From: Minisyncoccota bacterium
GTDB lineage: Bacteria; Patescibacteriota; Minisyncoccia; Phycocordibacterales; CAIJYI01
Reading direction: 5' to 3'
Length of the DNA: 64,000 nt
NCBI GenBank assembly: GCA_023229825.1
Contig: JALNYN010000005.1
Coordinates: 1,933-65,932 of the forward strand
Shown: piece by piece, positions 1 to 64,000 of the stretch
Position numbering within the stretch: position 1 is the stretch's first letter
Layout of the letters: each line of letters begins with the position of its first letter
Notes under the pieces: model-generated
Seen by the model: only the letters and a program-made list of their open reading frames with translations
What the model was told of the DNA's origin: nothing
The model's database searches: none
Made by a program: the position numbers and the translations under genes

Positions 1-47
1 AATGATATCGATTAAATATTAAAGTTTGAATACTCTATAAAAATATC

Positions 48-425
48 ATGGACAAGAAAAAAATGCTTATTGTCGAAGATGACGGATTGATCCTCGATAC
101 CTTGGCGCATCGGTTTCGGGAAGAAGGTTTTTACGTCACGGCGGTCTCTGACGGGGATATGGCCCAAAAGAATATTGCTGAAGACTGCCCTGATATTATT
201 CTATTGGATATTCTTATTCCCAAGGTTGACGGGATGAAAGTACTGACAGACCTGAGGGAGAATGAAAATGGCAAAAACGTTCCGGTCATCATTTTAACAA
301 ATCTCCCTGATTCTTCAAAAGTGGCGGAAGCCGTCTCTCATGGAGTATATGATTATCTCGTGAAAGCTGATTGGAAGTTGGACAACTTGGTAAAGAAGGT
401 AAAGGGCTATTTTCCGCAAGCGTAA
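48..425 (+). CDS. stand-alone response regulator receiver domain protein (CheY-like)
   Basis: N-terminal acidic pocket LIVEDDGL, phosphoacceptor Asp in ILLDILIP, conserved T (ILTN) and K (YLVKA); no output domain. Confidence 0.8.
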   Translation: MDKKKMLIVEDDGLILDTLAHRFREEGFYVTAVSDGDMAQKNIAEDCPDIILLDILIPKVDGMKVLTDLRENENGKNVPVIILTNLPDSSKVAEAVSHGVYDYLVKADWKLDNLVKKVKGYFPQA

Positions 426-585
426 GGTTTGATTAACTTTTTCTGAAGAGATATAAAAGCTTCCATGTCCGCTTCATCCTTTATTTACGGTGTATTAACT
501 GATACTCAATTTTACGCAAATATCTTTCATTTTACGGACTTGAACGAGTTTTCCAATTTTTGAGTTTTTATATAATGAAGGCACT

Positions 586-1878
586 ATGAACAATATTATC
601 AAGAATATAGATGAGATCGGCATAACTCCGCTCCGGCGTGATGCGCTGAAAATTCTGGAGGCCGGGTATGAGGCTATTTTGACGTCCAACGCACTTCATA
701 ATTTCATTTCAATACAGGAAAATAAGGCAATTTTCGGAAAAGAACCGGAATCGATCGATCTCGCAGCTTGTGACCGGATATTTGTGGCTGCGATCGGGAA
801 ATGCGCCGTTGACGCGGGGATCGCACTTGAGGAAATTCTTGGAGATAGAATTACCGATGGGGTTGTCGTTGATATTAAATCGGGCGATTTTAAAAAATTG
901 CGCTCTTTTGTCGGAACGCATCCCTATCCTTCAGAACAAAATGTTGCCGCCGCAAAAGAGATCGTCGCCATGATCTCGAATCTGACAGAAAAAGATCTGC
1001 TTATCATGATCATTTCCGGAGGCGGTTCTTCTTTGCTTTCTCTGCCTCATGATATTTCGACCGATGATCTTACCAAGATCACGCGAGAAATAATGGACAA
1101 GGGCGCTCCGATCCGAGAACTCAATATTGTCAGAAAACATCTTTCGGATATACAGGGCGGACAGCTGGCAAAGATCGCCTTTCCGGCAAAAGTCATCTCG
1201 CTCATTTTTTCCGATGTTCCGGGAAACGATCTTGCTGTCATTGCTTCCGGTCCGACGATCATGGATGACAGCATGAGAGATGAAGCAGAGGCGATCCTGA
1301 CAAAATATAACATTCGCAGCGCCGTGGGCATGCCGGCGCTTGAAACGATCGAAACGCCGAAAGAAGAAAAATATTTCACAAATGTCAAAAATATGCTGGT
1401 CGTAACGAATGAGGTGGCGCTTCAGGCGATGGAGAAAAAGGCGGCATCTCTCGGATATAACGCAAAGATCGAAAATGACCGTGTGGAAGGCATAGCACGC
1501 GAATTTGGCGAAGAATTGGCAAGGAAAACATTACCTCCGAAAACCTGTCTTCTGTACGGCGGAGAAACCACGGTCCGCGTCTCGGCACATCCGGGTATTG
1601 GCGGAAGAAATCAGGAGTTTGTTCTGGGGGGATTGCCGTATCTTAAGGAGGATATGGTATTGGTTGGAGCTTCAAGCGATGGAAAGGATTACAGCGATGC
1701 CGGAGGAGCCATTGGAGATAAAGAACTTTTTGAAAAGGGGAAAGCGATGGGTCTTGATACACAGGATTTTCTCGCCAACAATAATTCGTTCGAATATTTT
1801 AAACGAGTCGTAGGACACATTCATACCGGCGCCACCGGAGCGAATGTGGCGGATCTATACTTTATTGTAAAAGGGTAG
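586..1878 (+). CDS. glycerate kinase (GckA/TtuD type, MOFRL family)
   Basis: 430 aa; N-terminal LRRDALKILEAGYEA, Gly-rich ISGGGSSLLS and C-terminal MOFRL-like region typical of glycerate 2-kinase/hydroxypyruvate reductase-annotated family. Confidence 0.75.
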   Translation: MNNIIKNIDEIGITPLRRDALKILEAGYEAILTSNALHNFISIQENKAIFGKEPESIDLAACDRIFVAAIGKCAVDAGIALEEILGDRITDGVVVDIKSGDFKKLRSFVGTHPYPSEQNVAAAKEIVAMISNLTEKDLLIMIISGGGSSLLSLPHDISTDDLTKITREIMDKGAPIRELNIVRKHLSDIQGGQLAKIAFPAKVISLIFSDVPGNDLAVIASGPTIMDDSMRDEAEAILTKYNIRSAVGMPALETIETPKEEKYFTNVKNMLVVTNEVALQAMEKKAASLGYNAKIENDRVEGIAREFGEELARKTLPPKTCLLYGGETTVRVSAHPGIGGRNQEFVLGGLPYLKEDMVLVGASSDGKDYSDAGGAIGDKELFEKGKAMGLDTQDFLANNNSFEYFKRVVGHIHTGATGANVADLYFIVKG

Positions 1879-1984
1879 ACAACGGAGCAATTGAACAATA
1901 GAACGATAGAACACCTCAAATTCAACGACCGAGGTCTCCCTTGGCCGTTTTTTTGCACTTTTTTCTTTCATTGTTTACAATGGG

Positions 1985-2734
1985 ATGATGAAAAACAACT
2001 CTATACATTTGGTTTCGCTTAATATCGAACATGACAAGCATTACGATGCTGTTATCCCTTTTTTGAAAGAGCAAGATCCTGATGTGGTTTGTCTGCAGGA
2101 AGTTTTTGAAAAGGACGTTCCTCGATTTGAAAAGGAGCTTGGCATGCGCGGTTTTTTTTCGACTTTCTTTCTTTGGCCCGGTGAAGCTGGCGGCAATACC
2201 CTTATTCCGCTCGGCGTGGCGATCCTTACCAAATTACCCATTATCGGAACGCTATCACAGTACTACGCAAACGACCCCTCAAACTTGCATGAAAAGTCGA
2301 CGGGTATGGATGATAATGAGGCGAGAGCGCTTTTGTCGGTCGTTGTTGATGTCTCCGGCACGCGCTATACCATTGGTACTACGCATTTTACTTGGACGCC
2401 GAAAGGGAGCGTCGATGATCGACAGCGGCGCGATCTCAAAAACTTTTTTGAAAAAACAGATGCGTTCAAAGACGGCATCGTATTTTCCGGCGACTTCAAT
2501 GCGCCTCGCGGAAGAGAGATATTCGACGAGATCGCGAGACGGTTCAAAGACAACATTCCGCCCGATTACGCGACCTCTCTTGATCCGACGCTTCATCGCG
2601 CGCCTGAAGATGTGAAATATCTTATGGTCGACGGTCTTTTTTCCACCCCTGAATATTCGGTGAGCAACGTATCGCTCAGGTTCGGAGTAAGCGATCATGC
2701 CGCGATCGTTGCGGACATCAAAAAGAACAGATAA
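1985..2734 (+). CDS. endonuclease/exonuclease/phosphatase (EEP) family protein
   Basis: SLNIEH...CLQEV N-terminal EEP motifs, C-terminal SDHAAI catalytic His region. Confidence 0.7.
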   Translation: MMKNNSIHLVSLNIEHDKHYDAVIPFLKEQDPDVVCLQEVFEKDVPRFEKELGMRGFFSTFFLWPGEAGGNTLIPLGVAILTKLPIIGTLSQYYANDPSNLHEKSTGMDDNEARALLSVVVDVSGTRYTIGTTHFTWTPKGSVDDRQRRDLKNFFEKTDAFKDGIVFSGDFNAPRGREIFDEIARRFKDNIPPDYATSLDPTLHRAPEDVKYLMVDGLFSTPEYSVSNVSLRFGVSDHAAIVADIKKNR

Positions 2735-2787
2735 TTTCTACAAGCGGAAAATGGCGGTGAGAATAAAATTTTGATATAATTAACATC

Positions 2788-3705
2788 ATGATCTACGCCA
2801 CCCAAACTTTGGAAAGCGTGCTCGAGCAGTACGAAAAACAAAAAGAGATACTCGAACGTGCGGAAATTTTGGTGTCATTTGCGAATGGCGACCAAGGAAT
2901 CGTCGGGATCGATGGAAGAGCCTATCCCTTGCCGAGCCGCGAGGATATCCAAAACCGCGCAAATGGCAACAGGGAAGTGCTTGAAACAAAGGTCCTGCAA
3001 GGTTTTTCACGGCTCATCATGACGCCCTTCGGAATGTCACTCGATCAATTCCATGAAAAAGTATCCGGCGTTATTCTCAAACATTCGGAAGAGGCAAAAC
3101 TCTTTGCGACAAAAAAAGATCTGAACGATCCGAACGAAAAACTTATCCCGGTCGACCTCGATGCGAATCAGCCATTTTGGCGATGGGATAAATATAAAGA
3201 TGCCAATAAAAATGGGACATTGGTTTACGATCCGATCGAATTTTCTGAAAAGCACCAAGGTAAAACGAAACTGCAGATACTCGCCGATACGACGGGAGGC
3301 GGGAGTTCCGGCTGGCGAGTTTCTCTTGTGGAGGACATTCCCAACCTGCCATTTGAAAAAGCGGGTAAAACCATCGGAGGAAGAAGGCAGATCGAAGCAA
3401 ACAAGTCGCCGATCGATTACCTCGCTTCCTTTCAATCGGATCGCAATTATGTGAACGAGCACGGTATGACCCCGGAAGATTGGGCAATGTATTTTCTTTC
3501 ACATCTTGAAGAAACCGATCAGATCATTGACGACTATGAGGGTGCTGGAAATGTTTCTTGGAATCTCGGCGGCTATTTCCCCGAAAACTCCGGCGTTCCT
3601 ACCGCATGTTTTGTACGCAGCGTTCGTCAGGTGCGTGCCGGCTGGCTGGGAGCCAGATATTTCGGTCCGGTGTATTGCGCCAGGTCTCTTGTGAGGATCA
3701 TTTGA
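2788..3705 (+). CDS. hypothetical protein
   Basis: 305-aa ORF, no recognisable motifs; C-terminal 40 aa look non-native (possible frameshift or over-extension). Confidence 0.35.
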   Translation: MIYATQTLESVLEQYEKQKEILERAEILVSFANGDQGIVGIDGRAYPLPSREDIQNRANGNREVLETKVLQGFSRLIMTPFGMSLDQFHEKVSGVILKHSEEAKLFATKKDLNDPNEKLIPVDLDANQPFWRWDKYKDANKNGTLVYDPIEFSEKHQGKTKLQILADTTGGGSSGWRVSLVEDIPNLPFEKAGKTIGGRRQIEANKSPIDYLASFQSDRNYVNEHGMTPEDWAMYFLSHLEETDQIIDDYEGAGNVSWNLGGYFPENSGVPTACFVRSVRQVRAGWLGARYFGPVYCARSLVRII

Positions 3706-3764
3706 CCCGAGATAGTTTTTTCCACTTAAATTTTAGGGTTTGCGCAAATTTTGTTCTATAATAA

Positions 3765-6101
3765 GTGCATAGACTCTTTGTCTCATCTAAAAATGTAGAA
3801 ATTCGCATGTGGTTCTCAGTGAAAAAATCTCGAAAAATCATCTCGCTGACGTTTGCTCTTTTTTTGGCTTTTCTCGCCCTTGCTTTTTCCGCGGGCAATT
3901 TTTTTGGTCTGACCCCGATTATCGTAAATTTCACTCAAGCGAATACGGATACGGTTCCTCCGTTCATCAGCAATATGGCCGTCACTTCAGATAAGAATGG
4001 CGCCGCTTTGCTGTGGAACACGAATGAACCATCCGCGGCGGAATATTCTTGGGGGACCACTCAATCATATGAAGGGGGGACGGGTAGCGATCCCGTGTAT
4101 TCGACCAAACATCGCGTTGTTCTCAGTTCCATTGAACAAAACGTAACCTACCACTATAAAGTGGTCTCAACAGACACTGCAGAAAATTCTTCCGTGTTCA
4201 TCGGAACCTTCGTCATCGACAATGAAAGCGATACGGTCGCTCCTGCGAATCCTTCCGGATTCAAGGCGAGCGTATCAGGTGATTCCATAACGCTGACTTG
4301 GACGAACCCCCGCGACACGGATTTCGCTTCCGTGAAAGTCGTTCGCAGCATGACGAGCTACCCCAGCGTTCCTTCGACCGGTAACGTCATTTATGAAGGA
4401 AAAGCACAAAAGGTTATTGATACGACTCCCGCAATAGGGGTAAAATATTTCTACTCGATATTCGCGAAAGATCCTTGGGAGAACTATTCATCCGGATCTT
4501 TTACTTCCGCAAAGGTTGCAGCACCCGAGCCTCCGGTAGTAACTGCTCCGATCGCTCCTATCGACCCGCCGGTAAAGGCTGCTCCGCCGCCGACCGCTGT
4601 TCCGGTTAAAATTGCCACAACAACACCGACGACAACAACGAATGTTCCGACTGCCGCAAGCAGTACGGTCAGTGCGACGGCTTCGAGCACGCCCGTGTCG
4701 GCGACAACAGCGCCGGAAAAAGAAAAAACAACTCCTGCAGCTCCTTCCGTTTTTTCGCTTTCGCTTTCAGACTTTGAGTTCTACTCGAAGGGAGGTGCGG
4801 AGTCAAAATTAATACTTGAGGGCAATTCCATTTCCGCGGATTCCAATAAAAATATCAGAATATCAATTCCACTTAATAAGCTCCCGGTGGGTTTTCGTTC
4901 CGTCATATTAAAAGTCAACAACATCGAGAAAGGCAAGGACGAGTCTCAATATGTTTTTGCGGTAAACGGCGCACGTTCGGAGACGATAGTTGATCTCAAT
5001 GGAGAATCGGGATCGCACGCTTTTCAGATCGAAGTTTTAGGAAATGAAAAAAAAGTCCTTGCTGAAACACGCGGGGCATTCATTCTTGACGCAAAGCCGG
5101 CTCCGCTTCCTGTAGCAAATCTTCTCGCTCCGGCTCAAATCGTACAAGTCACGGAAACGATCGAAAAGGTCGCACCGAAGGCGCTCCCGATCGGTGTTGC
5201 CGTAAGCATGTCTCAGAGCGCCGTATTGGTGAGTAATATCGGTTCATTCTACGATGTTTATTTGATACTTCTGAAGTGCTTCGGCGCCATATTGGTATTC
5301 TTTGGAAAGAAAAAACCGAAATCGTGGGGCGTGGTGTATGATTCCGTCACGAAACGTCCGATCGATCCCGCATACGTGGTTATGGAGGATCTCAAGGGTG
5401 AAAAAAAGAAAAGCGCCATAACGGATATCAACGGGCGCTATGGTTTTCTCGCAGAGCCGGGCGCGTATTCCATTACCGCTAACAAGACTCACTACAAATT
5501 CCCGTCTCAGATATTGGCCAACAGAAAACGCGATGAGATGTACGACGACCTGTACTTCGGCGAGATATTCGATTCGACCGATAATGCCGTGATCCAATTC
5601 AATATTCCTCTTGATCCCGTAGAGTTCGACTGGAATGAGTTTATAAAAAATAAGGAACATCTTTTCACTCAGTATTCCAGGAAAGAAAAAATACGTTCAT
5701 TCGTATTCAATTTACTGTTTCTGATCGGTTTTTCGCTTTCGGTGGCATCAGTTATTTTTTCTCCGAGCATTTTTAATATTTCTATCTTCGCCTTCTATGT
5801 CATAAATATTACGTTCCAAATGCTTTGGAAACGCAAGCACAAAGTTACGGTTCTCTTAGGAAAGGACGGCAGACCGGTCTCATTCGCGATGATAAGCGCT
5901 GAATTGTCCGGATTATCCATTCCGATAGTTAAAAAAGTTACGACCGATATGCTCGGAAGATTTTATCTTCTTACGCAGCCCGGCGTTTACGATATAAAAG
6001 TTGAGGAAAAACAGGGAGACGAAACATATAAAGAAATTTATCGGATGCCCGAGGTCAAACTGGATAACGGCGTGTTAACGAACAATATCGTTGTTCGATA
6101 G
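3765..6101 (+). CDS. large membrane-anchored surface protein (FN3-like repeats, Pro/Thr-rich linker, CarboxypepD_reg-like domain)
   Basis: N-terminal hydrophobic anchor, two FN3/PAP-N-like segments (TWTNPRDTDFASVKVVRS), PT-rich low complexity 4500-4750, internal TM helices, ITDINGRYGF beta-sandwich motif. Confidence 0.5.
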   Translation: MHRLFVSSKNVEIRMWFSVKKSRKIISLTFALFLAFLALAFSAGNFFGLTPIIVNFTQANTDTVPPFISNMAVTSDKNGAALLWNTNEPSAAEYSWGTTQSYEGGTGSDPVYSTKHRVVLSSIEQNVTYHYKVVSTDTAENSSVFIGTFVIDNESDTVAPANPSGFKASVSGDSITLTWTNPRDTDFASVKVVRSMTSYPSVPSTGNVIYEGKAQKVIDTTPAIGVKYFYSIFAKDPWENYSSGSFTSAKVAAPEPPVVTAPIAPIDPPVKAAPPPTAVPVKIATTTPTTTTNVPTAASSTVSATASSTPVSATTAPEKEKTTPAAPSVFSLSLSDFEFYSKGGAESKLILEGNSISADSNKNIRISIPLNKLPVGFRSVILKVNNIEKGKDESQYVFAVNGARSETIVDLNGESGSHAFQIEVLGNEKKVLAETRGAFILDAKPAPLPVANLLAPAQIVQVTETIEKVAPKALPIGVAVSMSQSAVLVSNIGSFYDVYLILLKCFGAILVFFGKKKPKSWGVVYDSVTKRPIDPAYVVMEDLKGEKKKSAITDINGRYGFLAEPGAYSITANKTHYKFPSQILANRKRDEMYDDLYFGEIFDSTDNAVIQFNIPLDPVEFDWNEFIKNKEHLFTQYSRKEKIRSFVFNLLFLIGFSLSVASVIFSPSIFNISIFAFYVINITFQMLWKRKHKVTVLLGKDGRPVSFAMISAELSGLSIPIVKKVTTDMLGRFYLLTQPGVYDIKVEEKQGDETYKEIYRMPEVKLDNGVLTNNIVVR

Positions 6102-6169
6102 ATCAAAATAAAGCCGTCCAAAAGGGCGGTTTTTTGCTTACAAGCCAAAAATATGGTAAAAATAGAGAT

Positions 6170-7501
6170 ATGGAAAATCAAAAAGTTACGATGGATAAGA
6201 TCGAATCCCTCGCAAAACGGCGCGGTTTCATTTATCGCGGATCAGAGATCTACGGCGGACTTGCCGGGACATGGGACTACGGACCGCTCGGCGTCGCGCT
6301 CAAAAAGAATATCAAAGACCTGTGGTGGAAACGTTTCGTCGAAGATAGAAGCGATATGTACGGCGTGGACGCGGCAATACTGATGAGTTCAAAAGTATGG
6401 GAAGCGGCAGGACACGTGGCGACATTTACCGACCCGATGGTGGAATGTGAAAAATGCAAAAAAAGGTTTCGCGCGGATCATCTTTCTCCAGACGGGAAAA
6501 CGGATTTTTCTTGGGTATGTTCGGAATGCGGACATTCCAATGGGCTTTTTGAACCTCGCCAATTCAACATGATGTTCAAGACATCCATCGGGGCGGTGGA
6601 GGATTCTTCTTCGATCGCGTATCTTCGACCGGAAACGGCGCAGGGGATGTTTGTGAATTTCAAAAACGTCGTCGATTCTTTTCATCCTCGATTGCCGTTT
6701 GGCATGGGACAGATCGGCAAAGCGTTCCGCAACGAAATTACCCCGCGCGATTTCGTGTTCCGCACTCGCGAGTTCGAGCAGATGGAGATAGAGTATTTTG
6801 TTAAACCGTCCGAATGGGAAGAACATTTCGAACTCTGGCGGAAAGAAATGCATCAGTGGATGGAAGATATCGGATTGCGAAAAGAAAATATCCACGAACT
6901 TGAAGTTGCAGACGAAGATCTGGCTCACTATTCGAAGCGTACGATAGACTTTGAATTTGATTTTCCGTTCGGTAAAAAAGAATTGTACGGTCTGGCGTAT
7001 CGCACTGATTTTGATCTGACAAGCCACCAAAAAGAAAGCACCGTTTCGTTGGAATATATCGACGAAGCGGAAAAAACAAAATACATCCCGCACGTGGTCG
7101 AGCCGACCTTCGGACTGGATAGAACGATCCTTGCCGTACTCTGTACCTCATACCACGAAGAAGATGTGGAAGGAGAAACGCGCGCCGTTTTACGCCTCCC
7201 GAAACAACTCGCCCCGATCAAAGTTGCGATCTTGCCGCTTTCCAAAAAAGAAGAACTTTCCGCCGTGGCGCGTCCGATCTTCGATACGCTGAAAAAAGAT
7301 TTTGTTGTTTCGTACGACGAAACGCAATCCATCGGCAAGCGTTATCGCCGTCAGGATGAGATCGGTACGCCGTATTGCATCACCGTCGATTTTGAAACTC
7401 TGAACGACAAAGCCGTAACCGTCCGCGACCGCGATACGATGAAACAGGAGAGGATAGCGATCGAAAAACTGCCTGAGTATTTGAAAGAGAAATTCCAATA
7501 A
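6170..7501 (+). CDS. glyQS: glycine--tRNA ligase (dimeric class II GlyQS type)
   Basis: IYGGLAGTWDYGPLG, zinc-ribbon insertion CEKCKKRF...CSECGH, class II motifs, C-terminal anticodon-binding domain; likely start at MENQK. Confidence 0.9.
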   Translation: MENQKVTMDKIESLAKRRGFIYRGSEIYGGLAGTWDYGPLGVALKKNIKDLWWKRFVEDRSDMYGVDAAILMSSKVWEAAGHVATFTDPMVECEKCKKRFRADHLSPDGKTDFSWVCSECGHSNGLFEPRQFNMMFKTSIGAVEDSSSIAYLRPETAQGMFVNFKNVVDSFHPRLPFGMGQIGKAFRNEITPRDFVFRTREFEQMEIEYFVKPSEWEEHFELWRKEMHQWMEDIGLRKENIHELEVADEDLAHYSKRTIDFEFDFPFGKKELYGLAYRTDFDLTSHQKESTVSLEYIDEAEKTKYIPHVVEPTFGLDRTILAVLCTSYHEEDVEGETRAVLRLPKQLAPIKVAILPLSKKEELSAVARPIFDTLKKDFVVSYDETQSIGKRYRRQDEIGTPYCITVDFETLNDKAVTVRDRDTMKQERIAIEKLPEYLKEKFQ

Positions 7502-7507
7502 AAAGTA

Positions 7508-7546
7508 AACGACCACCGGACCTGAGTCCGGTGGTCGTTTACATTT
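7508..7546 (+). terminator. hairpin terminator downstream of glyQS
   Basis: aaacgaccaccgg/ccggtggtcgttt 13-bp stem followed by T-rich tract. Confidence 0.55.
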
Positions 7547-7615
7547 TACTTATAGCTCGCCTATCGCACCCGATCGATCTATACCTCTCACACTTTTGTT
7601 TCAAAAAACACACAA

Positions 7616-8102
7616 GGCAAATTCTAGCATATGCCGCCTAGCCGGATTAATTTGGTTGATAATCGCTCGGACCATAGACCATTTTTCATCCAGTTTTATC
7701 CAAAACAAAAACGAGTATCGCCGGACGGGGTTTGTAACCCCGTCCGAAACGTTTGGCGATCTTGATCGAGTCTGTGCTTCAAATTAACCATAAACGAAGC
7801 CTCCAAATGTTTCGGACAGGGGTATCCCGCTCGCAAGCGGGACCCCGCACGCTGCGGTGGCAACCCCAGTCCGGCGACGGGGCTGTGATCGGATCATATT
7901 TTCATTCGTATACAGATATTCATATATTATTTTTGCGATCAAAATTGCTGATTTCAACTTCGCAACATGACAATTCTCATGTATTTTTTTCATACACGCG
8001 AATTGTGTCAAAAAACGTCAAAAAAGGCTTGCGCTATCGAACTAAAACTACGATAGCACCAACCAAGTTAACGCGGCTATCACGCATATGCTAGAATTTG
8101 CC
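7616..8102. mobile_element. MITE-like non-coding element bounded by 19-bp perfect terminal inverted repeats (ggcaaattctagcatatgc)
   Basis: Left end ggcaaattctagcatatgc and right end gcatatgctagaatttgcc are exact reverse complements; interior has no credible ORF and carries a family-A structured repeat. Confidence 0.55.
7719..7882. repeat. family-A palindromic repeat, copy 1 (inside the TIR element)
   Basis: ccggacggggtttgtaaccccgtccgaaacgtttgg ... ccaaatgtttcggacagggg ... caaccccagtccggcgacgggg; nested hairpins; related copies at 19.2 kb and 31.8 kb. Confidence 0.55.
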
Positions 8103-8154
8103 TACAAAGTGAGAAATAGAAAATTATTTTACAATTAAAAATTTTTTATTTTTT

Positions 8155-8194
8155 TTACAAAAAATCGCCGCGGTCCGAAGACTGCGGCGATAAC
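8155..8194. terminator. bidirectional hairpin terminator (3' of PhoH2 gene)
   Basis: atcgccgcggtc-cgaag-actgcggcgat stem-loop flanked by T/A tracts on both sides. Confidence 0.55.
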
Positions 8195-8231
8195 TTTTTT
8201 CGATAGTGAATATCAATTTTTATGATATTGA

Positions 8232-9635
8232 TCACCAATTATTGGCGACGAATTCAGCAAGTTCGCTTCTTTCGCAGCCGACGAGCGTCACATGAGCGCA
8301 TCTCTGGCCGATCTTCGAGGATTCTACCGCATGGGTAAGTCCGCATGATTCGGCGGAAAGATACTGAGATGCAATTTGCCGGACATTTCCGAGAAAGACG
8401 AATTTCGTTCCCGGACCGGCGCGCGTGCCCAAGTCGAGCGCTTGTTTTGGCGTTAAATTTTCCGCTTCATCAACGACAACGAACTTTCTGTGGAATGTTC
8501 TGCCCTGCATCGGTCCAATGGAACGCATTTTGACGTAGCGCTTCATTAGATCCTGTGCCGTTTGTTTATGTGCAGCATCGATGCCTGATGTCAAAAAATC
8601 AAGGTTGTCGGTAAATGCCATAAGCCATGGAGCCATTTTCTGCTCTTCGTTGCCCGGAAAGGTCCCAGGGTCGATACCGATCGGCATGATCTCTTTGGTA
8701 ATAGTAATCTCGTTGTAGAGACGCCAGTCAATTACCTGCTCCAGTGCGGCAGCAAGAGTGAGGAGTGTTTTTCCCGACCCGGCTTTTCCGGCCCCGGAAA
8801 CGAAATGAATTTCAGGGTTCATGAGGGCATTCATAAAGAAGTTCTGCTCTTTATTGAGTGCATGAAGTCCCCAAACATTCTTATCTTTCGTATAATCATA
8901 AATAGTGCTGATGGTTGCGTAGCCTTCATAGTCGAGTTTGCGAACCATGAATTCTTGAATTCCTTCCTCTGTGATCAGGGTAAGAAATTGATTCGGAAAC
9001 CATGCGTTGGAAAGAGTGGTTTTTATATCCCAATACGTGAGTCCGTTCTCTTCTTTTTCGCTGAGCTTTTTGGTTTTTTTCCAAAAATTTTCCGGCAGAT
9101 CCGCCATTCCGCTGTAGAGAAAGTTGATATCGTCGATCGCTTTGGCTCTGGCGTACTCTTCCACTTTGACACCGCACATGAGCGCGGTGATCCGCGCGAT
9201 GCTATCTTGCGTTATGAAAATAACGTCAACGCTTTCCCCGAGTTTTTTTTGTAGTTCGCTCGCAAAATTTATGATGGGTGCATCGGGATTGAGCGGCATG
9301 AGCAGCAAGCTGGCATGACTTGATTCAAAAAATACGCGTCCGGTTTTTGAAGAAGGACCTTTTTTTCCGTAATAGGAAATAGCTTTGGATATCGGAAGTC
9401 CTTTTTCCAGATCGTCGGGACTGGCGCCGCGAAGAAGTTCGGAAAAATATTTGGTGGTGTGCCGAGCATTTTTTGCAAGTTCCGGTTTTCGGATATTGGT
9501 CTTATGATTATCCAGTTCGCGCATAACGGCGATAGGGACATAAATGTCATGCTCGTCGAAATTAAAAAGCGCGGCGGGATCATTCCCATAAATGCAGGTA
9601 TCCAGTACGAATACCGTTTCTTTTGTTCGCTTCAC
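8232..9635 (-). CDS. PhoH2-type protein (N-terminal PIN domain fused to PhoH-like ATPase)
   Basis: PIN-like VFVLDTCIY...D residues N-terminally; Walker A GAGKAGSGKT, Walker B VVVDEAEN; probable GTG start preceded by GGAGG (ORF track extends to 9689). Confidence 0.8.
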   Translation of the reverse strand: MKRTKETVFVLDTCIYGNDPAALFNFDEHDIYVPIAVMRELDNHKTNIRKPELAKNARHTTKYFSELLRGASPDDLEKGLPISKAISYYGKKGPSSKTGRVFFESSHASLLLMPLNPDAPIINFASELQKKLGESVDVIFITQDSIARITALMCGVKVEEYARAKAIDDINFLYSGMADLPENFWKKTKKLSEKEENGLTYWDIKTTLSNAWFPNQFLTLITEEGIQEFMVRKLDYEGYATISTIYDYTKDKNVWGLHALNKEQNFFMNALMNPEIHFVSGAGKAGSGKTLLTLAAALEQVIDWRLYNEITITKEIMPIGIDPGTFPGNEEQKMAPWLMAFTDNLDFLTSGIDAAHKQTAQDLMKRYVKMRSIGPMQGRTFHRKFVVVDEAENLTPKQALDLGTRAGPGTKFVFLGNVRQIASQYLSAESCGLTHAVESSKIGQRCAHVTLVGCERSELAEFVANNW

Positions 9636-9769
9636 GGGGCATCCTCCTTTTTGTGGTTTAGGGTGGTCAATAATTGATGAACTTTTCAAGGTTCAATATG
9701 ATGTCATCTACTATAAAACTACCGCATTAGCGAGTTAGCGTCAATGACGAATCTTGGCACATTTAACCG

Positions 9770-10711
9770 TTATTTTGCACGCATTTCTCTGACTCCGCGC
9801 AGCATTTCTTTGACCATTTTATCGAGATCGAATTGGTGTTTCCATTTCCAGTCTTTTCTGGCGCTTTTGTCGTCGATGCTTTTTGGCCAGGAATCCGCGA
9901 TACTTTGGCGGAAGTCGGGCAGGTATTTTATTTTGAGCGGTACGCCGGCTTTCCGTATCGCGTCCGCGAGCGTTGCCGGAGTGAAGCTCACCGCCGCGAG
10001 ATTATAGCTGGTTCTGATGGCGATCTTTTTCGGATCCGCGTCCATGATCTCGAGCGTTGCGCGGATGGCATCATCGATGTACATCATCGGAAGCGCAGTA
10101 TCTTTTTTCAAAAAACAAACGTACTCGCCGGTCTCGATCGCTTTCCAAAAAATGTCGACAGCGTAATCTGTCGTGCCGCCGCCCGGAAGGGTTTTCCAGC
10201 TGATAACGCCCGGATAGCGCACGCTCCTGACATCAACGCCGAATTTGTTGAAATAATATTGGCAGAGCAATTCTCCTGCGACTTTAGTTACTCCATACAT
10301 CGTACCGGGTTCAAGCACGGTTCGCTGAGGAGTGTTTTCTCTCGGTGTAGTTTTTCCGAACGCCGCGATCGAGCTTGGCCAGAAAACCTTGAGATCGTAT
10401 TCGCGCGCCAGATCAAGAATGTTTCTGAGTCCGTCCATATTCACTTTCCATGCGAGCTCAGGATTATTTTCACCGACGGCGGAGAGGAGGGAAACGAGAT
10501 GGTAGACCGTTCCGATGTTATGTTCGATGACGATATTTCGCAAGAGCTCTTTGTCGGTAATGTCTCCGATCACCGAAATGCCCTTGAAATTCGGGTCGAG
10601 CCTTTTGTCGAACGCTACGACGAGACTTTTTCCGGATCTTTTTTCAAGCGCTGCGATAAGTTCCGAGCCTATTTGTCCGAAAGCGCCTGTAACGAGAATA
10701 TTTTTTTTCAT
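9770..10711 (-). CDS. NAD-dependent epimerase/dehydratase family protein (L-threonine 3-dehydrogenase-like)
   Basis: Rossmann motif ILVTGAFGQIGSEL, catalytic YGVTK (YxxxK) motif. Confidence 0.75.
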   Translation of the reverse strand: MKKNILVTGAFGQIGSELIAALEKRSGKSLVVAFDKRLDPNFKGISVIGDITDKELLRNIVIEHNIGTVYHLVSLLSAVGENNPELAWKVNMDGLRNILDLAREYDLKVFWPSSIAAFGKTTPRENTPQRTVLEPGTMYGVTKVAGELLCQYYFNKFGVDVRSVRYPGVISWKTLPGGGTTDYAVDIFWKAIETGEYVCFLKKDTALPMMYIDDAIRATLEIMDADPKKIAIRTSYNLAAVSFTPATLADAIRKAGVPLKIKYLPDFRQSIADSWPKSIDDKSARKDWKWKHQFDLDKMVKEMLRGVREMRAK

Positions 10712-10731
10712 AATAAAAATATTGATTATTG

Positions 10732-11379
10732 CTATGCCGATTGCCGGTAGTTGAACTCTATTTTTGCGTCGCGAAGCCGTTCGAGGATCTTTTTTTGAGA
10801 GAACAGTTCTTCGGACCTAAAGAATATTATTTCTATTAAATGCCAGCCGAATACCCACCCGCCGATTATCAGACCTTCGGCCAGAAAAGAGAATTTCGCG
10901 TAGAGCTCATGAGTTTCCAAATATTGAGTGGCGAACGTGCCGGCAAAGAGAAACATAAGTCCGTATATTCCGCAGGTGATCGCATGATTCGCAGTTTTGC
11001 GAATTTTGTTGTTCTGCTTGCGTATTTCGTAATTAAAATAGTTCAAAAAACCTTGGATGCTTTTTTCTTCTTTTTCGGCATCTTTGAGATTTTCCGGAAT
11101 ATTGAACACGATGCATATATTGTATTTCGGAGAGATATCTTCGACGCTTGATTCTAGGAATTCGAAAAGTTCTTCGTCGAGATCTCGATTAGTGATCGGA
11201 GAGAAATCCCATTCATTATACAATTCGCGATAAAAATCGATCTCTACGTCGATATAACAGGTGTTCAGTTCCTTTGAATATCGATAGAGGTCTTTGCTGC
11301 GCTGTTTTTGAAATATGCGAAAAATAGTATTTATCATAAAGAGTATACGAAAGGATCGTATATGGTCATTATGCCACAT
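10732..11379 (-). CDS. hypothetical membrane protein
   Basis: 215 aa, two predicted C-terminal TM helices, no recognised motif. Confidence 0.4.
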   Translation of the reverse strand: MWHNDHIRSFRILFMINTIFRIFQKQRSKDLYRYSKELNTCYIDVEIDFYRELYNEWDFSPITNRDLDEELFEFLESSVEDISPKYNICIVFNIPENLKDAEKEEKSIQGFLNYFNYEIRKQNNKIRKTANHAITCGIYGLMFLFAGTFATQYLETHELYAKFSFLAEGLIIGGWVFGWHLIEIIFFRSEELFSQKKILERLRDAKIEFNYRQSA

Positions 11380-11410
11380 AAACGGTATTTGTTCAAAATT
11401 TTCATTTTTT

Positions 11411-11448
11411 GTCCCCTGATACTGATACTTTTCCCCGATACTTAAACT
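11411..11448. repeat. family-E repeat (cctgatactgatacttt motif)
   Basis: cccctgatactgatacttttccccgatactt; same motif at 49.18 kb and as an inverted pair at 53.96-54.04 kb. Confidence 0.45.
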
Positions 11449-12881
11449 TGGTGGCTTCTCGGGCGGCTTTCGTTCATTCCTTCGCCGGTGATGCGTACGA
11501 ACTCGGCTTTTTTCCAGAATTCTTTTATGTTGCGCGCTCCCGTATAGCTCATTCCCGATTGGAGACCGTCGAGCAGGCCCTGAAGGATTTTTCGCACTTC
11601 GCCTTTGAATGTGACGCGATAGCCGATGCCTTCGGGTGTTCGATCTTGGCGATCGGAATCTTTGTCGCCGCGCAAAACCATATCGATCGACGCGTCGCGC
11701 GATGCCAGTCCGCGATAGATCTTAAAGGCTTCGCCTCCTTCGATATAATATTCTCCCGGCGATTCTTTCGAACCGGAGAACAGATTGCCGATCATGACCG
11801 TTCCCGCGCCCGCTGCGATGGCTTTTGCCAGATCGCCGGAATTTTTTATGCCTCCATCCGCAATGATGGGGATCTTGAATTTATTCGCCGCTTTTGCGCA
11901 TTCAAGGACGGCGGTGAGCTGGGGAACTCCGGAACCGGCAACTATGCGGGTAGAGCAAGCTGCACCGGGACCGATGCCGATCTTTATCGCGTCAGCGCCC
12001 GCCCGTATGAGATCGATCGTTCCTTCCGCGGTGGCGACATTTCCGGCTACGATATCTATTGATGGAAATTTTTTCTTTAATTTTTTGACGAGATCAATGC
12101 AGGTATTATGATGTCCATGCGCAATATCAATGACGAGCGCATCCACGCCGGCGGCAACAAGAAGTTCTGCGCGTTCCATCCCGTCTTTTACTCCGATCGC
12201 TGCACCGACCAAGAGATGTCCGCGTTTATCTTTTGAAGCATGGGGACTTTCTTTTGTTTTCTTATAATCCGATGCTGTGATCAGCCCGGATAATTTCCCG
12301 TTCTTGTCGACGAGCGGCAGTTTTTCGATCTTATGCTTATCGAGGATCTCGAGCGCTTCAATGTTCCCGATATCGCGGTTCGCCGTGATCATTTTTTCTT
12401 TCGGGGTCATGAGCTTCATGACGGAAACGCTGAGATCGGTTTTAAAACGAATATCTCTCGCGGTAAGAATTCCGAGAATATCGCGTTCGGGGGAACACAC
12501 GATCACTCCGGTCACATGATTTTTCGCCATGAGGTCGAGTGCATCGCGCAAGGTCGCTTCTTTTCGGATGGTTATCGGATCATGAATGAAAAGGCTTTCC
12601 GCTCGTTTTACTCGGCGAACTTCATTAGCCTCCTCTTCCGCGCTTTGAAAACGGTGGATGATCCCCATGCCGCCTTCGCGAGCCATATGGATCGCCATTT
12701 CCGCGCCGGTCACGGTATCCATGTTTGCCGAAACGACCGGCACATTGAGTTTGATCCTTCGCGAGAACATGGTCGACAGATCTATCAGTTTGCGCGAAGG
12801 GATATCCGAATAATGCGGGACGAGAAGAACATCGTCGTACGAGAGAGCGAGGCGAAATGGTTCATTGGTTGTGTTTTTCAT
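11442..12881 (-). CDS. guaB: inosine-5'-monophosphate dehydrogenase with tandem CBS domains
   Basis: GGMGIIHR, catalytic Cys loop [14 protein letters not shown] pair; start taken at MKNTTNEPF (ORF track extends to 13007). Confidence 0.9.
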
Positions 12882-12988
12882 TCGTGAATTATAACGAATA
12901 TCCAGATTTGTGTCAAAAACTTCTTGGCTCGAGATGAATATGAAATAAAAAAATCCGACGAAATTTTCATTCGTCGGATACTCAGGTA

Positions 12989-13765
12989 TTACTTGCAGGC
13001 AGCGCACGGATATCTCTCGAGTTTATTATATCCGCCATCGTTGTTTTGCTTCCAAACATTGAATCGAAGAATTTTTCGATCCGGATGAGCCTTCATATTG
13101 AGGACGATGGAGGCGGAAACTCCCCAAACCAATTCATCGCCGTCCGGACCAAGCCATTTCATCGGGATCGGCTCCTTTGGCTCGTCTGCCTTGATAAGTT
13201 CGCTGACCAGGATCTGGATCGCCAGATCATGTCCGGTACTGATCCGATAAAGCGAATCGCGATTGTAACGCGGCGCTTCGAGGGCGGGAGGCGTATGCTG
13301 TTCCGGCAGCGGTTGTTCTTTCCCGTTAAGGGTTAAACGAAGGGGTTCCTTTTGTTTTAGCGGAACCTTTTTCAATTTTACCTCGCTACCTGCCGTCGGA
13401 CGTTCCGTATTGTATTGAACCGCATTTTCTCTTCGGATCTTAACGGTTGAGGCAAAACGATAGCGCGGTTTGTCGTCGCCCCATTCTTTGGAGTAGACAT
13501 AAAAATTCAATCCAAAGTCGGTTACCGGAAGATCCAAGGCTCCGGCTGACATTTCGTCCGTTAAAGATTCGATCATCTTCCAGCTTGTTTCGACAAGACC
13601 GTGAGAATCTTTCTCAAACTTTTTCGGAAGTCCAACGGCTTCCGTCGGATCTATTCTTGTGTGTCCAACGTTCATTTCGTAAATTTTTTCCGCCGATCTC
13701 GGATCGAGCGGCTGAAGATACCATTTTCGCCGTTTGAAACGGACGCGAGCGATTAATGCAGACAT
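12989..13765 (-). CDS. hypothetical protein
   Basis: 258-aa ORF, no recognised motifs. Confidence 0.4.
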   Translation of the reverse strand: MSALIARVRFKRRKWYLQPLDPRSAEKIYEMNVGHTRIDPTEAVGLPKKFEKDSHGLVETSWKMIESLTDEMSAGALDLPVTDFGLNFYVYSKEWGDDKPRYRFASTVKIRRENAVQYNTERPTAGSEVKLKKVPLKQKEPLRLTLNGKEQPLPEQHTPPALEAPRYNRDSLYRISTGHDLAIQILVSELIKADEPKEPIPMKWLGPDGDELVWGVSASIVLNMKAHPDRKILRFNVWKQNNDGGYNKLERYPCAACK

Positions 13766-13936
13766 CGATAATACCTCACGATTCGAGTGTTAAAAAGCAT
13801 TGTTTCTAATAAAAATTATATCATGTATGTTTAAAAATAGCAAGGCAGAGCCGGTTGACATAGGATGTTTTCGATGTAGTATCAATTTAGATTGCGTACT
13901 TTGAAAAATCGCCTCGTCGGGTGAAGGAGTTTGTTC

Positions 13937-14311
13937 ATGAACGAAATACAAAACGAACCGCAAAAGCAGGAAACAAAAACAGAACCGATTTGGGTCATTA
14001 AAGGATATTGCAAATCCTGCAAAAAATGCGTCTATGCCTGTCCGGCCGGAGTACTTTCGATGGCCGAGGTCAAAGAAGCGATACCTGGCTGTATGATCTC
14101 AGTCGATCGGCCCGATCTATGCATCGGATGCCGGCATTGCGAATACGCTTGTCCAGACCGCGCCATTTCGGTGGCGGAAAAAAATGAATTTCCTTTTGCG
14201 AAGAAAATAACGCCGGAAGCGAAAGAGCGCCAGACAAAAATACTGGCGAACGATTGCCAATCACTATCAACAGGAGAAAAAGATGAGAAAGCTGAAAGCG
14301 AACGGCAATGA
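13937..14311 (+). CDS. 2-oxoacid:ferredoxin oxidoreductase delta subunit (2x[4Fe-4S] ferredoxin)
   Basis: Two CxxCxxCxxxCP motifs (CKSCKKCVYACP, CIGCRHCEYACP); ATG preceded by GGAG; first gene of the D-A-B/G cluster. Confidence 0.75.
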   Translation: MNEIQNEPQKQETKTEPIWVIKGYCKSCKKCVYACPAGVLSMAEVKEAIPGCMISVDRPDLCIGCRHCEYACPDRAISVAEKNEFPFAKKITPEAKERQTKILANDCQSLSTGEKDEKAESERQ

Positions 14312-15419
14312 ACTTATCGCACTCGCGGCGGAAGATGCCGGATGTACGTTTTTTGCCGGTTACCCCATCACTCCTTCGTCGGAGGTGATGAGCATACTGT
14401 CGAAAAGATTTCCGCTCATTGAACGGAAATTCATTCAAATGGAAGACGAGATCGGCTCTATCTGTGCCGCGATCGGAGCATCGTTAACCGGAAAGAGATC
14501 CATGACGAACACGTCGGGACCCGGAATGTCGCTCAAAGCGGAACAGATCGGTCAGGCGCACATGGCGGAAATTCCGCTCGTTATCGTGAATGTCATGAGA
14601 GGAGGACCGGCAACGGGGCTTCCCACGCGAACTTCGCAAGGCGACGTGCTTCAATCGAGAGCGCCGACGCATGGAGATGTGAAGACGATCGTTCTCGCTC
14701 CGTCCACGACGTCCGAATGCTATACGGAAACCGTCCGAGCTTTCAATTTGGCTGAACGGTTCATGCAGCCGGTGATCTTATTATCGGATGAAACGCTCGC
14801 GCATACGTCGAGAGATGTTTTGATCCCCGATCTTTCGGAAATACAAAAAACGCTCGTGACGCGAAGAGTGAACTATCTCAGTGATTATCAGCCCTGCGAT
14901 GTCAAAGATGACGAACCGGCGATACTCAATCCGTTTTTCACGGGAAAGCCGTACCACATTACCGGACTTTTTCATGACAAAACCGATTTTCCGACGGAAA
15001 AGCCCGATCTGTGCCAGCAATTGATCGACCGCCAGTTCAGAAAGGTCGACAATCATCTGCGCGATATCGAAAAAGTTGAAAAATATCGGTATGACGATGC
15101 GGATTACCTTATTGTTTGTTACGGATCGGTATATTTGTCCGCGCGCGATGCGGCGGATACGCTTCGGAAAGAAGGTCTTCACGTCGGAATATTTTGTCCG
15201 AAAACATTATGGCCGAGTCCGGTGAAACGGCTCGAAGATGCATCAAAGAAGTTCGATGCTTCAAATATCCTGGTGGTGGAAATGAACAAAGGCCAATATC
15301 TGCGGGAAGTGGAACGCGCGATGGGAAAACGTCTGCCGTTCCTTTCCAAAGTGAACGGCCGATTATTCGAACCGCCGGAAATTATGAACAAGATTCGGGA
15401 GATGCATCATGGCGTATAA
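14283..15419 (+). CDS. 2-oxoacid:ferredoxin oxidoreductase alpha subunit
   Basis: POR/KOR alpha fold (AGYPITPSSEV..., GPATGLPTRTSQGD), 4-bp overlaps with flanking subunit genes. Confidence 0.85.
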   Translation: MRKLKANGNELIALAAEDAGCTFFAGYPITPSSEVMSILSKRFPLIERKFIQMEDEIGSICAAIGASLTGKRSMTNTSGPGMSLKAEQIGQAHMAEIPLVIVNVMRGGPATGLPTRTSQGDVLQSRAPTHGDVKTIVLAPSTTSECYTETVRAFNLAERFMQPVILLSDETLAHTSRDVLIPDLSEIQKTLVTRRVNYLSDYQPCDVKDDEPAILNPFFTGKPYHITGLFHDKTDFPTEKPDLCQQLIDRQFRKVDNHLRDIEKVEKYRYDDADYLIVCYGSVYLSARDAADTLRKEGLHVGIFCPKTLWPSPVKRLEDASKKFDASNILVVEMNKGQYLREVERAMGKRLPFLSKVNGRLFEPPEIMNKIREMHHGV

Positions 15420-16848
15420 TTACGATTCAAAATTAAGAAAGGAACGTCTGCCGACTCAATGGTGTCCGGGCTGCGGAAACGGAATAGTCTTGAATGCTAT
15501 TATCCGCGCTATGGACACCATGGGATGGAAAAAAGAAGATGTTTGCCTGGTCTCAGGTATCGGATGTTCCGGACGCATGAGTTCGTATATGGATTGTTTT
15601 ACTTTTCATTCGACGCACGGCCGTCCGGTCGCCTATGCCACCGGCATAAAATTCGCGGAACCGGAAAAACCCGTTATTGTGGTTTCCGGGGACGGCGATG
15701 GTCTCGCGATCGGCTTGAGCCATTTCCTGCACGGATGCCGAAGAAATATCGATCTGAAATATATTATCATCAATAACTTCATCTACGGTCTGACCAATTC
15801 TCAAGCGAGCCCAACGACTCCTCTCGGGATGTGGGCGGTCACTCAGCCGTTCGGAAACATCGAAAATACTTTTGATGCCTGCGATCTTGCCATTGCCGCG
15901 AAAGCAACCTTCGTCGCGCGAAGCACCACGCTCGATCTTCTCAGGTTGGAAAAAGTTCTTACTGCCGCCTTTCAACATAAAGGGTTCAGTTTTGTGGAGA
16001 TCCTTTCAGGGTGTCCGGTAAACTTCGGACGAAAGAACGACATGGGTGCTCCGAAAGAGATGGATGATTGGATAGGTTCGATCGGTGTGCCGAGCGCTCG
16101 GTGGCAAACGCTTTCCGAAGAAGAAAAAGAAGGGAAGTTCCCGGTCGGCATACTGAAACAAACCGCCGGCGCAAAAGAATATTGCGAAAAATATTCGGAA
16201 CATGTAAAAAAGATCCGAGAAGAAGATCATGGTACGGGAATTTTCTGTGAGACCATCGCGCCGGAAGATCAAGAGAACGAGGAGTGCGATTCCGTCAAAC
16301 GGCAATTTCGTTTTACCGGCGTCGGCGGACAAGGAATAATCTCCGCAGGAGAAATTCTTTGCGAAGCCATGATCAGATCGGGACTTCACTCTGCGACCAG
16401 TCTCGCGATGAATTCTCAAGTTCGAGGAGGTCCGACATCTCGCGATGTATTGTGCGATAAAAAGGAGATCAATTATCCGTACGCCATAAACGGCGAGATC
16501 GAATTCATGCTTTCCGTCGCCGACAGTTCCTATCAGATATACAAAAAAGGAGTCACGCCGGGCGGCATTATCGTGATAGATCCGAACCTTGTTCATGCAT
16601 CAAGCGATGATCGAAAAACGTGGAAAATTCTCGAAATACCGATCGTTGAGATCGCAAAAAAAGAGATCGGAAATATTGCGGCGCAATCGTCTATCGCTCT
16701 CGGCATTGCCGTTTCGATAACGAAATGCGTCAAGGAAGAAATTCTGTTGCAATCCATCACGGAAATGGTTCCGAAAAAATCGATACCAGCGAACATAAAA
16801 GCGTTCAAGCTCGGTATTGAATATGCGGAGAGAGTACTGAAAGAATAA
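15409..16848 (+). CDS. 2-oxoacid:ferredoxin oxidoreductase beta subunit fused to gamma subunit
   Basis: TPP-binding GDGDGLAIG...NN..YGLT in N-half; C-half FTGVGGQGIISAGEIL is the gamma-subunit signature. Confidence 0.8.
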   Translation: MAYNYDSKLRKERLPTQWCPGCGNGIVLNAIIRAMDTMGWKKEDVCLVSGIGCSGRMSSYMDCFTFHSTHGRPVAYATGIKFAEPEKPVIVVSGDGDGLAIGLSHFLHGCRRNIDLKYIIINNFIYGLTNSQASPTTPLGMWAVTQPFGNIENTFDACDLAIAAKATFVARSTTLDLLRLEKVLTAAFQHKGFSFVEILSGCPVNFGRKNDMGAPKEMDDWIGSIGVPSARWQTLSEEEKEGKFPVGILKQTAGAKEYCEKYSEHVKKIREEDHGTGIFCETIAPEDQENEECDSVKRQFRFTGVGGQGIISAGEILCEAMIRSGLHSATSLAMNSQVRGGPTSRDVLCDKKEINYPYAINGEIEFMLSVADSSYQIYKKGVTPGGIIVIDPNLVHASSDDRKTWKILEIPIVEIAKKEIGNIAAQSSIALGIAVSITKCVKEEILLQSITEMVPKKSIPANIKAFKLGIEYAERVLKE

Positions 16849-16862
16849 ATATTCTTTCACAA

Positions 16863-16895
16863 CAGCGGTGGCGGAAAGCCGCCGCTTTTTTTGAA
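16863..16895 (+). terminator. rho-independent terminator after the oxidoreductase operon
   Basis: agcggtggcggaaagccgccgct stem-loop + ttttttt. Confidence 0.75.
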
Positions 16896-16916
16896 CAAAA
16901 ATAATAATGCTTCCCA

Positions 16917-16954
16917 CGCCCTGCTGTAAATTCTAGCATATGCTAGAATTTACA
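16917..16954. repeat. 38-bp perfect palindrome ctgctgtaaattctagcatatgctagaatttacagcag
   Basis: Exact reverse-complement symmetry; the two halves equal the TIRs of the 7616-8102 element joined head-to-head. Confidence 0.6.
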
Positions 16955-16993
16955 GCAGGCATTTTTTTTATTTTATGTGCTATAATATCGGCT

Positions 16994-17365
16994 ATGGCGA
17001 AAATAAAACCACCTACACCACGCGAAAAACGCAAGGCCTACATTCAAGCTCGTTTGGCGTACTGGAATCAATTTTATGGTTTTTCTTGGAACCGCGTGAC
17101 GATCAAAAATATGCGATCACGTCTCGGAAGCTGTTCGTCGCTCCGCAATCTTAATTTCGCGTCGAAATTATTTTCCTATCCGCCGGAGGTGATCGATTAT
17201 GTGGTTGTTCATGAATTGTGCCATTTGAAAGAAATGAATCACTCCAAAAGATTTTATGATCTCATTGCGCAAACCATTCCCGACTGGAAAGAAAGAAAAG
17301 CGTCTCTGAAAAAACGAGACCTGAGAAAAAGTTTTTCCTTGTTTTTTAGCCGATTTAGACTATAA
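16994..17365 (+). CDS. YgjP-like metallopeptidase (DUF45/M48-like, HExxH)
   Basis: VVHELCHLKEMNHSKRFYDLI zinc-binding HExxH context; ORF-track start 16940 lies inside the palindrome, MAKIK start preferred. Confidence 0.6.
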   Translation: MAKIKPPTPREKRKAYIQARLAYWNQFYGFSWNRVTIKNMRSRLGSCSSLRNLNFASKLFSYPPEVIDYVVVHELCHLKEMNHSKRFYDLIAQTIPDWKERKASLKKRDLRKSFSLFFSRFRL

Positions 17366-17387
17366 TTCGGCAATACAAATAAATTCT

Positions 17388-18803
17388 ATGAATATACGAA
17401 AAACCAAGATCGTGGCGACGATCGGCCCGGCTTCATGCTCCGAGCGAGAGCTTACCGGAATGATCAACGCAGGAATGAATGTGGCGCGCCTGAATTTTTC
17501 TCACGGTTCGCACGAGGAGCACTCCGAGGTGATACGGACCATTCGCGACACATCGGAAAAATTGCATATTCCCGTTGCGATCCTTCAGGATCTGTCCGGA
17601 CCGAAGATACGGATCGGAAGTTTTGAAACTGAAACGGTTCATCTCAAAAAAGATGCGGAATTTACGCTGACCACCGAAGCGTTTGTCGGCAGCGAAGAAC
17701 GCGTTTACGTAAATTATAAAAATCTTCCCAAGGAAGTTTCCGAAGGTTCTCACATCATGCTCGATGACGGCAAGATAAAATTAAGGGTGCAATCAGTGAA
17801 GGGCGAAGATATTAAATGCATAGTGGTAAATGGCGGAACGATACGCGGCTCTCGCGGGGTGAATGTTCCGGGAACGAAACTTTCCATCGGCTGTCTGGGA
17901 AAAAAAGACAAAGACGATCTTTTGCTCGGTATCAGAGAGAAAGTCGATTTTGTCGCGCTGTCTTTCGTACAGTCGGCGGAAGATATCCGTCATCTTCGAA
18001 AAATACTGGATGAACATAATTCACGCATTGCCATTATCGCAAAGATCGAAACTGAGGAAGCGGTAAAAAATATTGATGAGATCATTGAAGTATCCGATGG
18101 CATCATGATCGCGAGAGGCGATCTCGCGGTTGAGATACCTGCGGAGGAGGTTCCTCTTGCACAGAAATTGATCATAAAGAAATCCATCATGGCGGGGAAG
18201 CCGGTTATCACCGCGACACAGATGCTCGATTCCATGATCCATTCGCCGGTACCGACGCGCGCGGAAGTGAGCGATGTTTCAAATGCGATCTTGGACGGAA
18301 CGGATGCGATCATGCTTTCAGGAGAAACGGCAACGGGAGATCATCCTGTCCTCACCATAGAAACTATGTCCCGTATTGCTCACCGGACGGAGGAAAGCGA
18401 GCTTTTTCAAGAAGAGGTTAAAAAATTCGTACGCATAACGAAGGGTGTAGCGGATTCTGTCAGTTTGTCTGTTGCCGTGACAGCCGCGAATATCGATGCG
18501 AAAGCGATCATTGCGCTTTCGGAAACCGGGTTCACTCCGCGAATGATCTCGCGCTATAAACCGAGACACCCGATCTTCGTTTTTACGCCGCACATCGAAA
18601 CGAGAAATCGGGCATTGCTCAGCTTTGGATGTTTTCCGGAACTCGGTCCGCATTTCACCGAGCTCTCCGAAGCGGCGGAACATGCGAAAAAATTTTTGAT
18701 ACATCGTAAAAATTTTAAAAAGGGAGATAAGTTCGTTCTCTGTGCCGGAATTCCTTTCGGAAAAAAAGGCAGTACGAATCTGATGCTGGCGCAAAGCATA
18801 TAA
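17388..18803 (+). CDS. pyk: pyruvate kinase
   Basis: KIVATIGPAS, NFSHG, MVARGDLAVEIP, C-terminal allosteric domain. Confidence 0.9.
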   Translation: MNIRKTKIVATIGPASCSERELTGMINAGMNVARLNFSHGSHEEHSEVIRTIRDTSEKLHIPVAILQDLSGPKIRIGSFETETVHLKKDAEFTLTTEAFVGSEERVYVNYKNLPKEVSEGSHIMLDDGKIKLRVQSVKGEDIKCIVVNGGTIRGSRGVNVPGTKLSIGCLGKKDKDDLLLGIREKVDFVALSFVQSAEDIRHLRKILDEHNSRIAIIAKIETEEAVKNIDEIIEVSDGIMIARGDLAVEIPAEEVPLAQKLIIKKSIMAGKPVITATQMLDSMIHSPVPTRAEVSDVSNAILDGTDAIMLSGETATGDHPVLTIETMSRIAHRTEESELFQEEVKKFVRITKGVADSVSLSVAVTAANIDAKAIIALSETGFTPRMISRYKPRHPIFVFTPHIETRNRALLSFGCFPELGPHFTELSEAAEHAKKFLIHRKNFKKGDKFVLCAGIPFGKKGSTNLMLAQSI

Positions 18804-18912
18804 AATTAAAAAAGGAAAAATGAAAAAGTAAAAACGACAATTAAAAATTAAAAAGTCCACCATCAACTGTCGTTACTTTTTAATTTTTCATTTTTACTTT
18901 TTAATTTGAAAC

Positions 18913-19143
18913 ATGTACATAAAGATCAAAGTCACACCTCATGCAAAAAAAGAAACCTTCGTGAAAATTTCCGAGGATCATTTTGAGGCATCGGTAAAGG
19001 AAAAAGCGGAGCGGAATATGGCAAATAACCGCGTTCGCGAATTGGTCGCGGAGCATTTTGGCATCCTCACCGGAAAAGCGAAACTTATTTCGGGACATCA
19101 TTCGCCGTCAAAAATTTTTTCTGTGGAAATTGATGAGGCGTAA
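18913..19143 (+). CDS. DUF167/YggU family protein
   Basis: 76 aa; KIKVTPHAKK...NRVRELVAEHFGI...LISGHHSPSK matches UPF0235 pattern. Confidence 0.6.
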   Translation: MYIKIKVTPHAKKETFVKISEDHFEASVKEKAERNMANNRVRELVAEHFGILTGKAKLISGHHSPSKIFSVEIDEA

Positions 19144-19217
19144 TTCAGCGATGTTTGTTATAATTATATAATTCACCTTACTCAGATTTTTAAAAATTGA
19201 CATAATTCGTTGTCGTC

Positions 19218-19325
19218 CGTTGCCCGACGGGGTTTGTAACCCCGTTGGAACGTTTGGAAATAACGATGAATGTGGTTTATTACAAACGTTTCGAACGGGG
19301 TCAGAGACCCGCGTCCGGCGGCTAT
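19218..19325. repeat. family-A palindromic repeat, copy 2 (intergenic)
   Basis: cccgacggggtttgtaaccccgttggaacgtttgg ... caaacgtttcgaacggggtcagagacccgcgtccggcgg. Confidence 0.55.
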
Positions 19326-19367
19326 AAAATTTCGTGAGTAAAGTGAATTATATAAAATATATTCATT

Positions 19368-20051
19368 ATGGTAAAAATAATTAAAACATTGCGCATCACG
19401 GCATGGATCTTGATCGCGCTCACGGCGCTGACCTTGCTTTCCGGATTTTTGTCGGTGAAACCATCGGCGCTTCCGTGGCTTCCAAAAGTGGATTCGTATT
19501 ATCTGCATGTCGTCGTATTGCCGCTTCTTTTTGTACCCATTATCTATCTTCATTCGCTCATGGGAATTTTGCTGTTCTTCTCTCGGAATCCGAAGTACGA
19601 TAAGGTACCGCTGAAATCCGCGGCGGCCGGTTTGTGGACGGCGCTTTTTATTCTTTTCGGTTTCTTATACTTTGTTCCAGCTGCCGTTCCGGAAGCGGTA
19701 AACTCGCCCGCTGCATCCGCACAAACCACTCTTGCCGCCGCAGAGATCGCCCGTCACAGTACCGCAAGCGATTGCTGGATAATTATCGGAGGTAAAGTCT
19801 ATGATGTCTCGGGGTACGCGACAGAGCATCCGGGTGGAGCGCAGAATATCGAATCGTTTTGCGGCAAAGATGGGACAGAGGCATTTGCTACGAAAGGGGA
19901 AAAAGGACAGCCTCACTCAGACAGTGCGCAGCAATTCCTGTCATCGATGTATCTCGGCGATATGGGATCGAACATCTCAAAAAGCGTTCTCGAAAAAGCT
20001 CGGTCTGTTCAGTTTCCGGTACAAAGTGAGGATGAGGGAGATGATGATTAA
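19368..20051 (+). CDS. membrane protein with C-terminal cytochrome b5-like heme-binding domain
   Basis: Three N-terminal TM helices; DCWIIIGGKVYDVSGYATEHPGG contains the classic HPGG heme-ligand motif. Confidence 0.65.
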   Translation: MVKIIKTLRITAWILIALTALTLLSGFLSVKPSALPWLPKVDSYYLHVVVLPLLFVPIIYLHSLMGILLFFSRNPKYDKVPLKSAAAGLWTALFILFGFLYFVPAAVPEAVNSPAASAQTTLAAAEIARHSTASDCWIIIGGKVYDVSGYATEHPGGAQNIESFCGKDGTEAFATKGEKGQPHSDSAQQFLSSMYLGDMGSNISKSVLEKARSVQFPVQSEDEGDDD

Positions 20052-20061
20052 ATAGAAAAAG

Positions 20062-20092
20062 AAAAGGCGCCGAAAGTTCGGCGCCTTTTTAG
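20062..20092. terminator. bidirectional terminator between convergent genes
   Basis: aaaaggcgccgaaagttcggcgcctttt. Confidence 0.75.
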
Positions 20093-20102
20093 TGAACGAT
20101 GA

Positions 20103-20594
20103 TCACTTATTATAACTTCTGTAATTCCAGATCGCCCATCCTATCGCGAGGAAGCTGAGAGCTGTGATCGCGGCAATGCTATGCAGGTCTGAAAGAGAGT
20201 CTATTCCAGCCACGAGCTGACCGATCGTTTTAAGATGGTTAACGATGACCACGAGACCGATCACGAGAGCGATGAGCGGAAGACCGATCGAGCGTAGAAC
20301 CTTGTTGCCGGTCCGGCGCGGCGCGCGCTCATGCCATTCGTCGTCAGTGTCAGCATATTTATATATGAAAAAGAAAATGACGAATATCGCAGCCGTTAAA
20401 CCCCAAACCCACGCTTGTGGATAGCTGCTTGCATAGGTTATCTGTGAAAGCGGGAAATAAGAGAGGAGGGCAACGAGCGTCGCGCAGATATACGGACCGG
20501 ACCTTGGATCGGCCCAAAATGCTTTTAATACACTAACGATGCCGATGGCTATTTCACTTGGTGTTTCAAATAACTTTTTTAAAACTTTGTTCAT
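20103..20594 (-). CDS. hypothetical integral membrane protein
   Basis: 163 aa, 4-5 predicted TM helices. Confidence 0.45.
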   Translation of the reverse strand: MNKVLKKLFETPSEIAIGIVSVLKAFWADPRSGPYICATLVALLSYFPLSQITYASSYPQAWVWGLTAAIFVIFFFIYKYADTDDEWHERAPRRTGNKVLRSIGLPLIALVIGLVVIVNHLKTIGQLVAGIDSLSDLHSIAAITALSFLAIGWAIWNYRSYNK

Positions 20595-20808
20595 TGGGAG
20601 AACCTCCTTAATGAGCGTTAAACAAGACCTATTTTCTTCATACCATAAAAATAGAATCGACGCAATGTGCCCTTGACTTTCTCTATGTTTTAACGCATAT
20701 TGTTACTAGTTTTCGGTATTGACGAAAGGATTCAATAATACTGCGAGAACCTTGACATACCCGTTTTTACAGCGGGAAAATTTATATGGAAAGAGAACAG
20801 GAGGAAAC

Positions 20809-21873
20809 ATGAAGAAAGAATCATGCTTTATCATTCGGCGCGAAGTTCTTTTTGATTGGGTGGAAACGCTCATGAAAGAAGAAAAAATTCTGGCACCTGT
20901 AGAAACAGACGACGGAAAATTCGCGTTTGAATTTCTGAACAAAGCGGAAGAAATTCGTCTCAATTATGATACGACCAATCTGCCGCCGACACAAAAGATC
21001 TTTATGCCGCAAGACGAAAAGGTCATCACTTGGAAAAAAGTGGACGGAAAAACGGTTTTTGGACCGGGCGACGGTCCGACACCGATGGTAGTCTTCGGCA
21101 TGCATCCGTACGATATCCACGCGATCAAAGTGTGGGATGACGTAATGGGTGAAAAACGAAACGCCTTGGCAGACCCTCAGTATCTTGCTCAAAGAGAAGT
21201 TACTGCGGTTATCGGTCTTGACGTTATCGTGCCTCCGCCAAATTCATTCTGCGAAAGTCTTGGTACGCACATTGCGACCGAGAACTACGACATTATGTTG
21301 ACGGACTTGTTCGACGGACGTTATTTCGTTGAAGTGGCGACACATCGCGGAATGTCATTATTCCTGTCGGTTTCAGATTTTGATGACGCCACCCCGAATG
21401 ATCACAAGCTTCGTCGATTGGTTCGCGAAGAGATCGCGACTCGTTATCCGGAAACTCTGCCGGTTCCCATAGGGGAACTGCACGAGTTTCTCGAAAAACG
21501 CATTCACCATCCTTATTTTGATGTCACCGGCGAACTTTGCGTGGCGTGCGCGAAATGCACATTTGTGTGCCCGACGTGTACCTGCTGCAACATAAAAGAA
21601 GAACCGGCATTGGACGGACAAAGCGGCTGTCGAGTGCGCGAATGCGATTCTTGCCAATTGCCGGGATTTACCAAAATGGCCGGCGGCGTGATCGCTCGGA
21701 AATCTCCGGGCGCGAGAGTGCGTCATCGCATTCTTGATAAATTCGATTATCATCACGGCTGTGCTGCATCGTGTGTCGGTTGCGGAAGATGCGTTCGCGC
21801 TTGTCCTGCAGATATTGCCGATCCGATAAAAGCGCTTAACCTATTGAGAGACGAGGAGGTTCCTCATGAGTAA
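20809..21873 (+). CDS. hydB: [NiFe]-hydrogenase (group 3b/sulfhydrogenase-type) beta subunit, iron-sulfur protein
   Basis: CVACAKCTFVCPTCTCC and CVGCGRCVRACP cluster motifs; AsrA/HydB-like; start at MKKES preceded by GGAGG (ORF track starts 20719). Confidence 0.75.
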   Translation: MKKESCFIIRREVLFDWVETLMKEEKILAPVETDDGKFAFEFLNKAEEIRLNYDTTNLPPTQKIFMPQDEKVITWKKVDGKTVFGPGDGPTPMVVFGMHPYDIHAIKVWDDVMGEKRNALADPQYLAQREVTAVIGLDVIVPPPNSFCESLGTHIATENYDIMLTDLFDGRYFVEVATHRGMSLFLSVSDFDDATPNDHKLRRLVREEIATRYPETLPVPIGELHEFLEKRIHHPYFDVTGELCVACAKCTFVCPTCTCCNIKEEPALDGQSGCRVRECDSCQLPGFTKMAGGVIARKSPGARVRHRILDKFDYHHGCAASCVGCGRCVRACPADIADPIKALNLLRDEEVPHE

Positions 21874-22741
21874 TTGTGAAAATCAATATCTCTATGTTCC
21901 GAGAACTGCACGGATCCTCGAAATTGAGGAACTGACAGATAAGGAAAAGAGATTCTTGCTGAAATTTGATAACGGTACAGAAATCGGTCCCGGAGAGTTC
22001 GTGGCCGTATATGCGCCGGGTATCGGTGAAGCGCCGATATCGCTCTGTTCATCTCCTTTTGACAAAGAAACATTTGAGATCGCTGTGCGAAGGATCGACC
22101 CTCCGGAAGGAAGGCACGATGAAGCATACGTCCAAACGCTGATGAACGTCACGACCTATATTCACACGAAAAAGGTCGGCGACACTCTGGATATCCGCGG
22201 TCCGTTCGGACGCGAATTTCCGGTTCATGAATTGAAAGGAAAAAACATTGCCGTCATCGTCGGCGGTATCGGTCTCTTTCCGGGGGTAAGACCTCTGCGA
22301 GAGATCGCTAAAACGAGGGAAGATTTCAAAAAGGTATTCGTGCTCTTCGGAACACGCTCACCTGCTGAAAGATACTTCCCACGGCTGCTTGATGAATGGA
22401 CCGAATCCAAGATCTTTGATGTTCGCGAAGCCTATGAAAGGCTGGCGAACGGAGAAAAAGGCGGTTTCGTTACGGGCGTTCTTGATGCGATCGAAGGTTG
22501 CAAACCGGAAGATACGGCGGTCTATATCGTCGGCCCTTCCGTCATGTTCAAGCCCGTTATGGCGACTCTGGAAAAATATAATCTTTTCGATGAAAATGTT
22601 TATTTTTCGCTGGAACGTCAGATGCGTTGCTGCGTCGGACGCTGCGGACATTGTCGTATCAATGACGTGCTCACTTGCGTCGACGGACCCGTATTTTCGC
22701 TGAAAGAGATCAAAGACAGACGTCTTTGGGAGGCATTATAA
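21866..22741 (+). CDS. hydG: hydrogenase gamma subunit (FNR-like FAD/NAD(P)-binding, C-terminal 2Fe-2S)
   Basis: Ferredoxin-reductase-type FAD/NAD fold (GGIGLFP), C-terminal CCVGRCGHCRINDVLTC cluster motif; overlaps hydB by 8 nt. Confidence 0.8.
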   Translation: MSNCENQYLYVPRTARILEIEELTDKEKRFLLKFDNGTEIGPGEFVAVYAPGIGEAPISLCSSPFDKETFEIAVRRIDPPEGRHDEAYVQTLMNVTTYIHTKKVGDTLDIRGPFGREFPVHELKGKNIAVIVGGIGLFPGVRPLREIAKTREDFKKVFVLFGTRSPAERYFPRLLDEWTESKIFDVREAYERLANGEKGGFVTGVLDAIEGCKPEDTAVYIVGPSVMFKPVMATLEKYNLFDENVYFSLERQMRCCVGRCGHCRINDVLTCVDGPVFSLKEIKDRRLWEAL

Positions 22742-23541
22742 TGAGTAAGTTGGAAGAATATACCCTTCGCGCGAAGCGCGGAGATAAGCCGACGCTCGTC
22801 TATGCCGAGCTCGGAAGCTGTGACGGATGTTCGATGGTCATCGTCAACTTGGACGGAACGTTGCTTGACTTGAATAATGTTTTCGATATCAAGCAAATGC
22901 GTATCGCCATCAGAGGCGTTTACGACGGTCCGATCGATGTACTGATGGTTGAAGGCGCGGTAACGTGTGAGGAAGAAGCGGAAGAACTCCGTGAATTTCG
23001 CGCTCGTGCCGATTATGTTATCGCTGTTGGGGCGTGTGCCGAGCTGGGAGGAATTCCGGGGATGGCGCCTCCATTTGCGGTGAAGCGGGCTCAAGAAGGA
23101 AAATTCGGAGCTCACGTACAGGGACAACGGCCCATAGCGCCGCGTCCGGTCGCTGAGATCATTAAAGTCGATGCCGTTATCCACGGCTGTCCGATCACCA
23201 CGGCAGATGCTGTGCGGGCGATCAGAATTATCCTCGCAGGCGGAAGACCGGATTATACCGATCGTCCTGTTTGTGCGGAATGCGTGTTGCAGGATAACGG
23301 TTGTCTGTTGTTCGAAGGTCGTGCATGTCTTGGTGCGGTAACGCGCGCCGGATGTAATGCCTATTGTCCGTCGAACGGAGGTTTCTGCTGGGCTTGCCGC
23401 GGATTGCTTCCCGACGCTCCTCTCAATGCTTTGTATAATGTGGCGAAGGTCCATGATATACCGCAAGCGGAGGTCGACAGAAAATTACGAATGGCTAATC
23501 AACGCCATTTCACTCTGATTGAAGAAAAGGAGAAGAAATAA
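22741..23541 (+). CDS. hydD: [NiFe]-hydrogenase small (delta) subunit
   Basis: NuoB-like GSCDGCSM proximal-cluster motif; TAATG overlap with hydG stop; start MSKLEE (ORF track starts 22675). Confidence 0.85.
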   Translation: MSKLEEYTLRAKRGDKPTLVYAELGSCDGCSMVIVNLDGTLLDLNNVFDIKQMRIAIRGVYDGPIDVLMVEGAVTCEEEAEELREFRARADYVIAVGACAELGGIPGMAPPFAVKRAQEGKFGAHVQGQRPIAPRPVAEIIKVDAVIHGCPITTADAVRAIRIILAGGRPDYTDRPVCAECVLQDNGCLLFEGRACLGAVTRAGCNAYCPSNGGFCWACRGLLPDAPLNALYNVAKVHDIPQAEVDRKLRMANQRHFTLIEEKEKK

Positions 23542-25448
23542 TGTTTAACAACATTCTAAAACATCCGCTTCTTCATGCCGGCAACCACGAAATTGGAGCC
23601 AGTGTTGGAGGAAGCGGCGGAACAAATTCCAGAGCCATTGCGAGAAAAAATATCCCGATGGTCGAAGGAAAGATGTCATTTGAAGTCATTCAAAGAGTGG
23701 ACGGAAAATTCGACGTCAATTTGATCGTTGAAGAACCGCTGCGCCACTTTGAAGCGATCTGCGAAGGCAAGTCATGGGAAGAAGTTCCTATTATTGTATC
23801 GCGGATCTGCGGAGTTTGTCCTTTCCCATATGCCCTTGCTGCTTCAAAAGGAGCTGAACGCGCATTCGGGATCAAGGTATCCGACCAGACGCATCGTCTG
23901 CGTGAGATCGCACTCTACGGAAATATGTTCAACAGTCACGTGCTTCACGCGCTTGACCTCGTATTGCCAAGATTGCTTCACGTAAACAGCATTATTGAAT
24001 TTGCTGTGGCGACACCGGAAAACACCGCACTCGCGGCAAAATTGCTCGGACTTCATACTCTTGGCAACGACTTGGCTCGATTGGTCGGCGGACGGGAAGT
24101 CCACTCGATCACGATCACTCCCGGGTACATGACCGCAATTCCAAAAACGGAAGAATTGAAAGCCGTTCGCGACAGATTGGCAAATGCTCACGAAACATAT
24201 GATGTTCTCGTAAAAGTGTTTGCCGATGTTTCTGCGGGCTCAAATCCAAAACTGCCGATTCGTGAACGCGAGTTCATCGCATTGCGCGGCGATACAAAAT
24301 ATCCGTTTTACGGCAGTCTCATCGGTTCATCTAAACGCGGAACGATGACGCCGGAAGAGTTCGAACAATACAAACACGAATACGTGGTTGATAATTCGAA
24401 CTCAAAGCAAGTGCATACCGATGAGAGCGATTCTTACATGGTGGGTGCGCTGGCACGACTCAATATCAACAGCGATCTGATCTGTGAAGAAGCTAAAAAA
24501 GACATGGAAACCCTCGGGCTTTCATTGCCGAATTACGATCCATACATGAACACCGCCGCTCAATTGGTGGAAGGCCGTCAAGTTCTCATCGACGCGGTAA
24601 AAGCGATCGATGAATTATTGGCGATCGGATTGAAAAAAGAAAAACGTCCTCGCATCGTTCCTCGTGAAGGATATGGGGCGGGTTATCTCGAAGCTCCGCG
24701 CGGCATGATCTGGCATGAATATCGTTATGATAAAAATGGCTTGGTTACTTGGGCGAACTGCATCATTCCGACAGGGATGAATACCGGCAGTATGCAGGAA
24801 GACTTGGAACATTTTTCCGAACATCTTCTCGGCGAAGCTCATGCAAGCGATGAAGAGATCGGATATGATCTCGACTTATTGCTTGCTCATTATGACCCAT
24901 GCAATTCTTGCGCGGTGCACGTCGTGCGTTTAGGTTCCAAAAATGAACCAAAAATAACACTTGCACGGGATGCAAAAGTTGCGGTCGTTTCTATCGGCAA
25001 TACGCTTGCCGGAGATGACGCGGTCGGTAATGTTGTGGTGGAGGAAATAAAACATCATGGTGTAGAGGGAAACGTCGATTACATTCATGGCGGAGTCAGC
25101 GGCCTCACGATCTTGGAAGATCTGGCGGCAGAAAAGTACGACGCGATATATTTTATTGATGCCGTTGACGGACTTTCTCGAGTCGGGGAAGTGATAAAAT
25201 TAACCGGAGAAGAACTGCTTGAAAAAGCGCAAGAGTCAGAACCGGCTTTATCTCTTCACCAAGGCGACTTCACTCATGCTTTCAGGTTGGCAAGAGCCGT
25301 TAAGCTCGAGGTGCCTGAAAAAGTTTTGTTCTTTGGCATACAGGTCGGACAAACCGAAGTCGGTATGGGTCTGACGGCAGAGATAGATACTCATGAAATT
25401 GCTCACGCAATAATCCATGAGATCGAGGATGATCTATATAGCAAATAA
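23541..25448 (+). CDS. hydA: [NiFe]-hydrogenase large (alpha) subunit fused to C-terminal HycI/HybD-type maturation endopeptidase domain
   Basis: L1 motif RICGVCPF, L2 motif DPCNSCAVH near residue 460, then a ~170-aa domain with GNTLAGDDAVG and HQGDF (protease signatures). Confidence 0.85.
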   Translation: MFNNILKHPLLHAGNHEIGASVGGSGGTNSRAIARKNIPMVEGKMSFEVIQRVDGKFDVNLIVEEPLRHFEAICEGKSWEEVPIIVSRICGVCPFPYALAASKGAERAFGIKVSDQTHRLREIALYGNMFNSHVLHALDLVLPRLLHVNSIIEFAVATPENTALAAKLLGLHTLGNDLARLVGGREVHSITITPGYMTAIPKTEELKAVRDRLANAHETYDVLVKVFADVSAGSNPKLPIREREFIALRGDTKYPFYGSLIGSSKRGTMTPEEFEQYKHEYVVDNSNSKQVHTDESDSYMVGALARLNINSDLICEEAKKDMETLGLSLPNYDPYMNTAAQLVEGRQVLIDAVKAIDELLAIGLKKEKRPRIVPREGYGAGYLEAPRGMIWHEYRYDKNGLVTWANCIIPTGMNTGSMQEDLEHFSEHLLGEAHASDEEIGYDLDLLLAHYDPCNSCAVHVVRLGSKNEPKITLARDAKVAVVSIGNTLAGDDAVGNVVVEEIKHHGVEGNVDYIHGGVSGLTILEDLAAEKYDAIYFIDAVDGLSRVGEVIKLTGEELLEKAQESEPALSLHQGDFTHAFRLARAVKLEVPEKVLFFGIQVGQTEVGMGLTAEIDTHEIAHAIIHEIEDDLYSK

Positions 25449-25481
25449 TCTTATAGGTCAATGGTACATTAAGTGATCAAC

Positions 25482-25510
25482 ACGGCGCCCTCGGGCGCCG
25501 TTTTTTTTAT
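25482..25510 (+). terminator. rho-independent terminator after hydA
   Basis: ggcgccctcgggcgcc + tttttttt. Confidence 0.8.
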
Positions 25511-25532
25511 AGTAAAGCAAGCGGAAATTACT

Positions 25533-25663
25533 CGTCGTCGTTCCTCCTCCCCCTCTTCAGAGGGGAGGACTGAGGTGGGGTGGTCTTTCAAACAGCTCTC
25601 GATATCACACCCCCTCTCGATCTCCCCCTCTGAAGAGGTGGAGAGGAACGAACGACAATGACG
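25533..25663. repeat. 130-bp imperfect palindromic element (single copy in window)
   Basis: cgtcgtcgttcctcctccccctcttcagaggggagg ... ctccccctctgaagaggtggagaggaacgaacgac arms. Confidence 0.5.
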
Positions 25664-25750
25664 CGATTGACATTATGTAAAGACTGTGATATTCTCTAAA
25701 CAGAAGTTAATTAGCGCTTCATTTAAAAATATTCAGCGCCGGGGGTGCGT

Positions 25751-25961
25751 TATGAAAACAGAAGAGAAAGCAGAAAGACGAACAAAAGAAGAACGACGAA
25801 AATATCACCGAAGAGCGGGAGATGGCAAGGCATTATTAGCGGGTTGTGCAGCTTCTTTCCTTTTAGTAGGGGTTGCTGTTGCAACGATCGGTCCTACTGC
25901 CGCCACGATCGTAGGGATTGGTGCCGGCCTGGTATGGCTCTGGACTATAGTTCGTAAATGA
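25751..25961 (+). CDS. small membrane protein (hypothetical)
   Basis: Basic N-terminus, C-terminal Gly-rich TM helix; own terminator-like hairpin at 25971-26010. Confidence 0.3.
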
Positions 25962-26055
25962 AGAAAAAGCGGTTCGCCATCACGGTGAACCGCTTGCTTT
26001 TTTGCCAAAAAAATTCCATCATTAGAAAAGATAGTTATTTTCCGCGAGGTGCAAT

Positions 26056-26307
26056 ATGCTACGAGTAATATTTCTCTTTGCTTTCGCGGCGGCATTTTTT
26101 CATTTTTTTTGCGCGATAGGAAGAAGATTCAGAAAATTTATTTTTTCGCATTTTCCGGATGCTGAACATACGCAGTTTACGGGATGGATATGGTTTGCGT
26201 ACTATATAAAACTATATTTAGTCATCGGTTTGTTGGGGGCCGTTACTCTCGTTCTTGCGTGGTGCGTTTTGTATGCCCAATATAATTTTAATTGGTTTGA
26301 ATGGTAA
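26056..26307 (+). CDS. small membrane protein (hypothetical)
   Basis: 83 aa with two TM helices; terminator-like hairpin 26310-26339. Confidence 0.3.
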   Translation: MLRVIFLFAFAAAFFHFFCAIGRRFRKFIFSHFPDAEHTQFTGWIWFAYYIKLYLVIGLLGAVTLVLAWCVLYAQYNFNWFEW

Positions 26308-26350
26308 TTGGCTCACCTTCGCAGGCGAGCCTTTTTTTGTTGACACCCAT

Positions 26351-26400
26351 CGTCATCCCCCCACCGTCATTCCGGACCGCGATCCGGAATCCACGTCCGT
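26351..26400. repeat. family-B REP unit (singlet), copy 1
   Basis: gtcattccggaccgcgatccggaatccacgtc. Confidence 0.55.
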
Positions 26401-26405
26401 CGGCG

Positions 26406-27116
26406 TTAACTAAGAAGTGTCAGAAACTCCGACAGCTCTTTTCCTTTTAATTGCCTCGACGCTCGCGGATTGAGCGCGCCGAGCGTTATGTTCATGATAC
26501 GAATTCGTTTGATATCTTTGACAGTATATCCGAGCGCTGCGCACATTCGGCGGAGCTGATGTTTTTTTCCTTCCGTAATGACAATATTTATTTTGCAATT
26601 TCCCGCTTCTTTTGCGCGTGCGGGTTTGGTTCGGTATCCTTCAATATCCACACCGCGTTCCATGTCTTTTATAAATCGCGCGGTTACCGGTTTGTCTACG
26701 GTTACCATATATTCCTTTTCGTGTTTTCTCTCCGGAGATAAAAGTTTTTCGGTGATCCTGCCATCATTGGTGAGAATAATGAGTCCGTGCGAATCTTTAT
26801 CCAGCCGGCCGATAGGGAACACTTCGCCGCGAATTTTTCCTCGGATCGCATCCTCGATGCTTTCCTCGTCATTCTGCGGACTATGCGTGATCATTCCGCG
26901 CGGTTTATAATATGCATAATACAAATACTCTTTTTTGTCGGCGCCCCTTACTGTCACGGTATCTCCTTCGTTCACCAGATCGCCCAATTTTGCCAAGCGG
27001 CCGTTTATCGTCACCTTTTTATCTTCAATGAGTATATCGGCACCGCGCCGTGTAGTCTCACCGCGAGCGGCGAGATATTTATTTATGCGGACCGGATATT
27101 CGTTTTCTTGAGTCAT
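26406..27116 (-). CDS. rRNA pseudouridine synthase (RsuA/RluB family, S4 domain)
   Basis: N-terminal S4 (RINKYLAARG), catalytic GRLDKDSHGLIILTNDG. Confidence 0.85.
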   Translation of the reverse strand: MTQENEYPVRINKYLAARGETTRRGADILIEDKKVTINGRLAKLGDLVNEGDTVTVRGADKKEYLYYAYYKPRGMITHSPQNDEESIEDAIRGKIRGEVFPIGRLDKDSHGLIILTNDGRITEKLLSPERKHEKEYMVTVDKPVTARFIKDMERGVDIEGYRTKPARAKEAGNCKINIVITEGKKHQLRRMCAALGYTVKDIKRIRIMNITLGALNPRASRQLKGKELSEFLTLLS

Positions 27117-27185
27117 AGTGTTGACAACAATAGCTTGTTTATGGTATTATGTCAAGTGGATTTTAAGTAACTGCTCAAACCCTCT

Positions 27186-27270
27186 CGTCATCCCGGGCAA
27201 CGACCCGGGATCCACGGCGTAAACGGAACGACCAACGTGGATCCTGAATCCCTGTTCAGGATGACGACGA
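27186..27270. repeat. family-B REPIN-like element, copy 2
   Basis: gtcatcccgggcaacgacccgggatccacg ... cgtggatcctgaatccctgttcaggatgac. Confidence 0.55.
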
Positions 27271-27354
27271 ATGAATTTTAAAGCTTTTTTGTTTAAAAAA
27301 TAAGGGGTGTGAGCAATTACGATTTTAATTGTCAGAATTCCGAAGGAGGAATAC

Positions 27355-27987
27355 ATGAAAAAGTTTATTGGTAAGCTCGGCGTGTTTCTCGCCGATCGGT
27401 TTACCGGACGAAACGCTTGTACTTTTGAAGTGCGAGATAAAATAATGACGCGGGCGAATATGGTGACTCTGCTCGGTATTGTTTTGACGACGATCTATCT
27501 TGGTCAGTATACGCTGGGAATACTATTATTTCTTATTCCGGTTATATATCCATTGACCCCCGTGACTGACGGCGTTGATGGATTTCTTGCGGATTATTAC
27601 AATGAACACAGCAAGTGGGGAAAAATAGTGGATCCGTTTCGCGACAGATATTTCACATTCGTCGCGCTCGGAAATATCTTTATGATCGGAGGCAAGATCA
27701 TATTACTGCCTCTGCTTATGACCCTCGGTTTTGAATTGCTTATTTGGGTCGGCGGTTTGATCTTGTACGCCGTCGGTGATGTGCCGAATGTCCACTGCAT
27801 CGGAAAAGTTCGCGCAGCGGTACATTGGGCGGTCGGATACATAGTCATCATTCAATATTATTGGATCGGTACTTTTTACATTCCCATCCTGTGGCTTATG
27901 TGGATTATGGCAATCGCGAGTATTGCGGCATATGTATTTTATGTCTATCGCTATGCGATGAAAAATATAGAACATATTTCTGCGTAG
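27355..27987 (+). CDS. CDP-alcohol phosphatidyltransferase family membrane protein
   Basis: DGVDGFLAD...GKIVDPFRD approximates the D-G-x2-A-R...G-x3-D-x3-D signature; multiple TM helices. Confidence 0.55.
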   Translation: MKKFIGKLGVFLADRFTGRNACTFEVRDKIMTRANMVTLLGIVLTTIYLGQYTLGILLFLIPVIYPLTPVTDGVDGFLADYYNEHSKWGKIVDPFRDRYFTFVALGNIFMIGGKIILLPLLMTLGFELLIWVGGLILYAVGDVPNVHCIGKVRAAVHWAVGYIVIIQYYWIGTFYIPILWLMWIMAIASIAAYVFYVYRYAMKNIEHISA

Positions 27988-28049
27988 AAGAAGAGGGGGC
28001 ATTAATGCTCCCTCGTTTTTTTACCCGAAATGTGGTATAATCGAAAAAC

Positions 28050-28766
28050 ATGAAGATAAAAACGAATCTCCATTTTCATACGGCGGATGATCCTTCTGAT
28101 CCCGTTTCTTATTCCACCAAAGAGGGGATCGACAAAGCGGTGTCTCTCGGATTCGGCGCTCTGGCGATAACCTGCCATCAGAAATATGCTTGGACGGAAG
28201 AATATTCCGAATATGCGGAAAGCAAAGGATTGCTTTTTATTCCCGGGATCGAAATATACATCGGAGAAACAAGGTCGCATTCAAAGTCTCATGTCCTCAT
28301 CCTGAACGCCACCAAAGGCGCAGAAAATATCCGTACGTTTCGCGAACTCGACGCATACAAAAAAGAACATCCCGAATCATTCATCATGGCTCCGCATCCG
28401 TATTTTTACGGAAATATTTCTCTCAAAGAATGGCTCGAAAAATACATTCATCTTTTTGATGCGGTGGAGCAATCGTGGTTTTATTCGCGCTGGTTTAACC
28501 GAAACAAAAAAGGGAAGTCGGTCGCAGAAAAACATAAACTGCCGTTCGTTTCCACTTCCGACACGCATTTTTTCGATTTTTTGGATACCAATTATTGTAC
28601 GGTAGAGGCGGAAAGCGCGTCTGTCGAAGCGATCTTTTCCGCCCTTCGCGAAGGAAAATTCGAGAACACGACATCGCGGCGAAATTTTTGGCGCGACATG
28701 GTATGGAAACAAGCAATGTTTTCCTTAAAGACGTATCTGCGCAGAAACAAGAAACGCGGTCAATAA
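28050..28766 (+). CDS. PHP-domain metal-dependent phosphoesterase
   Basis: NLHFHTADD His motif at N-terminus, further His/Asp positions typical of PHP fold. Confidence 0.7.
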   Translation: MKIKTNLHFHTADDPSDPVSYSTKEGIDKAVSLGFGALAITCHQKYAWTEEYSEYAESKGLLFIPGIEIYIGETRSHSKSHVLILNATKGAENIRTFRELDAYKKEHPESFIMAPHPYFYGNISLKEWLEKYIHLFDAVEQSWFYSRWFNRNKKGKSVAEKHKLPFVSTSDTHFFDFLDTNYCTVEAESASVEAIFSALREGKFENTTSRRNFWRDMVWKQAMFSLKTYLRRNKKRGQ

Positions 28767-28855
28767 AAGCTCCTTCTTTGGGTACTTGCATAAATTCATT
28801 AAGTGTGGTATAATGAAAGTTACATTAAGTTTCAAAATCTTTAGTATATAGGTAC

Positions 28856-30103
28856 ATGTCGGAATTTTTGATCATCGTTACGAATATTTTGCTTTTTATC
28901 ACCTTATACGCTCAGGTGCTTTTGCTGTTTACCTTCTTTGAAAAGAAGAACGTGTTTGCGAATACCGGCGGAGGCGATGACGCGCCGCTCCAAAGATATC
29001 CCATCGTGACCATTGTCGTGCCGGTGTGGAATGAAGAAAAAACGCTCGGCGGAACCATCGAGTCGCTGCTCGCGCTCGACTATCCGAAAGACAAACTCGA
29101 CATCATCATCGTTGATGACGGAAGTACGGATCACACGCGCGAGGTGGCAAACACTTTTAAATCACATCCTGAGGTCAGAGTATATTCTAAAACGAACGGG
29201 GGAAAGCATACGGCGGTCAACCTCGGCATATCAAAAGCAAAAGGAGAATTTCTCGGCTGTCTCGATGCCGATTCCTTCGTCGACAAAGACGCGCTTACTC
29301 GCATTGTTCGCTGTTTTGAAGATCCGAAGGTCATGGCGGTCACGCCGGCGATCAAAGTTCATACTCCTGAAAATATGCTTCAAAAAATGCAGAGCGTGGA
29401 GTACGATATGGGAATTTTTCTCCGCAAGGTGTACGGTTCAATGAACGCGATCCATGTCGCCCCCGGACCTTTTTCCATTTTTCGCAAGGAAGTTTTTGAC
29501 AAACTGGGAGGTTATATAAAAGCTCATAATACCGAGGACATGGAATTTGCCATGCGAATGCACAAAAATCATTTCCCGATCGCAAATGTCTATGATTCGT
29601 ACGTGTATACCGTCACCCCGAAAACCGTCAAAGGTTTATATAAACAACGTCTGCGCTGGGTCTATGGTTTCCTCGAGAACGCATCAGATTATCGAAGCAT
29701 GATATTCAATCGAAAATACGGAAATCTGGGAATGTTCACTCTGCCCGCCGCCGTAATATCTATTTTTGCCGCGCTCTTCTTTACCGGTCTTGCCATCTCT
29801 CGTCTGCTTACCAGCGTGTGGAGGAAGATGGTGGAAATACAGGCGGTCGGAATACCCCTTCACTTCGAGTGGCCGCACTTTGATTGGTTCTTCGTAAACA
29901 CCAGCGAGACCGCCGTCGTCGTATATGCGCTTTCTCTCTCGACCATATTTGTCATTCTCGTCGGAAAGAAATTGTCGGAAGGAAACATGCGACCGAACAT
30001 GAACATGGTTTATTTTTTCTTCTTTTATGGTATTATTGCCCCAGCCTGGCTGTTTAAAGCCGTATATAATGTAGCGTTGAACAAAAAAACAACTTGGAGA
30101 TAA
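28856..30103 (+). CDS. processive family-2 glycosyltransferase (membrane-embedded polysaccharide synthase type)
   Basis: VVPVWNEE, IIVDDGSTD, LDADS, QRLRW (QxxRW) motifs plus N- and C-terminal TM helices. Confidence 0.8.
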   Translation: MSEFLIIVTNILLFITLYAQVLLLFTFFEKKNVFANTGGGDDAPLQRYPIVTIVVPVWNEEKTLGGTIESLLALDYPKDKLDIIIVDDGSTDHTREVANTFKSHPEVRVYSKTNGGKHTAVNLGISKAKGEFLGCLDADSFVDKDALTRIVRCFEDPKVMAVTPAIKVHTPENMLQKMQSVEYDMGIFLRKVYGSMNAIHVAPGPFSIFRKEVFDKLGGYIKAHNTEDMEFAMRMHKNHFPIANVYDSYVYTVTPKTVKGLYKQRLRWVYGFLENASDYRSMIFNRKYGNLGMFTLPAAVISIFAALFFTGLAISRLLTSVWRKMVEIQAVGIPLHFEWPHFDWFFVNTSETAVVVYALSLSTIFVILVGKKLSEGNMRPNMNMVYFFFFYGIIAPAWLFKAVYNVALNKKTTWR

Positions 30104-30107
30104 CGAG

Positions 30108-30185
30108 CTTTCAGCTGTTAGGTTTTAGGTGTTAGCTTATCGGCCGGCGGAAAGCTAAAACCTAAAACCTAAAAGCTAAAAACTA
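30108..30185. repeat. palindromic hairpin (26-bp arms) downstream of GT2 gene
   Basis: agctgttaggttttaggtgttagctt ... aagctaaaacctaaaacctaaaagct. Confidence 0.5.
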
Positions 30186-30190
30186 AATTT

Positions 30191-30886
30191 ATGCACACCG
30201 CAGATTGGAAAAAATATTTATATGTATTGCTGATCACCGTCGCGATCTTTCTGACGGCTTTTTTTGTGAGCAATACGCTCAGTAATAAAAAGATCGAAGA
30301 TATCCAAACGGCGCAGAACCGCGTCTCCATCGACATCCTTTCTTCTGAAACGCAGTTCGATCTTTTATCCGAATCTTCATGCGAGACCGTCGGAGATACT
30401 TCTTTGTCAAAAGACCTTGATTCTTTGGGGGCGAAACTTTCCTATGCGGAAGTGAATTTAAATGACACCAATACGGAGGACGTCTTGTGGCTCAAAAAAA
30501 ATTACACGCTGCTTGAGATCAAAGATTATATTCTCATGAGAAGGCTTTCCTCAAGCTGCGAGGAGAAACCCGTGTTTATTCTCTATTTCTATTCCAACGC
30601 TAAAGGAGCTTGTCCGGATTGCCAGAAAGAAGGAGCCGTCCTGACCGAACTCCGAAAAAAATATCCCGGACTTCGCGTGTACTCCTTTGATTATGATCTC
30701 GATCTTGCCGCTTTGAAGACGCTGGTATCGCTTTACGACATTCAGCCCAATTTGCCGGCGCTCGTAATTCATAAACAGGTGGGTTATGGATTCAAGACTA
30801 TCGAGGAAGTGGAAACTATGATGCCGGAACTGGCGACCCTGACCGGAACTACGACCGTGGCAACATCAACTCCGGAGAAGAAATAA
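30191..30886 (+). CDS. membrane-anchored thioredoxin-like protein (CPDC motif)
   Basis: N-terminal TM anchor; GACPDCQKEG CxxC motif. Confidence 0.45.
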   Translation: MHTADWKKYLYVLLITVAIFLTAFFVSNTLSNKKIEDIQTAQNRVSIDILSSETQFDLLSESSCETVGDTSLSKDLDSLGAKLSYAEVNLNDTNTEDVLWLKKNYTLLEIKDYILMRRLSSSCEEKPVFILYFYSNAKGACPDCQKEGAVLTELRKKYPGLRVYSFDYDLDLAALKTLVSLYDIQPNLPALVIHKQVGYGFKTIEEVETMMPELATLTGTTTVATSTPEKK

Positions 30887-31495
30887 AGATACCAATATAC
30901 GAATGAATACGAATATAACGCCGCCAAAAAACATCACCAAAAAATAGACATTTACACAGTAAATTGTTACAGTTAATTTCGGATAAAGGTACCTAGGGAG
31001 GAAATGATGGCTGGAAATAAAAAAGACCATATCGTGAATGCGGTATTGTTTGCGTGCACTATCGGACTCTGTATTATTTTGTATTTTGCTCCGCAAGAAG
31101 ATGAATTTTTGCAATTTATCGCCAAGTCCGGCTTCGGGATCGCGGTCTCACTTTTGCTGATAAACGTTATTACCGATCGCCTTTGATCAGGAAATCAATC
31201 TCCGCCGGTTCGTTCGACGGAGATTTTTTGTGACGGACGATGTCGAAATTGACATTATGGCAACAATTTGTTATTGTCAACTTCGGACAAAGTTGTTGTT
31301 CCAAAAATCGAGGAGAAGAAATGTTAATCCTAAAACGTCTTGCCGGTCTGCTGATTATTATTTCCGTTATTGTTGCAATGGTCGCCACGGTAGATATCGA
31401 TGATAGTTTATATAAAATTTCTCTGGTGGTTAATTTTGGGTTAACTAGTTATATCGGCTGGGCTTTATTATTGGGATGGATAAAATAATATGCAT

Positions 31496-31530
31496 TAACG
31501 CTGTCGGCATAGTCCGACAGCGTTTTTTTT
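31496..31530 (+). terminator. rho-independent terminator
   Basis: aacgctgtcggcatagtccgacagcgtt + tttttttt. Confidence 0.8.
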
Positions 31531-31562
31531 GTATCATTGTACGAAAATGATATACTATACTG

Positions 31563-33212
31563 GTGGAAAATCTTGAGCAAAAACGACGAGTTTTGAAACG
31601 ACTGCGCGAATGGAGAGATGCGGAGGCTAAACGCATGGGCCTTGATTTTTTTCGCGTGCTTTCCAACGATGCGGTAAATGGCATCGCGGAAACTTTGCCG
31701 ACGACGAAAGAAGCGCTTTTGGAAGTGAAAGGGATCGCCGAGAAAAAATGGCAGACGTACGGGAGGGATATTCTTGCCATTGTGGCGGAAGAAACGACGC
31801 AAGGACTTTTTGCGACGGATGCCGTCGCCGGACGGGGGTTGTACCCCCGTTCGAAACGTTTGGATGAAAGCACGGAAGAAACAATAACCAAAACATCCGA
31901 ACAGGGGTACAACCCCAGTCCGGCGGACGGAAATTATGACGAAACTGAAAACGATGGCTCCCGCGATGGCTATCGACAATCCGGCGAAAAGGTCTTTACT
32001 GTTGCCGACTACTTGGAAATTCTTAATACCGGACTCCGGCAGTTTGAAGCGAAAGTCATTGGCGAGATCACCAGTTTGGATATTCGCGACAAATATATTT
32101 TTTTCAGCATCAAAGATAAAAAGGACAACGCGATGATGTCGTGTTTCATGTGGGGCTCGTCGTATAAAATGAGCGGAATTTTACTGGAAGAAGGAATGGA
32201 AGTGGCGGTGCATGGTTTTCCCGAAATGTACAAGCCGAGCGGACGCATGACGTTCCGCGCCGACAGCGTGGAATTGGTAGGCGAAGGCGCGCTTAAAAAA
32301 GCATACGATGAACTGAAAAAGAAACTTGAAAAGGAAGGGCTGTTTTTGGAGAGCAGAAAAAAACCGATCCCCGAATATCCTCAAAATATCGGGCTGATAA
32401 CATCAGAAACCGGCGCGGTCATTCACGACTTTTTGAATAACATCGGAAAATTCGGTTTCAAAATATCATTCCGCGATTCGCGCGTGGAAGGCGCGCTGGC
32501 GGTGAAAGAATTGGTGAGTGCTGTGAAATATTTTAAAAAACAAAAATCTATTGATGTATTAGTTTTGATCCGCGGAGGCGGTTCGCTCGAATCCTTGCAG
32601 GCGTTCAACAATGAAGCGCTGGTGCGCGAAATTGCCGATTGCCCGTTTCCCGTGCTGGTCGGCATCGGACACGACAAAGATGTGCCGCTCGTTTCGCTTG
32701 TTGCAGACAGAGCCGGCTCAACACCGACGGCCGTCGCCAAACTGCTTAATTCGACGTGGGAGCAAGCGCTGGCGAAGGTACGGCTTCACGAACAAAAAAT
32801 TTTGAATCGTTTTTCAGAAGCATTATATGAGAAAAAAGATAATTTGCGCGATCGTTCGGAACACATCGAAAAAAAATTCCGCATGATCTTTGAGAGATTT
32901 CGAAACGCGGAAGAAAAAATAAAAAGAAATTTCGTCGCTATCGGAAGCGCCATGGCGCGTGCAAAAGAACGGCTCGATCACTCGCAGAAAACATTAAAAG
33001 AAAAATTAACTGATGACATTCGGCGCTCTAAAGAAAAGATCATATACATCGAAAAAATGCTTGTCGCGAATAACCCCATGCGCCAGCTGAAACTCGGATA
33101 TTCGCTCGCTCTTTCAAAAGGCAAGGTGGTAAGAAAGATAGAAGATGTTGCGAGCGGCGATGAAGTTGATATCAGGGTAGAAAATGGGACGATTAAAACA
33201 AAAGTGGAATAA
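31563..33212 (+). CDS. xseA: exodeoxyribonuclease VII large subunit with N-terminal HRDC-like domain and repeat-derived linker
   Basis: FTVADYLEILNTGL... OB-fold N-terminus and catalytic core (IRGGGS, GIGHDKD); residues 1-70 HRDC-like; residues ~75-140 encoded by family-A repeat; GTG start. Confidence 0.8.
   Translation: MENLEQKRRVLKRLREWRDAEAKRMGLDFFRVLSNDAVNGIAETLPTTKEALLEVKGIAEKKWQTYGRDILAIVAEETTQGLFATDAVAGRGLYPRSKRLDESTEETITKTSEQGYNPSPADGNYDETENDGSRDGYRQSGEKVFTVADYLEILNTGLRQFEAKVIGEITSLDIRDKYIFFSIKDKKDNAMMSCFMWGSSYKMSGILLEEGMEVAVHGFPEMYKPSGRMTFRADSVELVGEGALKKAYDELKKKLEKEGLFLESRKKPIPEYPQNIGLITSETGAVIHDFLNNIGKFGFKISFRDSRVEGALAVKELVSAVKYFKKQKSIDVLVLIRGGGSLESLQAFNNEALVREIADCPFPVLVGIGHDKDVPLVSLVADRAGSTPTAVAKLLNSTWEQALAKVRLHEQKILNRFSEALYEKKDNLRDRSEHIEKKFRMIFERFRNAEEKIKRNFVAIGSAMARAKERLDHSQKTLKEKLTDDIRRSKEKIIYIEKMLVANNPMRQLKLGYSLALSKGKVVRKIEDVASGDEVDIRVENGTIKTKVE
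31824..31932. repeat. family-A palindromic repeat, copy 3 (inside xseA reading frame)
   Basis: cgccggacgggggttgtacccccgttcgaaacgtttgg ... ccgaacaggggtacaaccccagtccggcggacgg. Confidence 0.55.
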
Positions 33213-33224
33213 AACAATCCTTCG

Positions 33225-33330
33225 TCGTCATTCCGGCCCACGAGCCGGAATCCACGTCCGTCGAAAACGTGGATCCCGGGTCCATCCTTCGCAAAGGCTT
33301 CGGCATGGCGCAGCGTTGCCCGGGATGACG
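33225..33330. repeat. family-B REPIN-like element, copy 3 (long subtype with 35-bp insertion)
   Basis: cgtcattccggcccacgagccggaatccacgtc ... ggatcccgggtccatccttcgcaaaggcttcggcatggcgcagcgttgcccgggatgac. Confidence 0.55.
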
Positions 33331-33358
33331 GACAGGGTGTTAGCTAAATAGTAAATAT

Positions 33359-33574
33359 ATGGAAAAGAAAACAAATGGAGTAAATTTGAACGAAACTTTG
33401 AAAAAATTGGAAGCCATTTCTTCTTGGTTTGATTCTCAGCGCGAGGTCGATGTGGAGGAAGGACTGAAGAAAGTAAAAGAGGGTGCCGAACTGATCAAAG
33501 CGAGCAAGGCGCGTCTTGCAGAGATCGAGAATGAGTTTGAAGAAGTGAAGAAGGGGATGGCGGACGATGATTAA
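33359..33574 (+). CDS. xseB: exodeoxyribonuclease VII small subunit
   Basis: 71-aa helical protein LEAISSWFDSQ...EEGLKK...GAELIKASKARLAEIE pattern; adjacent to xseA. Confidence 0.75.
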   Translation: MEKKTNGVNLNETLKKLEAISSWFDSQREVDVEEGLKKVKEGAELIKASKARLAEIENEFEEVKKGMADDD

Positions 33575-33726
33575 AGATTACTGATTAAAGATTTCAGAAA
33601 TATCTCCTGACGTTCTGCCATAAGTAGAAAAACCCGAGGGTGGGAGTTTATCCACGCCTTTGTTTCGTGTGGCGTAGAATTTTTTGATATACTTCAAGCA
33701 TATTCATTAATTTTTAATCGTTTTTT

Positions 33727-36700
33727 ATGTATCAAAAATTCCAAGCTAAGCCTATTCACCACAAGGTCTTTTTTCTCGTGATTGCGGCTACCGTTCTTTT
33801 AAGCTCTGTTTTTGCCGGAATTTTGTATGCACAAAAAACGCTCGCCTCCTTAAATCCCGCTCCGTCGAATTTTATTCCAAACGATCCCTTCCAAATAAAA
33901 GGAGAAACCTCCGGCATCGACAAACATTTTGCCATCACCGATAGTGAATACCTGAACATCACCCTTGATAGTACCGAAAACATCGACCTCAAACTCGTTT
34001 CGCGTCCGAAAGTGATTACCATGATGTTCGAGGCGACCACAACAGCCCAAACAACTCAAATCACTATCTCCAATTTGGCAAAAGACACCACGTACTACAA
34101 ATACGAAGACGATTATCACAATCTCACACAATTCACTACCGACTCGAACGGAAGCTACACCTTCTCCCAAGATATTTCCACCCGCCACTTTGTATTCATC
34201 CAAACCAGAAAAAGCACCAAATTCATCGCTGACAACGCCACAGGAGGAGATTGTACCACGATCGGAACATGGGAAAGCACAACCAAAACCTGTACCCTAA
34301 CGCAAGACCTGACGGAAACCATACAGATCGACAGCGACGGCATCACACTCGACGGGAACGGACATAGCATATTGATCACTCCTGAGTATTCATCTGGCGG
34401 GGTGTATCTCTATGACAAAACGGGGGTTACCGTAAAGAACGTTACCATAAACGGATCACATAGCGGGGTTAGTATTAGCGGGGGAAGCAACAACCGCGTC
34501 GAAAATAGTACTTTTGTGGGTAACACCGGCGGTATTGGTATCAGATACGGCAACAACAATATCATTTCGAACAATACCCTCATTGGCACCGGTATTACTG
34601 TTACTTTTAGCAAAGACAATATTATTGAGTACAATACCGCTAATGATAATGATTATAACGGAATTTCTACTACGCTTTCTTCCGGAACCATTATCAGAAA
34701 CAATACTCTAAATAACAATAGGGTCAGCGGAATATATATTTATGATTCGCAGTTCAATGATCAGATCATTGATAATACTGCCCAAGAAAATGGATACCAA
34801 GATATCGTGCCATTCGGAGCAGAATCACACATACTTAAGTGCTATGATACGATAAGAGGAAATATCGGTTCGGGAGGCTATCCGATCGGATATTTCAGCA
34901 CTTCAACCACTTTAACTTCCGGCACATTCTCAGAACTCATCCTCTGCAACGCTGATCACTCCACTATACGCAACGTAAGAGTGCAAGGCTCTGCAGATAA
35001 GAAAAACGGTATTTTTTTGATAGCTCTCACGAATGATTCAAAATTCGAAAACATCAGCGTTACCAACTCGAACGGATTGCATATTTTGTTTTCCGACCGG
35101 AACGAGGTCGCCGGAGGAATGATGGATTCGAATCGGTACGGTATTACTCTGACGAATGCACATGATAACAGGATCCATGAAAACACGATCTCAAACAGCG
35201 AGACGAGCGCTCTTCGCTTTTTTGTGAAACAATCTTCCGACAATACCATTTACAACAATAATTTTATTAACAACATTTCTCTTTCTTTGGGGGATGGAAC
35301 TTCCAATATTTTTGATCTCCCAAAACCAATTGGGGGAAATTACTGGGACAGTTATCATACTACTGCACAAGGTTGCAACGATACAGATAACGATGGTTTC
35401 TGTGATGCGCCGTATGTTTTTGGAAATGGCGTGCAGGATAACATTCCGTGGACAACACAGGACGGATGGAAAAATGTTTCCGAAAAAACTTTGCAATACG
35501 GTTCCGTTTGGGAGGACGATCTCATTCAAGACCGAAGGGGAGGAGCGAACAAAACCAATTTCTTATTCAAAGTCGTGTATACCGACACGACCGCTTCAAC
35601 GCCGCACATCAGGCTTGTATTCTCCGGTCCGCAGGGAGAGATCAAACTCGGCATGGCTCCGGATACTTCCACCACAACCCCTCTCGAATATCACGACGGC
35701 AATCTCGCCAACGGCGAAGCATTTTCCCGAACCTTAACCTTCCCGAAAGGAACGTATCATTACCATTTCGAAACGGAAGACGGAACGGTAAAGCTGGAAA
35801 ACTCGGAGTATATATTTATGACCGGGTACAGCAATGTGGCGTTTATTCCCGGGTTGGAAGCTTCACGGCTCTTCAGACCCATTGTGGGAGGAGGCGCGCA
35901 GTTATGGCTTCCTGGCGCCAGTGCGCACGCAACAAAACTTTACCTCTCAAGCACAACAGGTGAAAGTTTGGATCCGTCTATTTATGTTTCAGGTGTGGTA
36001 AAAACGGCATATGGGGTAAGTATATATCAGAGTTTTCTTGATAAAATAGAGGAAATGAAAACCTCCGGCGACATAGAGCGCTTTGAAACTTTCCCTTATG
36101 ATTGGCGCAAGTATCAGCCGAACGCCGCCACTCAATTAGTGTCAACGGGACCGAACGGAGAATTTTACTCAATGATCGATCGGATCAAAGAAATGGCCGA
36201 TTCTTCACCAACGGGGAAGGTTGCTATAATCACTCATTCAAACGGCGGGCTTGTGGCAAAAGAATTGGCGGATGCGTTAAAACAACAAGGCAAAGCCAAT
36301 GATATTGAAAAGATTATCATGGTTGCCGCTCCGGAACTTGGAACTCCAAAAGCCATACTCGAAATGCTCCATGGAGCTGAACCATTCCTATTAGGCATAC
36401 CAAACAAAGAGACGACCCGCGAACTCGCCGAAAACATGAAAAGCGCATACTCGCTCTTACCGTCCCGTGAATATTTCAACCGACTTGGTACGCCTCTCCG
36501 CCCGCTTGTTGAATTCAGTACGACAACACAGGCAACTTTATCTTTCAGAAACATTTATGGAAATGATATATCGGATTACGATAATTTGCGCAAATTCTTG
36601 CGCGGTGAAAATGGAATAAGAAAAGAACCAGATCCGAGCGTAGTGAATGAGCCGAACGTACTTAAAGAGAATTTTCTTTCAGATGCGGAAGAACTTCACT

Positions 36701-37920
36701 TGAGACAGGATAATTGGACACCGCCGATCGGGGTGGAGGTCGTTCAAATAATCGGCTGGGGATTGGATACTCCGCATGGCGTGCTGTACACAAAAGCGCG
36801 CAAGCAAAAGACGGTATGCAATGCCGATCTTTCAGTTTGTACTAAAACAGACGTCATTGATCCGCAGCCGCTTAAGACTACTATAGAGGGTGATGGTACG
36901 GTGCAGTATGTTTCTGCTGAGGCGATGGGAGGGGAGAAATACTGGGTGGATATGACCCAACATAATGCATGGTGGCAGTATAATATAAACCGCGACCACA
37001 AAAATATTCTTGAAATCGGTTCACTTCAAACACTACTCGCTACTCTAATAAAGAACCAATCAACAAGTACTTTTCCTGAATATATAACAAATGTAAAACC
37101 GATTCCGCCAACAGTCGACAAACGCCTCCGCATCAGTGCACACTCTCCCGTTTCGCTCCATCTCTACGATTCATTCGGAAAACATACGGGAATTATCCCG
37201 AACCCTGATCTGCAATCTGATTTTGATTTTGTCGAGGAACAAATTCTCAACAGCTACTATTGGCGAATTGGAGAAGGACAGTATACCGGAGTAGGAGCTG
37301 AAGCGACCACGACTATCGTATTGAAAGGAAAAGAAACTGGAACATTCACTCTTGAAATTCAAGAAGTTGTCGGCGGAGAAAACGCTGAAAAAACATTTTT
37401 CCAAAATATCCCCACCACGGCAAGTACCACCGCGACCGTGCAGGTTGGAGAAAATGTGATATCACTGCTCGCTGTTGACCTCGATGGCAACGGAACGATA
37501 GATGCTGAATTTTCGGCAAATGACAATGGAATGATAAGCGATCCCCTCGCATATCTTTCACTTATGAAGAAAACCGTTTCTTCTTTCTCCCTCAAAAAAC
37601 AAACCGAAAAACAGATTTTAACAGACCTTTCTCTGATCGAAAAAACTCTGGAGAACTTTATCAAACTGGACGACAAAACGAAGAAAATTTATGAAAAGCT
37701 CGATTCTAAAATTCGAAACGAAAAATTGAGAGAAAAGTGGAAAGAGTGGAGGGACAAGCATCTTATTCAAAGGAATACGCTTGAAGATAAAATATTGTTC
37801 AATCTGGTAGAGAATGCGGAGAAAAATGTTATTCGACTGAGAAAACAGAAAGAAATATCCATAGACCAAGCGGATATATTATTTACTATGCTTGAGGAGT
37901 TAAAAAGTTTAATTAAATGA
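33727..37920 (+). CDS. giant secreted/anchored protein: right-handed beta-helix (NosD/pectate-lyase-like) + alpha/beta-hydrolase (lipase/PGAP1-like) + Ca-binding-like DxDGNGxID module + coiled-coil tail
   Basis: Signal/anchor VFFLVIAATVLLSS; long series of NxTxxGN beta-helix repeats, GGNYWDSYHT...CNDTDNDGFCD; IITHSNGGLVA nucleophile-elbow-like motif; VDLDGNGTIDAEF; Lys/Glu-rich C-terminus. Confidence 0.7.
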   Translation: MYQKFQAKPIHHKVFFLVIAATVLLSSVFAGILYAQKTLASLNPAPSNFIPNDPFQIKGETSGIDKHFAITDSEYLNITLDSTENIDLKLVSRPKVITMMFEATTTAQTTQITISNLAKDTTYYKYEDDYHNLTQFTTDSNGSYTFSQDISTRHFVFIQTRKSTKFIADNATGGDCTTIGTWESTTKTCTLTQDLTETIQIDSDGITLDGNGHSILITPEYSSGGVYLYDKTGVTVKNVTINGSHSGVSISGGSNNRVENSTFVGNTGGIGIRYGNNNIISNNTLIGTGITVTFSKDNIIEYNTANDNDYNGISTTLSSGTIIRNNTLNNNRVSGIYIYDSQFNDQIIDNTAQENGYQDIVPFGAESHILKCYDTIRGNIGSGGYPIGYFSTSTTLTSGTFSELILCNADHSTIRNVRVQGSADKKNGIFLIALTNDSKFENISVTNSNGLHILFSDRNEVAGGMMDSNRYGITLTNAHDNRIHENTISNSETSALRFFVKQSSDNTIYNNNFINNISLSLGDGTSNIFDLPKPIGGNYWDSYHTTAQGCNDTDNDGFCDAPYVFGNGVQDNIPWTTQDGWKNVSEKTLQYGSVWEDDLIQDRRGGANKTNFLFKVVYTDTTASTPHIRLVFSGPQGEIKLGMAPDTSTTTPLEYHDGNLANGEAFSRTLTFPKGTYHYHFETEDGTVKLENSEYIFMTGYSNVAFIPGLEASRLFRPIVGGGAQLWLPGASAHATKLYLSSTTGESLDPSIYVSGVVKTAYGVSIYQSFLDKIEEMKTSGDIERFETFPYDWRKYQPNAATQLVSTGPNGEFYSMIDRIKEMADSSPTGKVAIITHSNGGLVAKELADALKQQGKANDIEKIIMVAAPELGTPKAILEMLHGAEPFLLGIPNKETTRELAENMKSAYSLLPSREYFNRLGTPLRPLVEFSTTTQATLSFRNIYGNDISDYDNLRKFLRGENGIRKEPDPSVVNEPNVLKENFLSDAEELHLRQDNWTPPIGVEVVQIIGWGLDTPHGVLYTKARKQKTVCNADLSVCTKTDVIDPQPLKTTIEGDGTVQYVSAEAMGGEKYWVDMTQHNAWWQYNINRDHKNILEIGSLQTLLATLIKNQSTSTFPEYITNVKPIPPTVDKRLRISAHSPVSLHLYDSFGKHTGIIPNPDLQSDFDFVEEQILNSYYWRIGEGQYTGVGAEATTTIVLKGKETGTFTLEIQEVVGGENAEKTFFQNIPTTASTTATVQVGENVISLLAVDLDGNGTIDAEFSANDNGMISDPLAYLSLMKKTVSSFSLKKQTEKQILTDLSLIEKTLENFIKLDDKTKKIYEKLDSKIRNEKLREKWKEWRDKHLIQRNTLEDKILFNLVENAEKNVIRLRKQKEISIDQADILFTMLEELKSLIK

Positions 37921-38384
37921 ACATGAAACAAAATAATAAACTATATAAATACATTACTTTCGTCATATCTTTATTTTTCGTAGTCATTTTATGTGGGTTG
38001 CTGTTTTATTCTTATACCAAGTCCTCCTGTTCTTATTATTTGAAGGGGACATATCAAATAGATTCAAATTGTTATGATATTCGTGAGTATTATAATCACT
38101 TTAACCAAATTGTAGTTGCATTATTAATGAGTTTTTCTTCCCTATTTCTGATTTCAATTTTCCTCCTCTTCGTCCGCCGCGAAGCATTCATCGCATGGTC
38201 AAAATTCGCAGCCGTGGCGTTTCCCATCATGCTGGGCACCCTGTTGTATACTTTCACTCACGAAAGCGACGGTGCGGCATGGATGAGCGGTCCGTCCAAT
38301 GCTCAAATAGCGATGACGATTTTACCGTTTCTGTTTACTGTCATTTCGTTAGCGATTATAGCCGTCAAACAAACGGAAAAATAA
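37917..38384 (+). CDS. small 4-TM membrane protein, paralog 1 of a triplicated family
   Basis: Shares WxKFAxxxxPI...AIIAVK C-terminal pattern with 39741..40166 and 40377..40820. Confidence 0.5.
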   Translation: MNMKQNNKLYKYITFVISLFFVVILCGLLFYSYTKSSCSYYLKGTYQIDSNCYDIREYYNHFNQIVVALLMSFSSLFLISIFLLFVRREAFIAWSKFAAVAFPIMLGTLLYTFTHESDGAAWMSGPSNAQIAMTILPFLFTVISLAIIAVKQTEK

Positions 38385-38392
38385 AGAAATTA

Positions 38393-38546
38393 CTTAACCA
38401 ATGCAACCGACGTCAACATTACAAAAAATATCCCACCGAAAATTTCAGACAAACGGCACCCGGTTTTTTCCGCGCGACACTTTCATATGCAAAAAGAAAC
38501 GTTACAACACGCGTTTATCAAAACAATGGTGCCTGTCCCCATTTTC
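38393..38546. repeat. ~160-bp direct repeat unit H, copy 1 (ends in family-C REP-like hairpin)
   Basis: ttaaccaatgcaaccgac...ttccgcgcgacactttcatatgcaaaaagaaacgttacaacacgcgtttatcaaaacaatggtgcctgtccccatttt; near-identical at 40160-40333, degenerate at 40814-40979. Confidence 0.6.
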
Positions 38547-39674
38547 CACAACTGGATCCCGCCGAAAAGCGTGCGCGTGGTGCAGATCGCCGGATGGGGA
38601 ATACCTGATACCATTCGCGGACTCGAATACAAAGGGAATTTTCACGAACGATGTACCAGCGCGGGGATGAACAGTTTTTGTCACGACGAAGGAACGTTTG
38701 ATTATGCTCCTCTCTTTACGTTCGACGGCGATGGAACAGTGGTTTTTCCGAGTCAGATCGGAATGGCAACGGCGACGGAGATGTATTTTGTGGATTTAAA
38801 TGGGTATAATAATTCGCTCGGTAACTCAACAATAAATTTTCGAAAGGATAGAACGCATGCTTCGGTACTAGAAGTGGGTGATCTGAGAGATTTATTGAAA
38901 AGCATAATTTCAGAAGAAATAAATCCAGCGAATGGTTTGAATTACATTAAAACCAGCATTACTCAGTTAAACACGGGAAGCCTTAAAAAACTCATCCGCC
39001 TTTCCCTTCGTTCCCCCGTAAAAATCGACGTCTTTGACCAGCAAGGAAGCCATATCGGAATTTCCTCAAGCTCAACGCCAAGTTATACACTCTACGATAC
39101 TCAAATGCCGAACTCATATTATTTAGAAATGGGAGAGGGAAAGTATCTCGGTTTTTCGCTTGATTCGACGAAGACGATAAAACTTCAAGGTATAGGAACG
39201 GGAACTTTCACTTTATCATTCGATCAATATCAAGGAGATACCAAGGAAGCGTCTCAAACTTTTACTGATATTCCGGTAAGTACAACGACCAAAGCGACGC
39301 TTTTGATGAGTACTATAAATGATGCTAAGGAACTTTCTCTTGATAATGATGGAAATGGAACAATTGACACGATTGTCTTCACTGACGAAAACAAAGAGAC
39401 GATAACCTTTCAAACTCTGAAAAATGAAATTCTAAAACTTGATTCAAAAGTACGACCTTCTTTGGTCAATCAAGTTTCAACTGCGGAGAAACAATTTGCC
39501 AAAAAGAATTATACCACAACAAAAGCGCTGTTTATTGTTCTTAAAAAAGAAATCAACCTCCTTTCGCAAAAAAAGATAGGGAATAAATGGCAGATTGAGA
39601 AAATTCAGGCATTAAAAATCTTGGCAGTAATTGACGTACTTATCGCTCAAATGGATGAGTTTGTTCATCGCTGA
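38487..39674 (+). CDS. paralog of the C-terminal ~400 aa of the giant protein (lacks signal peptide, beta-helix and hydrolase parts)
   Basis: HNWIPPKSVRVVQIAGWG / LSLRSPVKIDVFDQQGSH / GTGTFTLSFDQ / LDNDGNGTIDTIVF align with residues ~1000-1397 of 33727..37920. Confidence 0.5.
   Translation: MQKETLQHAFIKTMVPVPIFHNWIPPKSVRVVQIAGWGIPDTIRGLEYKGNFHERCTSAGMNSFCHDEGTFDYAPLFTFDGDGTVVFPSQIGMATATEMYFVDLNGYNNSLGNSTINFRKDRTHASVLEVGDLRDLLKSIISEEINPANGLNYIKTSITQLNTGSLKKLIRLSLRSPVKIDVFDQQGSHIGISSSSTPSYTLYDTQMPNSYYLEMGEGKYLGFSLDSTKTIKLQGIGTGTFTLSFDQYQGDTKEASQTFTDIPVSTTTKATLLMSTINDAKELSLDNDGNGTIDTIVFTDENKETITFQTLKNEILKLDSKVRPSLVNQVSTAEKQFAKKNYTTTKALFIVLKKEINLLSQKKIGNKWQIEKIQALKILAVIDVLIAQMDEFVHR
38525..38545 (+). 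repeat. family-C REP-like hairpin (aatggtgcctgtccccatt)
   Basis: AATGG...CCATT stem with tgcctg loop; coincides with codons MVPVPIF of downstream ORF and with the start of homology to the giant protein. Confidence 0.5.
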
Positions 39675-39740
39675 GAAAATGAGCCAAAGAGATGGAAAAA
39701 ATAAAGGAGAAGATGAAAAAATCAATAACTAACTATTTTT

Positions 39741-40166
39741 ATGCAATACAAAAAACAAGTTTTAGGATTATTTATAACAACTACGACAATTTTTGCGCTC
39801 ATAGTTGCTTTAGGTGAATTATTTGACTCCCAATGCAACTCGGCAGTCGGTTTTTTTGATGATCTATGTCATAATTCGAGCAATATCCAATTATTCACAC
39901 AACCTATTGCGTTGCTCTCTCTCTCTCTTATTATTATCCTTCCCCCCCTCTACTTCTTCCGCGGAGAAATCTATCTCGCATGGCGCAAATTCACTCTCTG
40001 GTATCTTCCAATTGTTGCCATTCTCCTCATTATTGCTCGCCCCTCTGGCGGCGGTATGAGCTTTGGTTTTGACCGCGAATCTCTCTCTTTTCATTTTTCC
40101 GCATATTTCGTTATCGTTTCGCTGGTTATCATTGCAGTAAAATCATGGAAATTAAGAGGGAAGTAA
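39741..40166 (+). CDS. small 4-TM membrane protein, paralog 2
   Basis: WRKFTLWYLPIVAILLIIARP...VIIAVKSWKLRGK. Confidence 0.5.
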   Translation: MQYKKQVLGLFITTTTIFALIVALGELFDSQCNSAVGFFDDLCHNSSNIQLFTQPIALLSLSLIIILPPLYFFRGEIYLAWRKFTLWYLPIVAILLIIARPSGGGMSFGFDRESLSFHFSAYFVIVSLVIIAVKSWKLRGK

Positions 40167-40333
40167 AACGTGAGAAAATTTTAACCAATGCAACCGACAG
40201 TAACATTACAAAAAACATCCAACAGAAAATTTCAGACAAACGGCGTCCGATTTTTTCCGCGCGACACTTTTATATGCAAAAAGAAACGTTACAACACGCG
40301 TTTATCAAAACAATGGTGCCTGTCCCCATTTTC
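40160..40333. repeat. direct repeat unit H, copy 2
   Basis: Starts within the last codons of paralog 2 and runs through a second copy of the MQKETLQHAFIKTMVPVPIF start and REP-C hairpin. Confidence 0.6.
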
Positions 40334-40372
40334 GCTTTGTTTGAAAGATTAAAAGAGATAATTATGAAATAA
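40274..40372 (+). pseudogene. truncated remnant of a 38487-type gene (first 20 codons identical, then stop)
   Basis: MQKETLQHAFIKTMVPVPIF identical to N-terminus of 38487..39674, followed by 12 unrelated codons and a stop. Confidence 0.45.
40312..40330 (+). repeat. family-C REP-like hairpin
   Basis: aatggtgcctgtccccatt. Confidence 0.5.
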
Positions 40373-40376
40373 ACTT

Positions 40377-40820
40377 ATGAATTATAGAAAAAAAATATTA
40401 TTATTTTATTTTACTTTATGTTTTTTCCTGTTAATAAGTATTATTCCATTTGCACCTCATTGGTTTGGATTTTGTGATAGTTTTGTAGACTACGAATGCA
40501 AAGATAAATTCAACAAATATAAGTTGTTTAGTGCGATTATTTCATTTGCATCTTCAATTATTATATTCGGTGCACTTTTAGTTCGTCTTCGAATTAAATC
40601 AAAAGAAGCGTTTCTGGTGTGGCAAAAATTTGCAATTATTTGGATTCCGATTTCTATACTCCTCATTGCAAGAGCTCCCGCTCAACGCGACTGTTTTTTC
40701 GGTGGACCTTTTTGCTCCGGGTTTGACCGAGAAGGAATGATTTGGTTTACGGCAGGCATCTTTTTTATTGTGTCCATTGCCATTATCGCAGTAAAAACAT
40801 GGAAATTGAAAGGGAAGTAA
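40377..40820 (+). CDS. small 4-TM membrane protein, paralog 3
   Basis: WQKFAIIWIPISILLIARAP...IIAVKTWKLKGK. Confidence 0.5.
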   Translation: MNYRKKILLFYFTLCFFLLISIIPFAPHWFGFCDSFVDYECKDKFNKYKLFSAIISFASSIIIFGALLVRLRIKSKEAFLVWQKFAIIWIPISILLIARAPAQRDCFFGGPFCSGFDREGMIWFTAGIFFIVSIAIIAVKTWKLKGK

Positions 40821-40979
40821 ACCGTGAGAAAATTTTAACCAATGGAACCACCAACCGGATTACAAAAAATATCCCACCGAAAATTTCAGATAAACAGCTG
40901 CCAAGTTTTTCCGCGCAGCCCCTTCACCATAAGCAAAAAAACACCTCAACACATATTTTGAAAAGAATGGGTGCCTGGA
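40814..40979. repeat. direct repeat unit H, copy 3 (degenerate; ends in degenerate family-C motif agaatgggtgcctgga)
   Basis: gggaagtaaaccgtgagaaaattttaaccaatggaacc... aligns with copies 1 and 2. Confidence 0.5.
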
Positions 40980-41060
40980 TTTATTCAACCTTGAACTGCA
41001 ACAGTCGTCGTTGATGGTCGATAGCGCGCCGAACTTAACGAACACAGAAGAAAAGTTCGA

Positions 41061-41096
41061 AAAAACTCGCCGGCTTGCGGCGAGTTTTGTTTTCTT
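41061..41096. terminator. bidirectional terminator
   Basis: aaaactcgccggcttgcggcgagtttt. Confidence 0.75.
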
Positions 41097-41283
41097 ACAT
41101 AGGATAGGAGATCCATCTCGCATATTCGTAGAGTTCGTAGGCTATGATAACGCCCAGTAAAGCATACAGCCAGCCGACCCATTTCCAATTTTTTGAGCTA
41201 AAGTCTATCACTGCGCGAACCGCAAGCAGCAGAGCTTTAAAAATTTCTCCCGATTCTGATAAAAAATTTAATATTTTTTTCAA
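41095..41283 (-). CDS. small membrane protein (hypothetical)
   Basis: 62 aa, TTG start 7 nt after GAGGAGG, C-terminal TM helix. Confidence 0.35.
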   Translation of the reverse strand: MKKILNFLSESGEIFKALLLAVRAVIDFSSKNWKWVGWLYALLGVIIAYELYEYARWISYPM

Positions 41284-41455
41284 GATTAGTCCTCCTCATG
41301 TATTTTTTTCGATAAAATATCGGTAAAATCTACTTAAAACATTATACCCTATGTGTTTTTTTGTCAATACAAAGAGCATAAAACTCTAACGGGGTCAAAT
41401 TGCCCCAAAAGATGATTTATGGTATATTGCGTCTACAACTAATAAATATACGCAT

Positions 41456-42538
41456 ATGTCAAAAGACTACTACAACATCTTAGGCGTCCCCAAAGGCGCA
41501 TCAAAAGACGATATAAAAAAAGCGTTCCGTAAACTGGCGCATCAATATCATCCTGATAAACAAGGCGGAAATGAGGCTAAATTTAAGGAGATCAACGAAG
41601 CGTATCAGGTTCTCTCCGATGATACCAAACGGGCGACGTACGACACCTACGGCAGTAATTTCAACGGTGACATGGGAGGCGCGGGTGGTTTTGGTGGATT
41701 TGATTTTTCGGGTTTTCAGCAAGCGGCGGGCGGAGCGCAAGGTTTCGGCGGGGTGGAATTCGATCTCGGCGATATCTTCGGAGATTTCTTCGGCGGCGGA
41801 CAGCGGGGCAGAATAAAACGAGGACGCGATATTTCAATGGATCTCGAGATCTCATTTTCCGAGTCGGTATTTGGTACGGAAAGAAAGGTGCTGATCACTA
41901 AAACGATCGTGTGTGATGAGTGCCGCGGGACAGGAGGAAAACCCGGAACAAAAATGAAGAAATGCGAAACATGCAACGGTCAGGGAAAAGTGCATGACGC
42001 AAAGAAAACAATGTTCGGTACGTTCAGCACGGTTCGCGAGTGCAGCGTATGTGCCGGCAAAGGAGAAGTTCCAACCGAGAAATGCGCGAAGTGTCGCGGA
42101 GCAGGAGCTCTCAAAGGACAAGAAGAGATCAAGATCGTTATCCCTCCGGGAATTTCAAACGGTGAAGTTATCCGCATGAGCACGAAAGGCGAAGCTATGC
42201 CTGGCGGCGTTGCGGGTGATCTGTATGTTAAAATTCATTGCCACCCTCACGCGTTCTTGAGAAGGGAAGGCGTCAATCTCGTAATGGATCTGGATATTAA
42301 ACTCACCGATGCGCTTCTCGGTGCCGAGTATCCGATCGAAACGCTGGACGGAAAGATCTCGGTAAAGATCCCGGAGGGAGTTGCTCACGGTGAGATACTG
42401 CGCGTGCGCGGAAAAGGCGTGCCTGTGGATAAAACGCGCCGAGGTGATTTTCTGATCAAACTCAATATCAAGCTGCCGAAAAAGCTGTCCAAAAAAGCCG
42501 AAAAGCTTTTTACGGAATTGAAAAACGAGGGAATTTAA
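41456..42538 (+). CDS. dnaJ: molecular chaperone DnaJ
   Basis: J-domain with HPD (YHPDKQ), G/F-rich region, four CxxCxGxG zinc-finger repeats, C-terminal domain. Confidence 0.9.
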
Positions 42539-42645
42539 ATTTAAGGTACGCCTTCCGGTATAACGGAGGGCGTATTTTATTGAAGAAAAAAGAATTTATA
42601 TGATATAATGAAAGACTAATAGGCGTCTGTGTAATTTAAAAAAAT

Positions 42646-43356
42646 ATGCAACCGACTTTAAACAAGGAGCGTTTTATATTGCCGTATTGGACATGTGAGA
42701 TCGGACAGCGCATTTCGATGCTCATAACCGGGCCAGTGTGTCGCGTATTTTTTCGGACGCGAGTCATGGGATATGAAAACATAAAAGATCTCAAGCCAGG
42801 GGTGGTATTTGCGCTAAATCATACGAGCGAATGGGATCCGATCGTTTTTGCGAATGGTTTCAACATATTTTCAAAAATGATACCGCTCTACACAACATCA
42901 AGAGAGAAAAACTTTTACAAAACAAGCGCCTTGAGATCAATATTTTACGGGGGAAATCTTTTCCGGTTCATGGGAGCTTTTCCAGTTGTTGTCGGCGTGA
43001 AAAATTATGAACGATCTCTCGCGTTCCATATTAAAATGCTAAAAAATGGGAAAAACGTTCTTATTTTTCCTGAAGGTCATTGCACAAAAGACGGAAAATT
43101 GCAGCCGGCGAAGGGTGGTGTCGTGGCGCTCGCGAGGGCGGCGAACGTACCCGTCATTCCGGTCGGGGTCACTGGTCTTTTTAACATTACGCCGAAAGAA
43201 TTTTTTTTGAGGAAGCGCCGAGTTGGTCTTTATTTCGGAAAACCGATATATCCGAATGAACTTTTTCTTGAGAACGGACGAGTGGGATATTCTGCGTATC
43301 CTCAAATCGCGAATGAAATAATAATGTCAAAGATCGCGGAACTTATCGATCTATAA
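42646..43356 (+). CDS. plsC: 1-acyl-sn-glycerol-3-phosphate acyltransferase
   Basis: NHTSEWD (HxxxxD) and FPEGHCTKDG motifs. Confidence 0.75.
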   Translation: MQPTLNKERFILPYWTCEIGQRISMLITGPVCRVFFRTRVMGYENIKDLKPGVVFALNHTSEWDPIVFANGFNIFSKMIPLYTTSREKNFYKTSALRSIFYGGNLFRFMGAFPVVVGVKNYERSLAFHIKMLKNGKNVLIFPEGHCTKDGKLQPAKGGVVALARAANVPVIPVGVTGLFNITPKEFFLRKRRVGLYFGKPIYPNELFLENGRVGYSAYPQIANEIIMSKIAELIDL

Positions 43357-43372
43357 TAAATTTTCGTGTTAT

Positions 43373-44446
43373 ATGTCTTCGCACGTTAAAATAATGCCGG
43401 AGGATGGAATGGACAGCGAACATCGTTTTGCTTTTTTGGTGCACCCGCGCGGATTTAACGACATCTATCTCACGTTTCCTTTCACCCGTTTTTTGCCCAA
43501 GTGGCTGGTCAGAAAAGTTTTTTTGCTTATCGGACCCATGGTGGTCGGGAAGGTATACGGACTTAAAACTTCCGACGGAAAAACTGCCAAAGGCGAGATC
43601 ATCACCGTTCCAATGACAGCGCGAGACATGCTCGAGAACCGAGAATTGGCCGCGCGCGAAGTGGAGGGCTGTATTCGCCTTGCTGAAAAGCGCGGCGCAA
43701 GAATGGTTGGTTTGGGCTCGCTTACTTCTGTGGTGGTCGGCGGAGGCGTCGACGTTGTCGGAAAATTTAAAACAAAGATCACGAATGGAAATGCGTTAAC
43801 GGTTTTTATGGCGTATCAGGGCATTCGAGCTGTCTGTGAAAAAAAAGGCATTGATATGAAAACGGCGCAATTTGCGATCGTCGGCGCATCTGGATCAACG
43901 GGAAGCGGAATATCTAAGATGCTCATTCGTGATGGCGGAGCGCGAAGCGAATTGATCATGATCGGACGAACACCATCGCATCTTGAAAGCCTTTCTAATG
44001 AAATGCAAGAATTTTTCCCCGATGCAAAAGTAAAAATAACGAATGATATGACGGAAACGATCCATGCCGATGTTGTGATCGTTGCAACGAGCGCCGAAGG
44101 GGCGATCCTTAAAGCTGAAAATCTCAAAAAAAATGCGGTCGTATATGATGTGACGCAGCCGCAAAATGTCACGCGGTCCATTATGGACGGCCGTCCCGAT
44201 CTCTTAGTTGTGGATGGCGCGATAACGAAACTTCCGGAAGGTGTCGGATATACGGTAAACATGGGTCTTGTAAAAGGAGAGTCATTCTCTTGTATGGCGG
44301 AAACCATGCTTCTGGGGCTTGAAAAATACCCTGAAGATTTTTGTATCGGGCGCGTTACGATGGAGAAGATCGACACGATCTCAATCTTGGCTGAAAGTTA
44401 CGGCTTTAAACCCGCGCCTCTTAGAAGCTGGGGAAAAATTATTTAG
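43373..44446 (+). CDS. homolog of long-chain acyl-ACP reductase (AAR family; Rossmann NAD(P)-binding)
   Basis: GLGSLTSVV, NGNALTVFMAYQGI, AIVGASGSTGSGI, CMAETMLLGLE...TMEKIDTISILAESYGFKP parallel the cyanobacterial AAR sequence blocks recalled from memory. Confidence 0.55.
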   Translation: MSSHVKIMPEDGMDSEHRFAFLVHPRGFNDIYLTFPFTRFLPKWLVRKVFLLIGPMVVGKVYGLKTSDGKTAKGEIITVPMTARDMLENRELAAREVEGCIRLAEKRGARMVGLGSLTSVVVGGGVDVVGKFKTKITNGNALTVFMAYQGIRAVCEKKGIDMKTAQFAIVGASGSTGSGISKMLIRDGGARSELIMIGRTPSHLESLSNEMQEFFPDAKVKITNDMTETIHADVVIVATSAEGAILKAENLKKNAVVYDVTQPQNVTRSIMDGRPDLLVVDGAITKLPEGVGYTVNMGLVKGESFSCMAETMLLGLEKYPEDFCIGRVTMEKIDTISILAESYGFKPAPLRSWGKII

Positions 44447-44463
44447 CGATGAAAAATCAACTA

Positions 44464-46097
44464 TGAATTCTTTCTCTTTTTTTTACGGCATGGGGACTGA
44501 AAATATTCTTCTTCTTTCTGCTGGAACTATCAATCTTGCTTTTGCGGTCCTTTTGTTTTTTACGGATCAGCGCAATAAAAAAAATATTCTTTTTTCGCTC
44601 ATCGCAGTCTCAATTTCAATGTGGGCGTTTTCAATGGCGGGTTTCTATCTTTCTTCCAATGCCACTTTGGTAAATATTCTTTCTGTGTGTCTTTATGTTT
44701 CAGCAGCGTGTTTTCCGTTTTTTTTCTATTTTTTTGTCAGCTCGTTAGGAGGAAGTGAACAACCTCTGCCGCTTCGTAATAAAATGACCGCCGTTGCGGC
44801 GTTTATATTATCGGTGATCATTGTAAATATTCCTGATTTTGTTATCACCGTTCCGGATAACTCATCAGTAAAAACATTTCTTTTTGGACCCGGATATATA
44901 TTATACGAGTTGTATCAAGTAACATATTTATCTGTCTGTTTTCATCTTCTTTTTGAAAAATACAAAAAAGCCACGGAACCGCTTTTGAAAAAGCAGCTGC
45001 TATTTCTTTTTCTGGGATTATTTTCAGGTTCTTTTATTTGCGTACTGACGAATTTGGTGTTCCCTGCAATCGGGTGGTGGGATTGGTTTTGGTTCGGTCC
45101 CGTTGCGACTATCATCATGGTCGTCTTTGTCGGCTATTCCACGGTCAAGCATAATCTGTTCAATACAAAATCGGTCGTCGTGGTTGCGGTCACGTTTGTT
45201 CTTTGGGTTGCGATGGCAATGAGGCTTTTCCTCTCTGTGAGAATGGAAGATTATGTCATCAATGGATCCCTCTTCGTTCTCGTTGTCGGCAGCGGACTTA
45301 TTCTCATTCGCGCCATATATCAGGAGATCGACCAGCTTGAAAAGATCGAAAGCATCGCAAAAGATCTCGAGATCGCCAACGAACATCTTCGCGTGCTTGA
45401 TAAACAAAAATCAGAATTTGTCTCTATCGCTTCGCATCAGCTTCGCACTCCTCTGACCGCTATCACGGGCTATACTTCCATGGTCATTGAAGGGTCCAAT
45501 GGTCCGGTTTCCGAGAAAGTGACGGACGTTCTCAGCAAGGTGCTCGAGTCCAGTCGCCGTCTCGCCGTCATTATCGATGATTTCCTCACGATCAGCCATA
45601 TCGAACAGGGAAAAATGACCTACAAATTTGAAACGGTCGAAATGAAGCAAATGACGCAAAATATCGTTGAAGAATTCGCCGAGCGGGCAAAGCTGAAAAA
45701 TTTATCGCTCACATTCACCTCGGACGGATACGACACCTATAATGTCACCGCCGATTCGGGGAAGATCCGACAAATACTTTCCAATCTCATCGATAATTCC
45801 ATAAAATATACGCCCGCAGGCTCGGTCGAAGTGCATCTTTCCAAAGACTTCGGACTTCGAAAAACGCGCATCATGATCAAAGACACCGGCATAGGACTGT
45901 CGAGAGAATCGATCGCGGCGCTGTTTCAGAAATTCAGCCGCGCCAAAGAAGTGCAGAAAGTGTATACCGACGGCAGTGGTATCGGGCTCTATATCGGACA
46001 AGAGCTTATAAAGGCGCATCACGGCCGCATCTGGGTTGAATCGGAAGGGGAAGGAAAAGGTTCTTCATTCTTTATTGAACTATTAAGCGAAGACTAA
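44464..46097 (+). CDS. sensor histidine kinase with multi-TM N-terminal sensor region
   Basis: 7-8 TM helices, then HisKA (SIASHQLRTPLTAI) and HATPase_c (N box NLIDNSIKYT, G boxes DTGIGL, GSGIGL); start at MNSFSFF (ORF track starts 44319 in overlap with upstream gene). Confidence 0.8.
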
Positions 46098-46212
46098 ATA
46101 CTAATATACGAATAGTACCAATATACGAATGGATACGAATGCGGACGGTTCCGGCGTTCGTCGTCGTATTCGTTGCCATTCGTATATTGGTACCCATTCG
46201 TATATTAGTATT
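46097..46212. repeat. family-D palindromic element (tacgaat-rich arms)
   Basis: aaatactaatatacgaatagtaccaatatacgaatggatacgaatgcggacg ... cgtcgtattcgttgccattcgtatattggtacccattcgtatattagtattt. Confidence 0.55.
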
Positions 46213-46241
46213 TTTGTGAACGTTATGTTAAATTTATAGTT

Positions 46242-47639
46242 ATGACATCTCAAGAAATAGAAAAAAAGATCGACGATCTTCTTACCCGAGGGGTGGGGCA
46301 ATTTGTGGATCCGAACGGGGCTTTTCGCAAAAAACTTCAGGCAAAAGCCGAAGGAAAGTATCCCAAAGATATTGTCATCAAATTCGGAGTGGACCCGACG
46401 CGGCCCGACATTCATTTGGGGCATGCGGTCATTTTGCGAAAGCTGCGCGGTTTTCAGGAGCTTGGCTGCAAAGTGATATTCCTGATCGGCGATTACACGG
46501 CTTCGATCGGCGATCCGACCGGAAAAAGCAAAGTGCGCCCTGAGGTAGAACAGAAAGAGATCGAAGAAAACATGAAAACCTATCTCGAACAGGTGGGGAA
46601 GATCCTCCGCACCGATGCCGCGGTTTTTTCGTGGATCAGGAACTCCGACTGGTTCTATGGGGTCGCGGATATTTTTTCCCCGAAGGAGATCACTATCACT
46701 CAGGATGGCACTTCGCTCACTTTCCCGAAAAATTCATTTCTTGCCAAAGCGGCCATCTTCGACCAGAGCCGCATGCAGAGAACGCACTTAAAAAAAGAGT
46801 CCATCGAAAGTCTTACTTTTCGAGGACTGCTTTGGACCTTGCGCCACATCACGCACGGCCGCCTCATTCAGCGCGATATGTTCCAGGAGAGGATCAAGAA
46901 CGGGGAAGAACTGTACATGCATGAAATGCTGTATCCGGTCATTCAGGGAATTGATTCTTTCATTCTTTCGCAGATCTATGGAAGCTGCGATCTGGAAGTC
47001 GGCGGAACGGATCAAACGTTCAACATGCTTATGGGACGCGATGTCATGAAAGTAAACCATGCTGAAGAGCAGTCCGTGTTATCTTTCGAACTTCTCGTCG
47101 GTACTGACGGAAAAGAAAAAATGAGCAAAAGTTTGGATAATTTTATCGCGATCACCGATGTTCCGTTTGATATGTACGGAAAGGTCATGTCTGTTCCGGA
47201 CAGCGCGCTTATCACTTATTTCGCTCTCTGTACGTACACGCCGCTCGATATGATCGAGGATATTTTTGATAAGATCAAAAAAGGGGGAAATCCTCGAGAT
47301 GCCAAAATGCGTCTCGCGAAGGAGATCGTTTCGATCTACCACGGGGAAGCGAAGGCAGTCCATGCGGAAGAAGAATACATAAAAACATTCCAGAAAGGAG
47401 GCGTTCCCGAAGGCATTCCGGAGATCGATATTTCGCACGGAGAATCGGAAGCCTTTGAAATTTTGAAGAAGTGTTTCGGCGAAGAAAAAAGCAATACGGA
47501 GATTCGCCGTCTTTTCGACGAGGGCGCAATAACCATCGGCAATGAAAAGATCACCGATCCGAAAGCAAAGATCACCCCAAAAAACGGCCAAGTCATAAAA
47601 GCCGGAAAAAAAACATGGTTTAAGGTAAAAATGGGGTAA
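46242..47639 (+). CDS. tyrS: tyrosine--tRNA ligase
   Basis: HIGH-type DIHLGH, TyrRS-specific IGDYTASIGDPTGKS, KMSKS, C-terminal S4-like domain; long insertion between HIGH and KMSKS. Confidence 0.8.
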   Translation: MTSQEIEKKIDDLLTRGVGQFVDPNGAFRKKLQAKAEGKYPKDIVIKFGVDPTRPDIHLGHAVILRKLRGFQELGCKVIFLIGDYTASIGDPTGKSKVRPEVEQKEIEENMKTYLEQVGKILRTDAAVFSWIRNSDWFYGVADIFSPKEITITQDGTSLTFPKNSFLAKAAIFDQSRMQRTHLKKESIESLTFRGLLWTLRHITHGRLIQRDMFQERIKNGEELYMHEMLYPVIQGIDSFILSQIYGSCDLEVGGTDQTFNMLMGRDVMKVNHAEEQSVLSFELLVGTDGKEKMSKSLDNFIAITDVPFDMYGKVMSVPDSALITYFALCTYTPLDMIEDIFDKIKKGGNPRDAKMRLAKEIVSIYHGEAKAVHAEEEYIKTFQKGGVPEGIPEIDISHGESEAFEILKKCFGEEKSNTEIRRLFDEGAITIGNEKITDPKAKITPKNGQVIKAGKKTWFKVKMG

Positions 47640-47680
47640 GATGTTGCAATTTCTCGAAATTCGTGTATGATAAAGGAACT

Positions 47681-47992
47681 ATGAAATTCGCAATTATCGA
47701 AACAGGAGGAAAACAATACCGAATTGAGCAGGGGCAGACGTTCCATGTGGAGAAGCTCGCTGTCGAAAACGAAGGAGAAAAAGTCTTGTTTGACAAGGTA
47801 CTTTTACTCTCGGACGAGGGAAAAGTCACCATTGGAACTCCGTATATCGAAGGAACGGTCATCGAATGCGCCTACGAGGGCAACGGACGAAACGCCAAGG
47901 TTACCACGATCAAATACAAGCAAAAAAGCAACTATTTTAAGAAAAGGGGACATCGCCAGACATTCTCTAAGGTTACCGTTTCAAAGATCTAA
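47681..47992 (+). CDS. rplU: 50S ribosomal protein L21
   Basis: MKFAIIETGGKQYRIEQGQ... canonical L21 N-terminus (ORF track starts 47663). Confidence 0.85.
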   Translation: MKFAIIETGGKQYRIEQGQTFHVEKLAVENEGEKVLFDKVLLLSDEGKVTIGTPYIEGTVIECAYEGNGRNAKVTTIKYKQKSNYFKKRGHRQTFSKVTVSKI

Positions 47993-48000
47993 ACAACCTA

Positions 48001-48028
48001 ACAAGCTCTGAAAGGGGCTTGTTTTGCA
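48001..48028 (+). terminator. weak hairpin terminator after rplU
   Basis: acaagctctgaaaggggcttgtttt. Confidence 0.45.
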
Positions 48029-48078
48029 ATATAAAACACAGCTTGTCAAGACATCTCAAAAATGATATAATTAACAAC

Positions 48079-48439
48079 AGGTTCCCGTATCGGATAGTTG
48101 CCCCGAGTTTGTCGAGGGGAGGAAAGTCCGAACACACACTGCCGTCACAAGCGACAGTAGCATGGTAGCGGGTAACGCCCGTCCGGAGCGATCCGCGAGA
48201 TGCGAGCAGAGACGGTTTGTTTTGAAAGAAACAAACTATCCTTCGCAAGAAGGATAAGTTCTCTTGGTAACAAGAGAGGTGAAACGGCTAAACTCTTACC
48301 GGTGTGCAAGGCCGTGTCCCGATTTATCGGGAAGTGCCGCTTGAGGGTTGTGGTAACATAACTCCCAGATAAATAACTATCGTCCTGCGTAGCCTCGGCA
48401 AAGCAGGATACAGAATTCGGCTTACAGATACGAGAACCT
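48079..48439 (+). ncRNA. rnpB: RNase P RNA (bacterial type A)
   Basis: P4 core GAGGAAAGTCCG, GGTGAAACGGctaaactcTTACC, ACAGAAttCGGCTTA; P1 pairing aggttcccgtatc / gatacgagaacct. Confidence 0.7.
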
Positions 48440-48445
48440 AATAAA

Positions 48446-48478
48446 AACACTTGGCGGTCTAACCGCCAAGTGTTTTTA
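48446..48478 (+). terminator. rho-independent terminator after rnpB
   Basis: acacttggcggtctaaccgccaagtgt + tttt. Confidence 0.75.
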
Positions 48479-48556
48479 GAAACGCCACGTTTTGACAAAA
48501 ATAATTAATTATGTTAAGTTACGAAGCGGTTTGGTCCAGAATAGGAGATATATATC

Positions 48557-48817
48557 ATGAAGTTTCAACCGAAAGATTTTAATCAGGTTACTGAAGCGCC
48601 GATAGGGCTCGGTATGCGCAAAATTGAAAATGAAGAATTTGCTGCGTATGTATTGAACCGGCACATCAAAGCGGATCAGGAATTTGATATCCCTTTCTCA
48701 TACAAGAATGATCATAGTAATATGGCCCCGGAATTTCTTAATGATCACGGCGAGCGGAAATATACCCTCACAAGAAAATCGCTTGCGTTACTATGGGCGA
48801 AGTATGGCAAAGAGTAA
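48557..48817 (+). CDS. hypothetical small protein
   Basis: 86 aa, AGGAGA RBS upstream, no motifs. Confidence 0.3.
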   Translation: MKFQPKDFNQVTEAPIGLGMRKIENEEFAAYVLNRHIKADQEFDIPFSYKNDHSNMAPEFLNDHGERKYTLTRKSLALLWAKYGKE

Positions 48818-49027
48818 AATATACCCGTCGCGGATGCAAAGCAAAAATGCCTGTCATGAGAACCGGCGGAACGACTTTTTTTGGCGGTTGGTCAGGTGAA
48901 TGGAGAAAGGACAAGTCCGTCAAATAATATCAAATCACTTGGGTTTACTCCAAGTGATTTTTTTTGCATGTCGTCCGTATACCTATACTCATCTCCAATT
49001 AACCTGTTCTTTTTTCTAACGCACCTA

Positions 49028-49102
49028 TCGTCATTCCGGACTTGATCCGGAATCCACGTCCGGCGGTATGGCGTGGATCCCGGGTCCCGGCCCGGGATGA
49101 CG
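49028..49102. repeat. family-B REPIN-like element, copy 4
   Basis: gtcattccggacttgatccggaatccacgtc ... cgtggatcccgggtcccggcccgggatgac. Confidence 0.6.
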
Positions 49103-49182
49103 AATGAAATTGTTTAGTTAGAAATGGAAATTACGCGTCCTATTGTTCCATTCTCGCGCGTAATTGCCCGTCGCCGTTCGTT

Positions 49183-49222
49183 CCCTGATACTGATACTTT
49201 CTCCTGATACTTTAACGCTGTG
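49183..49222. repeat. family-E repeat
   Basis: tccctgatactgatactttctcctgatactttaa. Confidence 0.45.
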
Positions 49223-49251
49223 GATTACTCTCACTTTGCTGTAGACGCTCC

Positions 49252-49590
49252 ATGAGGTATACTGTGTACATGGATAGTATATTAAAATCCGACGTATTTT
49301 TTTTCGTAACGACGATTTGCGTTTTCATCGTTACTTCACTGCTGGTGATGATACTCATCGAAGCATGGCGAGTGTTTAAGAATGTTCGAAAAATTTCCGA
49401 CCGCATTACCGATGGCGCAATGGATCTTTCAAAAGATCTCGCCGCTTTCAGAACAATGCTTCACGAGCATCAGTTCGGCTTTAAACCGATCATCGACGTT
49501 ATGAAAAAGACAGCCGCGTCTTTCTCAAAAAGCAAACCGAAAAGGGCGAGAAAAAAGAAAGCTCCTAAAGAAGAAAGCGAATTCATCTGA
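49252..49590 (+). CDS. hypothetical membrane protein
   Basis: One TM helix, Lys-rich tail. Confidence 0.35.
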   Translation: MRYTVYMDSILKSDVFFFVTTICVFIVTSLLVMILIEAWRVFKNVRKISDRITDGAMDLSKDLAAFRTMLHEHQFGFKPIIDVMKKTAASFSKSKPKRARKKKAPKEESEFI

Positions 49591-49650
49591 CCGAGACTTT
49601 TCGAAAATTATTCCCAAATTAATTATTAACAGTTAATCATAGATAATCAT

Positions 49651-50052
49651 ATGGCAACGAAGAAGAAAGAAGAGCCGAAAGGCATTGCGCTTCCGTTGGT
49701 GGCGGGCGTGTTAGCGGGAATTGCAGGATCATACTTTTTGTATGGACAGGGTAAACCTTCTCCGGCAAACAAGAAAAAACTTAAGGGCTGGATCGTAAAA
49801 GCAAAGGGCGAAGTGTTGGAAAAAATTGAAAAATTAAAAGCGGTTGACGAGGAAACCTATCAGAAGGTCATCGATACGGTCGCCGAGAAGTATGCGAAGG
49901 TCAAAGACATCGACCCGAACGAAGTACAAGAGCTCGTAAAGGATATGAAAAAACATTGGAAGAGCTTGGTGAAAGAAATGCAACCGAAAGCAAAAGCGAA
50001 GAAAAAAGCCGCTCCAAAAAAGGTCGCAACACCGACTATCACCGCAGCTTAA
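49651..50052 (+). CDS. hypothetical membrane-anchored protein (Lys-rich)
   Basis: N-terminal TM, helical Lys/Glu-rich body; terminator 50048-50092. Confidence 0.4.
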   Translation: MATKKKEEPKGIALPLVAGVLAGIAGSYFLYGQGKPSPANKKKLKGWIVKAKGEVLEKIEKLKAVDEETYQKVIDTVAEKYAKVKDIDPNEVQELVKDMKKHWKSLVKEMQPKAKAKKKAAPKKVATPTITAA

Positions 50053-50092
50053 TCAAAAAAACCGCTTCATTGTTAAATTGAAGCGGTTTTTT
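50048..50092 (+). terminator. rho-independent terminator
   Basis: aaaccgcttcattgttaaattgaagcggttt + tttt. Confidence 0.8.
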
Positions 50093-50150
50093 CTATTCTC
50101 AATTCTCAATTCTCTATTTTCTATTTTCTATTTTCGTGTTTCGTCTTTTC
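50093..50150. repeat. heptamer microsatellite (TTCTATT / TTCTCAA units)
   Basis: ctattctcaattctcaattctctattttctattttctattttcg; related tracts at 53624-53665 (reverse orientation) and 53841-53875. Confidence 0.6.
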
Positions 50151-50165
50151 TGTTATACTTTCTGT

Positions 50166-51203
50166 ATGTCTGAAACAGCTTTATATCGAAAATATCGTCC
50201 GCACGATTTCAAGGGAGTGCTTGGCCAGGATCACGTTGTCCGCGTACTGGAGGGCGCTATTAAAAGCGGAAATATCGCTCATGCCTATCTTTTCTGCGGA
50301 ACTCGCGGAACAGGTAAAACCTCCGTGGCGAGAATATTTGCGAATGCGATCGGTACGAGTTCGAGCGACCTCTATGAGATAGACGCTGCCAGCAATCGCG
50401 GGATCGATGATATCCGCGAACTCCGCGAAGCGGTTAAAACCTTTCCATTCGAGGGAAAATACAAAGTGTATATCATCGACGAAGTGCACATGCTGACCAA
50501 AGAAGCCGGCAATGCGCTTTTGAAAACTCTGGAAGAGCCGCCTGCTCACGTCATTTTCATTCTCGCCACGACGGATGCGCATAAGGTGCTTGATACGGTT
50601 CTCTCGCGCTGTCAGGTTTTCACGTTCAAAAAACCGCCTATAGAAACATTAAAAAATCTCGTCTTGGAGATTTCAAAAAAAGAAGAGAGGGTTGTGGATC
50701 ACGCTTCGGCAGAGCTCATCGCGCTTCTTGGCGACGGTTCGTTCCGCGACACACTCGTAACTTTGCAAAAAGTTTTGTATTCATCGGATGCCAAGAAAAT
50801 TTCAGCGGAAGAGGTTGAAAGGATCACCGGCGTTCCCAAGAGCGCGATCGTCAACGAATTTATTTCCGCCATTAACGATCAAAATGCTTCCGGCGCTTTT
50901 TCTGCGATCCGCCGGATCACTGACGAAAATATCGATATCGCGGTTTTTCTGAAATTGGTCCTTACCAAACTCCGCGCGGTCATGCTGCTTCGGCTCGCTC
51001 CCGATATGCGCACTGCTCTCTCAGACGATTTTACGGTCGAAGATTTCAAATTTTTGTCGGAACTGCCGATAAACAAAGAATTGAAACTGTCTCTCGCTCT
51101 TACTGTTTTTCTCGAAGCATCGGACGATATTGCGAAAGCTTTCATTCCGCAGCTGCCGGTCGAACTTGCTGTCGCAAAACTTTTTCAAGCAAAAGAACAT
51201 TAG
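50166..51203 (+). CDS. dnaX: DNA polymerase III subunit gamma/tau (short form)
   Basis: YRPHDF, GTRGTGKTS Walker A, IIDEVHML Walker B, SRC motif region. Confidence 0.85.
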   Translation: MSETALYRKYRPHDFKGVLGQDHVVRVLEGAIKSGNIAHAYLFCGTRGTGKTSVARIFANAIGTSSSDLYEIDAASNRGIDDIRELREAVKTFPFEGKYKVYIIDEVHMLTKEAGNALLKTLEEPPAHVIFILATTDAHKVLDTVLSRCQVFTFKKPPIETLKNLVLEISKKEERVVDHASAELIALLGDGSFRDTLVTLQKVLYSSDAKKISAEEVERITGVPKSAIVNEFISAINDQNASGAFSAIRRITDENIDIAVFLKLVLTKLRAVMLLRLAPDMRTALSDDFTVEDFKFLSELPINKELKLSLALTVFLEASDDIAKAFIPQLPVELAVAKLFQAKEH

Positions 51204-51221
51204 ATATTTTTTTTCGCCCGT

Positions 51222-51298
51222 CGTCATCCCGGGCAGCGACCCGGGATCCACGGAGAGCGATGACACGACGTGGATTCCGGGTCGCGGCCCGGAATGAC
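51222..51298. repeat. family-B REPIN-like element, copy 5
   Basis: gtcatcccgggcagcgacccgggatccacg ... cgtggattccgggtcgcggcccggaatgac. Confidence 0.6.
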
Positions 51299-51350
51299 GC
51301 GGAATGGAGGCGATACCCTTGAAAGAACTCTATTAAATAAAAAAAATATT

Positions 51351-52007
51351 ATGAATCCACAATATACCGTTCTCAAGCGTTTTTATTTCGTTCGACACGG
51401 GCAGACCGTACATAATGTGAATAATGAATATCAAGACGGAAAAGACCCTTTGACGGAAAAAGGGATGGAGCAGGCGTCGCTTGTCGCCGAAAGATTCGTG
51501 TCGATACCCGCGGATCGCATTATCGCCAGCGATTACCAGCGTACTCAGCAAACCGCGCATGCGATCTCAGAAAAGACCGGCCTCGAGATCACTTCGTCGG
51601 AACTCTTTCGGGAATTACGAAGGCCAACAGATCTGGTCGGAAAAAAAAGATTTATTCCGGAATCAAAGCTGATAATGGACGAAATGATCGAACACGAACC
51701 GATCCCCGATTGGCATCATCTCGACGAAGAGAATTTATTTGAAGCGGTGGCTCGTGCGAGAAAAGCGCTTGATTATTTATGTTCGGTCAAAGAAGAAACG
51801 GTTATCGTGGTAACGCACGAATTGTTTATCAAGATCATGCTGTCCGCCATGGCGGTTGAAGATGATGCGAAAGCCGTCGAATTCTATCGGACCATGCGTT
51901 ATTTTATGGTGGGAGATAACACGGGCATCACGATCGCGGAATATGGAAATTTCATAAACGATATCCGTTTTCGATTGCGCATTTGGAACGATCACGCGCA
52001 TCTATAA
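51351..52007 (+). CDS. histidine phosphatase family protein (phosphoglycerate mutase-like)
   Basis: FVRHGQT catalytic RHG motif; ORF-track N-terminal extension (from 51270) is read through the REPIN copy and is not credited. Confidence 0.75.
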   Translation: MNPQYTVLKRFYFVRHGQTVHNVNNEYQDGKDPLTEKGMEQASLVAERFVSIPADRIIASDYQRTQQTAHAISEKTGLEITSSELFRELRRPTDLVGKKRFIPESKLIMDEMIEHEPIPDWHHLDEENLFEAVARARKALDYLCSVKEETVIVVTHELFIKIMLSAMAVEDDAKAVEFYRTMRYFMVGDNTGITIAEYGNFINDIRFRLRIWNDHAHL

Positions 52008-52044
52008 AAGTTCATAAACTTTATAAACTTGATAAACTTAATCT

Positions 52045-52443
52045 ATGGATGAACCAACAAACATTGTAATTCCTCAAAAAGTACCGGAAAAGCCGGTCAA
52101 AAAATTACCGGAGGGCAGCGGTTCTTTACCTACGAAAGCCAACCAGGACACTCTTGATAAGGTGTTCGACATGATGAAAAATCCGAAGCATTACAACATC
52201 AAAGTAAAGTCCGAAGATGATAACAAGAAATTGAGCTTTGTTACCGGCCTGAAGCTTATTGAAGGCACATTTCTTACTGAAACGGCGGTAATGACCATGA
52301 GAGTATCGGGAGTGAATATTTCTTTAAACGTCGGAGGTGCTCTTGCCGACACGTGGAGTATCGAAGGCGTAAAAACATACGTTGAGAAAGGGTATGATAC
52401 GGCTTACGATTTTGCCGATTGGCTGTGGAAGAACAAGAAATAA
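52045..52443 (+). CDS. hypothetical protein
   Basis: 132 aa, no motifs. Confidence 0.4.
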   Translation: MDEPTNIVIPQKVPEKPVKKLPEGSGSLPTKANQDTLDKVFDMMKNPKHYNIKVKSEDDNKKLSFVTGLKLIEGTFLTETAVMTMRVSGVNISLNVGGALADTWSIEGVKTYVEKGYDTAYDFADWLWKNKK

Positions 52444-52487
52444 AACGGTTGGACGCGTCCAAATAATGCCGTAATCGTTGTTTTACT

Positions 52488-52547
52488 GTCATCCCGGGCC
52501 GAGACCCGGGATCCACGTCGGTAGTTCGTCCGATGCGGATGATGACG
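52488..52547. repeat. family-B REP unit with partial partner, copy 6
   Basis: gtcatcccgggccgagacccgggatccacgtc ... ggatgatgac. Confidence 0.5.
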
Positions 52548-52556
52548 GTTACCAAT

Positions 52557-52607
52557 CGTTCGTATTCGTTGCCATTAGTATATTGGTACCCATTCGTATA
52601 TTAGTAT
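52557..52607. repeat. family-D half element
   Basis: cgttcgtattcgttgccattagtatattggtacccattcgtatattagtat. Confidence 0.5.
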
Positions 52608-53621
52608 CTAGAGCGAGGAATGTTTTTTATCGACTTTTCCTGACTCGAGTATCTTTTCGGTCATGCCGATCGATTGCGATGCGAACGTTCCAAGCGAAGC
52701 ATATTTTCTCATATCTTCTTCGGAGTGAGCGTCAGGTCCGCCGCTCGCTATGCCATCGTAAATTTTAAGAAGTTTTCGCAGTTCGATCTTGTCAGCTTCG
52801 ATCTCGGACTCGTTCTTTTGACCGATCTGCCAAAGTCCGTAAACGGTTTCCATTCCGTCGATCCTCTTTTCTTTCAGCAGCTTTTCGATAAAGAAATAAT
52901 CCATTTTTTTCTTCACGGTGAAATAGTGCGCGATAACGGCGACCCCGCCGGCATCTCGAATAAGTTTTGCCGATTCGTCGAGATCCGGCGCGTATGTGAC
53001 TTCTTCATAGCCTTTCAGGTAGGCATCCGGCGAAAGAAAAAGGGAATAGGGAATTTGGTGTTCTCCTGCGCCCATCATTTTTTCATATTTTTCTCGAACT
53101 TCACTATCGGTTTCCGCTTCCTTTTTCATTTTTTCGATCAAGAGCTTGGTAACATTTTCGTTCTCGGGATGTAATTTCAGCGCTTCGACGATATGAGGCC
53201 TGCCGATAGCTTCGCCTCCGGACGCGATAAGACATTCGCTCTCCGAAATACTGAACCCGAGGAGCTTGAGATTAAAAACTATTTTTTCCATTCTCTCCAC
53301 CCGCGCAGCCTGCGCTTTTGTACAGTGCTCCATGAGTGCCGGGTTTTTCGGGTCGACAAATAGTCCGATGACATGCAGACCGCCTTTACCGAGACCCGAG
53401 ATCTCTTTCGGGGGCGCTGCGCTGATCTCGATCCCGGAGATCCATTTTGTGCGAGAAGATTTTACCGTGGTGAGATAGGAGATCGCATCGTCATTAAGGA
53501 TCGCATCATGGTCGGTAAAAGCGACAACAGAAACGTTGAGCGATTCCGCCAGCAAAAACATCTGCTTGTGAGATAGCTTGCCATCGGAAAGGGTCGTGTG
53601 AGTATGAAGTGATTCGAACAT
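52608..53621 (-). CDS. PHP-domain phosphoesterase
   Basis: N-terminal LHTHTTLSDG and AFTDHD His/Asp motifs. Confidence 0.7.
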   Translation of the reverse strand: MFESLHTHTTLSDGKLSHKQMFLLAESLNVSVVAFTDHDAILNDDAISYLTTVKSSRTKWISGIEISAAPPKEISGLGKGGLHVIGLFVDPKNPALMEHCTKAQAARVERMEKIVFNLKLLGFSISESECLIASGGEAIGRPHIVEALKLHPENENVTKLLIEKMKKEAETDSEVREKYEKMMGAGEHQIPYSLFLSPDAYLKGYEEVTYAPDLDESAKLIRDAGGVAVIAHYFTVKKKMDYFFIEKLLKEKRIDGMETVYGLWQIGQKNESEIEADKIELRKLLKIYDGIASGGPDAHSEEDMRKYASLGTFASQSIGMTEKILESGKVDKKHSSL

Positions 53622-53623
53622 AA

Positions 53624-53665
53624 TAATAGAAAATAGAAAATAGAAAATTGAAAATAGATTAAAGA
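53624..53665. repeat. heptamer microsatellite (aaatagaaaat units)
   Basis: aataatagaaaatagaaaatagaaaattgaaaatagatt. Confidence 0.55.
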
Positions 53666-53687
53666 TTATTTATTTTTAACTTTTATT

Positions 53688-53762
53688 CGTCATTCCCTTG
53701 AAAAAGGGAATCCAGAATTCATATCAATAAACTCTGGATTCCCGCCTTCGCGGGAATGACGG
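53688..53762. repeat. family-B-related palindromic element, copy 7 (divergent arms)
   Basis: cgtcattcccttgaaaaagggaatccag ... ctggattcccgccttcgcgggaatgacg. Confidence 0.5.
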
Positions 53763-53840
53763 GCAAAGAAGTTGTTTTTGTTTTTAATGTCTTAGAAGGA
53801 TATTTTTTATTTAGCGGATTTTTTTTATTTAATCAATTTT

Positions 53841-53875
53841 CTATTCTCAATTATCTATTCTCTTCGTCTTCGCTA
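53841..53875. repeat. heptamer microsatellite
   Basis: ctattctcaattatctattctcttcgtcttcgc. Confidence 0.45.
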
Positions 53876-53876
53876 G

Positions 53877-53948
53877 TCCCCCCGGCAAGAATCGAACTTG
53901 CATTTTAAGTTCCGGAAACTTATGTCCTATCCATTGAACGACGGAGGG
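53877..53948 (-). tRNA. tRNA-Arg (anticodon CCG)
   Basis: Minus-strand cloverleaf: acceptor CCCTCCG/CGGGGGG, D-arm GTTC..GGAC, anticodon stem TAAGT/ACTTA with loop TTCCGGA, T-arm GCAAG-TTCGATT-CTTGC, discriminator A; no encoded CCA. Confidence 0.75.
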
Positions 53949-53954
53949 ATTTTA

Positions 53955-54040
53955 GAGTATCAGGGGGCAGTATCAGTATCAGGAAATGACGCCATCCGTC
54001 GCCCCTGATACCGATACCCATCCCTGATACTTATACATGG
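53955..54040. repeat. family-E inverted repeat pair
   Basis: agagtatcagggggcagtatcagtatcagg ... cccctgataccgatacccatccctgatactta. Confidence 0.5.
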
Positions 54041-54238
54041 TATCCTTTACAATACCGAAAGTAAATAGCGTAAAATGCGGTTATCACACATTTGTTTGAC
54101 TTTAATCCGCGGTTTCGTCTATAATGTTTTGTATAGTGTTTTCGGCGATAAAGAGGGTAGTTTCTACGGCGTTGTGCTCGTGAATAAGCCATCTTGCCCT
54201 ACACGTTAAAAGGTCGAGAATTAAATAAAATATTTAAA

Positions 54239-54586
54239 ATGGCGTACGATAACAACGGAGGCGGCTTCACACCACGACCCATGTTCCAGGGTAACTGGTC
54301 ATGCTCGGGTTGCGGAGGCGCAATACATGAACTTCCTTTCCAGCCGGATCAGGAGAGACTCGGACAGCTTCTCTGCCGCGATTGCCACAGAGCAAAGCGA
54401 GGAGATAGGGACACCCGAGGAGGAGGAAATCGCGACAATAGAGGTCCTCGCACCATGCACCAGGGCAATTGGTCCTGCTCAGGATGCGGAACCGCTATCA
54501 ACGAACTTCCTTTCGAACCGGATGAGTCCAGACTCGGGCAGCTTCTCTGCCGAGATTGCCACAGGGCAAAAAGAGGGAATATGTAA
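54239..54586 (+). CDS. tandem zinc-ribbon protein with Arg/Gly-rich linker (hypothetical nucleic-acid-binding protein)
   Basis: Two copies of QGNWSCSGCGxAIxELPFxPDxxRLGQLLCRDCHRAKRG (CxxC...CxxC) separated by GDRDTRGGGNRDNRG; encoded by a ~100-bp internal direct repeat (~80% identical). Confidence 0.5.
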   Translation: MAYDNNGGGFTPRPMFQGNWSCSGCGGAIHELPFQPDQERLGQLLCRDCHRAKRGDRDTRGGGNRDNRGPRTMHQGNWSCSGCGTAINELPFEPDESRLGQLLCRDCHRAKRGNM

Positions 54587-54732
54587 AACAAAGAAAAACG
54601 ATCCCGCAAGGGGTCGTTTTTTTGTATTGACATTTGACAGATTAAATGCTTATAATGCACTTGGAATGCAAACTAAGGAACGATCTATTTCCGAAATATG
54701 CATCGTTTTTACCTTGAAGGAGGTATTGAAAA

Positions 54733-55374
54733 ATGACCGAAGAAACAAAAGTTGAAGCCGTCAAATCTTCAGAACAACCAGCCACACCGGAAAAAGAAGC
54801 GGTAAGCTCAGCACCGCCAAAAACCGCGCCCAAAACCAATCAGGCGAAGAAAAAAAGAGCATGGCCGGTCCTCTCAATATTGGGATTAATTTTTGCGTTT
54901 CTGATCTTCGGGGCTTTGATGCTCGTTATACATCCCGAGATCGAAGATGCCATCATGAGCAAAAAATTGACCGAGGAGAATTTTAGCGCCGCGCTCGTTA
55001 AGCAAGCGCCCGGATTGGCAGATGAATATCCTGTTTCCGTAGTGGTTAAATATAAAACCGCTCTGGGAGTATTGGAATCACGGGAACCCATCGTGTTCGA
55101 ATATGGTGTGGCCGCAGATGGAACCAAATGCGTTCAATATTATTATTCCACAGATGTAAAGAATGCTCCGACGAAACAGGCTTGCGTCGCTCCAAAAAAA
55201 GTGCACGAGCCCGGTTGGACAGAAAAAACATGGAATACCGTTGCTTCATGGGAAGGTTGGCAACAGGCCAACGACGCTTGGAATAAAGCAGAACATCAGG
55301 CTTCCGACCTCTGGTCAAAAACGGCGAATTATGCCGCCGACCTTTGGTCTAAAGTACTTGATCTCGTTCACTAA
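54733..55374 (+). CDS. hypothetical membrane-anchored protein
   Basis: Pro/Lys-rich N-terminus, single TM, Trp-rich C-terminal repeats (WNKAEHQASDLWSKTANYAADLWSK). Confidence 0.45.
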   Translation: MTEETKVEAVKSSEQPATPEKEAVSSAPPKTAPKTNQAKKKRAWPVLSILGLIFAFLIFGALMLVIHPEIEDAIMSKKLTEENFSAALVKQAPGLADEYPVSVVVKYKTALGVLESREPIVFEYGVAADGTKCVQYYYSTDVKNAPTKQACVAPKKVHEPGWTEKTWNTVASWEGWQQANDAWNKAEHQASDLWSKTANYAADLWSKVLDLVH

Positions 55375-55395
55375 TAAGTCAGATCGATATCCTCA

Positions 55396-55428
55396 TGCCC
55401 CGCCCAAAAGCGGGGTATTTTTTTTCTG
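55396..55428 (+). terminator. rho-independent terminator
   Basis: ccccgcccaaaagcgggg + tattttttttt. Confidence 0.75.
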
Positions 55429-55454
55429 TAAAACACGCATTCACAAAAAAACTC

Positions 55455-55567
55455 GTCGTCATTCCGGACAGCGATCCGGAATCCACGTCAGTGGAACTAT
55501 TAACGTGGATCCCGGATCCATCCTTCGCCAAAGGCTACGGCATGGCGCAGCGCGGTCCGGGATGACG
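55455..55567. repeat. family-B REPIN-like element, copy 8 (long subtype)
   Basis: cgtcattccggacagcgatccggaatccacgtc ... cgtggatcccggatccatccttcgccaaaggctacggcatggcgcagcgcggtccgggatgacg. Confidence 0.6.
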
Positions 55568-55674
55568 AAATAAAGCCTTAGTACGGCGGTCGTTTTTTCG
55601 AGTTGACAAAATATAAAAAATAGTGCAAAACTATACATAGTACCTTGACACTATTGAAATAACAGGAGATAGAA

Positions 55675-58146
55675 ATGACAGAAACAGGATTGAGAAAAAA
55701 ACGGCTCAAAATTAAGATACAGGGCACCGTACAAGGCGTCGGATTCCGACCTTTTGTGTTGCGGCTTGCTGAGAAACTGGGTGTTTTAGGCTGGGTTATT
55801 AACGGCGTTCGAGGCGTTGAGATCGCTGCAGAGGCGGATGTGATAGACCTTCTTGAATTTGCCCGGTGCGTTGTAGATCATGCTCCCGAAGTGGCGGCGA
55901 TCGATTTCGTGGAATATTCGTATCTCGACGATACGGAAAAATATGAAAAATTCGAAATTCGCGAAAGCGACAATTTTGGAGAAAAAACAGCCTTGGTGCT
56001 TCCCGACTTGGCAACATGTCCGGAGTGCCAAAGCGAAATATTCGACAGAAAAAATCGGCGCTTTCGGTATCCGTTCACGAACTGCACCAACTGCGGTCCG
56101 CGACATTCAATTATCGAACGGGTCCCGTATGATCGCCCGAATACATCGATGAAAGTTTTTCCGATGTGTCCGGAATGCGAGAAAGAATACAACGATCCTG
56201 CGAATCGCAGGTTCTATGCACAGCCGAACGCATGCCCAGTTTGCGGTCCGCATTTGGTACTGCTGGATCAAAATGGAAAAGATCTCGCAACTCGAGATAG
56301 TGCGCTTCGTATGGCAGAAGAATATATTGATTACGGAAAAGTCGTCGCCTTAAAAGGGCTTGGCGGTTTTCAATTGATAGTCGATGCCATTAATCCGATC
56401 GCGATCAAAAAGTTGCGCGAGAGAAAGGGACGGCCAGGACAAAAACCGTTTGCGGTTATGTATCCGAACATTGAACTGGTAAAAGCGCATTGCGAAGTTT
56501 CGATGGAAGAAGAAAAACTTCTTTTGTCCCGACAATCGCCGATCGTGCTTTTAAAGAGGAAGGACCGTCCTTCCGAAGTTGAGAAAGTTCCACATAAAGA
56601 TATCGCTCCCGATAGCAACGTTCTCGGCGTGATGCTTCCATACACTCCGCTTCATCATCTATTGATGGCGGATCTCGGTTTTCCGATCGTTGCCACGAGC
56701 GGCAACTTGTCGGACGAGCCTATCATTACGGATGAGGATGAGGCGGTCGTATTGCTTGGACATATTGCGGACGCTTTTCTCGTTCATAATCGCGGTATCG
56801 TTCGTCACGTTGACGATTCGATCGCGAGAGTGATAAACGGGAAGACTGTCATCTTGAGAAGGGCGCGGGGATACGCTCCGATGCCTATAAAAGTCGAAAG
56901 TCGAAAGTCCCTGCTTCGCCAAGGCTATGCAGGGCAAGCACCAGTCGAAAGTACGCCGACGATCGTGGCTTTTGGTCCAGATCTGAAAAATGTGGGGGCG
57001 GTTCTCACCGATGGCAAAGTCTATTTGACACAGCACATCGGCGATATGGGAACCACAGCTTCCGGGGACGCACTTTTGAGATCGATCAACGACACGCTCG
57101 CTTTTCGGGAGAAAAAACCGGAGGCGGTTGTCTGCGATCTGCATCCCGATTACGCATCGACAAGAATGGCGGAAGCGTTTGCCGAGGAACATCACATTCC
57201 TCTCTATCGCGTCCAGCATCACAAAGCGCATATTTTATCCGCAATGACTGAAAATGACATTGTAGGAAAAACAGCGCTCGGTGTGGCTTGGGACGGTACG
57301 GGATACGGCGAAGACGGCACGATCTGGGGCGGAGAATTTTTCCGCGTCAGCGAAACCGGCCTCACGCGCTACGCGCATTTGCGCACTTTCGGTTTGATCG
57401 GCGGCGACAAAGCCGCACGTGAGCCGAGATACTCCGCAGCCGCGATCCTTTATGAGATCTACGGAAAAGAAATTTTCGATTCCGACAGATTCGCATCGGT
57501 GAAAGCGCTGATTGGCGTTGAAAGGAAACTCTTTCCTCAAATGCTGAAAAACAAAATGAACGTCGTTATGACATCCAGTGCCGGAAGATTGTTCGATGCC
57601 GTCGCTTCGATCCTAGATATTTGCCACTCGTCCGATTATGAAGGGCATGCGGCGATACTTTTGGAACAGGCGATCGGCGATGAAACGACCAATGAAAATT
57701 ATGAGATATCCGTCGTAAAAGATGGGGATGAATATATATTTAATTGGGAACCGATGATCCGCGACATCGTATATGAATACGAGTTGGGAATTCGTCCGGG
57801 CGTTATTGCGAAAAAAATTCACAATACGCTCGCGAGGGTGATCGCTCGAATTTTTCTCGTTTCAGGAGAAGGACGGCTTGTTCTTTCCGGCGGATGTTTT
57901 CAAAATAAATATCTGTTGGAAACAACGATAAAAAAACTTGAGGGATATTCGGACGACGGCAGAATATTCACTCAAGGCAAGGTGCCGATGAATGACGGAG
58001 GCATTGCTCTCGGTCAGATCACGGCGGTGTTAGATTCCGTCCGTCATTCCGGACTTGATCCGGAATCCACGTCGGAAACGTTAAATATAGATTCCGGGTC
58101 CATCCTCCGCCAAGGCTACGGCATGGCGCGGCGTTGCCCGGAATGA
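55675..58146 (+). CDS. hypF: [NiFe]-hydrogenase maturation carbamoyltransferase HypF
   Basis: Acylphosphatase domain (IQGTVQGVGFRPFV), two CxxC-x18-CxxC zinc fingers, YrdC and Kae1-like domains; last ~35 codons lie in a family-B repeat. Confidence 0.9.
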   Translation: MTETGLRKKRLKIKIQGTVQGVGFRPFVLRLAEKLGVLGWVINGVRGVEIAAEADVIDLLEFARCVVDHAPEVAAIDFVEYSYLDDTEKYEKFEIRESDNFGEKTALVLPDLATCPECQSEIFDRKNRRFRYPFTNCTNCGPRHSIIERVPYDRPNTSMKVFPMCPECEKEYNDPANRRFYAQPNACPVCGPHLVLLDQNGKDLATRDSALRMAEEYIDYGKVVALKGLGGFQLIVDAINPIAIKKLRERKGRPGQKPFAVMYPNIELVKAHCEVSMEEEKLLLSRQSPIVLLKRKDRPSEVEKVPHKDIAPDSNVLGVMLPYTPLHHLLMADLGFPIVATSGNLSDEPIITDEDEAVVLLGHIADAFLVHNRGIVRHVDDSIARVINGKTVILRRARGYAPMPIKVESRKSLLRQGYAGQAPVESTPTIVAFGPDLKNVGAVLTDGKVYLTQHIGDMGTTASGDALLRSINDTLAFREKKPEAVVCDLHPDYASTRMAEAFAEEHHIPLYRVQHHKAHILSAMTENDIVGKTALGVAWDGTGYGEDGTIWGGEFFRVSETGLTRYAHLRTFGLIGGDKAAREPRYSAAAILYEIYGKEIFDSDRFASVKALIGVERKLFPQMLKNKMNVVMTSSAGRLFDAVASILDICHSSDYEGHAAILLEQAIGDETTNENYEISVVKDGDEYIFNWEPMIRDIVYEYELGIRPGVIAKKIHNTLARVIARIFLVSGEGRLVLSGGCFQNKYLLETTIKKLEGYSDDGRIFTQGKVPMNDGGIALGQITAVLDSVRHSGLDPESTSETLNIDSGSILRQGYGMARRCPE

Positions 58147-58147
58147 C
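58043..58147. repeat. family-B REPIN-like element, copy 9 (long subtype) overlapping hypF 3' end
   Basis: cgtcattccggacttgatccggaatccacgtc ... attccgggtccatcctccgccaaggctacggcatggcgcggcgttgcccggaatgac. Confidence 0.6.
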
Positions 58148-58167
58148 AAAGTAAAGGAGGTGATGAT

Positions 58168-58395
58168 ATGTGTTTATCTATACCGGGAAAAATCGTTGCT
58201 ATTGAAGGCAATGAACCTTTCCGCACAGCCAAAGTGAATTTTGGAGGGGCGATAAAAGGCGACATTTCGCTTTTGTTTTGCCCCGGTGCGAAAGTCGACG
58301 ATTATTGCCTGACTCATGCGGGCAATGCGCTTGAAATAATCGATGAAGCGCTTGCGCTTGAAACGATCACATTGCTGCAAAGCGTCAGGAGATAA
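58168..58395 (+). CDS. hypC: hydrogenase maturation factor HypC
   Basis: N-terminal MCLSIPGK (essential Cys2). Confidence 0.85.
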   Translation: MCLSIPGKIVAIEGNEPFRTAKVNFGGAIKGDISLLFCPGAKVDDYCLTHAGNALEIIDEALALETITLLQSVRR

Positions 58396-58397
58396 CG

Positions 58398-59552
58398 ATG
58401 AAATATATTGACGAATTTCGCGACAAGGAAGTTGCGAAGGGGGTGATCGCCGAGATCAAAAGAACGGTCGAGGAGATCAAACAAAACCCTGAAATAAAAT
58501 TGCCGATTCGCATAATGGAAATTTGCGGAGGGCAAACCCATTCGATCTTACAGTACGGTATCCATTCGGCGCTTCCCGAGGAGGTGGAATTTGTCCACGG
58601 TCCGGGATGTCCCGTTTGCGTTACTCCCATTGAAACCATCAACCTTGCTCTGGAACTCGCGAAACAGCCGAACGTGATCTTCACGTCCTTCGGCGACATG
58701 CTGCGCGTTCCCGGCTCGGATGAAAATATGTTTGAAGCAAAAGCGAAAGGAGCCGACATTCGGTGGGTGCGGTATTCTCCAACTGAAGCGGTCGAGATCG
58801 CGAAACAAAATCCCGACAAAGAAGTCATATTTTTTGCCATCGGATTTGAAACCACAACGGCCCCGATCACCGCAGCGCTCCATAGAGCAGAAACGGACGG
58901 AGTGAAAAACTTCTCGATCCTTCCCGCCATGGTTCGCGTTCCTCCCGCGCTCGAAGTAATTTTGAGCGATCCGGAATGCGTTGTTGACGGCATTCTCGCC
59001 GCCGGCCACGTGTGTACGGTTATGGGCACGGAAGAATACGAACCGCTCGTCCAAAAATACGGCGTTCCGATCGTGGTTACCGGTTTTCAGCCGGTAGACA
59101 TTTTGAACGGCACGCTTATGGTCTTGAAACAGTTGAGAGACGGTCGAAGTGAAATTGAAAATGCTTACGGATGGGTGGCTCGCGCTTCGGGCAATACCGT
59201 GGCAAAAACACTCATTGATAAGTATTTCAAGATAATCGATCGAAAATGGCGCGGTATCGGAACAATACCAAATAGCGGTTTCGGACTTCGCGATGAATAT
59301 CTTCATTACGATGCCGAACTGAAATGGAAAAATATAGATGCCCGAAAAGAACCCGAACCCAATGCATATTGCGGTCTCGTTCTGATGGGGAAAATTAAAC
59401 CAACAGAGTGTCCTTTTTTCAGAAAGGAATGTTCGCAAGAGCATCCTATCGGGGCGCTTATGGTTTCCTCGGAGGGCGCATGCGCGGCATACTTTTTGTA
59501 TCAGCAGGACATTAGCCCTTCGACAAGCTCAGGGCAAGGAGAAACTAAATGA
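58398..59552 (+). CDS. hypD: hydrogenase maturation factor HypD
   Basis: GPGCPVC, CGG...C, C-terminal CxxC-rich Fe-S motifs. Confidence 0.9.
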   Translation: MKYIDEFRDKEVAKGVIAEIKRTVEEIKQNPEIKLPIRIMEICGGQTHSILQYGIHSALPEEVEFVHGPGCPVCVTPIETINLALELAKQPNVIFTSFGDMLRVPGSDENMFEAKAKGADIRWVRYSPTEAVEIAKQNPDKEVIFFAIGFETTTAPITAALHRAETDGVKNFSILPAMVRVPPALEVILSDPECVVDGILAAGHVCTVMGTEEYEPLVQKYGVPIVVTGFQPVDILNGTLMVLKQLRDGRSEIENAYGWVARASGNTVAKTLIDKYFKIIDRKWRGIGTIPNSGFGLRDEYLHYDAELKWKNIDARKEPEPNAYCGLVLMGKIKPTECPFFRKECSQEHPIGALMVSSEGACAAYFLYQQDISPSTSSGQGETK

Positions 59553-60592
59553 CTTATAGTTTAGAATGCCCTGTGACGGGGTACAAAGAGACGGATGTCG
59601 TCACCATGGCCCACGGATCGGGCGGAGAGAGCATGCAAAAGCTCATCAGTGAAATGTTCGCAAAGGCGTTTCCCGATCTGCAAGCGGAAGATGATGCGGC
59701 AACTTTTGACGTATCGGGACCGGGGCAGTTCGCGACTAGTATCGATTCCTTCGTGGTTGACCCTATTTTCTTCAAGGGCGGAAATATAGCTTCGCTTTCC
59801 GTTCATGGAACGGTCAATGACTTGGCAATGAAGGGGGCAATGCCGCTTTATCTTAACGTCGCGTTCATTCTTGAGGAAGGACTCCCGTTAAGGCGGTTAA
59901 AATTGCTTGTTTTATTACTCGCAAGGGCAGCAAAAAAAGCTGGCATAAAGATCGTTACGGGCGATACGAAGGTCGTACCGAAAGGAAAAGGCGACGGCAT
60001 ATATATAATTACCTCCGGCATCGGCGTAGTCTTCTGCGAGAAAAGTTTGACTCCCGGACCGAAAAAAGTTTCGGTCGGAGACAAAATTATCGTTTCAGGA
60101 GACATCGGCCGACATGGCATGTCGATCATGTCTGCAAGAGAAGGATTTGATCCGCTTCGTTCGGATTCCGCTCCATTGAATGAAATGGTCAAGAGTTTGT
60201 ACGATCGGGATATCAATCCGAAATGTATGCGCGATGCAACACGAGGCGGAGTTGCCGCCGTGCTAAACGAGATAGCGAGAGTGAAAAAAGTTCACATCCG
60301 CATCGATGAGGAGAAAGTTCCCGTCGATGAGGAAATAAAAGGACTTGCAGAAATTCTCGGTTACGATCTGCTGCACGTGGCCAACGAAGGAAGATTTGTT
60401 CTTTTTGTAAAACCGGAAGATGCCGAAAAAACGGTAAAAATTCTCCAAACTTTTAAAGGTGGAGAACAAGCCGCCATCATCGGCGAAGTAGTGAAGGAAC
60501 ACAAAACCGGTTCGGTAACCGCAGAAACCCTTCTCGGCACCGAAAAACCCATACTAATGCCCGCTGGAGAGATCCTCCCGCGCATTTGTTAG
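59549..60592 (+). CDS. hypE: hydrogenase maturation factor HypE
   Basis: AIR-synthase-like fold, C-terminal PRIC motif; 4-bp overlap with hypD. Confidence 0.9.
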   Translation: MTYSLECPVTGYKETDVVTMAHGSGGESMQKLISEMFAKAFPDLQAEDDAATFDVSGPGQFATSIDSFVVDPIFFKGGNIASLSVHGTVNDLAMKGAMPLYLNVAFILEEGLPLRRLKLLVLLLARAAKKAGIKIVTGDTKVVPKGKGDGIYIITSGIGVVFCEKSLTPGPKKVSVGDKIIVSGDIGRHGMSIMSAREGFDPLRSDSAPLNEMVKSLYDRDINPKCMRDATRGGVAAVLNEIARVKKVHIRIDEEKVPVDEEIKGLAEILGYDLLHVANEGRFVLFVKPEDAEKTVKILQTFKGGEQAAIIGEVVKEHKTGSVTAETLLGTEKPILMPAGEILPRIC

Positions 60593-60623
60593 TAAAGAGT
60601 TGATCTTTTAGTGCAAAGAACCC

Positions 60624-60656
60624 AAAGGCGGTCAAATTGACCGCCTTTTTTTGTTT
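60624..60656 (+). terminator. rho-independent terminator after hypE
   Basis: aaaggcggtcaaattgaccgccttt + tttttt. Confidence 0.8.
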
Positions 60657-60700
60657 TTTCAAGGATTTGTGCTATGATAGCCAGTGTAAATCGAGATATT

Positions 60701-60770
60701 GGGGTGTAGTGTAATGGTAACACGCCTGCCTTTGAAGCAGGAGACTCTTGGTTCGAGCCCAAGCGCCCCA
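60701..60770 (+). tRNA. tRNA-Gln (anticodon TTG)
   Basis: Acceptor GGGGTGT/GCGCCCC (two G-U pairs), anticodon stem CCTGC/GCAGG with loop CTTTGAA, T-arm CTTGG-TTCGAGC-CCAAG; CCA not encoded. Confidence 0.7.
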
Positions 60771-60847
60771 GCACGCAAAAAATTACCTCGCAAAGGAGTA
60801 TCTTTTGCAGGTGATTTTTGTGTAAATTATTAGCATACGGATTTTAA

Positions 60848-60869
60848 AAAGAATGAGTGCCTGACTACC
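60848..60869 (+). repeat. family-C REP-like hairpin (degenerate)
   Basis: aaagaatgagtgcctgactacc between tRNA-Gln and ATPase gene. Confidence 0.45.
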
Positions 60870-60903
60870 GTTCGTAAGAGAATTATAACTGTCTCGAATT
60901 TAT

Positions 60904-62625
60904 ATGATTAAGAAGATTACCTTAGAAAATTTTCGATGTTTTCAGAAACATACATTATGCTTCCGGGACTTAACGGTTATTGTTGGTAAAAACAATGCAG
61001 GAAAATCCACTATTGTTGAAGCGTTGCGTTTAATTTCTTTAGTAACAAATAGGTACAGAAAACTTCCATATAAAATGCCTCCCGATTGGACTGATTTACC
61101 TAAAAAGTGTTTAGGAGTGAGTCCTTCTATAAAAGGACTGGATATTGGTTTAAATGGGTTATTTTTTCAAAACAACGATGGACCAGCAAAAATAACTGTT
61201 TTTTTTGATAATAACGCAAAAATCGATTTAATGATTGGAGAAAAAGCTGAGTTGTTCGCGTTAATATTTGACAGTCAGGGTAAGATTATTTTAAATAAAT
61301 CACAGGCGTTAATAAATGAGATGTCAGAAATAAACATTCTTCCTCAAATTGGTCCATTAAAAGACAAGGAGGATTTGCTTACTGAAGAATATGTGAAATA
61401 TAATATTTTTTCAAATCTCGCGTCCTTACATTTTCGAAACCAACTGATTCATCTCGGACAGTACTTTAATAAATTTAAAGAACTTTCAGAAAGTAGTTGG
61501 GAAGGTTTAAAAATAATTAGGTTTGAAAAAGGAAGTCAGTTAAATGATGAACCACCTTTTTTGCTCGTAGAAGATAGCAACTTTATTGGAGAGATTGCAA
61601 CAATGGGGCACGGCTTACAAATGTGGCTACAAACGATGTGGTTTCTCGCGAGATGTGATAAAAATTCAATCGTAATATTAGATGAGCCAGATGTTTATCT
61701 TCATGCAGATATGCAAAGAAATCTTATTAACTTCTTTAGGTGTAAATTTAAACAGGCGATAATAGCAACACATTCGATTGAAATCATTTCGGATGTTGAA
61801 CCGCTTAATATTTTGGTGGTAAAAAGAGAAAATAACGAGTCTGTGTTTCTAGATGGTGTTCCCGGGGTACAACAAATTATTGAGAGTTTGGGGAGCGTGC
61901 ATAATTTAGAATTAATCCGCTATTGGTCGGCAAAAAAATTCATATTTTTAGAAGGAAAAAAAGATGATCTTAAAATACTAGAAATCCTTCAAAAATTGTT
62001 CACCCTCAGTCCCCTGAATCTTTCTTCGATACCAGTAGGGTACACAGATGGGTGGTCTGGGTGGGAAAGAGTAATTGGACTGAACATAGGTCTTAAGAAT
62101 ACTGGAGTAGAAACATATTGTGTATTTGACTCTGACTATCATTTACCCGACGAAATCGAAAACAGATTGTTGAGTGCAGGGAAAAATAACATAAAAATTC
62201 ATATTTGGGATAAAAAAGAAATAGAGAATTATCTCATAATTCCCGCCGCCGTACTAAGGTATATTAAAAAACAGGCACATATAGGAAACCCAACACTACA
62301 ACTTATCAACAGTAAGGTATTAGGAATAGCCGAAGAGATAAAAAATGATATTGTGGATAATATTTCTGATGAAATAAAGAAAAGCGATCGCGGATTAAGC
62401 GTATCTACATGTAATAAAAAAGCAAGAGAAATGGTAAATACAAAATGGCAGCATCCTGATGATATTTTAACTATTATTCCAGGAAAACAAGTATTATCTT
62501 CTCTTAGCGATTGGTCTAAGCAGGAATTCAATGTATCTTTCAGTAAATTTCAAATTGCTAGTGAGCTTATTGAGTCTGAAATTAATAACGAGATAATTCG
62601 TGTTTTGAAATTTCTTCAAACTTGA
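60904..62625 (+). CDS. OLD-family-like protein: N-terminal ABC-type ATPase fused to C-terminal Toprim-like nuclease domain
   Basis: ITLENFRCF + Walker A GKNNAGKST, Q-loop, signature-like GHGLQ, Walker B ILDEPDVYLH, H-loop ATHS; C-terminal FIFLEGKKDD (Glu) and CVFDSDYH (DxD) spaced as in Toprim. Confidence 0.65.
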   Translation: MIKKITLENFRCFQKHTLCFRDLTVIVGKNNAGKSTIVEALRLISLVTNRYRKLPYKMPPDWTDLPKKCLGVSPSIKGLDIGLNGLFFQNNDGPAKITVFFDNNAKIDLMIGEKAELFALIFDSQGKIILNKSQALINEMSEINILPQIGPLKDKEDLLTEEYVKYNIFSNLASLHFRNQLIHLGQYFNKFKELSESSWEGLKIIRFEKGSQLNDEPPFLLVEDSNFIGEIATMGHGLQMWLQTMWFLARCDKNSIVILDEPDVYLHADMQRNLINFFRCKFKQAIIATHSIEIISDVEPLNILVVKRENNESVFLDGVPGVQQIIESLGSVHNLELIRYWSAKKFIFLEGKKDDLKILEILQKLFTLSPLNLSSIPVGYTDGWSGWERVIGLNIGLKNTGVETYCVFDSDYHLPDEIENRLLSAGKNNIKIHIWDKKEIENYLIIPAAVLRYIKKQAHIGNPTLQLINSKVLGIAEEIKNDIVDNISDEIKKSDRGLSVSTCNKKAREMVNTKWQHPDDILTIIPGKQVLSSLSDWSKQEFNVSFSKFQIASELIESEINNEIIRVLKFLQT

Positions 62626-62637
62626 GGAAATTTTAGT

Positions 62638-62661
62638 CAGAATGGGTGCCTGACCCCGATT
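62638..62661 (+). repeat. family-C REP-like hairpin
   Basis: cagaatgggtgcctgaccccgatt. Confidence 0.5.
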
Positions 62662-62710
62662 CTACTTATTCAAAATTCATGTACTAATGATTTAATCGGA
62701 TTGAAAAAAA

Positions 62711-63217
62711 ATGGATTGGGAAACCTTTATTATTGCTATACTTGGATCTGGTGCTGTTACCGCGCTTGTTAATGTATGGATGAATCACCGAACTCAAATT
62801 CGCGCAATAAAAGAGTCGGGGCTATATTCAAAACGAGCCGAAGTATTAGATGAAATAATGAAAAGAATGGAGGAACTCCATCGAATTATGGGGGAACTCG
62901 TTTCTTTTTTTCAAGATGACGGGTCGGCTGATGCTGAAAAAGCCCGACGTAAAAAAACAGCCGAGGCGTTTAATTGTTTTTTGGAGTATCTCAAGAGAAA
63001 TAGGCACTATTTACCACGGAAATTATCCGAGGAAATACAACACCTCTGCGATGAATATAAAGAGTTATTTATGAGTTTTTCTTTTGAAGCAAGGCCAGAA
63101 GAGGGGAGGTCAGACCTTAAAAAATGGAAATCGCTTATTGATAGGTACGATATGGATTTTACAGATCAACAGGAATGTATAGCCGACGAGTTTAGAAAAA
63201 TAATCGGTGTTAAATAA
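62711..63217 (+). CDS. hypothetical protein with N-terminal TM helix and helical cytoplasmic domain (partner of the ATPase-nuclease gene)
   Basis: FIIAILGSGAVTALVNVW hydrophobic helix, then charged helical region; no recognisable motif. Confidence 0.4.
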   Translation: MDWETFIIAILGSGAVTALVNVWMNHRTQIRAIKESGLYSKRAEVLDEIMKRMEELHRIMGELVSFFQDDGSADAEKARRKKTAEAFNCFLEYLKRNRHYLPRKLSEEIQHLCDEYKELFMSFSFEARPEEGRSDLKKWKSLIDRYDMDFTDQQECIADEFRKIIGVK

Positions 63218-63228
63218 TAGGTAATGGT

Positions 63229-63247
63229 AATGGGGTCAGGCACTATT
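63229..63247 (-). repeat. family-C REP-like hairpin, inverted orientation, immediately upstream of RAYT
   Basis: aatggggtcaggcactatt = reverse complement of aatagtgcctgaccccatt. Confidence 0.55.
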
Positions 63248-63261
63248 GTTTTTAAAAAAGT

Positions 63262-63957
63262 ATGATACAATATTCTCCTATGCCAAGAAATGAAAGAGTT
63301 GATGTCGGGGGTGAAGTCTATCACGTCATAAACAGAGGAAATGGCAGGCAGACTATTTTCCAAAATGAAGAAGACTATCTTCTTTTTGAATCACTGCTTG
63401 AACACGCAAAGGAATTTATTGTGGATATGAGAATCATCGCTTATACGATTATGCCGAATCATTGGCATCTTGTTTTGTATCCAAAAAAGGACGGTGATCT
63501 TTCTCTCTTTATGCACTGGCTTACGACAAGCCACACCCGAAAACATCATGTCATGAAAGAAAATATCGGTGGCGGGCATCTCTATCAAGGAAGATACAAA
63601 TCATTTCTTGTGGATACGGACAGTTATTTTCTCTCTGTTTTTAAATACGTAGAAAGAAATCCGATGAGGGCAAAGTTGACGGAAAATTGTGAAGATTGGC
63701 GATGGGGAAGTTCGTGGAGAAGATCGAACGGTTCGGAAAAAGAGAAAAAATTGCTTTCCTCGCCGCTCGTTGATTTTCCGGAAAAATACAGCGTATGGAT
63801 AAACAAACCGGAAAAAGAAGATGATGTTGTAAAGATCAGAAATTCGATAAATAAAGGAGTACCGTATGGTCGCGATATTTGGAGTATGGATATGGTTGAA
63901 AAATATGAATTGTCTTCATCGCTGAATAAGCCGGGGAGACCGAAGAAAAAACATTAG
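63262..63957 (+). CDS. REP-associated tyrosine transposase (RAYT; IS200/IS605-like Y1 HuH transposase family)
   Basis: HuH motif IMPNHWHLVL and catalytic Tyr context YQGRYKSFLVDTDSYFLSVFKYVERNPMRA; flanked by inverted REP-C hairpins. Confidence 0.8.
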   Translation: MIQYSPMPRNERVDVGGEVYHVINRGNGRQTIFQNEEDYLLFESLLEHAKEFIVDMRIIAYTIMPNHWHLVLYPKKDGDLSLFMHWLTTSHTRKHHVMKENIGGGHLYQGRYKSFLVDTDSYFLSVFKYVERNPMRAKLTENCEDWRWGSSWRRSNGSEKEKKLLSSPLVDFPEKYSVWINKPEKEDDVVKIRNSINKGVPYGRDIWSMDMVEKYELSSSLNKPGRPKKKH

Positions 63958-63972
63958 AACATGAAAATTACA

Positions 63973-63995
63973 AAAGAATGGTGCCTGACCCCATT
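63973..63995 (+). repeat. family-C REP-like hairpin, direct orientation, immediately downstream of RAYT
   Basis: aaagaatggtgcctgaccccatt. Confidence 0.55.
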
Positions 63996-64000
63996 AACCA

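What the first reader, a model, noticed from the sequence alone, without database searches (positions are those of the whole stretch)
60904..63217. Candidate two-gene defense module: OLD/GajA/PARIS-like ATPase-Toprim protein paired with a 168-aa membrane-anchored protein
The 573-aa protein has a complete ABC-ATPase motif set (Walker A GKNNAGKST, Walker B ILDEPDVYLH, H-loop). Its C-terminal region has an invariant Glu (FLEGKKDD) and a DxD (VFDSDYH) arranged as in Toprim nucleases of OLD-family anti-phage proteins. The partner is a single-TM helical protein of unknown family 86 nt downstream, not a GajB-like helicase. That pairing is not a described architecture to my knowledge; the partner might be a membrane effector or sensor. 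The location, tRNA-adjacent and bracketed by REP hairpins next to a transposase, is typical of defense islands.
Basis: partly seen in the sequence, partly recalled or inferred. Interest (0 to 1): 0.75.

Follow-up and report, generated by a model that had tools for sequence, protein, structure and literature searches.

The report
PARIS/OLD-like nuclease beside unrelated membrane gene
The 573-aa gene is an ordinary single-gene member of the known OLD/PARIS ATPase-Toprim anti-phage nuclease kind, and the small membrane protein next to it is not its partner: elsewhere that protein sits inside restriction-modification operons.

Summary
Both ORFs and all cited motifs are real. The 573-aa protein has an ABC ATPase head and a C-terminal Toprim. 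Its acidic residues (E350, D355, D409, D411, E439/E441) are invariant or nearly so in 33 homologues.

The C-terminal domain alone matches PARIS profiles: AriAB in 18/18 members and AriB in 12/18. It rarely matches Old or GajA. I read it as a compact single-chain PARIS-like (OLD-family) protein from a large family (more than 2,800 hits) that public sources already label ATP-dependent endonuclease or nuclease, in places OLD family.

None of 7 independent loci with an ATPase homologue holds a relative of the 168-aa protein. None of about 12 independent loci with a 168-aa homologue holds the ATPase.

The 168-aa protein has an N-terminal hydrophobic helix and a four-helix bundle, and matches no family in four libraries. 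It usually lies between hsdM and hsdS of type I R-M operons.

In the window the genes sit in a ~3.7-kb low-GC islet after tRNA-Gln. REP-like repeats separate every gene, one of them in the 85-nt spacer, and a RAYT transposase follows.

Verdict: new member of a known kind; the pairing is incidental.

The parts
60700..60772 (+). tRNA-Gln(UUG); left edge of the low-GC islet
   Evidence: ARAGORN; Rfam tRNA, 69.6 bits; GC drops from ~48% to ~33% immediately downstream.
60857..60868 (+). REP-like repeat copy 1 (core GTGCCTGACTAC), upstream of the ATPase gene
   Evidence: Pattern search: 6 copies in the window against 0.26 expected. Alignment gives a consensus of about 25 nt. Hairpin not better than shuffles.
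60904..62625 (+). 573-aa single-chain ABC ATPase-Toprim protein (PARIS/AriAB-like, OLD family)
   Evidence: ORF. Pfam AAA_15 5e-26 and AAA_21 8e-18. PADLOC AriA 2.8e-25 and AriAB 5.4e-24. The start codon is supported by the family N-terminus MIKK..L.NYRCF. AF2 model mean pLDDT 87.6.
60904..61893 (+). ABC ATPase head (aa 1-330). Walker A at 60985-61011, Q-loop at 61339-61356, signature-like MGHGLQ at 61603-61620, Walker B/D-loop at 61669-61704, H-loop at 61765-61776
61930..62238 (+). Toprim core (aa 343-445). E350 at 61951-61953, D355, D409-x-D411 at 62128-62136, K438-E-I-E-N442 at 62215-62229
   Evidence: In the AF2 model E350 follows strand 345-349 and D409 follows strand 403-408, in a beta-alpha-beta-alpha-beta-alpha-beta pattern. 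Residue invariance. C-terminal domains alone hit PADLOC AriAB in 18/18 members (best 3e-14) and AriB in 12/18 (best 2.8e-12). For the window protein itself, Pfam OLD-like_TOPRIM reaches only E 0.02-0.07, below the cut-off.
62239..62622 (+). C-terminal all-helical region (aa 446-573) that follows the Toprim core
   Evidence: AF2 helices 447-572 with pLDDT around 90 or above. The PADLOC AriAB match extends to about aa 505. Conserved A507, G527, K528, E559 and E563.
62646..62657 (+). REP-like repeat copy 2, inside the 85-nt spacer between the two genes
   Evidence: This is the only copy whose hairpin beats shuffles (z = -2.1).
62711..63217 (+). 168-aa protein: N-terminal hydrophobic helix (aa 6-24, nt 62726-62782) plus a four-helix bundle (aa 40-165, nt 62828-63205); undescribed family
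63232..63243 (-). REP-like repeat copy 3, inverted, upstream of the transposase gene
63262..63957 (+). REP-associated tyrosine transposase (RAYT), 231 aa. HUH motif HWH at 63460-63468; Tyr motif YVERNP at 63646-63663
   Evidence: Pfam Y1_Tnp 5e-14. NCBIfam REP_Tyr_transpos 9.3e-16, 58 bits, below that model's curated cut-off of 80. Motif coordinates. Flanked by REP-like copies in inverted orientation.
63981..63992 (+). REP-like repeat copy 4, downstream of the transposase gene. Further copies lie just beyond the window end
   Evidence: On the longer contig there is a tandem copy at L024 11276-11307 and another at 11893-11905.

Best explanation
The region is a ~3.7-kb low-GC islet inserted next to tRNA-Gln. 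It is built of single-gene cassettes separated by REP-like repeats. The cassettes are a stand-alone anti-phage nuclease, an unrelated small membrane-anchored protein, and a RAYT transposase. A fourth small ORF lies just past the window end.

The 573-aa protein is a compact single-chain relative of PARIS (AriA and AriB in one polypeptide), which makes it an OLD-family ABC ATPase-Toprim protein.

Inferred mechanism, by analogy with PARIS and OLD:
- The ABC head dimerises or oligomerises and uses ATP binding and hydrolysis (K34, D260/E261, H290) as a switch that keeps the Toprim domain silent.
- A phage-derived cue flips that switch.
- The two-metal Toprim site (E350, D355, D409, D411, E439/E441) then cuts nucleic acid. 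tRNA is the more likely target because the domain is AriB-like. DNA is the alternative, as in OLD and GajA.
- The cell's growth arrests and the infection aborts.

What is shown: the domain architecture, conservation of the motifs, profile-level homology of both halves to PARIS components, and the single-gene genomic habit. What is inferred: the trigger, the substrate and the defence phenotype.

The 168-aa protein is not a dedicated partner. Its family normally sits tightly packed between a DNA methyltransferase gene and hsdS in type I R-M operons. Here it is an orphan cassette.
For: Both halves are best matched by PARIS profiles:
- The whole protein hits AriA at 2.8e-25 and AriAB at 5.4e-24.
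- The C-terminal 239-246 residues alone hit AriAB at 5e-9 to 8e-9.
- Across 18 family members the C-terminal domain alone hits AriAB in 18/18, AriB in 12/18, Old in 2/18 and GajA in 1/18.
- Pfam DUF4435 is hit by 3 of 33 members (best 1.2e-5) and OLD-like_TOPRIM by 4 of 33.

The acidic residues match AriB in order and spacing. The AriB catalytic set is E26, D30, D88, E90 and E122 (PMC11464382). Here the set is E350, D355, D409, D411 and E439/E441, all invariant or nearly so. The E-to-D gap is 59 residues against 62 in AriB, and the D-to-E gap is 30-32 against 34.

The AF2 model (pLDDT 87.6) places E350 and D409 at the ends of strands 1 and 3 of an alternating strand-helix fold. Merged ariAB genes are a known PARIS variant.

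Single-gene habit: five homologue loci with called genes have no conserved neighbour. Neither those nor two further viral-contig loci hold a relative of the 168-aa protein.

Partner contexts: hsdM-X-hsdS (or M-X-one gene-S) in L004, L005, L007, L010, L021, L023, L027 and L031. In six of these X starts 3-5 nt after hsdM; the gaps are longer in L031 (12 nt), L023 and L021. X abuts or overlaps hsdS in six of them. A 26%-identical relative starts 4 nt after a DPPF-type methylase.

Islet structure: REP-like copies flank each gene, and the GC profile marks the islet.
Against: - The window protein itself does not reach the Pfam cut-off for OLD-like_TOPRIM (14-16 bits against 23.2) and does not hit DUF4435.
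- The C-terminal profile finds no solved Toprim structure by sequence.
- The C-terminal profile against P2 Old or YbjD alone is not significant.
- The full-length fold searches are dominated by the ATPase head, so they do not independently prove a Toprim fold.
- Only about 43% of the AriAB profile is matched. The protein is about 190 residues shorter than AriA plus AriB and has no long coiled-coil insert, so a PARIS-like hexamer-and-release mechanism cannot simply be transferred.
- Some homologues sit among housekeeping genes, so a defence role is not guaranteed.
- No terminator was detected between the two genes, so they may be co-transcribed here.
- Context sampling is small: 7 and about 12 loci, out of more than 2,800 hits and 864 clusters.
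Confidence: 0.62

Rival explanations
1. One reading: the ATPase-Toprim protein and the 168-aa membrane protein form a two-gene defence system. The membrane protein would be the effector or sensor, replacing the GajB helicase or PtuB nuclease of related systems.
For: - The genes are on the same strand, 85 nt apart, with no predicted terminator between them.
- Both lie in the same low-GC islet.
- The arrangement recurs in contigs from two other samples (L025, L026), which carry the same locus.
- One R-M operon that holds a 168-aa homologue also carries an unrelated AAA_15/AAA_21 ATPase (L005).
Against: - The two families do not co-occur in any of 7 ATPase-homologue loci or about 12 loci of 168-aa homologues from other organisms.
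- The families differ greatly in size: more than 2,800 hits against 19 close homologues.
- A REP-like element occupies the spacer, and every gene of the islet is separated from its neighbour in the same way.
- The 168-aa gene is tightly packed with hsdM and hsdS elsewhere.
Confidence: 0.1
2. The 168-aa protein is an accessory of methyltransferase-based restriction systems. It might be a membrane tether for the M2S core, or a second-line effector guarded by it, as PrrC is. The copy here would be an orphan or remnant moved by REP/RAYT-associated rearrangement, with no function tied to the neighbouring nuclease.
For: - Eight independent loci show hsdM-X-hsdS order (two with one extra gene before hsdS). 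In six of them X starts 3-5 nt after hsdM.
- A distant relative directly follows a different methylase, and another precedes an SNF2 helicase.
- Another copy lies between a KAP NTPase-like gene (identified by eye from its P-loop motif) and a putative type II R-M pair.
- Genes embedded in type I R-M operons are often defence genes (Payne et al., bioRxiv 10.1101/2024.01.29.577857; TgvAB, PMC11411939).
- The N-terminal hydrophobic helix is kept in 137 of 169 relatives.
Against: - There is no catalytic-looking motif. Only R42, F161, R162 and G166 stay nearly invariant across the wide family.
- The fold is a generic four-helix bundle.
- Several copies lie outside any R-M operon (the window, L001/L018, L009).
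- No hsd gene is present in the 64-kb window.
- The function is entirely untested.
Confidence: 0.5
3. The ATPase-Toprim protein is not a defence gene. It would be a DNA-maintenance or cell-cycle factor, as reported for the archaeal OLD-family ATPase Cran1.
For: - Some homologues lie among housekeeping genes with no obvious defence neighbours (L017 in Flagellimonas; L038/L039 in Paenibacillus).
- OLD-family proteins with non-defence roles exist (PMC12796447, listed).
- The family is rare in viral contigs and absent from the phage collection.
Against: - The gene is in a low-GC islet at a tRNA gene.
- Other homologues sit beside TIR-domain genes and a recombinase, beside an integrase fragment, or near a type I hsdR.
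- The nearest profiles are all from defence systems.
Confidence: 0.1

Closest known systems
PARIS (AriA ABC ATPase + AriB DUF4435 Toprim tRNase), in particular the merged single-gene ariAB clades; OLD class 4
   Same: - The N-terminal head is best matched by the AriA profile and the C-terminal domain by the AriAB and AriB profiles.
- The five acidic Toprim residues have the same order and spacing as AriB E26, D30, D88, E90 and E122.
- One polypeptide, as in merged ariAB.
   Different: - Only about 43% of the AriAB profile is covered, at 83 bits.
- The protein has 573 aa against roughly 760 for AriA plus AriB, and the model shows no long coiled-coil insert.
- The window protein does not hit Pfam DUF4435.
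- The solved E. coli AriB is not found by sequence.
- Trigger, oligomeric state and substrate are unknown.
Class 1 OLD-family nucleases (P2 Old, Thermus scotoductus OLD, E. coli YbjD, Vibrio cholerae OLD)
   Same: - A single gene with no conserved partner, encoding an ABC ATPase followed by a Toprim domain in about 530-590 aa.
- hhalign of the family profile against P2 Old gives 95% probability, with VEG and DxD in register.
- Foldseek aligns about 540 columns with TsOLD 6p74 (E 1e-12).
- Database names for homologues include 'ATP-dependent endonuclease of the OLD family'.
   Different: - The C-terminal domain alone is not significantly similar to P2 Old or YbjD.
- It hits the PADLOC Old profile in only 2 of 18 members, against 18 of 18 for AriAB.
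- Pfam OLD-like_TOPRIM stays below its cut-off.
Gabija GajA/GajB (class 2 OLD) and Septu or retron PtuA/PtuB
   Same: Related AAA_15/AAA_21 ABC ATPase head (PADLOC GajA about 1e-20 and PtuA about 5e-20; PtuA-type ATPases are the top structural hits).
   Different: - There is no UvrD-like GajB, no HNH PtuB, and no reverse transcriptase or ncRNA next to the gene.
- The matches are confined to the ATPase head.
Genes embedded in type I R-M operons (PrrC, TgvAB, 'guilt-by-embedding' candidates)
   Same: The 168-aa family occupies the hsdM-hsdS junction in most informative loci, as PrrC does.
   Different: - It has no nuclease or NTPase motif and is a small membrane-anchored four-helix bundle.
- It is absent from PADLOC-DB 2.0, Pfam, NCBIfam and PHROGs.
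- In the window it is not in an R-M operon.
REP/RAYT elements
   Same: A Y1 (HUH) transposase of the RAYT type is flanked by inverted copies of a short repeat that is dispersed in the genome.
   Different: - The repeats form only weak hairpins with 5-bp stems.
- Within this window the copies are concentrated in the islet.
- The RAYT match to NCBIfam REP_Tyr_transpos (58 bits) is below that model's cut-off of 80.

Membership tests
OLD-family nuclease (general) | N-terminal ABC-type ATPase with Walker A, Q-loop, signature-like motif, Walker B and H-loop | tested here: met
OLD-family nuclease (general) | C-terminal Toprim domain with a conserved Glu and DxD in the same polypeptide | tested here: met
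   E350 and D409 are invariant and D411 is at least 90% conserved. They lie at strand ends in the AF2 model. The C-terminal domain alone matches the PADLOC AriAB and AriB Toprim profiles. Caveat: Pfam OLD-like_TOPRIM reaches only 14-16 bits against a cut-off of 23.2, and no structural superposition of the isolated domain was possible.
OLD class 1 | Single gene with no conserved adjacent partner | tested here: met
   Five homologue loci with called genes have unrelated neighbours. Two further viral-contig loci were checked only for the 168-aa family.
OLD class 1 | Toprim domain of the Old/TsOLD sequence type | tested here: inconclusive
   The full-length profile against P2 Old gives 95% probability, but the C-terminal domain alone gives E 0.02-0.06. 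The PADLOC Old profile is hit by 2 of 18 C-terminal domains.
OLD class 2 (Gabija) | UvrD/PcrA-like helicase gene (gajB) immediately downstream | tested here: not met
   The downstream gene is a 168-aa helical protein with no helicase motif. In the five homologue loci with called genes, none has an adjacent UvrD-like gene; L016 has a convergent DEAD-box helicase only.
OLD class 3 (retron) | Adjacent reverse transcriptase and msr/msd ncRNA | tested here: not met
   There is no RT ORF in 58-64 kb. Rfam finds only the tRNA.
PARIS / merged AriAB (OLD class 4) | AriA-type AAA_15/21 ATPase | tested here: met
PARIS / merged AriAB (OLD class 4) | AriB-type (DUF4435) Toprim domain with five acidic metal ligands | tested here: met
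   PADLOC AriAB 18/18 and AriB 12/18 on C-terminal domains alone. The acidic residues match AriB in order and spacing. Caveat: Pfam DUF4435 is hit by only 3 of 33 family members and not by the window protein.
PARIS / merged AriAB (OLD class 4) | Full-length match to the AriAB model, including the AriA insertion and coiled-coil regions that build the hexameric scaffold | tested here: not met
   Only profile positions about 1-47 and 329-585 of 694 are matched, at 83 bits. The protein is about 190 aa shorter than AriA plus AriB, and the AF2 model shows no long coiled coil.
PARIS / merged AriAB (OLD class 4) | Activation by phage anti-restriction proteins and cleavage of tRNA | not testable with these tools
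   This needs phage or Ocr challenge and in vitro cleavage assays.
RAYT/REP element | Y1 HUH transposase of the RAYT type flanked by inverted REP copies | tested here: met
   Y1_Tnp 5e-14 (above cut-off) and REP_Tyr_transpos 9e-16 at 58 bits (below its cut-off of 80). HWH and Tyr motifs are present. The motif lies at 63232 (-) and 63981 (+).
Type I R-M embedded gene (for the 168-aa protein) | Located inside an hsdM/hsdS/hsdR operon | tested here: not met
   This holds for homologues in 8 loci but not here. There is no hsdM, hsdS or hsdR in the 64-kb window or in the 10 kb downstream.

The most novel reading that the evidence does not exclude
The 168-aa protein would represent an undescribed, widespread family (864 representative clusters at 50% identity) of membrane-anchored four-helix-bundle proteins. 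These would be genuine components of methyltransferase-based restriction systems, encoded tightly packed between hsdM and hsdS. They might tether the R-M core to the membrane, or act as a second-line sensor or effector that responds when the R-M core is attacked by anti-restriction proteins. On this reading its position beside a PARIS-like (anti-restriction-sensing) nuclease reflects a shared functional theme rather than chance.
Probability: 0.15. Interest if true: 0.6.

Novelty: new member of a known kind. Interest (0 to 1): 0.3.

Why it matters
For the finding as stated, it matters little. The nuclease belongs to a large family that public sources already label ATP-dependent endonuclease or nuclease (in places OLD family), and the supposed new two-gene architecture is an accident of island assembly.

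Two smaller points have some value:

1. This family is a compact, single-chain, AriB-type relative of PARIS that is widespread in Bacteroidota, Paenibacillus and candidate-phyla bacteria. It could show how an ATPase-Toprim protein is regulated without the AriA hexamer and AriB release mechanism, and whether such fused proteins cut tRNA or DNA.

2. The 168-aa family is an unannotated gene that is repeatedly packed between hsdM and hsdS. That makes it a concrete 'guilt-by-embedding' candidate for a new R-M accessory or defence function.

Tried and rejected
- Sequence and profile searches of PDB with the full-length and the C-terminal profiles found no Toprim chain.
- hhalign of the C-terminal profile against P2 Old and E. 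coli YbjD was not significant. The 95% probability for the full-length profile is driven by the ATPase part.
- The fold search of the 168-aa model returned only generic four-helix bundles: designed proteins and TorS/MCP-type sensor domains. I do not read this as a sensor assignment.
- Pfam, NCBIfam, PADLOC and PHROGs gave nothing significant for the 168-aa family or its distant relatives. The weak PtuB (0.003) and ZorA (0.03) hits were dismissed as coiled-coil noise.
A narrower alignment was used instead.
- tblastn of the ATPase protein found no match in the phage collection and only 11 distant matches in plasmids.
- No direct repeat of the tRNA 3' end and no integrase was found, so the islet is not a classical integrase-borne island.
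- Rfam found no ncRNA other than the tRNA.
- The promoter and terminator scan did not exceed chance for promoters and was not informative about co-transcription.
- Literature searches for a gene 'between hsdM and hsdS' found nothing relevant to this family.
Full report
**Observation**

They are separated by 85 nt. tRNA-Gln(UUG) lies 131 nt upstream at 60700-60772. A 231-aa ORF at 63262-63957 follows.

GC content falls from about 48% in the hypF-hypC-hypD-hypE genes to about 33% immediately after the tRNA. On the longer copy of the same contig (L024) it returns to about 48% some 3.7 kb later.

In an alignment of 33 full-length homologues (43-59% identity to the window protein) the functional residues are invariant or nearly so:
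- ATPase head: K34 (Walker A), Q148 (Q-loop), G235/H236/Q239 (signature-like), D260/E261 (Walker B), H290 (H-loop).
- C-terminal half: E350, D355, D409, D411 (at least 90%), H413 and K438-E-I-E-N442.

**The 573-aa protein**

Pfam gives AAA_15 (5e-26) and AAA_21 (8e-18) above their cut-offs, but OLD-like_TOPRIM only at E 0.02-0.07, below its cut-off. PADLOC ranks AriA first (2.8e-25) and the fused AriAB profile second (5.4e-24). The AriAB match covers residues 252-500.

The AlphaFold2 model is confident (mean pLDDT 87.6). After the ABC head it shows strand 345-349 ending at E350, then helix, strand, helix, strand 403-408 ending at D409, helix, strand 431-434, and finally a helical tail. That is the Toprim arrangement.

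hhalign of the family profile against P2 Old gives 95% probability with VEG and DxD in register. The C-terminal part alone against P2 Old or YbjD is not significant, and no solved Toprim chain is found by sequence.

The decisive test was to scan the C-terminal domains alone (residues 335 to the end) of 18 family members against PADLOC:

| Profile | Members hit (of 18) | Best E-value |
|---|---|---|
| AriAB | 18 | 3e-14 |
| AriB | 12 | 2.8e-12 |
| PDC-M55B (candidate) | 16 | 1.1e-6 |
| Old | 2 | 2.6e-4 |
| GajA | 1 | 6.1e-4 |

A few members also reach Pfam DUF4435 (3 of 33, best 1.2e-5).

The AriB catalytic residues E26, D30, D88, E90 and E122 (PMC11464382) correspond in order and spacing to E350, D355, D409, D411 and E439/E441. 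The domain is therefore an AriB/DUF4435-type Toprim. Both halves of the protein are closest to PARIS components.

Merged ariAB genes are a described PARIS variant (two clades), and reviews note they blur the line with class 1 OLD (PMC10568477). This protein is nevertheless not a canonical member:
- Only about 43% of the AriAB profile is matched, at 83 bits.
- It is about 190 residues shorter than AriA plus AriB.
- It has no long coiled-coil insert.

The family is large: more than 2,800 hits of 573-630 aa in Bacteroidota, Paenibacillus, candidate phyla and others. Sources already name it 'ATP-dependent endonuclease/nuclease' or 'OLD family, P-loop ATPase and TOPRIM'.

**The 168-aa protein**

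The word-indexed search found 19 close homologues. An exhaustive profile search found 864 representative clusters of 160-285 aa. These share the C-terminal domain of about 135 aa and usually an N-terminal hydrophobic helix (137 of 169). Across the wide family only R42, F161, R162 and G166 stay nearly invariant, which does not look catalytic.

**Co-occurrence test**

From the partner's side, homologues lie between hsdM and hsdS of type I R-M operons in L004, L005, L007, L010, L021, L023, L027 and L031. In six of these the gene starts 3-5 nt after hsdM (the gaps are longer in L031, L023 and L021), and in six it abuts or overlaps hsdS; L005 and L027 have one extra gene before hsdS. L028 also has an hsdM fragment upstream. 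Other copies lie:
- after an SLFN-like helicase with an S24 peptidase domain (L009);
- between a KAP NTPase-like gene (my reading of its P-loop motif) and a putative type II R-M pair (L019);
- among small unknown ORFs in a Saccharibacteria MAG (L001/L018).

A 26%-identical relative starts 4 nt after a DPPF-type methylase, and a 19%-identical one precedes an SNF2 helicase. None of these loci contains a member of the ATPase family.

From the ATPase's side, the five homologue loci with called genes (L014/15, L016, L017, L036/37, L038/39) have unrelated neighbours. Neither they nor two viral-contig loci (L040, L041) hold a relative of the 168-aa protein, even with the extended profile.

The pairing was seen only at this locus, on the contig that carries the window's genes (L024) and on contigs from two other samples. 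The window has no hsd genes, and none were called in the 10 kb downstream.

**The islet**

A motif of about 25 nt (consensus AAAAcAATGGTGCCTGaCCCCATT) occurs before the ATPase gene (60857), in the spacer between the two genes (62646), inverted before the transposase gene (63232) and after it (63981). More copies lie just past the window end, around the next small ORF. Two further copies are at about 38.5 and 40.3 kb. Six copies compare with 0.26 expected by chance.

The 231-aa protein is a RAYT-type Y1 transposase with HUH and Tyr motifs, although its NCBIfam RAYT score (58 bits) is below that model's cut-off of 80. The hairpins are weak. No integrase and no tRNA-derived direct repeat was found.

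The picture is a mosaic of single-gene cassettes separated by REP-like elements. This fits two independent genes better than an operon, although no terminator separates them.

**Mechanism**

Shown here: architecture, motif conservation, profile-level homology to PARIS components, and the single-gene habit.

Inferred by analogy with PARIS and OLD: the ABC head acts as an ATP-dependent sensor or switch, and the two-metal Toprim site is the effector nuclease. tRNA is the likelier substrate because the domain is AriB-like, with DNA as the alternative. The outcome would be growth arrest and abortive infection.

Because the AriA scaffold regions are missing, the PARIS 'hexamer sequesters and releases AriB' scheme cannot be carried over unchanged. 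In a fused protein, regulation must be intramolecular or act within a homo-oligomer.

For the 168-aa protein the best guess is an accessory or embedded defence function tied to methyltransferase-based restriction systems. This follows the 'guilt-by-embedding' argument and the precedents PrrC and TgvAB. Here it would be an orphan copy.

**Verdict**

The ATPase-Toprim assignment is right and can be sharpened to PARIS/AriAB-like. The 'new two-gene architecture' is not supported. The finding is a new member of a known kind. The only part that is actually unexplored is the 168-aa family embedded in R-M operons, which lies outside the claim as made.

Noticed in passing
L004 6001-6507, L005 6001-6507, L007 6001-6519, L010 1758-2276, L021 8001-8507, L023 1561-2064, L027 4541-5044, L031 7001-7525: Homologues of the 168-aa protein lie between hsdM and hsdS of type I R-M operons. 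Several start 3-5 nt after hsdM and abut or overlap the hsdS start. This is an unannotated gene family (864 clusters in the exhaustive search) that may be an R-M accessory or an embedded defence gene.
   Followed up: partly
L032 44-1994; L033 862-2914: Distant relatives of the 168-aa protein (26% and 19% identity) carry an extra coiled-coil segment. One starts 4 nt after a DPPF-type DNA methylase and the other precedes an SNF2-type helicase. The link to methylase- or helicase-based systems therefore extends beyond type I R-M.
   Followed up: partly
window 38502-38572 and 40289-40359: Two nearly identical 45-nt copies of the REP-like element (core GTGCCTGTCCCC) lie in intergenic spots among genes for a 1397-aa secreted or surface protein, a 395-aa paralogue of its C-terminus, and three paralogous small membrane proteins of about 140-155 aa.
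   Followed up: no
L024 8365-9915 (window about 61075-62625): The public ENA gene call for the ATPase starts at an internal Met (516 aa) and so lacks the Walker A motif. Logan contigs and the family alignment support the 573-aa start at 60904.
   Followed up: yes
window 55675-60592: A complete hypF-hypC-hypD-hypE [NiFe]-hydrogenase maturation cluster lies directly upstream. The one named public copy of the 168-aa protein is assigned to a Candidatus Paceibacterota MAG. If that assignment holds, hydrogenase maturation genes in such a reduced-genome lineage are worth a look.
   Followed up: no
L004 8007-9353; L005 7751-9196: The type I R-M operons that carry the 168-aa homologue also hold other embedded genes: a reverse transcriptase (RVT_1) between hsdS and hsdR in L004, and an AAA_15/AAA_21 ATPase between hsdS and hsdR in L005. 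These operons look like insertion hotspots for defence genes.
   Followed up: no
L014 773-4021 (and L015): The closest homologue of the ATPase-Toprim protein from another organism (59% identity) is preceded by a small HTH gene. It is followed by 73-aa and 98-aa ORFs, a TIR-domain protein and a serine recombinase. This is a different defence-island context, with a possible HTH regulator.
   Followed up: no
L024 11276-11307 and 11893-11905 (just beyond the window end): More REP-like copies, one of them tandem, flank the next 152-aa ORF. Every gene of the low-GC islet is thus separated from its neighbours by this repeat.
   Followed up: partly

Follow-up and report, generated by a model that had tools for sequence, protein, structure and literature searches.

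A probable TIRtron in a Paceibacterota genome: a RAYT-like gene bracketed by inverted copies of a conserved dyad repeat

What kind of element is formed when a Y1 HUH gene stands between two inverted copies of a short repeat in the genome of a Candidate Phyla Radiation (CPR) bacterium? The question arises at one end of a 64,000-nucleotide stretch of contig JALNYN010000005.1 (the window), where an active-looking RAYT/REP system of the canonical kind had been predicted. Our analysis points elsewhere within the same superfamily. We consider it probable that the locus is a TIRtron, in which a TIRYT gene (TnpA_Y1 subclass 2.1, or group 1 RAYT in the scheme of Bertels et al.) is bracketed by two cognate terminal inverted repeats (TIRs). 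This kind of gene-plus-repeat unit was already described in 2013 and is uncharacterised; the locus adds a further member. Its parts, in window coordinates, are as follows.

63222..63271, minus strand: upstream TIR, read on the minus strand (from inverted-repeat match and anchored consensus)
63222-63233: stuttered tail of the upstream TIR, TAATGG twice
63229-63247: dyad motif aatggggtcaggcactatt (inverted) of the upstream TIR, holding GGGGTCAG, with an A/T-rich spacer between it and the inner box
63260-63271: inner box gtatgatacaat of the upstream TIR
63280..63957, plus strand: probable TIRYT gene, encoding a class-2 Y1 HUH protein of 225 aa (from Pfam, profile search, fold match and homologue alignment)
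63953..64000, plus strand: downstream TIR (from inverted-repeat match and anchored consensus), its tail AACCATTAA, with CCATTAA twice, running ~3-8 nt beyond the window end
63953-63963: inner box ATTAGAACATG of the downstream TIR, overlapping the stop codon TAG at 63955-63957
63977-63995: after an A-rich spacer, dyad motif aatggtgcctgaccccatt / AATGGTGCCTGACCCCATT (direct) of the downstream TIR

The longest ORF at the locus (63262-63957, plus strand) encodes 231 aa. Its ATG at 63262 falls within a promoter-like -10 element, and the true start is probably 63280, giving 225 aa, because MPR is the start of all close homologues. The protein matches Pfam Y1_Tnp (E=5e-14), and its best NCBIfam model is REP_Tyr_transpos (58 bits, below the cut-off). 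E. coli TnpA_REP is the top match in a profile search of PDB sequences (4er8, E=1.3e-4) and in a Foldseek search with the predicted structure (pLDDT 83.6; 4ER8, E=2e-8, TMt 0.75). The protein carries the motifs NHWH (H61, H63), LYQGRYKSF and KYVERNP, and a GRPKKKH tail. The HWH that had been taken as part of a HuH signature is indeed the HUH motif, but the YQGRY named alongside it is not the catalytic-tyrosine motif: catalytic Y115 of TnpA_REP aligns with the tyrosine in KYVERNP, the predicted catalytic residue Y123 of the 225-aa protein. Both NHWH and YVERNP, which contain the HUH and tyrosine catalytic residues, are invariant across 35 homologues.

Beyond this core, a C-terminal extension of ~90 aa, mostly helical in the model, is conserved among homologues. 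The protein aligns over its full length (E=3e-28) with a proteobacterial protein encoded on an Iodobacter plasmid, which bears the precise signatures of subclass 2.1 (NHVH, WE and YIELNP) together with a homologous tail, and whose gene itself has inverted ...CTCTGACCCC... on both sides. Pfam detects no HTH or DnaA_C domain in the C-terminal 89 aa, in the 35 homologues or in the Iodobacter protein. Judged by its Y---NP motif (in place of Y---Q), by the profile and fold matches and by the lack of a tnpB partner, the protein sits on the RAYT side of the Y1 HUH superfamily and not with IS200 TnpA, as the original prediction had it. The gene's neighbours, ORFs of 168 aa and 152 aa, have no Pfam match; PADLOC gave no match for the Y1 protein or the 168-aa ORF, and a scan of viral contigs found no relatives. 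The 168-aa ORF (62711-63217), which lies between convergent motif copies, was considered as a partner gene and dropped because the closest relative, locus L154, has no counterpart there.

The predicted flanking of a Y1 gene by inverted copies of the motif holds up and greatly exceeds chance. The source contig shows an inverted repeat of 25 nt (92% complementarity) whose arms are separated by 719 nt, and it reaches ~50 nt per side once one indel and the inner box are allowed for. When up to 2 mismatches are allowed, a 13-mer core has 6 occurrences in the window where 0.41 would be expected, and 0 of 100 shuffles reach 6. The same layout recurs in 26 related loci (410 kb in total, found through the protein), in most of which inverted motif copies lie ~40 nt upstream of the start codon and ~35 nt downstream of the stop codon. 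Of the 55 motif copies in these loci, 43 fall within 300 nt of the gene, where 3.5 would be expected over the whole 410 kb; the other 12 are distant from it. An anchored consensus places the inner box at position -31 on both gene sides. Each repeat of ~50 nt comprises an inner box, ATTAnAMCACA, an A/T-rich spacer of ~10 nt, an imperfect dyad, AATGG-T-G [CCTGA] C-C-CCATT, and a short tail. The dyad holds the signature GGGGWSAS, which is fitted by GGGGTCAG at 63232-63239 and by its complement at 63985-63992. In all window copies the 5' flank of the dyad is AAAAGA or AAAACA, with no GTAG or GTGG, and Rfam at gathering thresholds returns nothing for 63.2-64.0 kb.

Read on the gene strand, the inner box of the upstream TIR has the form of an extended -10 element, TGATACAAT (63263-63271), and the ATG at 63280 lies 8 nt downstream of it. 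A simple promoter scan did not call it; from its sequence and position we infer that it may act as a promoter. A DnaA-box-like reading of the inner box (TTWTNCACA) was also considered and is left as speculation, because only 7 of 9 positions match or a 1-nt insertion is needed. Hairpins with a CGTC tag are abundant in the window. As candidate substrates of the protein they were rejected, because none flanks the gene and their sequences are unrelated.

The dyad was originally expected to fold as an AATGG..CCATT hairpin, an expectation that the flanking copies do not bear out: as single-stranded DNA they reach 0 to -3.1 kcal/mol, within the range of shuffles. The only window copy that folds better than its shuffles is the one at 62640 (-4.8 kcal/mol, z = -2.5). 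The A/T-rich stem has an AAT/ATT base. Its T.C mismatch is conserved, and so, across related loci, is the loop NCTGW. Comparison between genomes gives a dyad covariation score of 0.169 versus 0.088; none of 500 shuffles reached the former value. Pair 9-23 covaries (UA 23, CG 7, AU 6), and outer stem extensions pair at 0.51 versus 0.30 and 0.57 versus 0.37 (0 and 1 of 500 permutations as high). The hairpin is supported by cross-genome covariation and not by stability within the window. A palindromic site on double-stranded DNA, bound by a dimer, would account for the covariation equally well.

Five further copies of the motif had been listed in the window, and these differ in their state of preservation.

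38491..38546, plus strand: complete solo TIR, comprising box GTTACAACACG, a spacer and AATGGTGCCTGTCCCCATT with GGGGACAG, inside a 153-nt module (repeat families D1 and D5)
40278..40333, plus strand: second copy of the 38.5-kb solo TIR (D1 93%, D5 97%)
40961..40977, plus strand: truncated TIR, whose 5' arm AAAAGAATGGGTGCCTG is broken in the loop (after CCTG) and joined to GATTTATTCAACCTTGAACTGCAAC
60852..60872, plus strand: degenerate copy of the motif, AATGAGTGCCTGACTACCGTT, which follows tRNA-Gln by 80 nt and precedes an ATPase gene by 32 nt
62640..62662, plus strand: solo motif of the TIR type, GAATGGGTGCCTGACCCCGATTC, in the interval from the ATPase gene to the 168-aa ORF

The motifs at 38522, 40309 and 62640 are complete, as listed, although the last lacks the inner box; the copy at 40961-40977 is a 5' half only, and that at 60852 is a degenerate direct repeat of the 62640 copy. 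The first two are not independent, being one module that was locally duplicated: a tandem duplication gave rise to both the 40278..40333 copy and a paralogous gene for a small membrane protein. In both, GGGGACAG fits GGGGWSAS. The solo TIR at 38491..38546 is 74% identical over 58 nt to the gene's downstream TIR, and an element identical to it occurs on a metagenome contig (L070). The junction of the truncated copy and the sequence joined to it recur beside the TIRYT genes of two related loci (L007 and L024), and a permissive Rfam scan of 40.7-41.5 kb yielded sub-threshold chance matches only. The window thus has three full gene-free copies, two of them from one duplication; the accessible 78-kb contig has five good motif copies, no close doublet and one TIRYT gene copy.

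Group 1 RAYTs (TIRYTs) form the largest RAYT group, and the family is common in Parcubacteria/Paceibacterota, with homologues in the thousands. The best 120 of the more than 5000 that we found are 56-82% identical to the protein and, where named, come from Paceibacterota, Parcubacteria, Kaiserbacteria or Lloydbacteria, so the family is not the rarity in this lineage that had been supposed. Alternatively, the locus might be an autonomous insertion sequence, IS200-like or classical and TIR-bounded, whose whole repeat-gene-repeat unit of ~790 bp moves together. Such an element should leave near-identical second copies, and none was seen anywhere: the exact protein is present on three contigs only, with an identical neighbourhood in all. 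Related genomes carry one or two gene copies, paralogues within a genome are ~50% identical, and each has its own repeat variant (L016). Gene-free repeat copies far outnumber gene-linked ones, and no target-site duplication is evident around the unit. The flanking hairpins are moreover asymmetric as well as inverted, and would present the recognised strand on opposite strands, so that the gene could not leave by single-strand excision of the IS200 type, whose enzymes also have Y---Q and not Y---NP. Some observations do fit an autonomous element. The repeats keep a fixed short distance from the ORF ends, the downstream one overlapping the stop codon; the closest relative (L154, 82% identity) has a wholly different gene neighbourhood; the gene lies within 200 nt of a contig end in 6 of the 26 closest loci, which indicates assembly breaks at repeats; the family is spread patchily, including Pirellulales, Anaerolineales and proteobacterial plasmids; and Bertels et al. 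(2017, PMC5581495) present group 1 as the RAYT group most like insertion sequences. On balance, we consider this explanation unlikely.

Somewhat less likely still is the canonical arrangement of the original prediction, a group 2/3-type RAYT multiplying a high-copy population of REPs or REPINs. A REP is defined by Quentin et al. (2018, PMC6006769) as having GTAG or GTGG 0-2 nt 5' of the hairpin foot, and the flanking copies have neither this tag nor a stable hairpin with a G+C-rich base; they are weakly folding repeats of the GGGGWSAS type, few in the window. The motif is conserved across phyla of 36-70% G+C, whereas REPs are described as species-specific in the same text. The protein, while RAYT-like, has the long C-terminal tail and aligns at full length with a member of subclass 2.1, for which Quentin et al. 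report no REPs. What this reading does capture is the inverted placement of the flanking copies, the dyad symmetry of the motif and its dispersal. Of the 97 exact-motif copies on metagenome contigs that could be assessed, 85 lack a Y1 gene within reach; many gene-free copies are arranged as inverted doublets, and those in high-GC contigs are REPIN-like.

The junctions at which copies are broken carry a further signal. The 3' arm stutters in 61 of 227 copies; the mirrored 5' side does so in 20 of 227, and random positions in 59 of 1135. The partial tandem copies are mostly joined at C|T, and orphan 3' halves begin TG[AT]C, with C as the preceding base in 20 of 29 against a background of 22%. 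These joins suggest cleavage at C^T, with one site within the loop. Where the base before TG is C, the junction could equally be read as |CTG, and replication slippage could also have produced tandem partial copies. Cutting at C|T has been reported for RAYTs of groups 2 and 3 (PMC8266576). A third alternative, very improbable, is that the motif serves chiefly for regulation or protein binding, as an operator, promoter module or terminator, and that the Y1 protein is a site-specific DNA-binding or nicking factor with no part in copying it. In its favour, the upstream repeat overlaps the extended -10-like element directly before the gene (kept as TGGTATAAT in orthologues), plus-strand copies in the window lie 32-134 nt upstream of plus-strand genes, and cross-phyla conservation is expected of a recognition site. 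Against it, the downstream copies have the same box at the same spacing with no gene to drive; the stutters, doublets and nested partial copies bear the marks of DNA that was broken and rejoined, or duplicated, and not of regulation; and the catalytic residues are invariant.

For the TIRtron reading, we can propose a mechanism. It is modelled on the homologous enzymes TnpA_REP and IS608 TnpA. Where DNA is single-stranded, as at replication forks, the protein would bind the hairpin form of the dyad, and it would cut and rejoin the strand at C^T or C^N dinucleotides, with Y123 forming a 5'-phosphotyrosine link. One cut would probably fall in the loop (GCC^TGA) and another 3-5 nt past the 3' stem foot. 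IS608 and E. coli TnpA_REP do not cut inside the hairpin loop. Such cutting and rejoining would spread, duplicate and shuffle the short repeats and not the gene, which would be a resident in one or two copies per genome. The upstream repeat may also supply the extended -10 promoter, in which case the transcript would have almost no leader, and the protein could regulate its gene by binding its own repeat. The conserved C-terminal domain and GRPKK tail would probably read the inner box and A/T spacer. As the literature searched reports no biochemistry of group 1 / subclass 2.1 proteins, we infer binding, strand choice and cleavage sites by these comparisons. In this genome we found no sign of recent activity to bear out the description of the system as active-looking.

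A broader proposal, which we put forward as a tentative and rather doubtful one, is that TIRYT and repeat form an ancient, still-functional system for cutting and joining single-stranded DNA. Its hairpin of ~19 nt would have stayed nearly unchanged across phyla of widely different base composition; it would cut in the loop and just past the stem, unlike IS200-type enzymes and group 2/3 RAYTs, and would scatter promoter-bearing 50-nt modules in CPR genomes. If the proposal is true, CPR genomes, streamlined in other respects, would owe mobile promoters and local rearrangements to the TIRYT system.

Several of these observations matter beyond this locus. The TIRYT family is very common in a small-genome lineage where repeats are unexpected, gene-free copies of its repeat are widespread, and the flanking repeat is a covarying dyad whose loop is conserved across phyla. 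The C|T junctions yield a concrete, testable prediction of the cleavage site. There is also a consequence for annotation, in that TIRYT genes are labelled 'transposase' yet are unlike a self-copying insertion sequence. In the literature searched, no paper was found that links RAYTs with CPR/Patescibacteria as a system, and the motif string was found only as GGGGWSAS in Di Nocera 2013. A single preprint goes no further than noting a KEGG K07491 match in an archaeon.

Among known systems, the IS200/IS605 TnpA proteins (IS608, ISDra2) are the more distant comparison. What they have in common with the protein is the Y1 HUH fold (Foldseek E about 1e-5 to 1e-4) and, as a principle, the recognition of subterminal hairpins in single-stranded DNA. 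Theirs is a core of ~150 aa only, with a Y---Q motif, same-strand end hairpins, many near-identical copies and often tnpB, whereas the protein here has YVERNP and 225 aa with a C-terminal tail, and none of those element features was found around it.

E. coli TnpA_REP (RayT/YafM, 4ER8), a group 2 RAYT, is the best structural and PDB-sequence match, with HUH and a single tyrosine in Y---NP. Inverted repeats flank its gene, as here, and its cleavage at C|T matches the junctions that we observe. The two proteins are only 17% identical, and TnpA_REP has no long C-terminal tail. Its REP/BIME repeats differ more: they have a GTAG tag and a G+C-rich bulged stem, number hundreds of copies, are species-specific and are cleaved outside the hairpin.

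TnpA_Y1 subclass 2.1 (PMC6006769), equivalent to the group 1 RAYTs (PMC5581495), is much closer. According to Quentin et al., its members have a median length of 238 aa and average 1.9 copies per genome at 49% identity; their motifs are NHVH or NH[YF]H, W[EQ] or FQ, and Y[IV]xLNP, and their tails resemble HTH domains (Bac_DnaA_C, HTH_23 or HTH_28). The protein at the locus is close in length (225 aa), shares the class-2 Y---NP motif (YVERNP), has an aromatic-Q pair, YQ, in place of W[EQ]/FQ, and carries a conserved C-terminal tail; related genomes have one or two copies, with paralogues ~50% identical, and no GTAG REP lies nearby. It differs in having NHWH, in having ER for EL/HL in the tyrosine motif, and in a tail that gives no Bac_DnaA_C, HTH_23 or HTH_28 match in Pfam. 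The covarying dyad is a further difference, since Quentin et al. report no REP-like structures for the subclass; the same paper does give the GGGGWSAS repeat signature.

The nearest counterpart of the whole locus is the TIRYT/TIRtron, a RAYT-like gene with long terminal inverted repeats carrying GGGGWSAS (Di Nocera, De Gregorio & Rocco 2013, BMC Genomics 14:522, PMC3733652). In that paper, cultured Proteobacteria, Acidobacteria and others supplied the original set, and TIR copies elsewhere in those genomes are moderately abundant and single, dimeric or clustered. The likeness extends to the Y1 HUH gene, to TIRs that are not of the GTAG type and hold GGGGWSAS (here GGGGTCAG and GGGGACAG), to ORF distances that are similar between organisms and to repeat copies away from the gene. 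The available text of the TIRYT papers gives no description of stem covariation or of a C|T-joined 3'-arm stutter. What sets the present locus apart from the original TIRYTs is its CPR host, a member of the Paceibacterota, and the inner box ATTAnAMCACA, which this clade conserves at a fixed spacing.

The Y1 gene ending at 63957 (+) and the inverted 19-mers on either side of it are present as originally predicted. The 19-mers belong to a family of terminal inverted repeats (TIRs) of ~50 nt, each made up of an inner box, an A/T-rich spacer, a dyad motif and a tail; solo copies lack a gene.

Y1 gene and copies of its repeat in the window
63262-63957 (+), Y1 open reading frame, longest form (ORF call)
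63229-63247 (-), upstream flanking 19-mer (from sequence)
63977-63995 (+), downstream flanking 19-mer (from sequence); the window ends 5 nt beyond
38522 and 40309, complete solo TIRs, both in a 153-nt module
62640, complete solo motif, inner box absent
40961-40977, truncated copy, 5' half only
60852, degenerate copy

Pfam Y1_Tnp matches the encoded protein (E=5e-14); among NCBIfam models only REP_Tyr_transpos does, scoring 58 bits where the cut-off is 80. Because all 34 aligned homologues (34/34) start with MPR, the true start is most likely 63280, giving a protein of 225 aa in place of the 231 aa first proposed. Invariant in 35 homologues are N60-H61-x-H63, L101-Y-Q-G-R-Y-K-S-F109 and Y123-x-E-R-N127, together with several Trp residues of a ~90-aa C-terminal extension and G219-R220 of the GRPKK tail. 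The Y1 signature had been read as HWH plus YQGRY. HWH is indeed the HUH motif, but in a profile alignment the catalytic Y115 of E. coli TnpA_REP, whose catalytic mutant is Y115F (PMC8266576), falls on the Tyr of KYVERNP and on no Tyr of YQGRY. An AlphaFold2 model (mean pLDDT 83.6, pTM 0.81) has as its top solved-structure match 4ER8 (E=2e-8, TM 0.75 on target), the E. coli REP-associated tyrosine transposase with bound REP hairpin, followed by the ISDra2, IS200 and IS608 transposases. In Quentin et al. 2018 (PMC6006769), Y---NP is the hallmark of class 2 (TnpA_REP-like) proteins and Y---Q is found in IS200 transposases.

A gap-free search of the 78-kb source contig (L001, ENA ERZ27249449 k141_1286909) finds a longer inverted repeat around the gene than first given: 25 nt with 92% complementarity, its arms 719 nt apart. 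This repeat, the class-2 Y---NP and the 4ER8 match bear out the predicted superfamily and inverted arrangement. The motif also exceeds chance within the window, where the 13-mer core occurs 6 times with at most 2 mismatches against 0.41 expected, and 0 of 100 shuffles have as many; the 10 kb of source contig downstream of the window hold no additional copy. Among the five further copies originally listed, those at 38522, 40309 and 62640 are complete, while 40961-40977 is a half and 60852 is degenerate. The first two represent one event, because their 153-nt module was duplicated in tandem along with paralogous small membrane-protein genes. Three such genes (155, 141 and 147 aa) lie in tandem at 37917-40820, each followed by the module with its solo TIR; a 395-aa ORF at 38487, its called start within the module, is similar to the C-terminal part of a 1397-aa protein upstream.

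In the region of the copies at 60852 and 62640, tRNA-Gln(ttg) (60700-60772) is followed directly on its 3' side by the gene of an ABC-type ATPase of 573 aa and by a 168-aa ORF that defies annotation. This ATPase (Pfam AAA_15, AAA_21) resembles defence-system proteins in PADLOC (AriA at 2.8e-25, also GajA, PtuA and Old). Direct motif copies (60852, 62640) bracket its gene and convergent copies (62640, 63229) bracket the 168-aa ORF, and the region 60700-63217 may be a small variable island. Just upstream of the tRNA is a hydrogenase-maturation set of HypF, HypC, HypD and a HypE-like AIRS protein (L001 2414-7331, window ~55.7-60.6 kb).

Using the protein, we located 31 loci in GTDB genomes and compared 150 nt either side of the gene in the 26 closest (L004-L029). 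Nearly all carry inverted copies of a related motif beside the gene (for example AATGGTGCCTGACCC, AACCGTGACTGTCCCGGTT, AATGGTGGCTGTCCCCATT, AAACGGTACCTGACACCGTTT and AAAGGTTCCTGACACCTT), with the core ~40 nt upstream of the start codon and ~35 nt downstream of the stop codon. A degenerate 12-nt core has 55 copies in the 410 kb made up of these loci and the window, where 3.5 are expected; 43 lie no more than 300 nt from the gene, the other 12 at greater distances. Anchored on its invariant CTG, the consensus reads ATTAnAcCACa-N10-AAtaAAtGGTGC|CTGACCCCaTTt, and the inner box begins at exactly -31 in 13 repeats, gene-upstream and gene-downstream alike. On the gene strand, the box of the upstream TIR is TGATACAAT at 63263-63271, with TGGTATAAT in the equivalent place in orthologues. 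We infer a putative extended -10 element here, 8 nt upstream of the ATG at 63280; the mRNA would be nearly leaderless. A simple consensus promoter scan made no call at 63263-63271, because the -35 region is poor. The downstream TIR holds the same box, which overlaps the stop codon and is directed inward, towards the gene's 3' end.

Copies also occur without a gene. Scanning metagenome contigs for ATGGTGCCTGWCCCCATT gave at least 119 stretches, and the six-frame ORFs of all 119 listed loci were searched with a profile HMM of the window protein. The matches listed contain 131 motif copies. A Y1 gene lies no more than 300 nt from 8 of them and farther off on the same contig from 4; 85 lack one although the inner side leaves 800 nt or more of sequence, and 34 are too close to a contig end for judgement. 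Since A precedes the core in 76 of the 87 distinct instances listed, most metagenome matches are genuine members of the family, not random 18-mers. The motif-bearing contigs listed span 36 to 70% G+C; many of the high-GC matches listed are inverted doublets, such as GGGGTCTGGCTCCATTTTCG...CGAAAATGGTGCCTGACCCC, and the CPR-type (Candidate Phyla Radiation) inner box is frequent in the low-GC ones.

The hairpin expected of the motif gave a divided result. Folded alone, the flanking copies reach 0 to -3.1 kcal/mol, no gain over shuffles, and only the 62640 copy does better (-4.8 kcal/mol, z = -2.5). Across genomes, by contrast, the dyad covaries. When a 9-bp stem closing a loop of 5 nt is laid over a gap-free alignment of 49 distinct repeats (A2), pairing occurs in 67.8% of cells (shuffles, 61.7%). 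The structure scores 0.169 for covariation where shuffles score 0.088 (0/500 as high), and it outperforms all slid registers. Pair 9-23 is UA in 23 repeats, CG in 7, AU in 6 and UG in 4; position 12-20 is mostly a T.C mismatch, but certain lineages have T-A or G-C there. In the 87 distinct metagenome 18-mer instances listed, bases flanking the fixed core are complementary above expectation (0.51 vs 0.30 and 0.57 vs 0.37, as high in 0 and 1 of 500 permutations), and 32 instances extend contiguously by at least 3 pairs against ~9 expected. These patterns support a dyad, which a single-strand hairpin and a palindromic duplex site fit alike.

On its 3' side the motif often has incomplete tandem repeats of the 3' arm, with units of 12-15 nt: 61 of 227 copies show them there, compared with 20 of 227 for the mirrored 5' side and 59 of 1135 for random positions; the window's own TIRs carry (TAATGG)x2 upstream and (CCATTAA)x2 downstream. 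Of the 29 orphan 3' halves that start TG[AT]C no more than 60 nt downstream of a complete motif, 20 (69%) follow a C; elsewhere, heptamers of this kind do so in 22%. RAYTs of groups 2 and 3 cut at C|T, or at C|A, close to their REPs (PMC8266576). The simplest reading of these footprints would be two cuts, GCC^TGA within the loop and C^N 3-5 nt past the stem, followed by rejoining. Where the base before is C, the junction might just as well be set ahead of that C, and replication slippage is the alternative origin for the partial tandem copies. A break in the loop also fits the truncated copy at 40961-40977, which ends at CCTG and is joined to GATTTATTCAACCTTGAACTGCAAC; both junction and joined sequence recur at the upstream TIR of the genes of two related loci, L007 and L024. 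The loop-broken repeat (..GGTGCCTG) is joined to one conserved sequence, GATTYATTCNNNYTTGAACTGCAAC, in three different genomes (window 40961-41003; L007 and L024, both ~40-100 (-)), and in L007 and L024 it is itself the upstream TIR of the Y1 gene. The joined sequence, which has no match in Rfam, could represent either a favoured target or another kind of element end. At L154, the locus of the closest relative, the full gene follows an array of nested, partial tandem copies of the left end, each composed of repeat, promoter and gene 5' end (L154 5200-6000, NCBI CAYPFT010000014.1); they hold 62, 112 and 387 nt of gene start, are 68-77% identical, and look like repeated one-ended duplication from the repeat.

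The gene is not the rarity of the original prediction. At E<=0.001 the window protein matches 5015 proteins. The top 120 have lengths of 222-243 aa and share 56-82% identity with it; those with a name are Parcubacteria, Paceibacterota, Kaiserbacteria, Lloydbacteria or Yonathbacteria, which makes this a common gene in this CPR lineage. NCBI names an identical protein 'MAG: transposase [Candidatus Paceibacterota bacterium]'. The exact protein is found on three contigs, with the same neighbours on each, and no sign of recent activity was seen in the source genome. The gene neighbourhood of L154 (82% identity) is unrelated, and in 6 of the 26 closest loci the gene lies within 200 nt of a contig end. 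Homologues also occur in Pirellulales, in Anaerolineales and on proteobacterial plasmids; the viral contigs searched held no relatives. Paralogues of one genome are divergent, each with its own repeat variant: in the complete Ca. Nomurabacteria genome CP060229.1 (L016), a distance of 3 kb separates two genes that share 57% and 52% identity with the query, with AAACCGTGACTGTCCCCGTTT at the first and AAATGGTGGCTGACCCCATTTTC at the second (13587-14284), which suggests co-evolution of each such protein and its repeat. These observations fit the published picture of a gene kept at low copy number and transferred now and then, and do not fit a proliferating IS.

The window holds further repeat families, unusual in a small genome.

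Other repeats and RNA genes in the window
26368, 27189, 27263, 33229, 49032, 49099, 51225, 51296, 52490, 55460 and 58045, CGTC palindrome
7718-7756, 19220-19258, 31825-31863 and 31888-31925, CGGACGGGGTTTGTAACCCCGTCCGAAACGTTTGG family
48082-48440, RNase P RNA

The 11 copies of the CGTC palindrome, CGTCATYCCGGR-N5-7-YCCGGRATCCACG, are separate from the TIRs and far more stable (-8.8 kcal/mol, z = -3.3), and several form close inverted doublets (27189/27263, 49032/49099, 51225/51296). Their CGTC start resembles the 'CGTC-tagged REPs' of Di Nocera 2013, which have no known dedicated transposase; none of the 11 lies in the flanks of the Y1 gene. A third family of short palindromes, CGGACGGGGTTTGTAACCCCGTCCGAAACGTTTGG (3-4 copies, D9 and I11), includes an inverted doublet 24 nt apart (31825-31863 with 31888-31925). 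Others are D7/I10 (CCCTGATACTGATAC), D8/I15 and D10/I2.

Di Nocera et al. 2013 (PMC3733652) reported RAYT-like genes between long terminal inverted repeats in place of GTAG REPs, naming the protein TIRYT and the unit TIRtron. GGGGWSAS is common to many of the TIRYT repeats, which in some genomes form moderately abundant families of single, dimeric or clustered copies. GGGGWSAS is matched by GGGGTCAG (window motif, complementary strand) and by GGGGACAG (38.5-kb copies). Independently, a plasmid tblastn search returned a 234-aa Iodobacter fluviatilis 'transposase' with NHVH, LWEGRF and YIELNP, whose gene has inverted TTTGCTCTGACCCCAGTTATT on its two sides. This protein and that of the window align along their full length, tail included (IR..NKG..G....GRP), at 29% identity (E=3e-28). 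Because of the GGGGWSAS fit and this full-length match, we file the locus as a TIRtron, a known but biochemically uncharacterised kind, and not as the canonical RAYT/REP arrangement first proposed. In Quentin et al. 2018 (PMC6006769), 20 of the 26 TIRYTs fall in subclass 2.1 (Bertels group 1), with a median of 238 aa, HuH NHVH/NH[YF]H, W[EQ]/FQ, YIELNP/Y[IV]HLNP and a C-terminal HTH-like tail, at 1.9 copies per genome with 49% identity and without REPs. Two features qualify the assignment: the middle HUH residue of the window protein is W, and its tail gives no Pfam HTH, though the Iodobacter protein gives none either. REPs are species-specific according to the same paper, whereas the TIR motif is conserved across phyla. 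Possibly new are the covarying dyad conserved across phyla, the CPR-specific inner box and the C|T-joined stutter, all three of which yield testable predictions.
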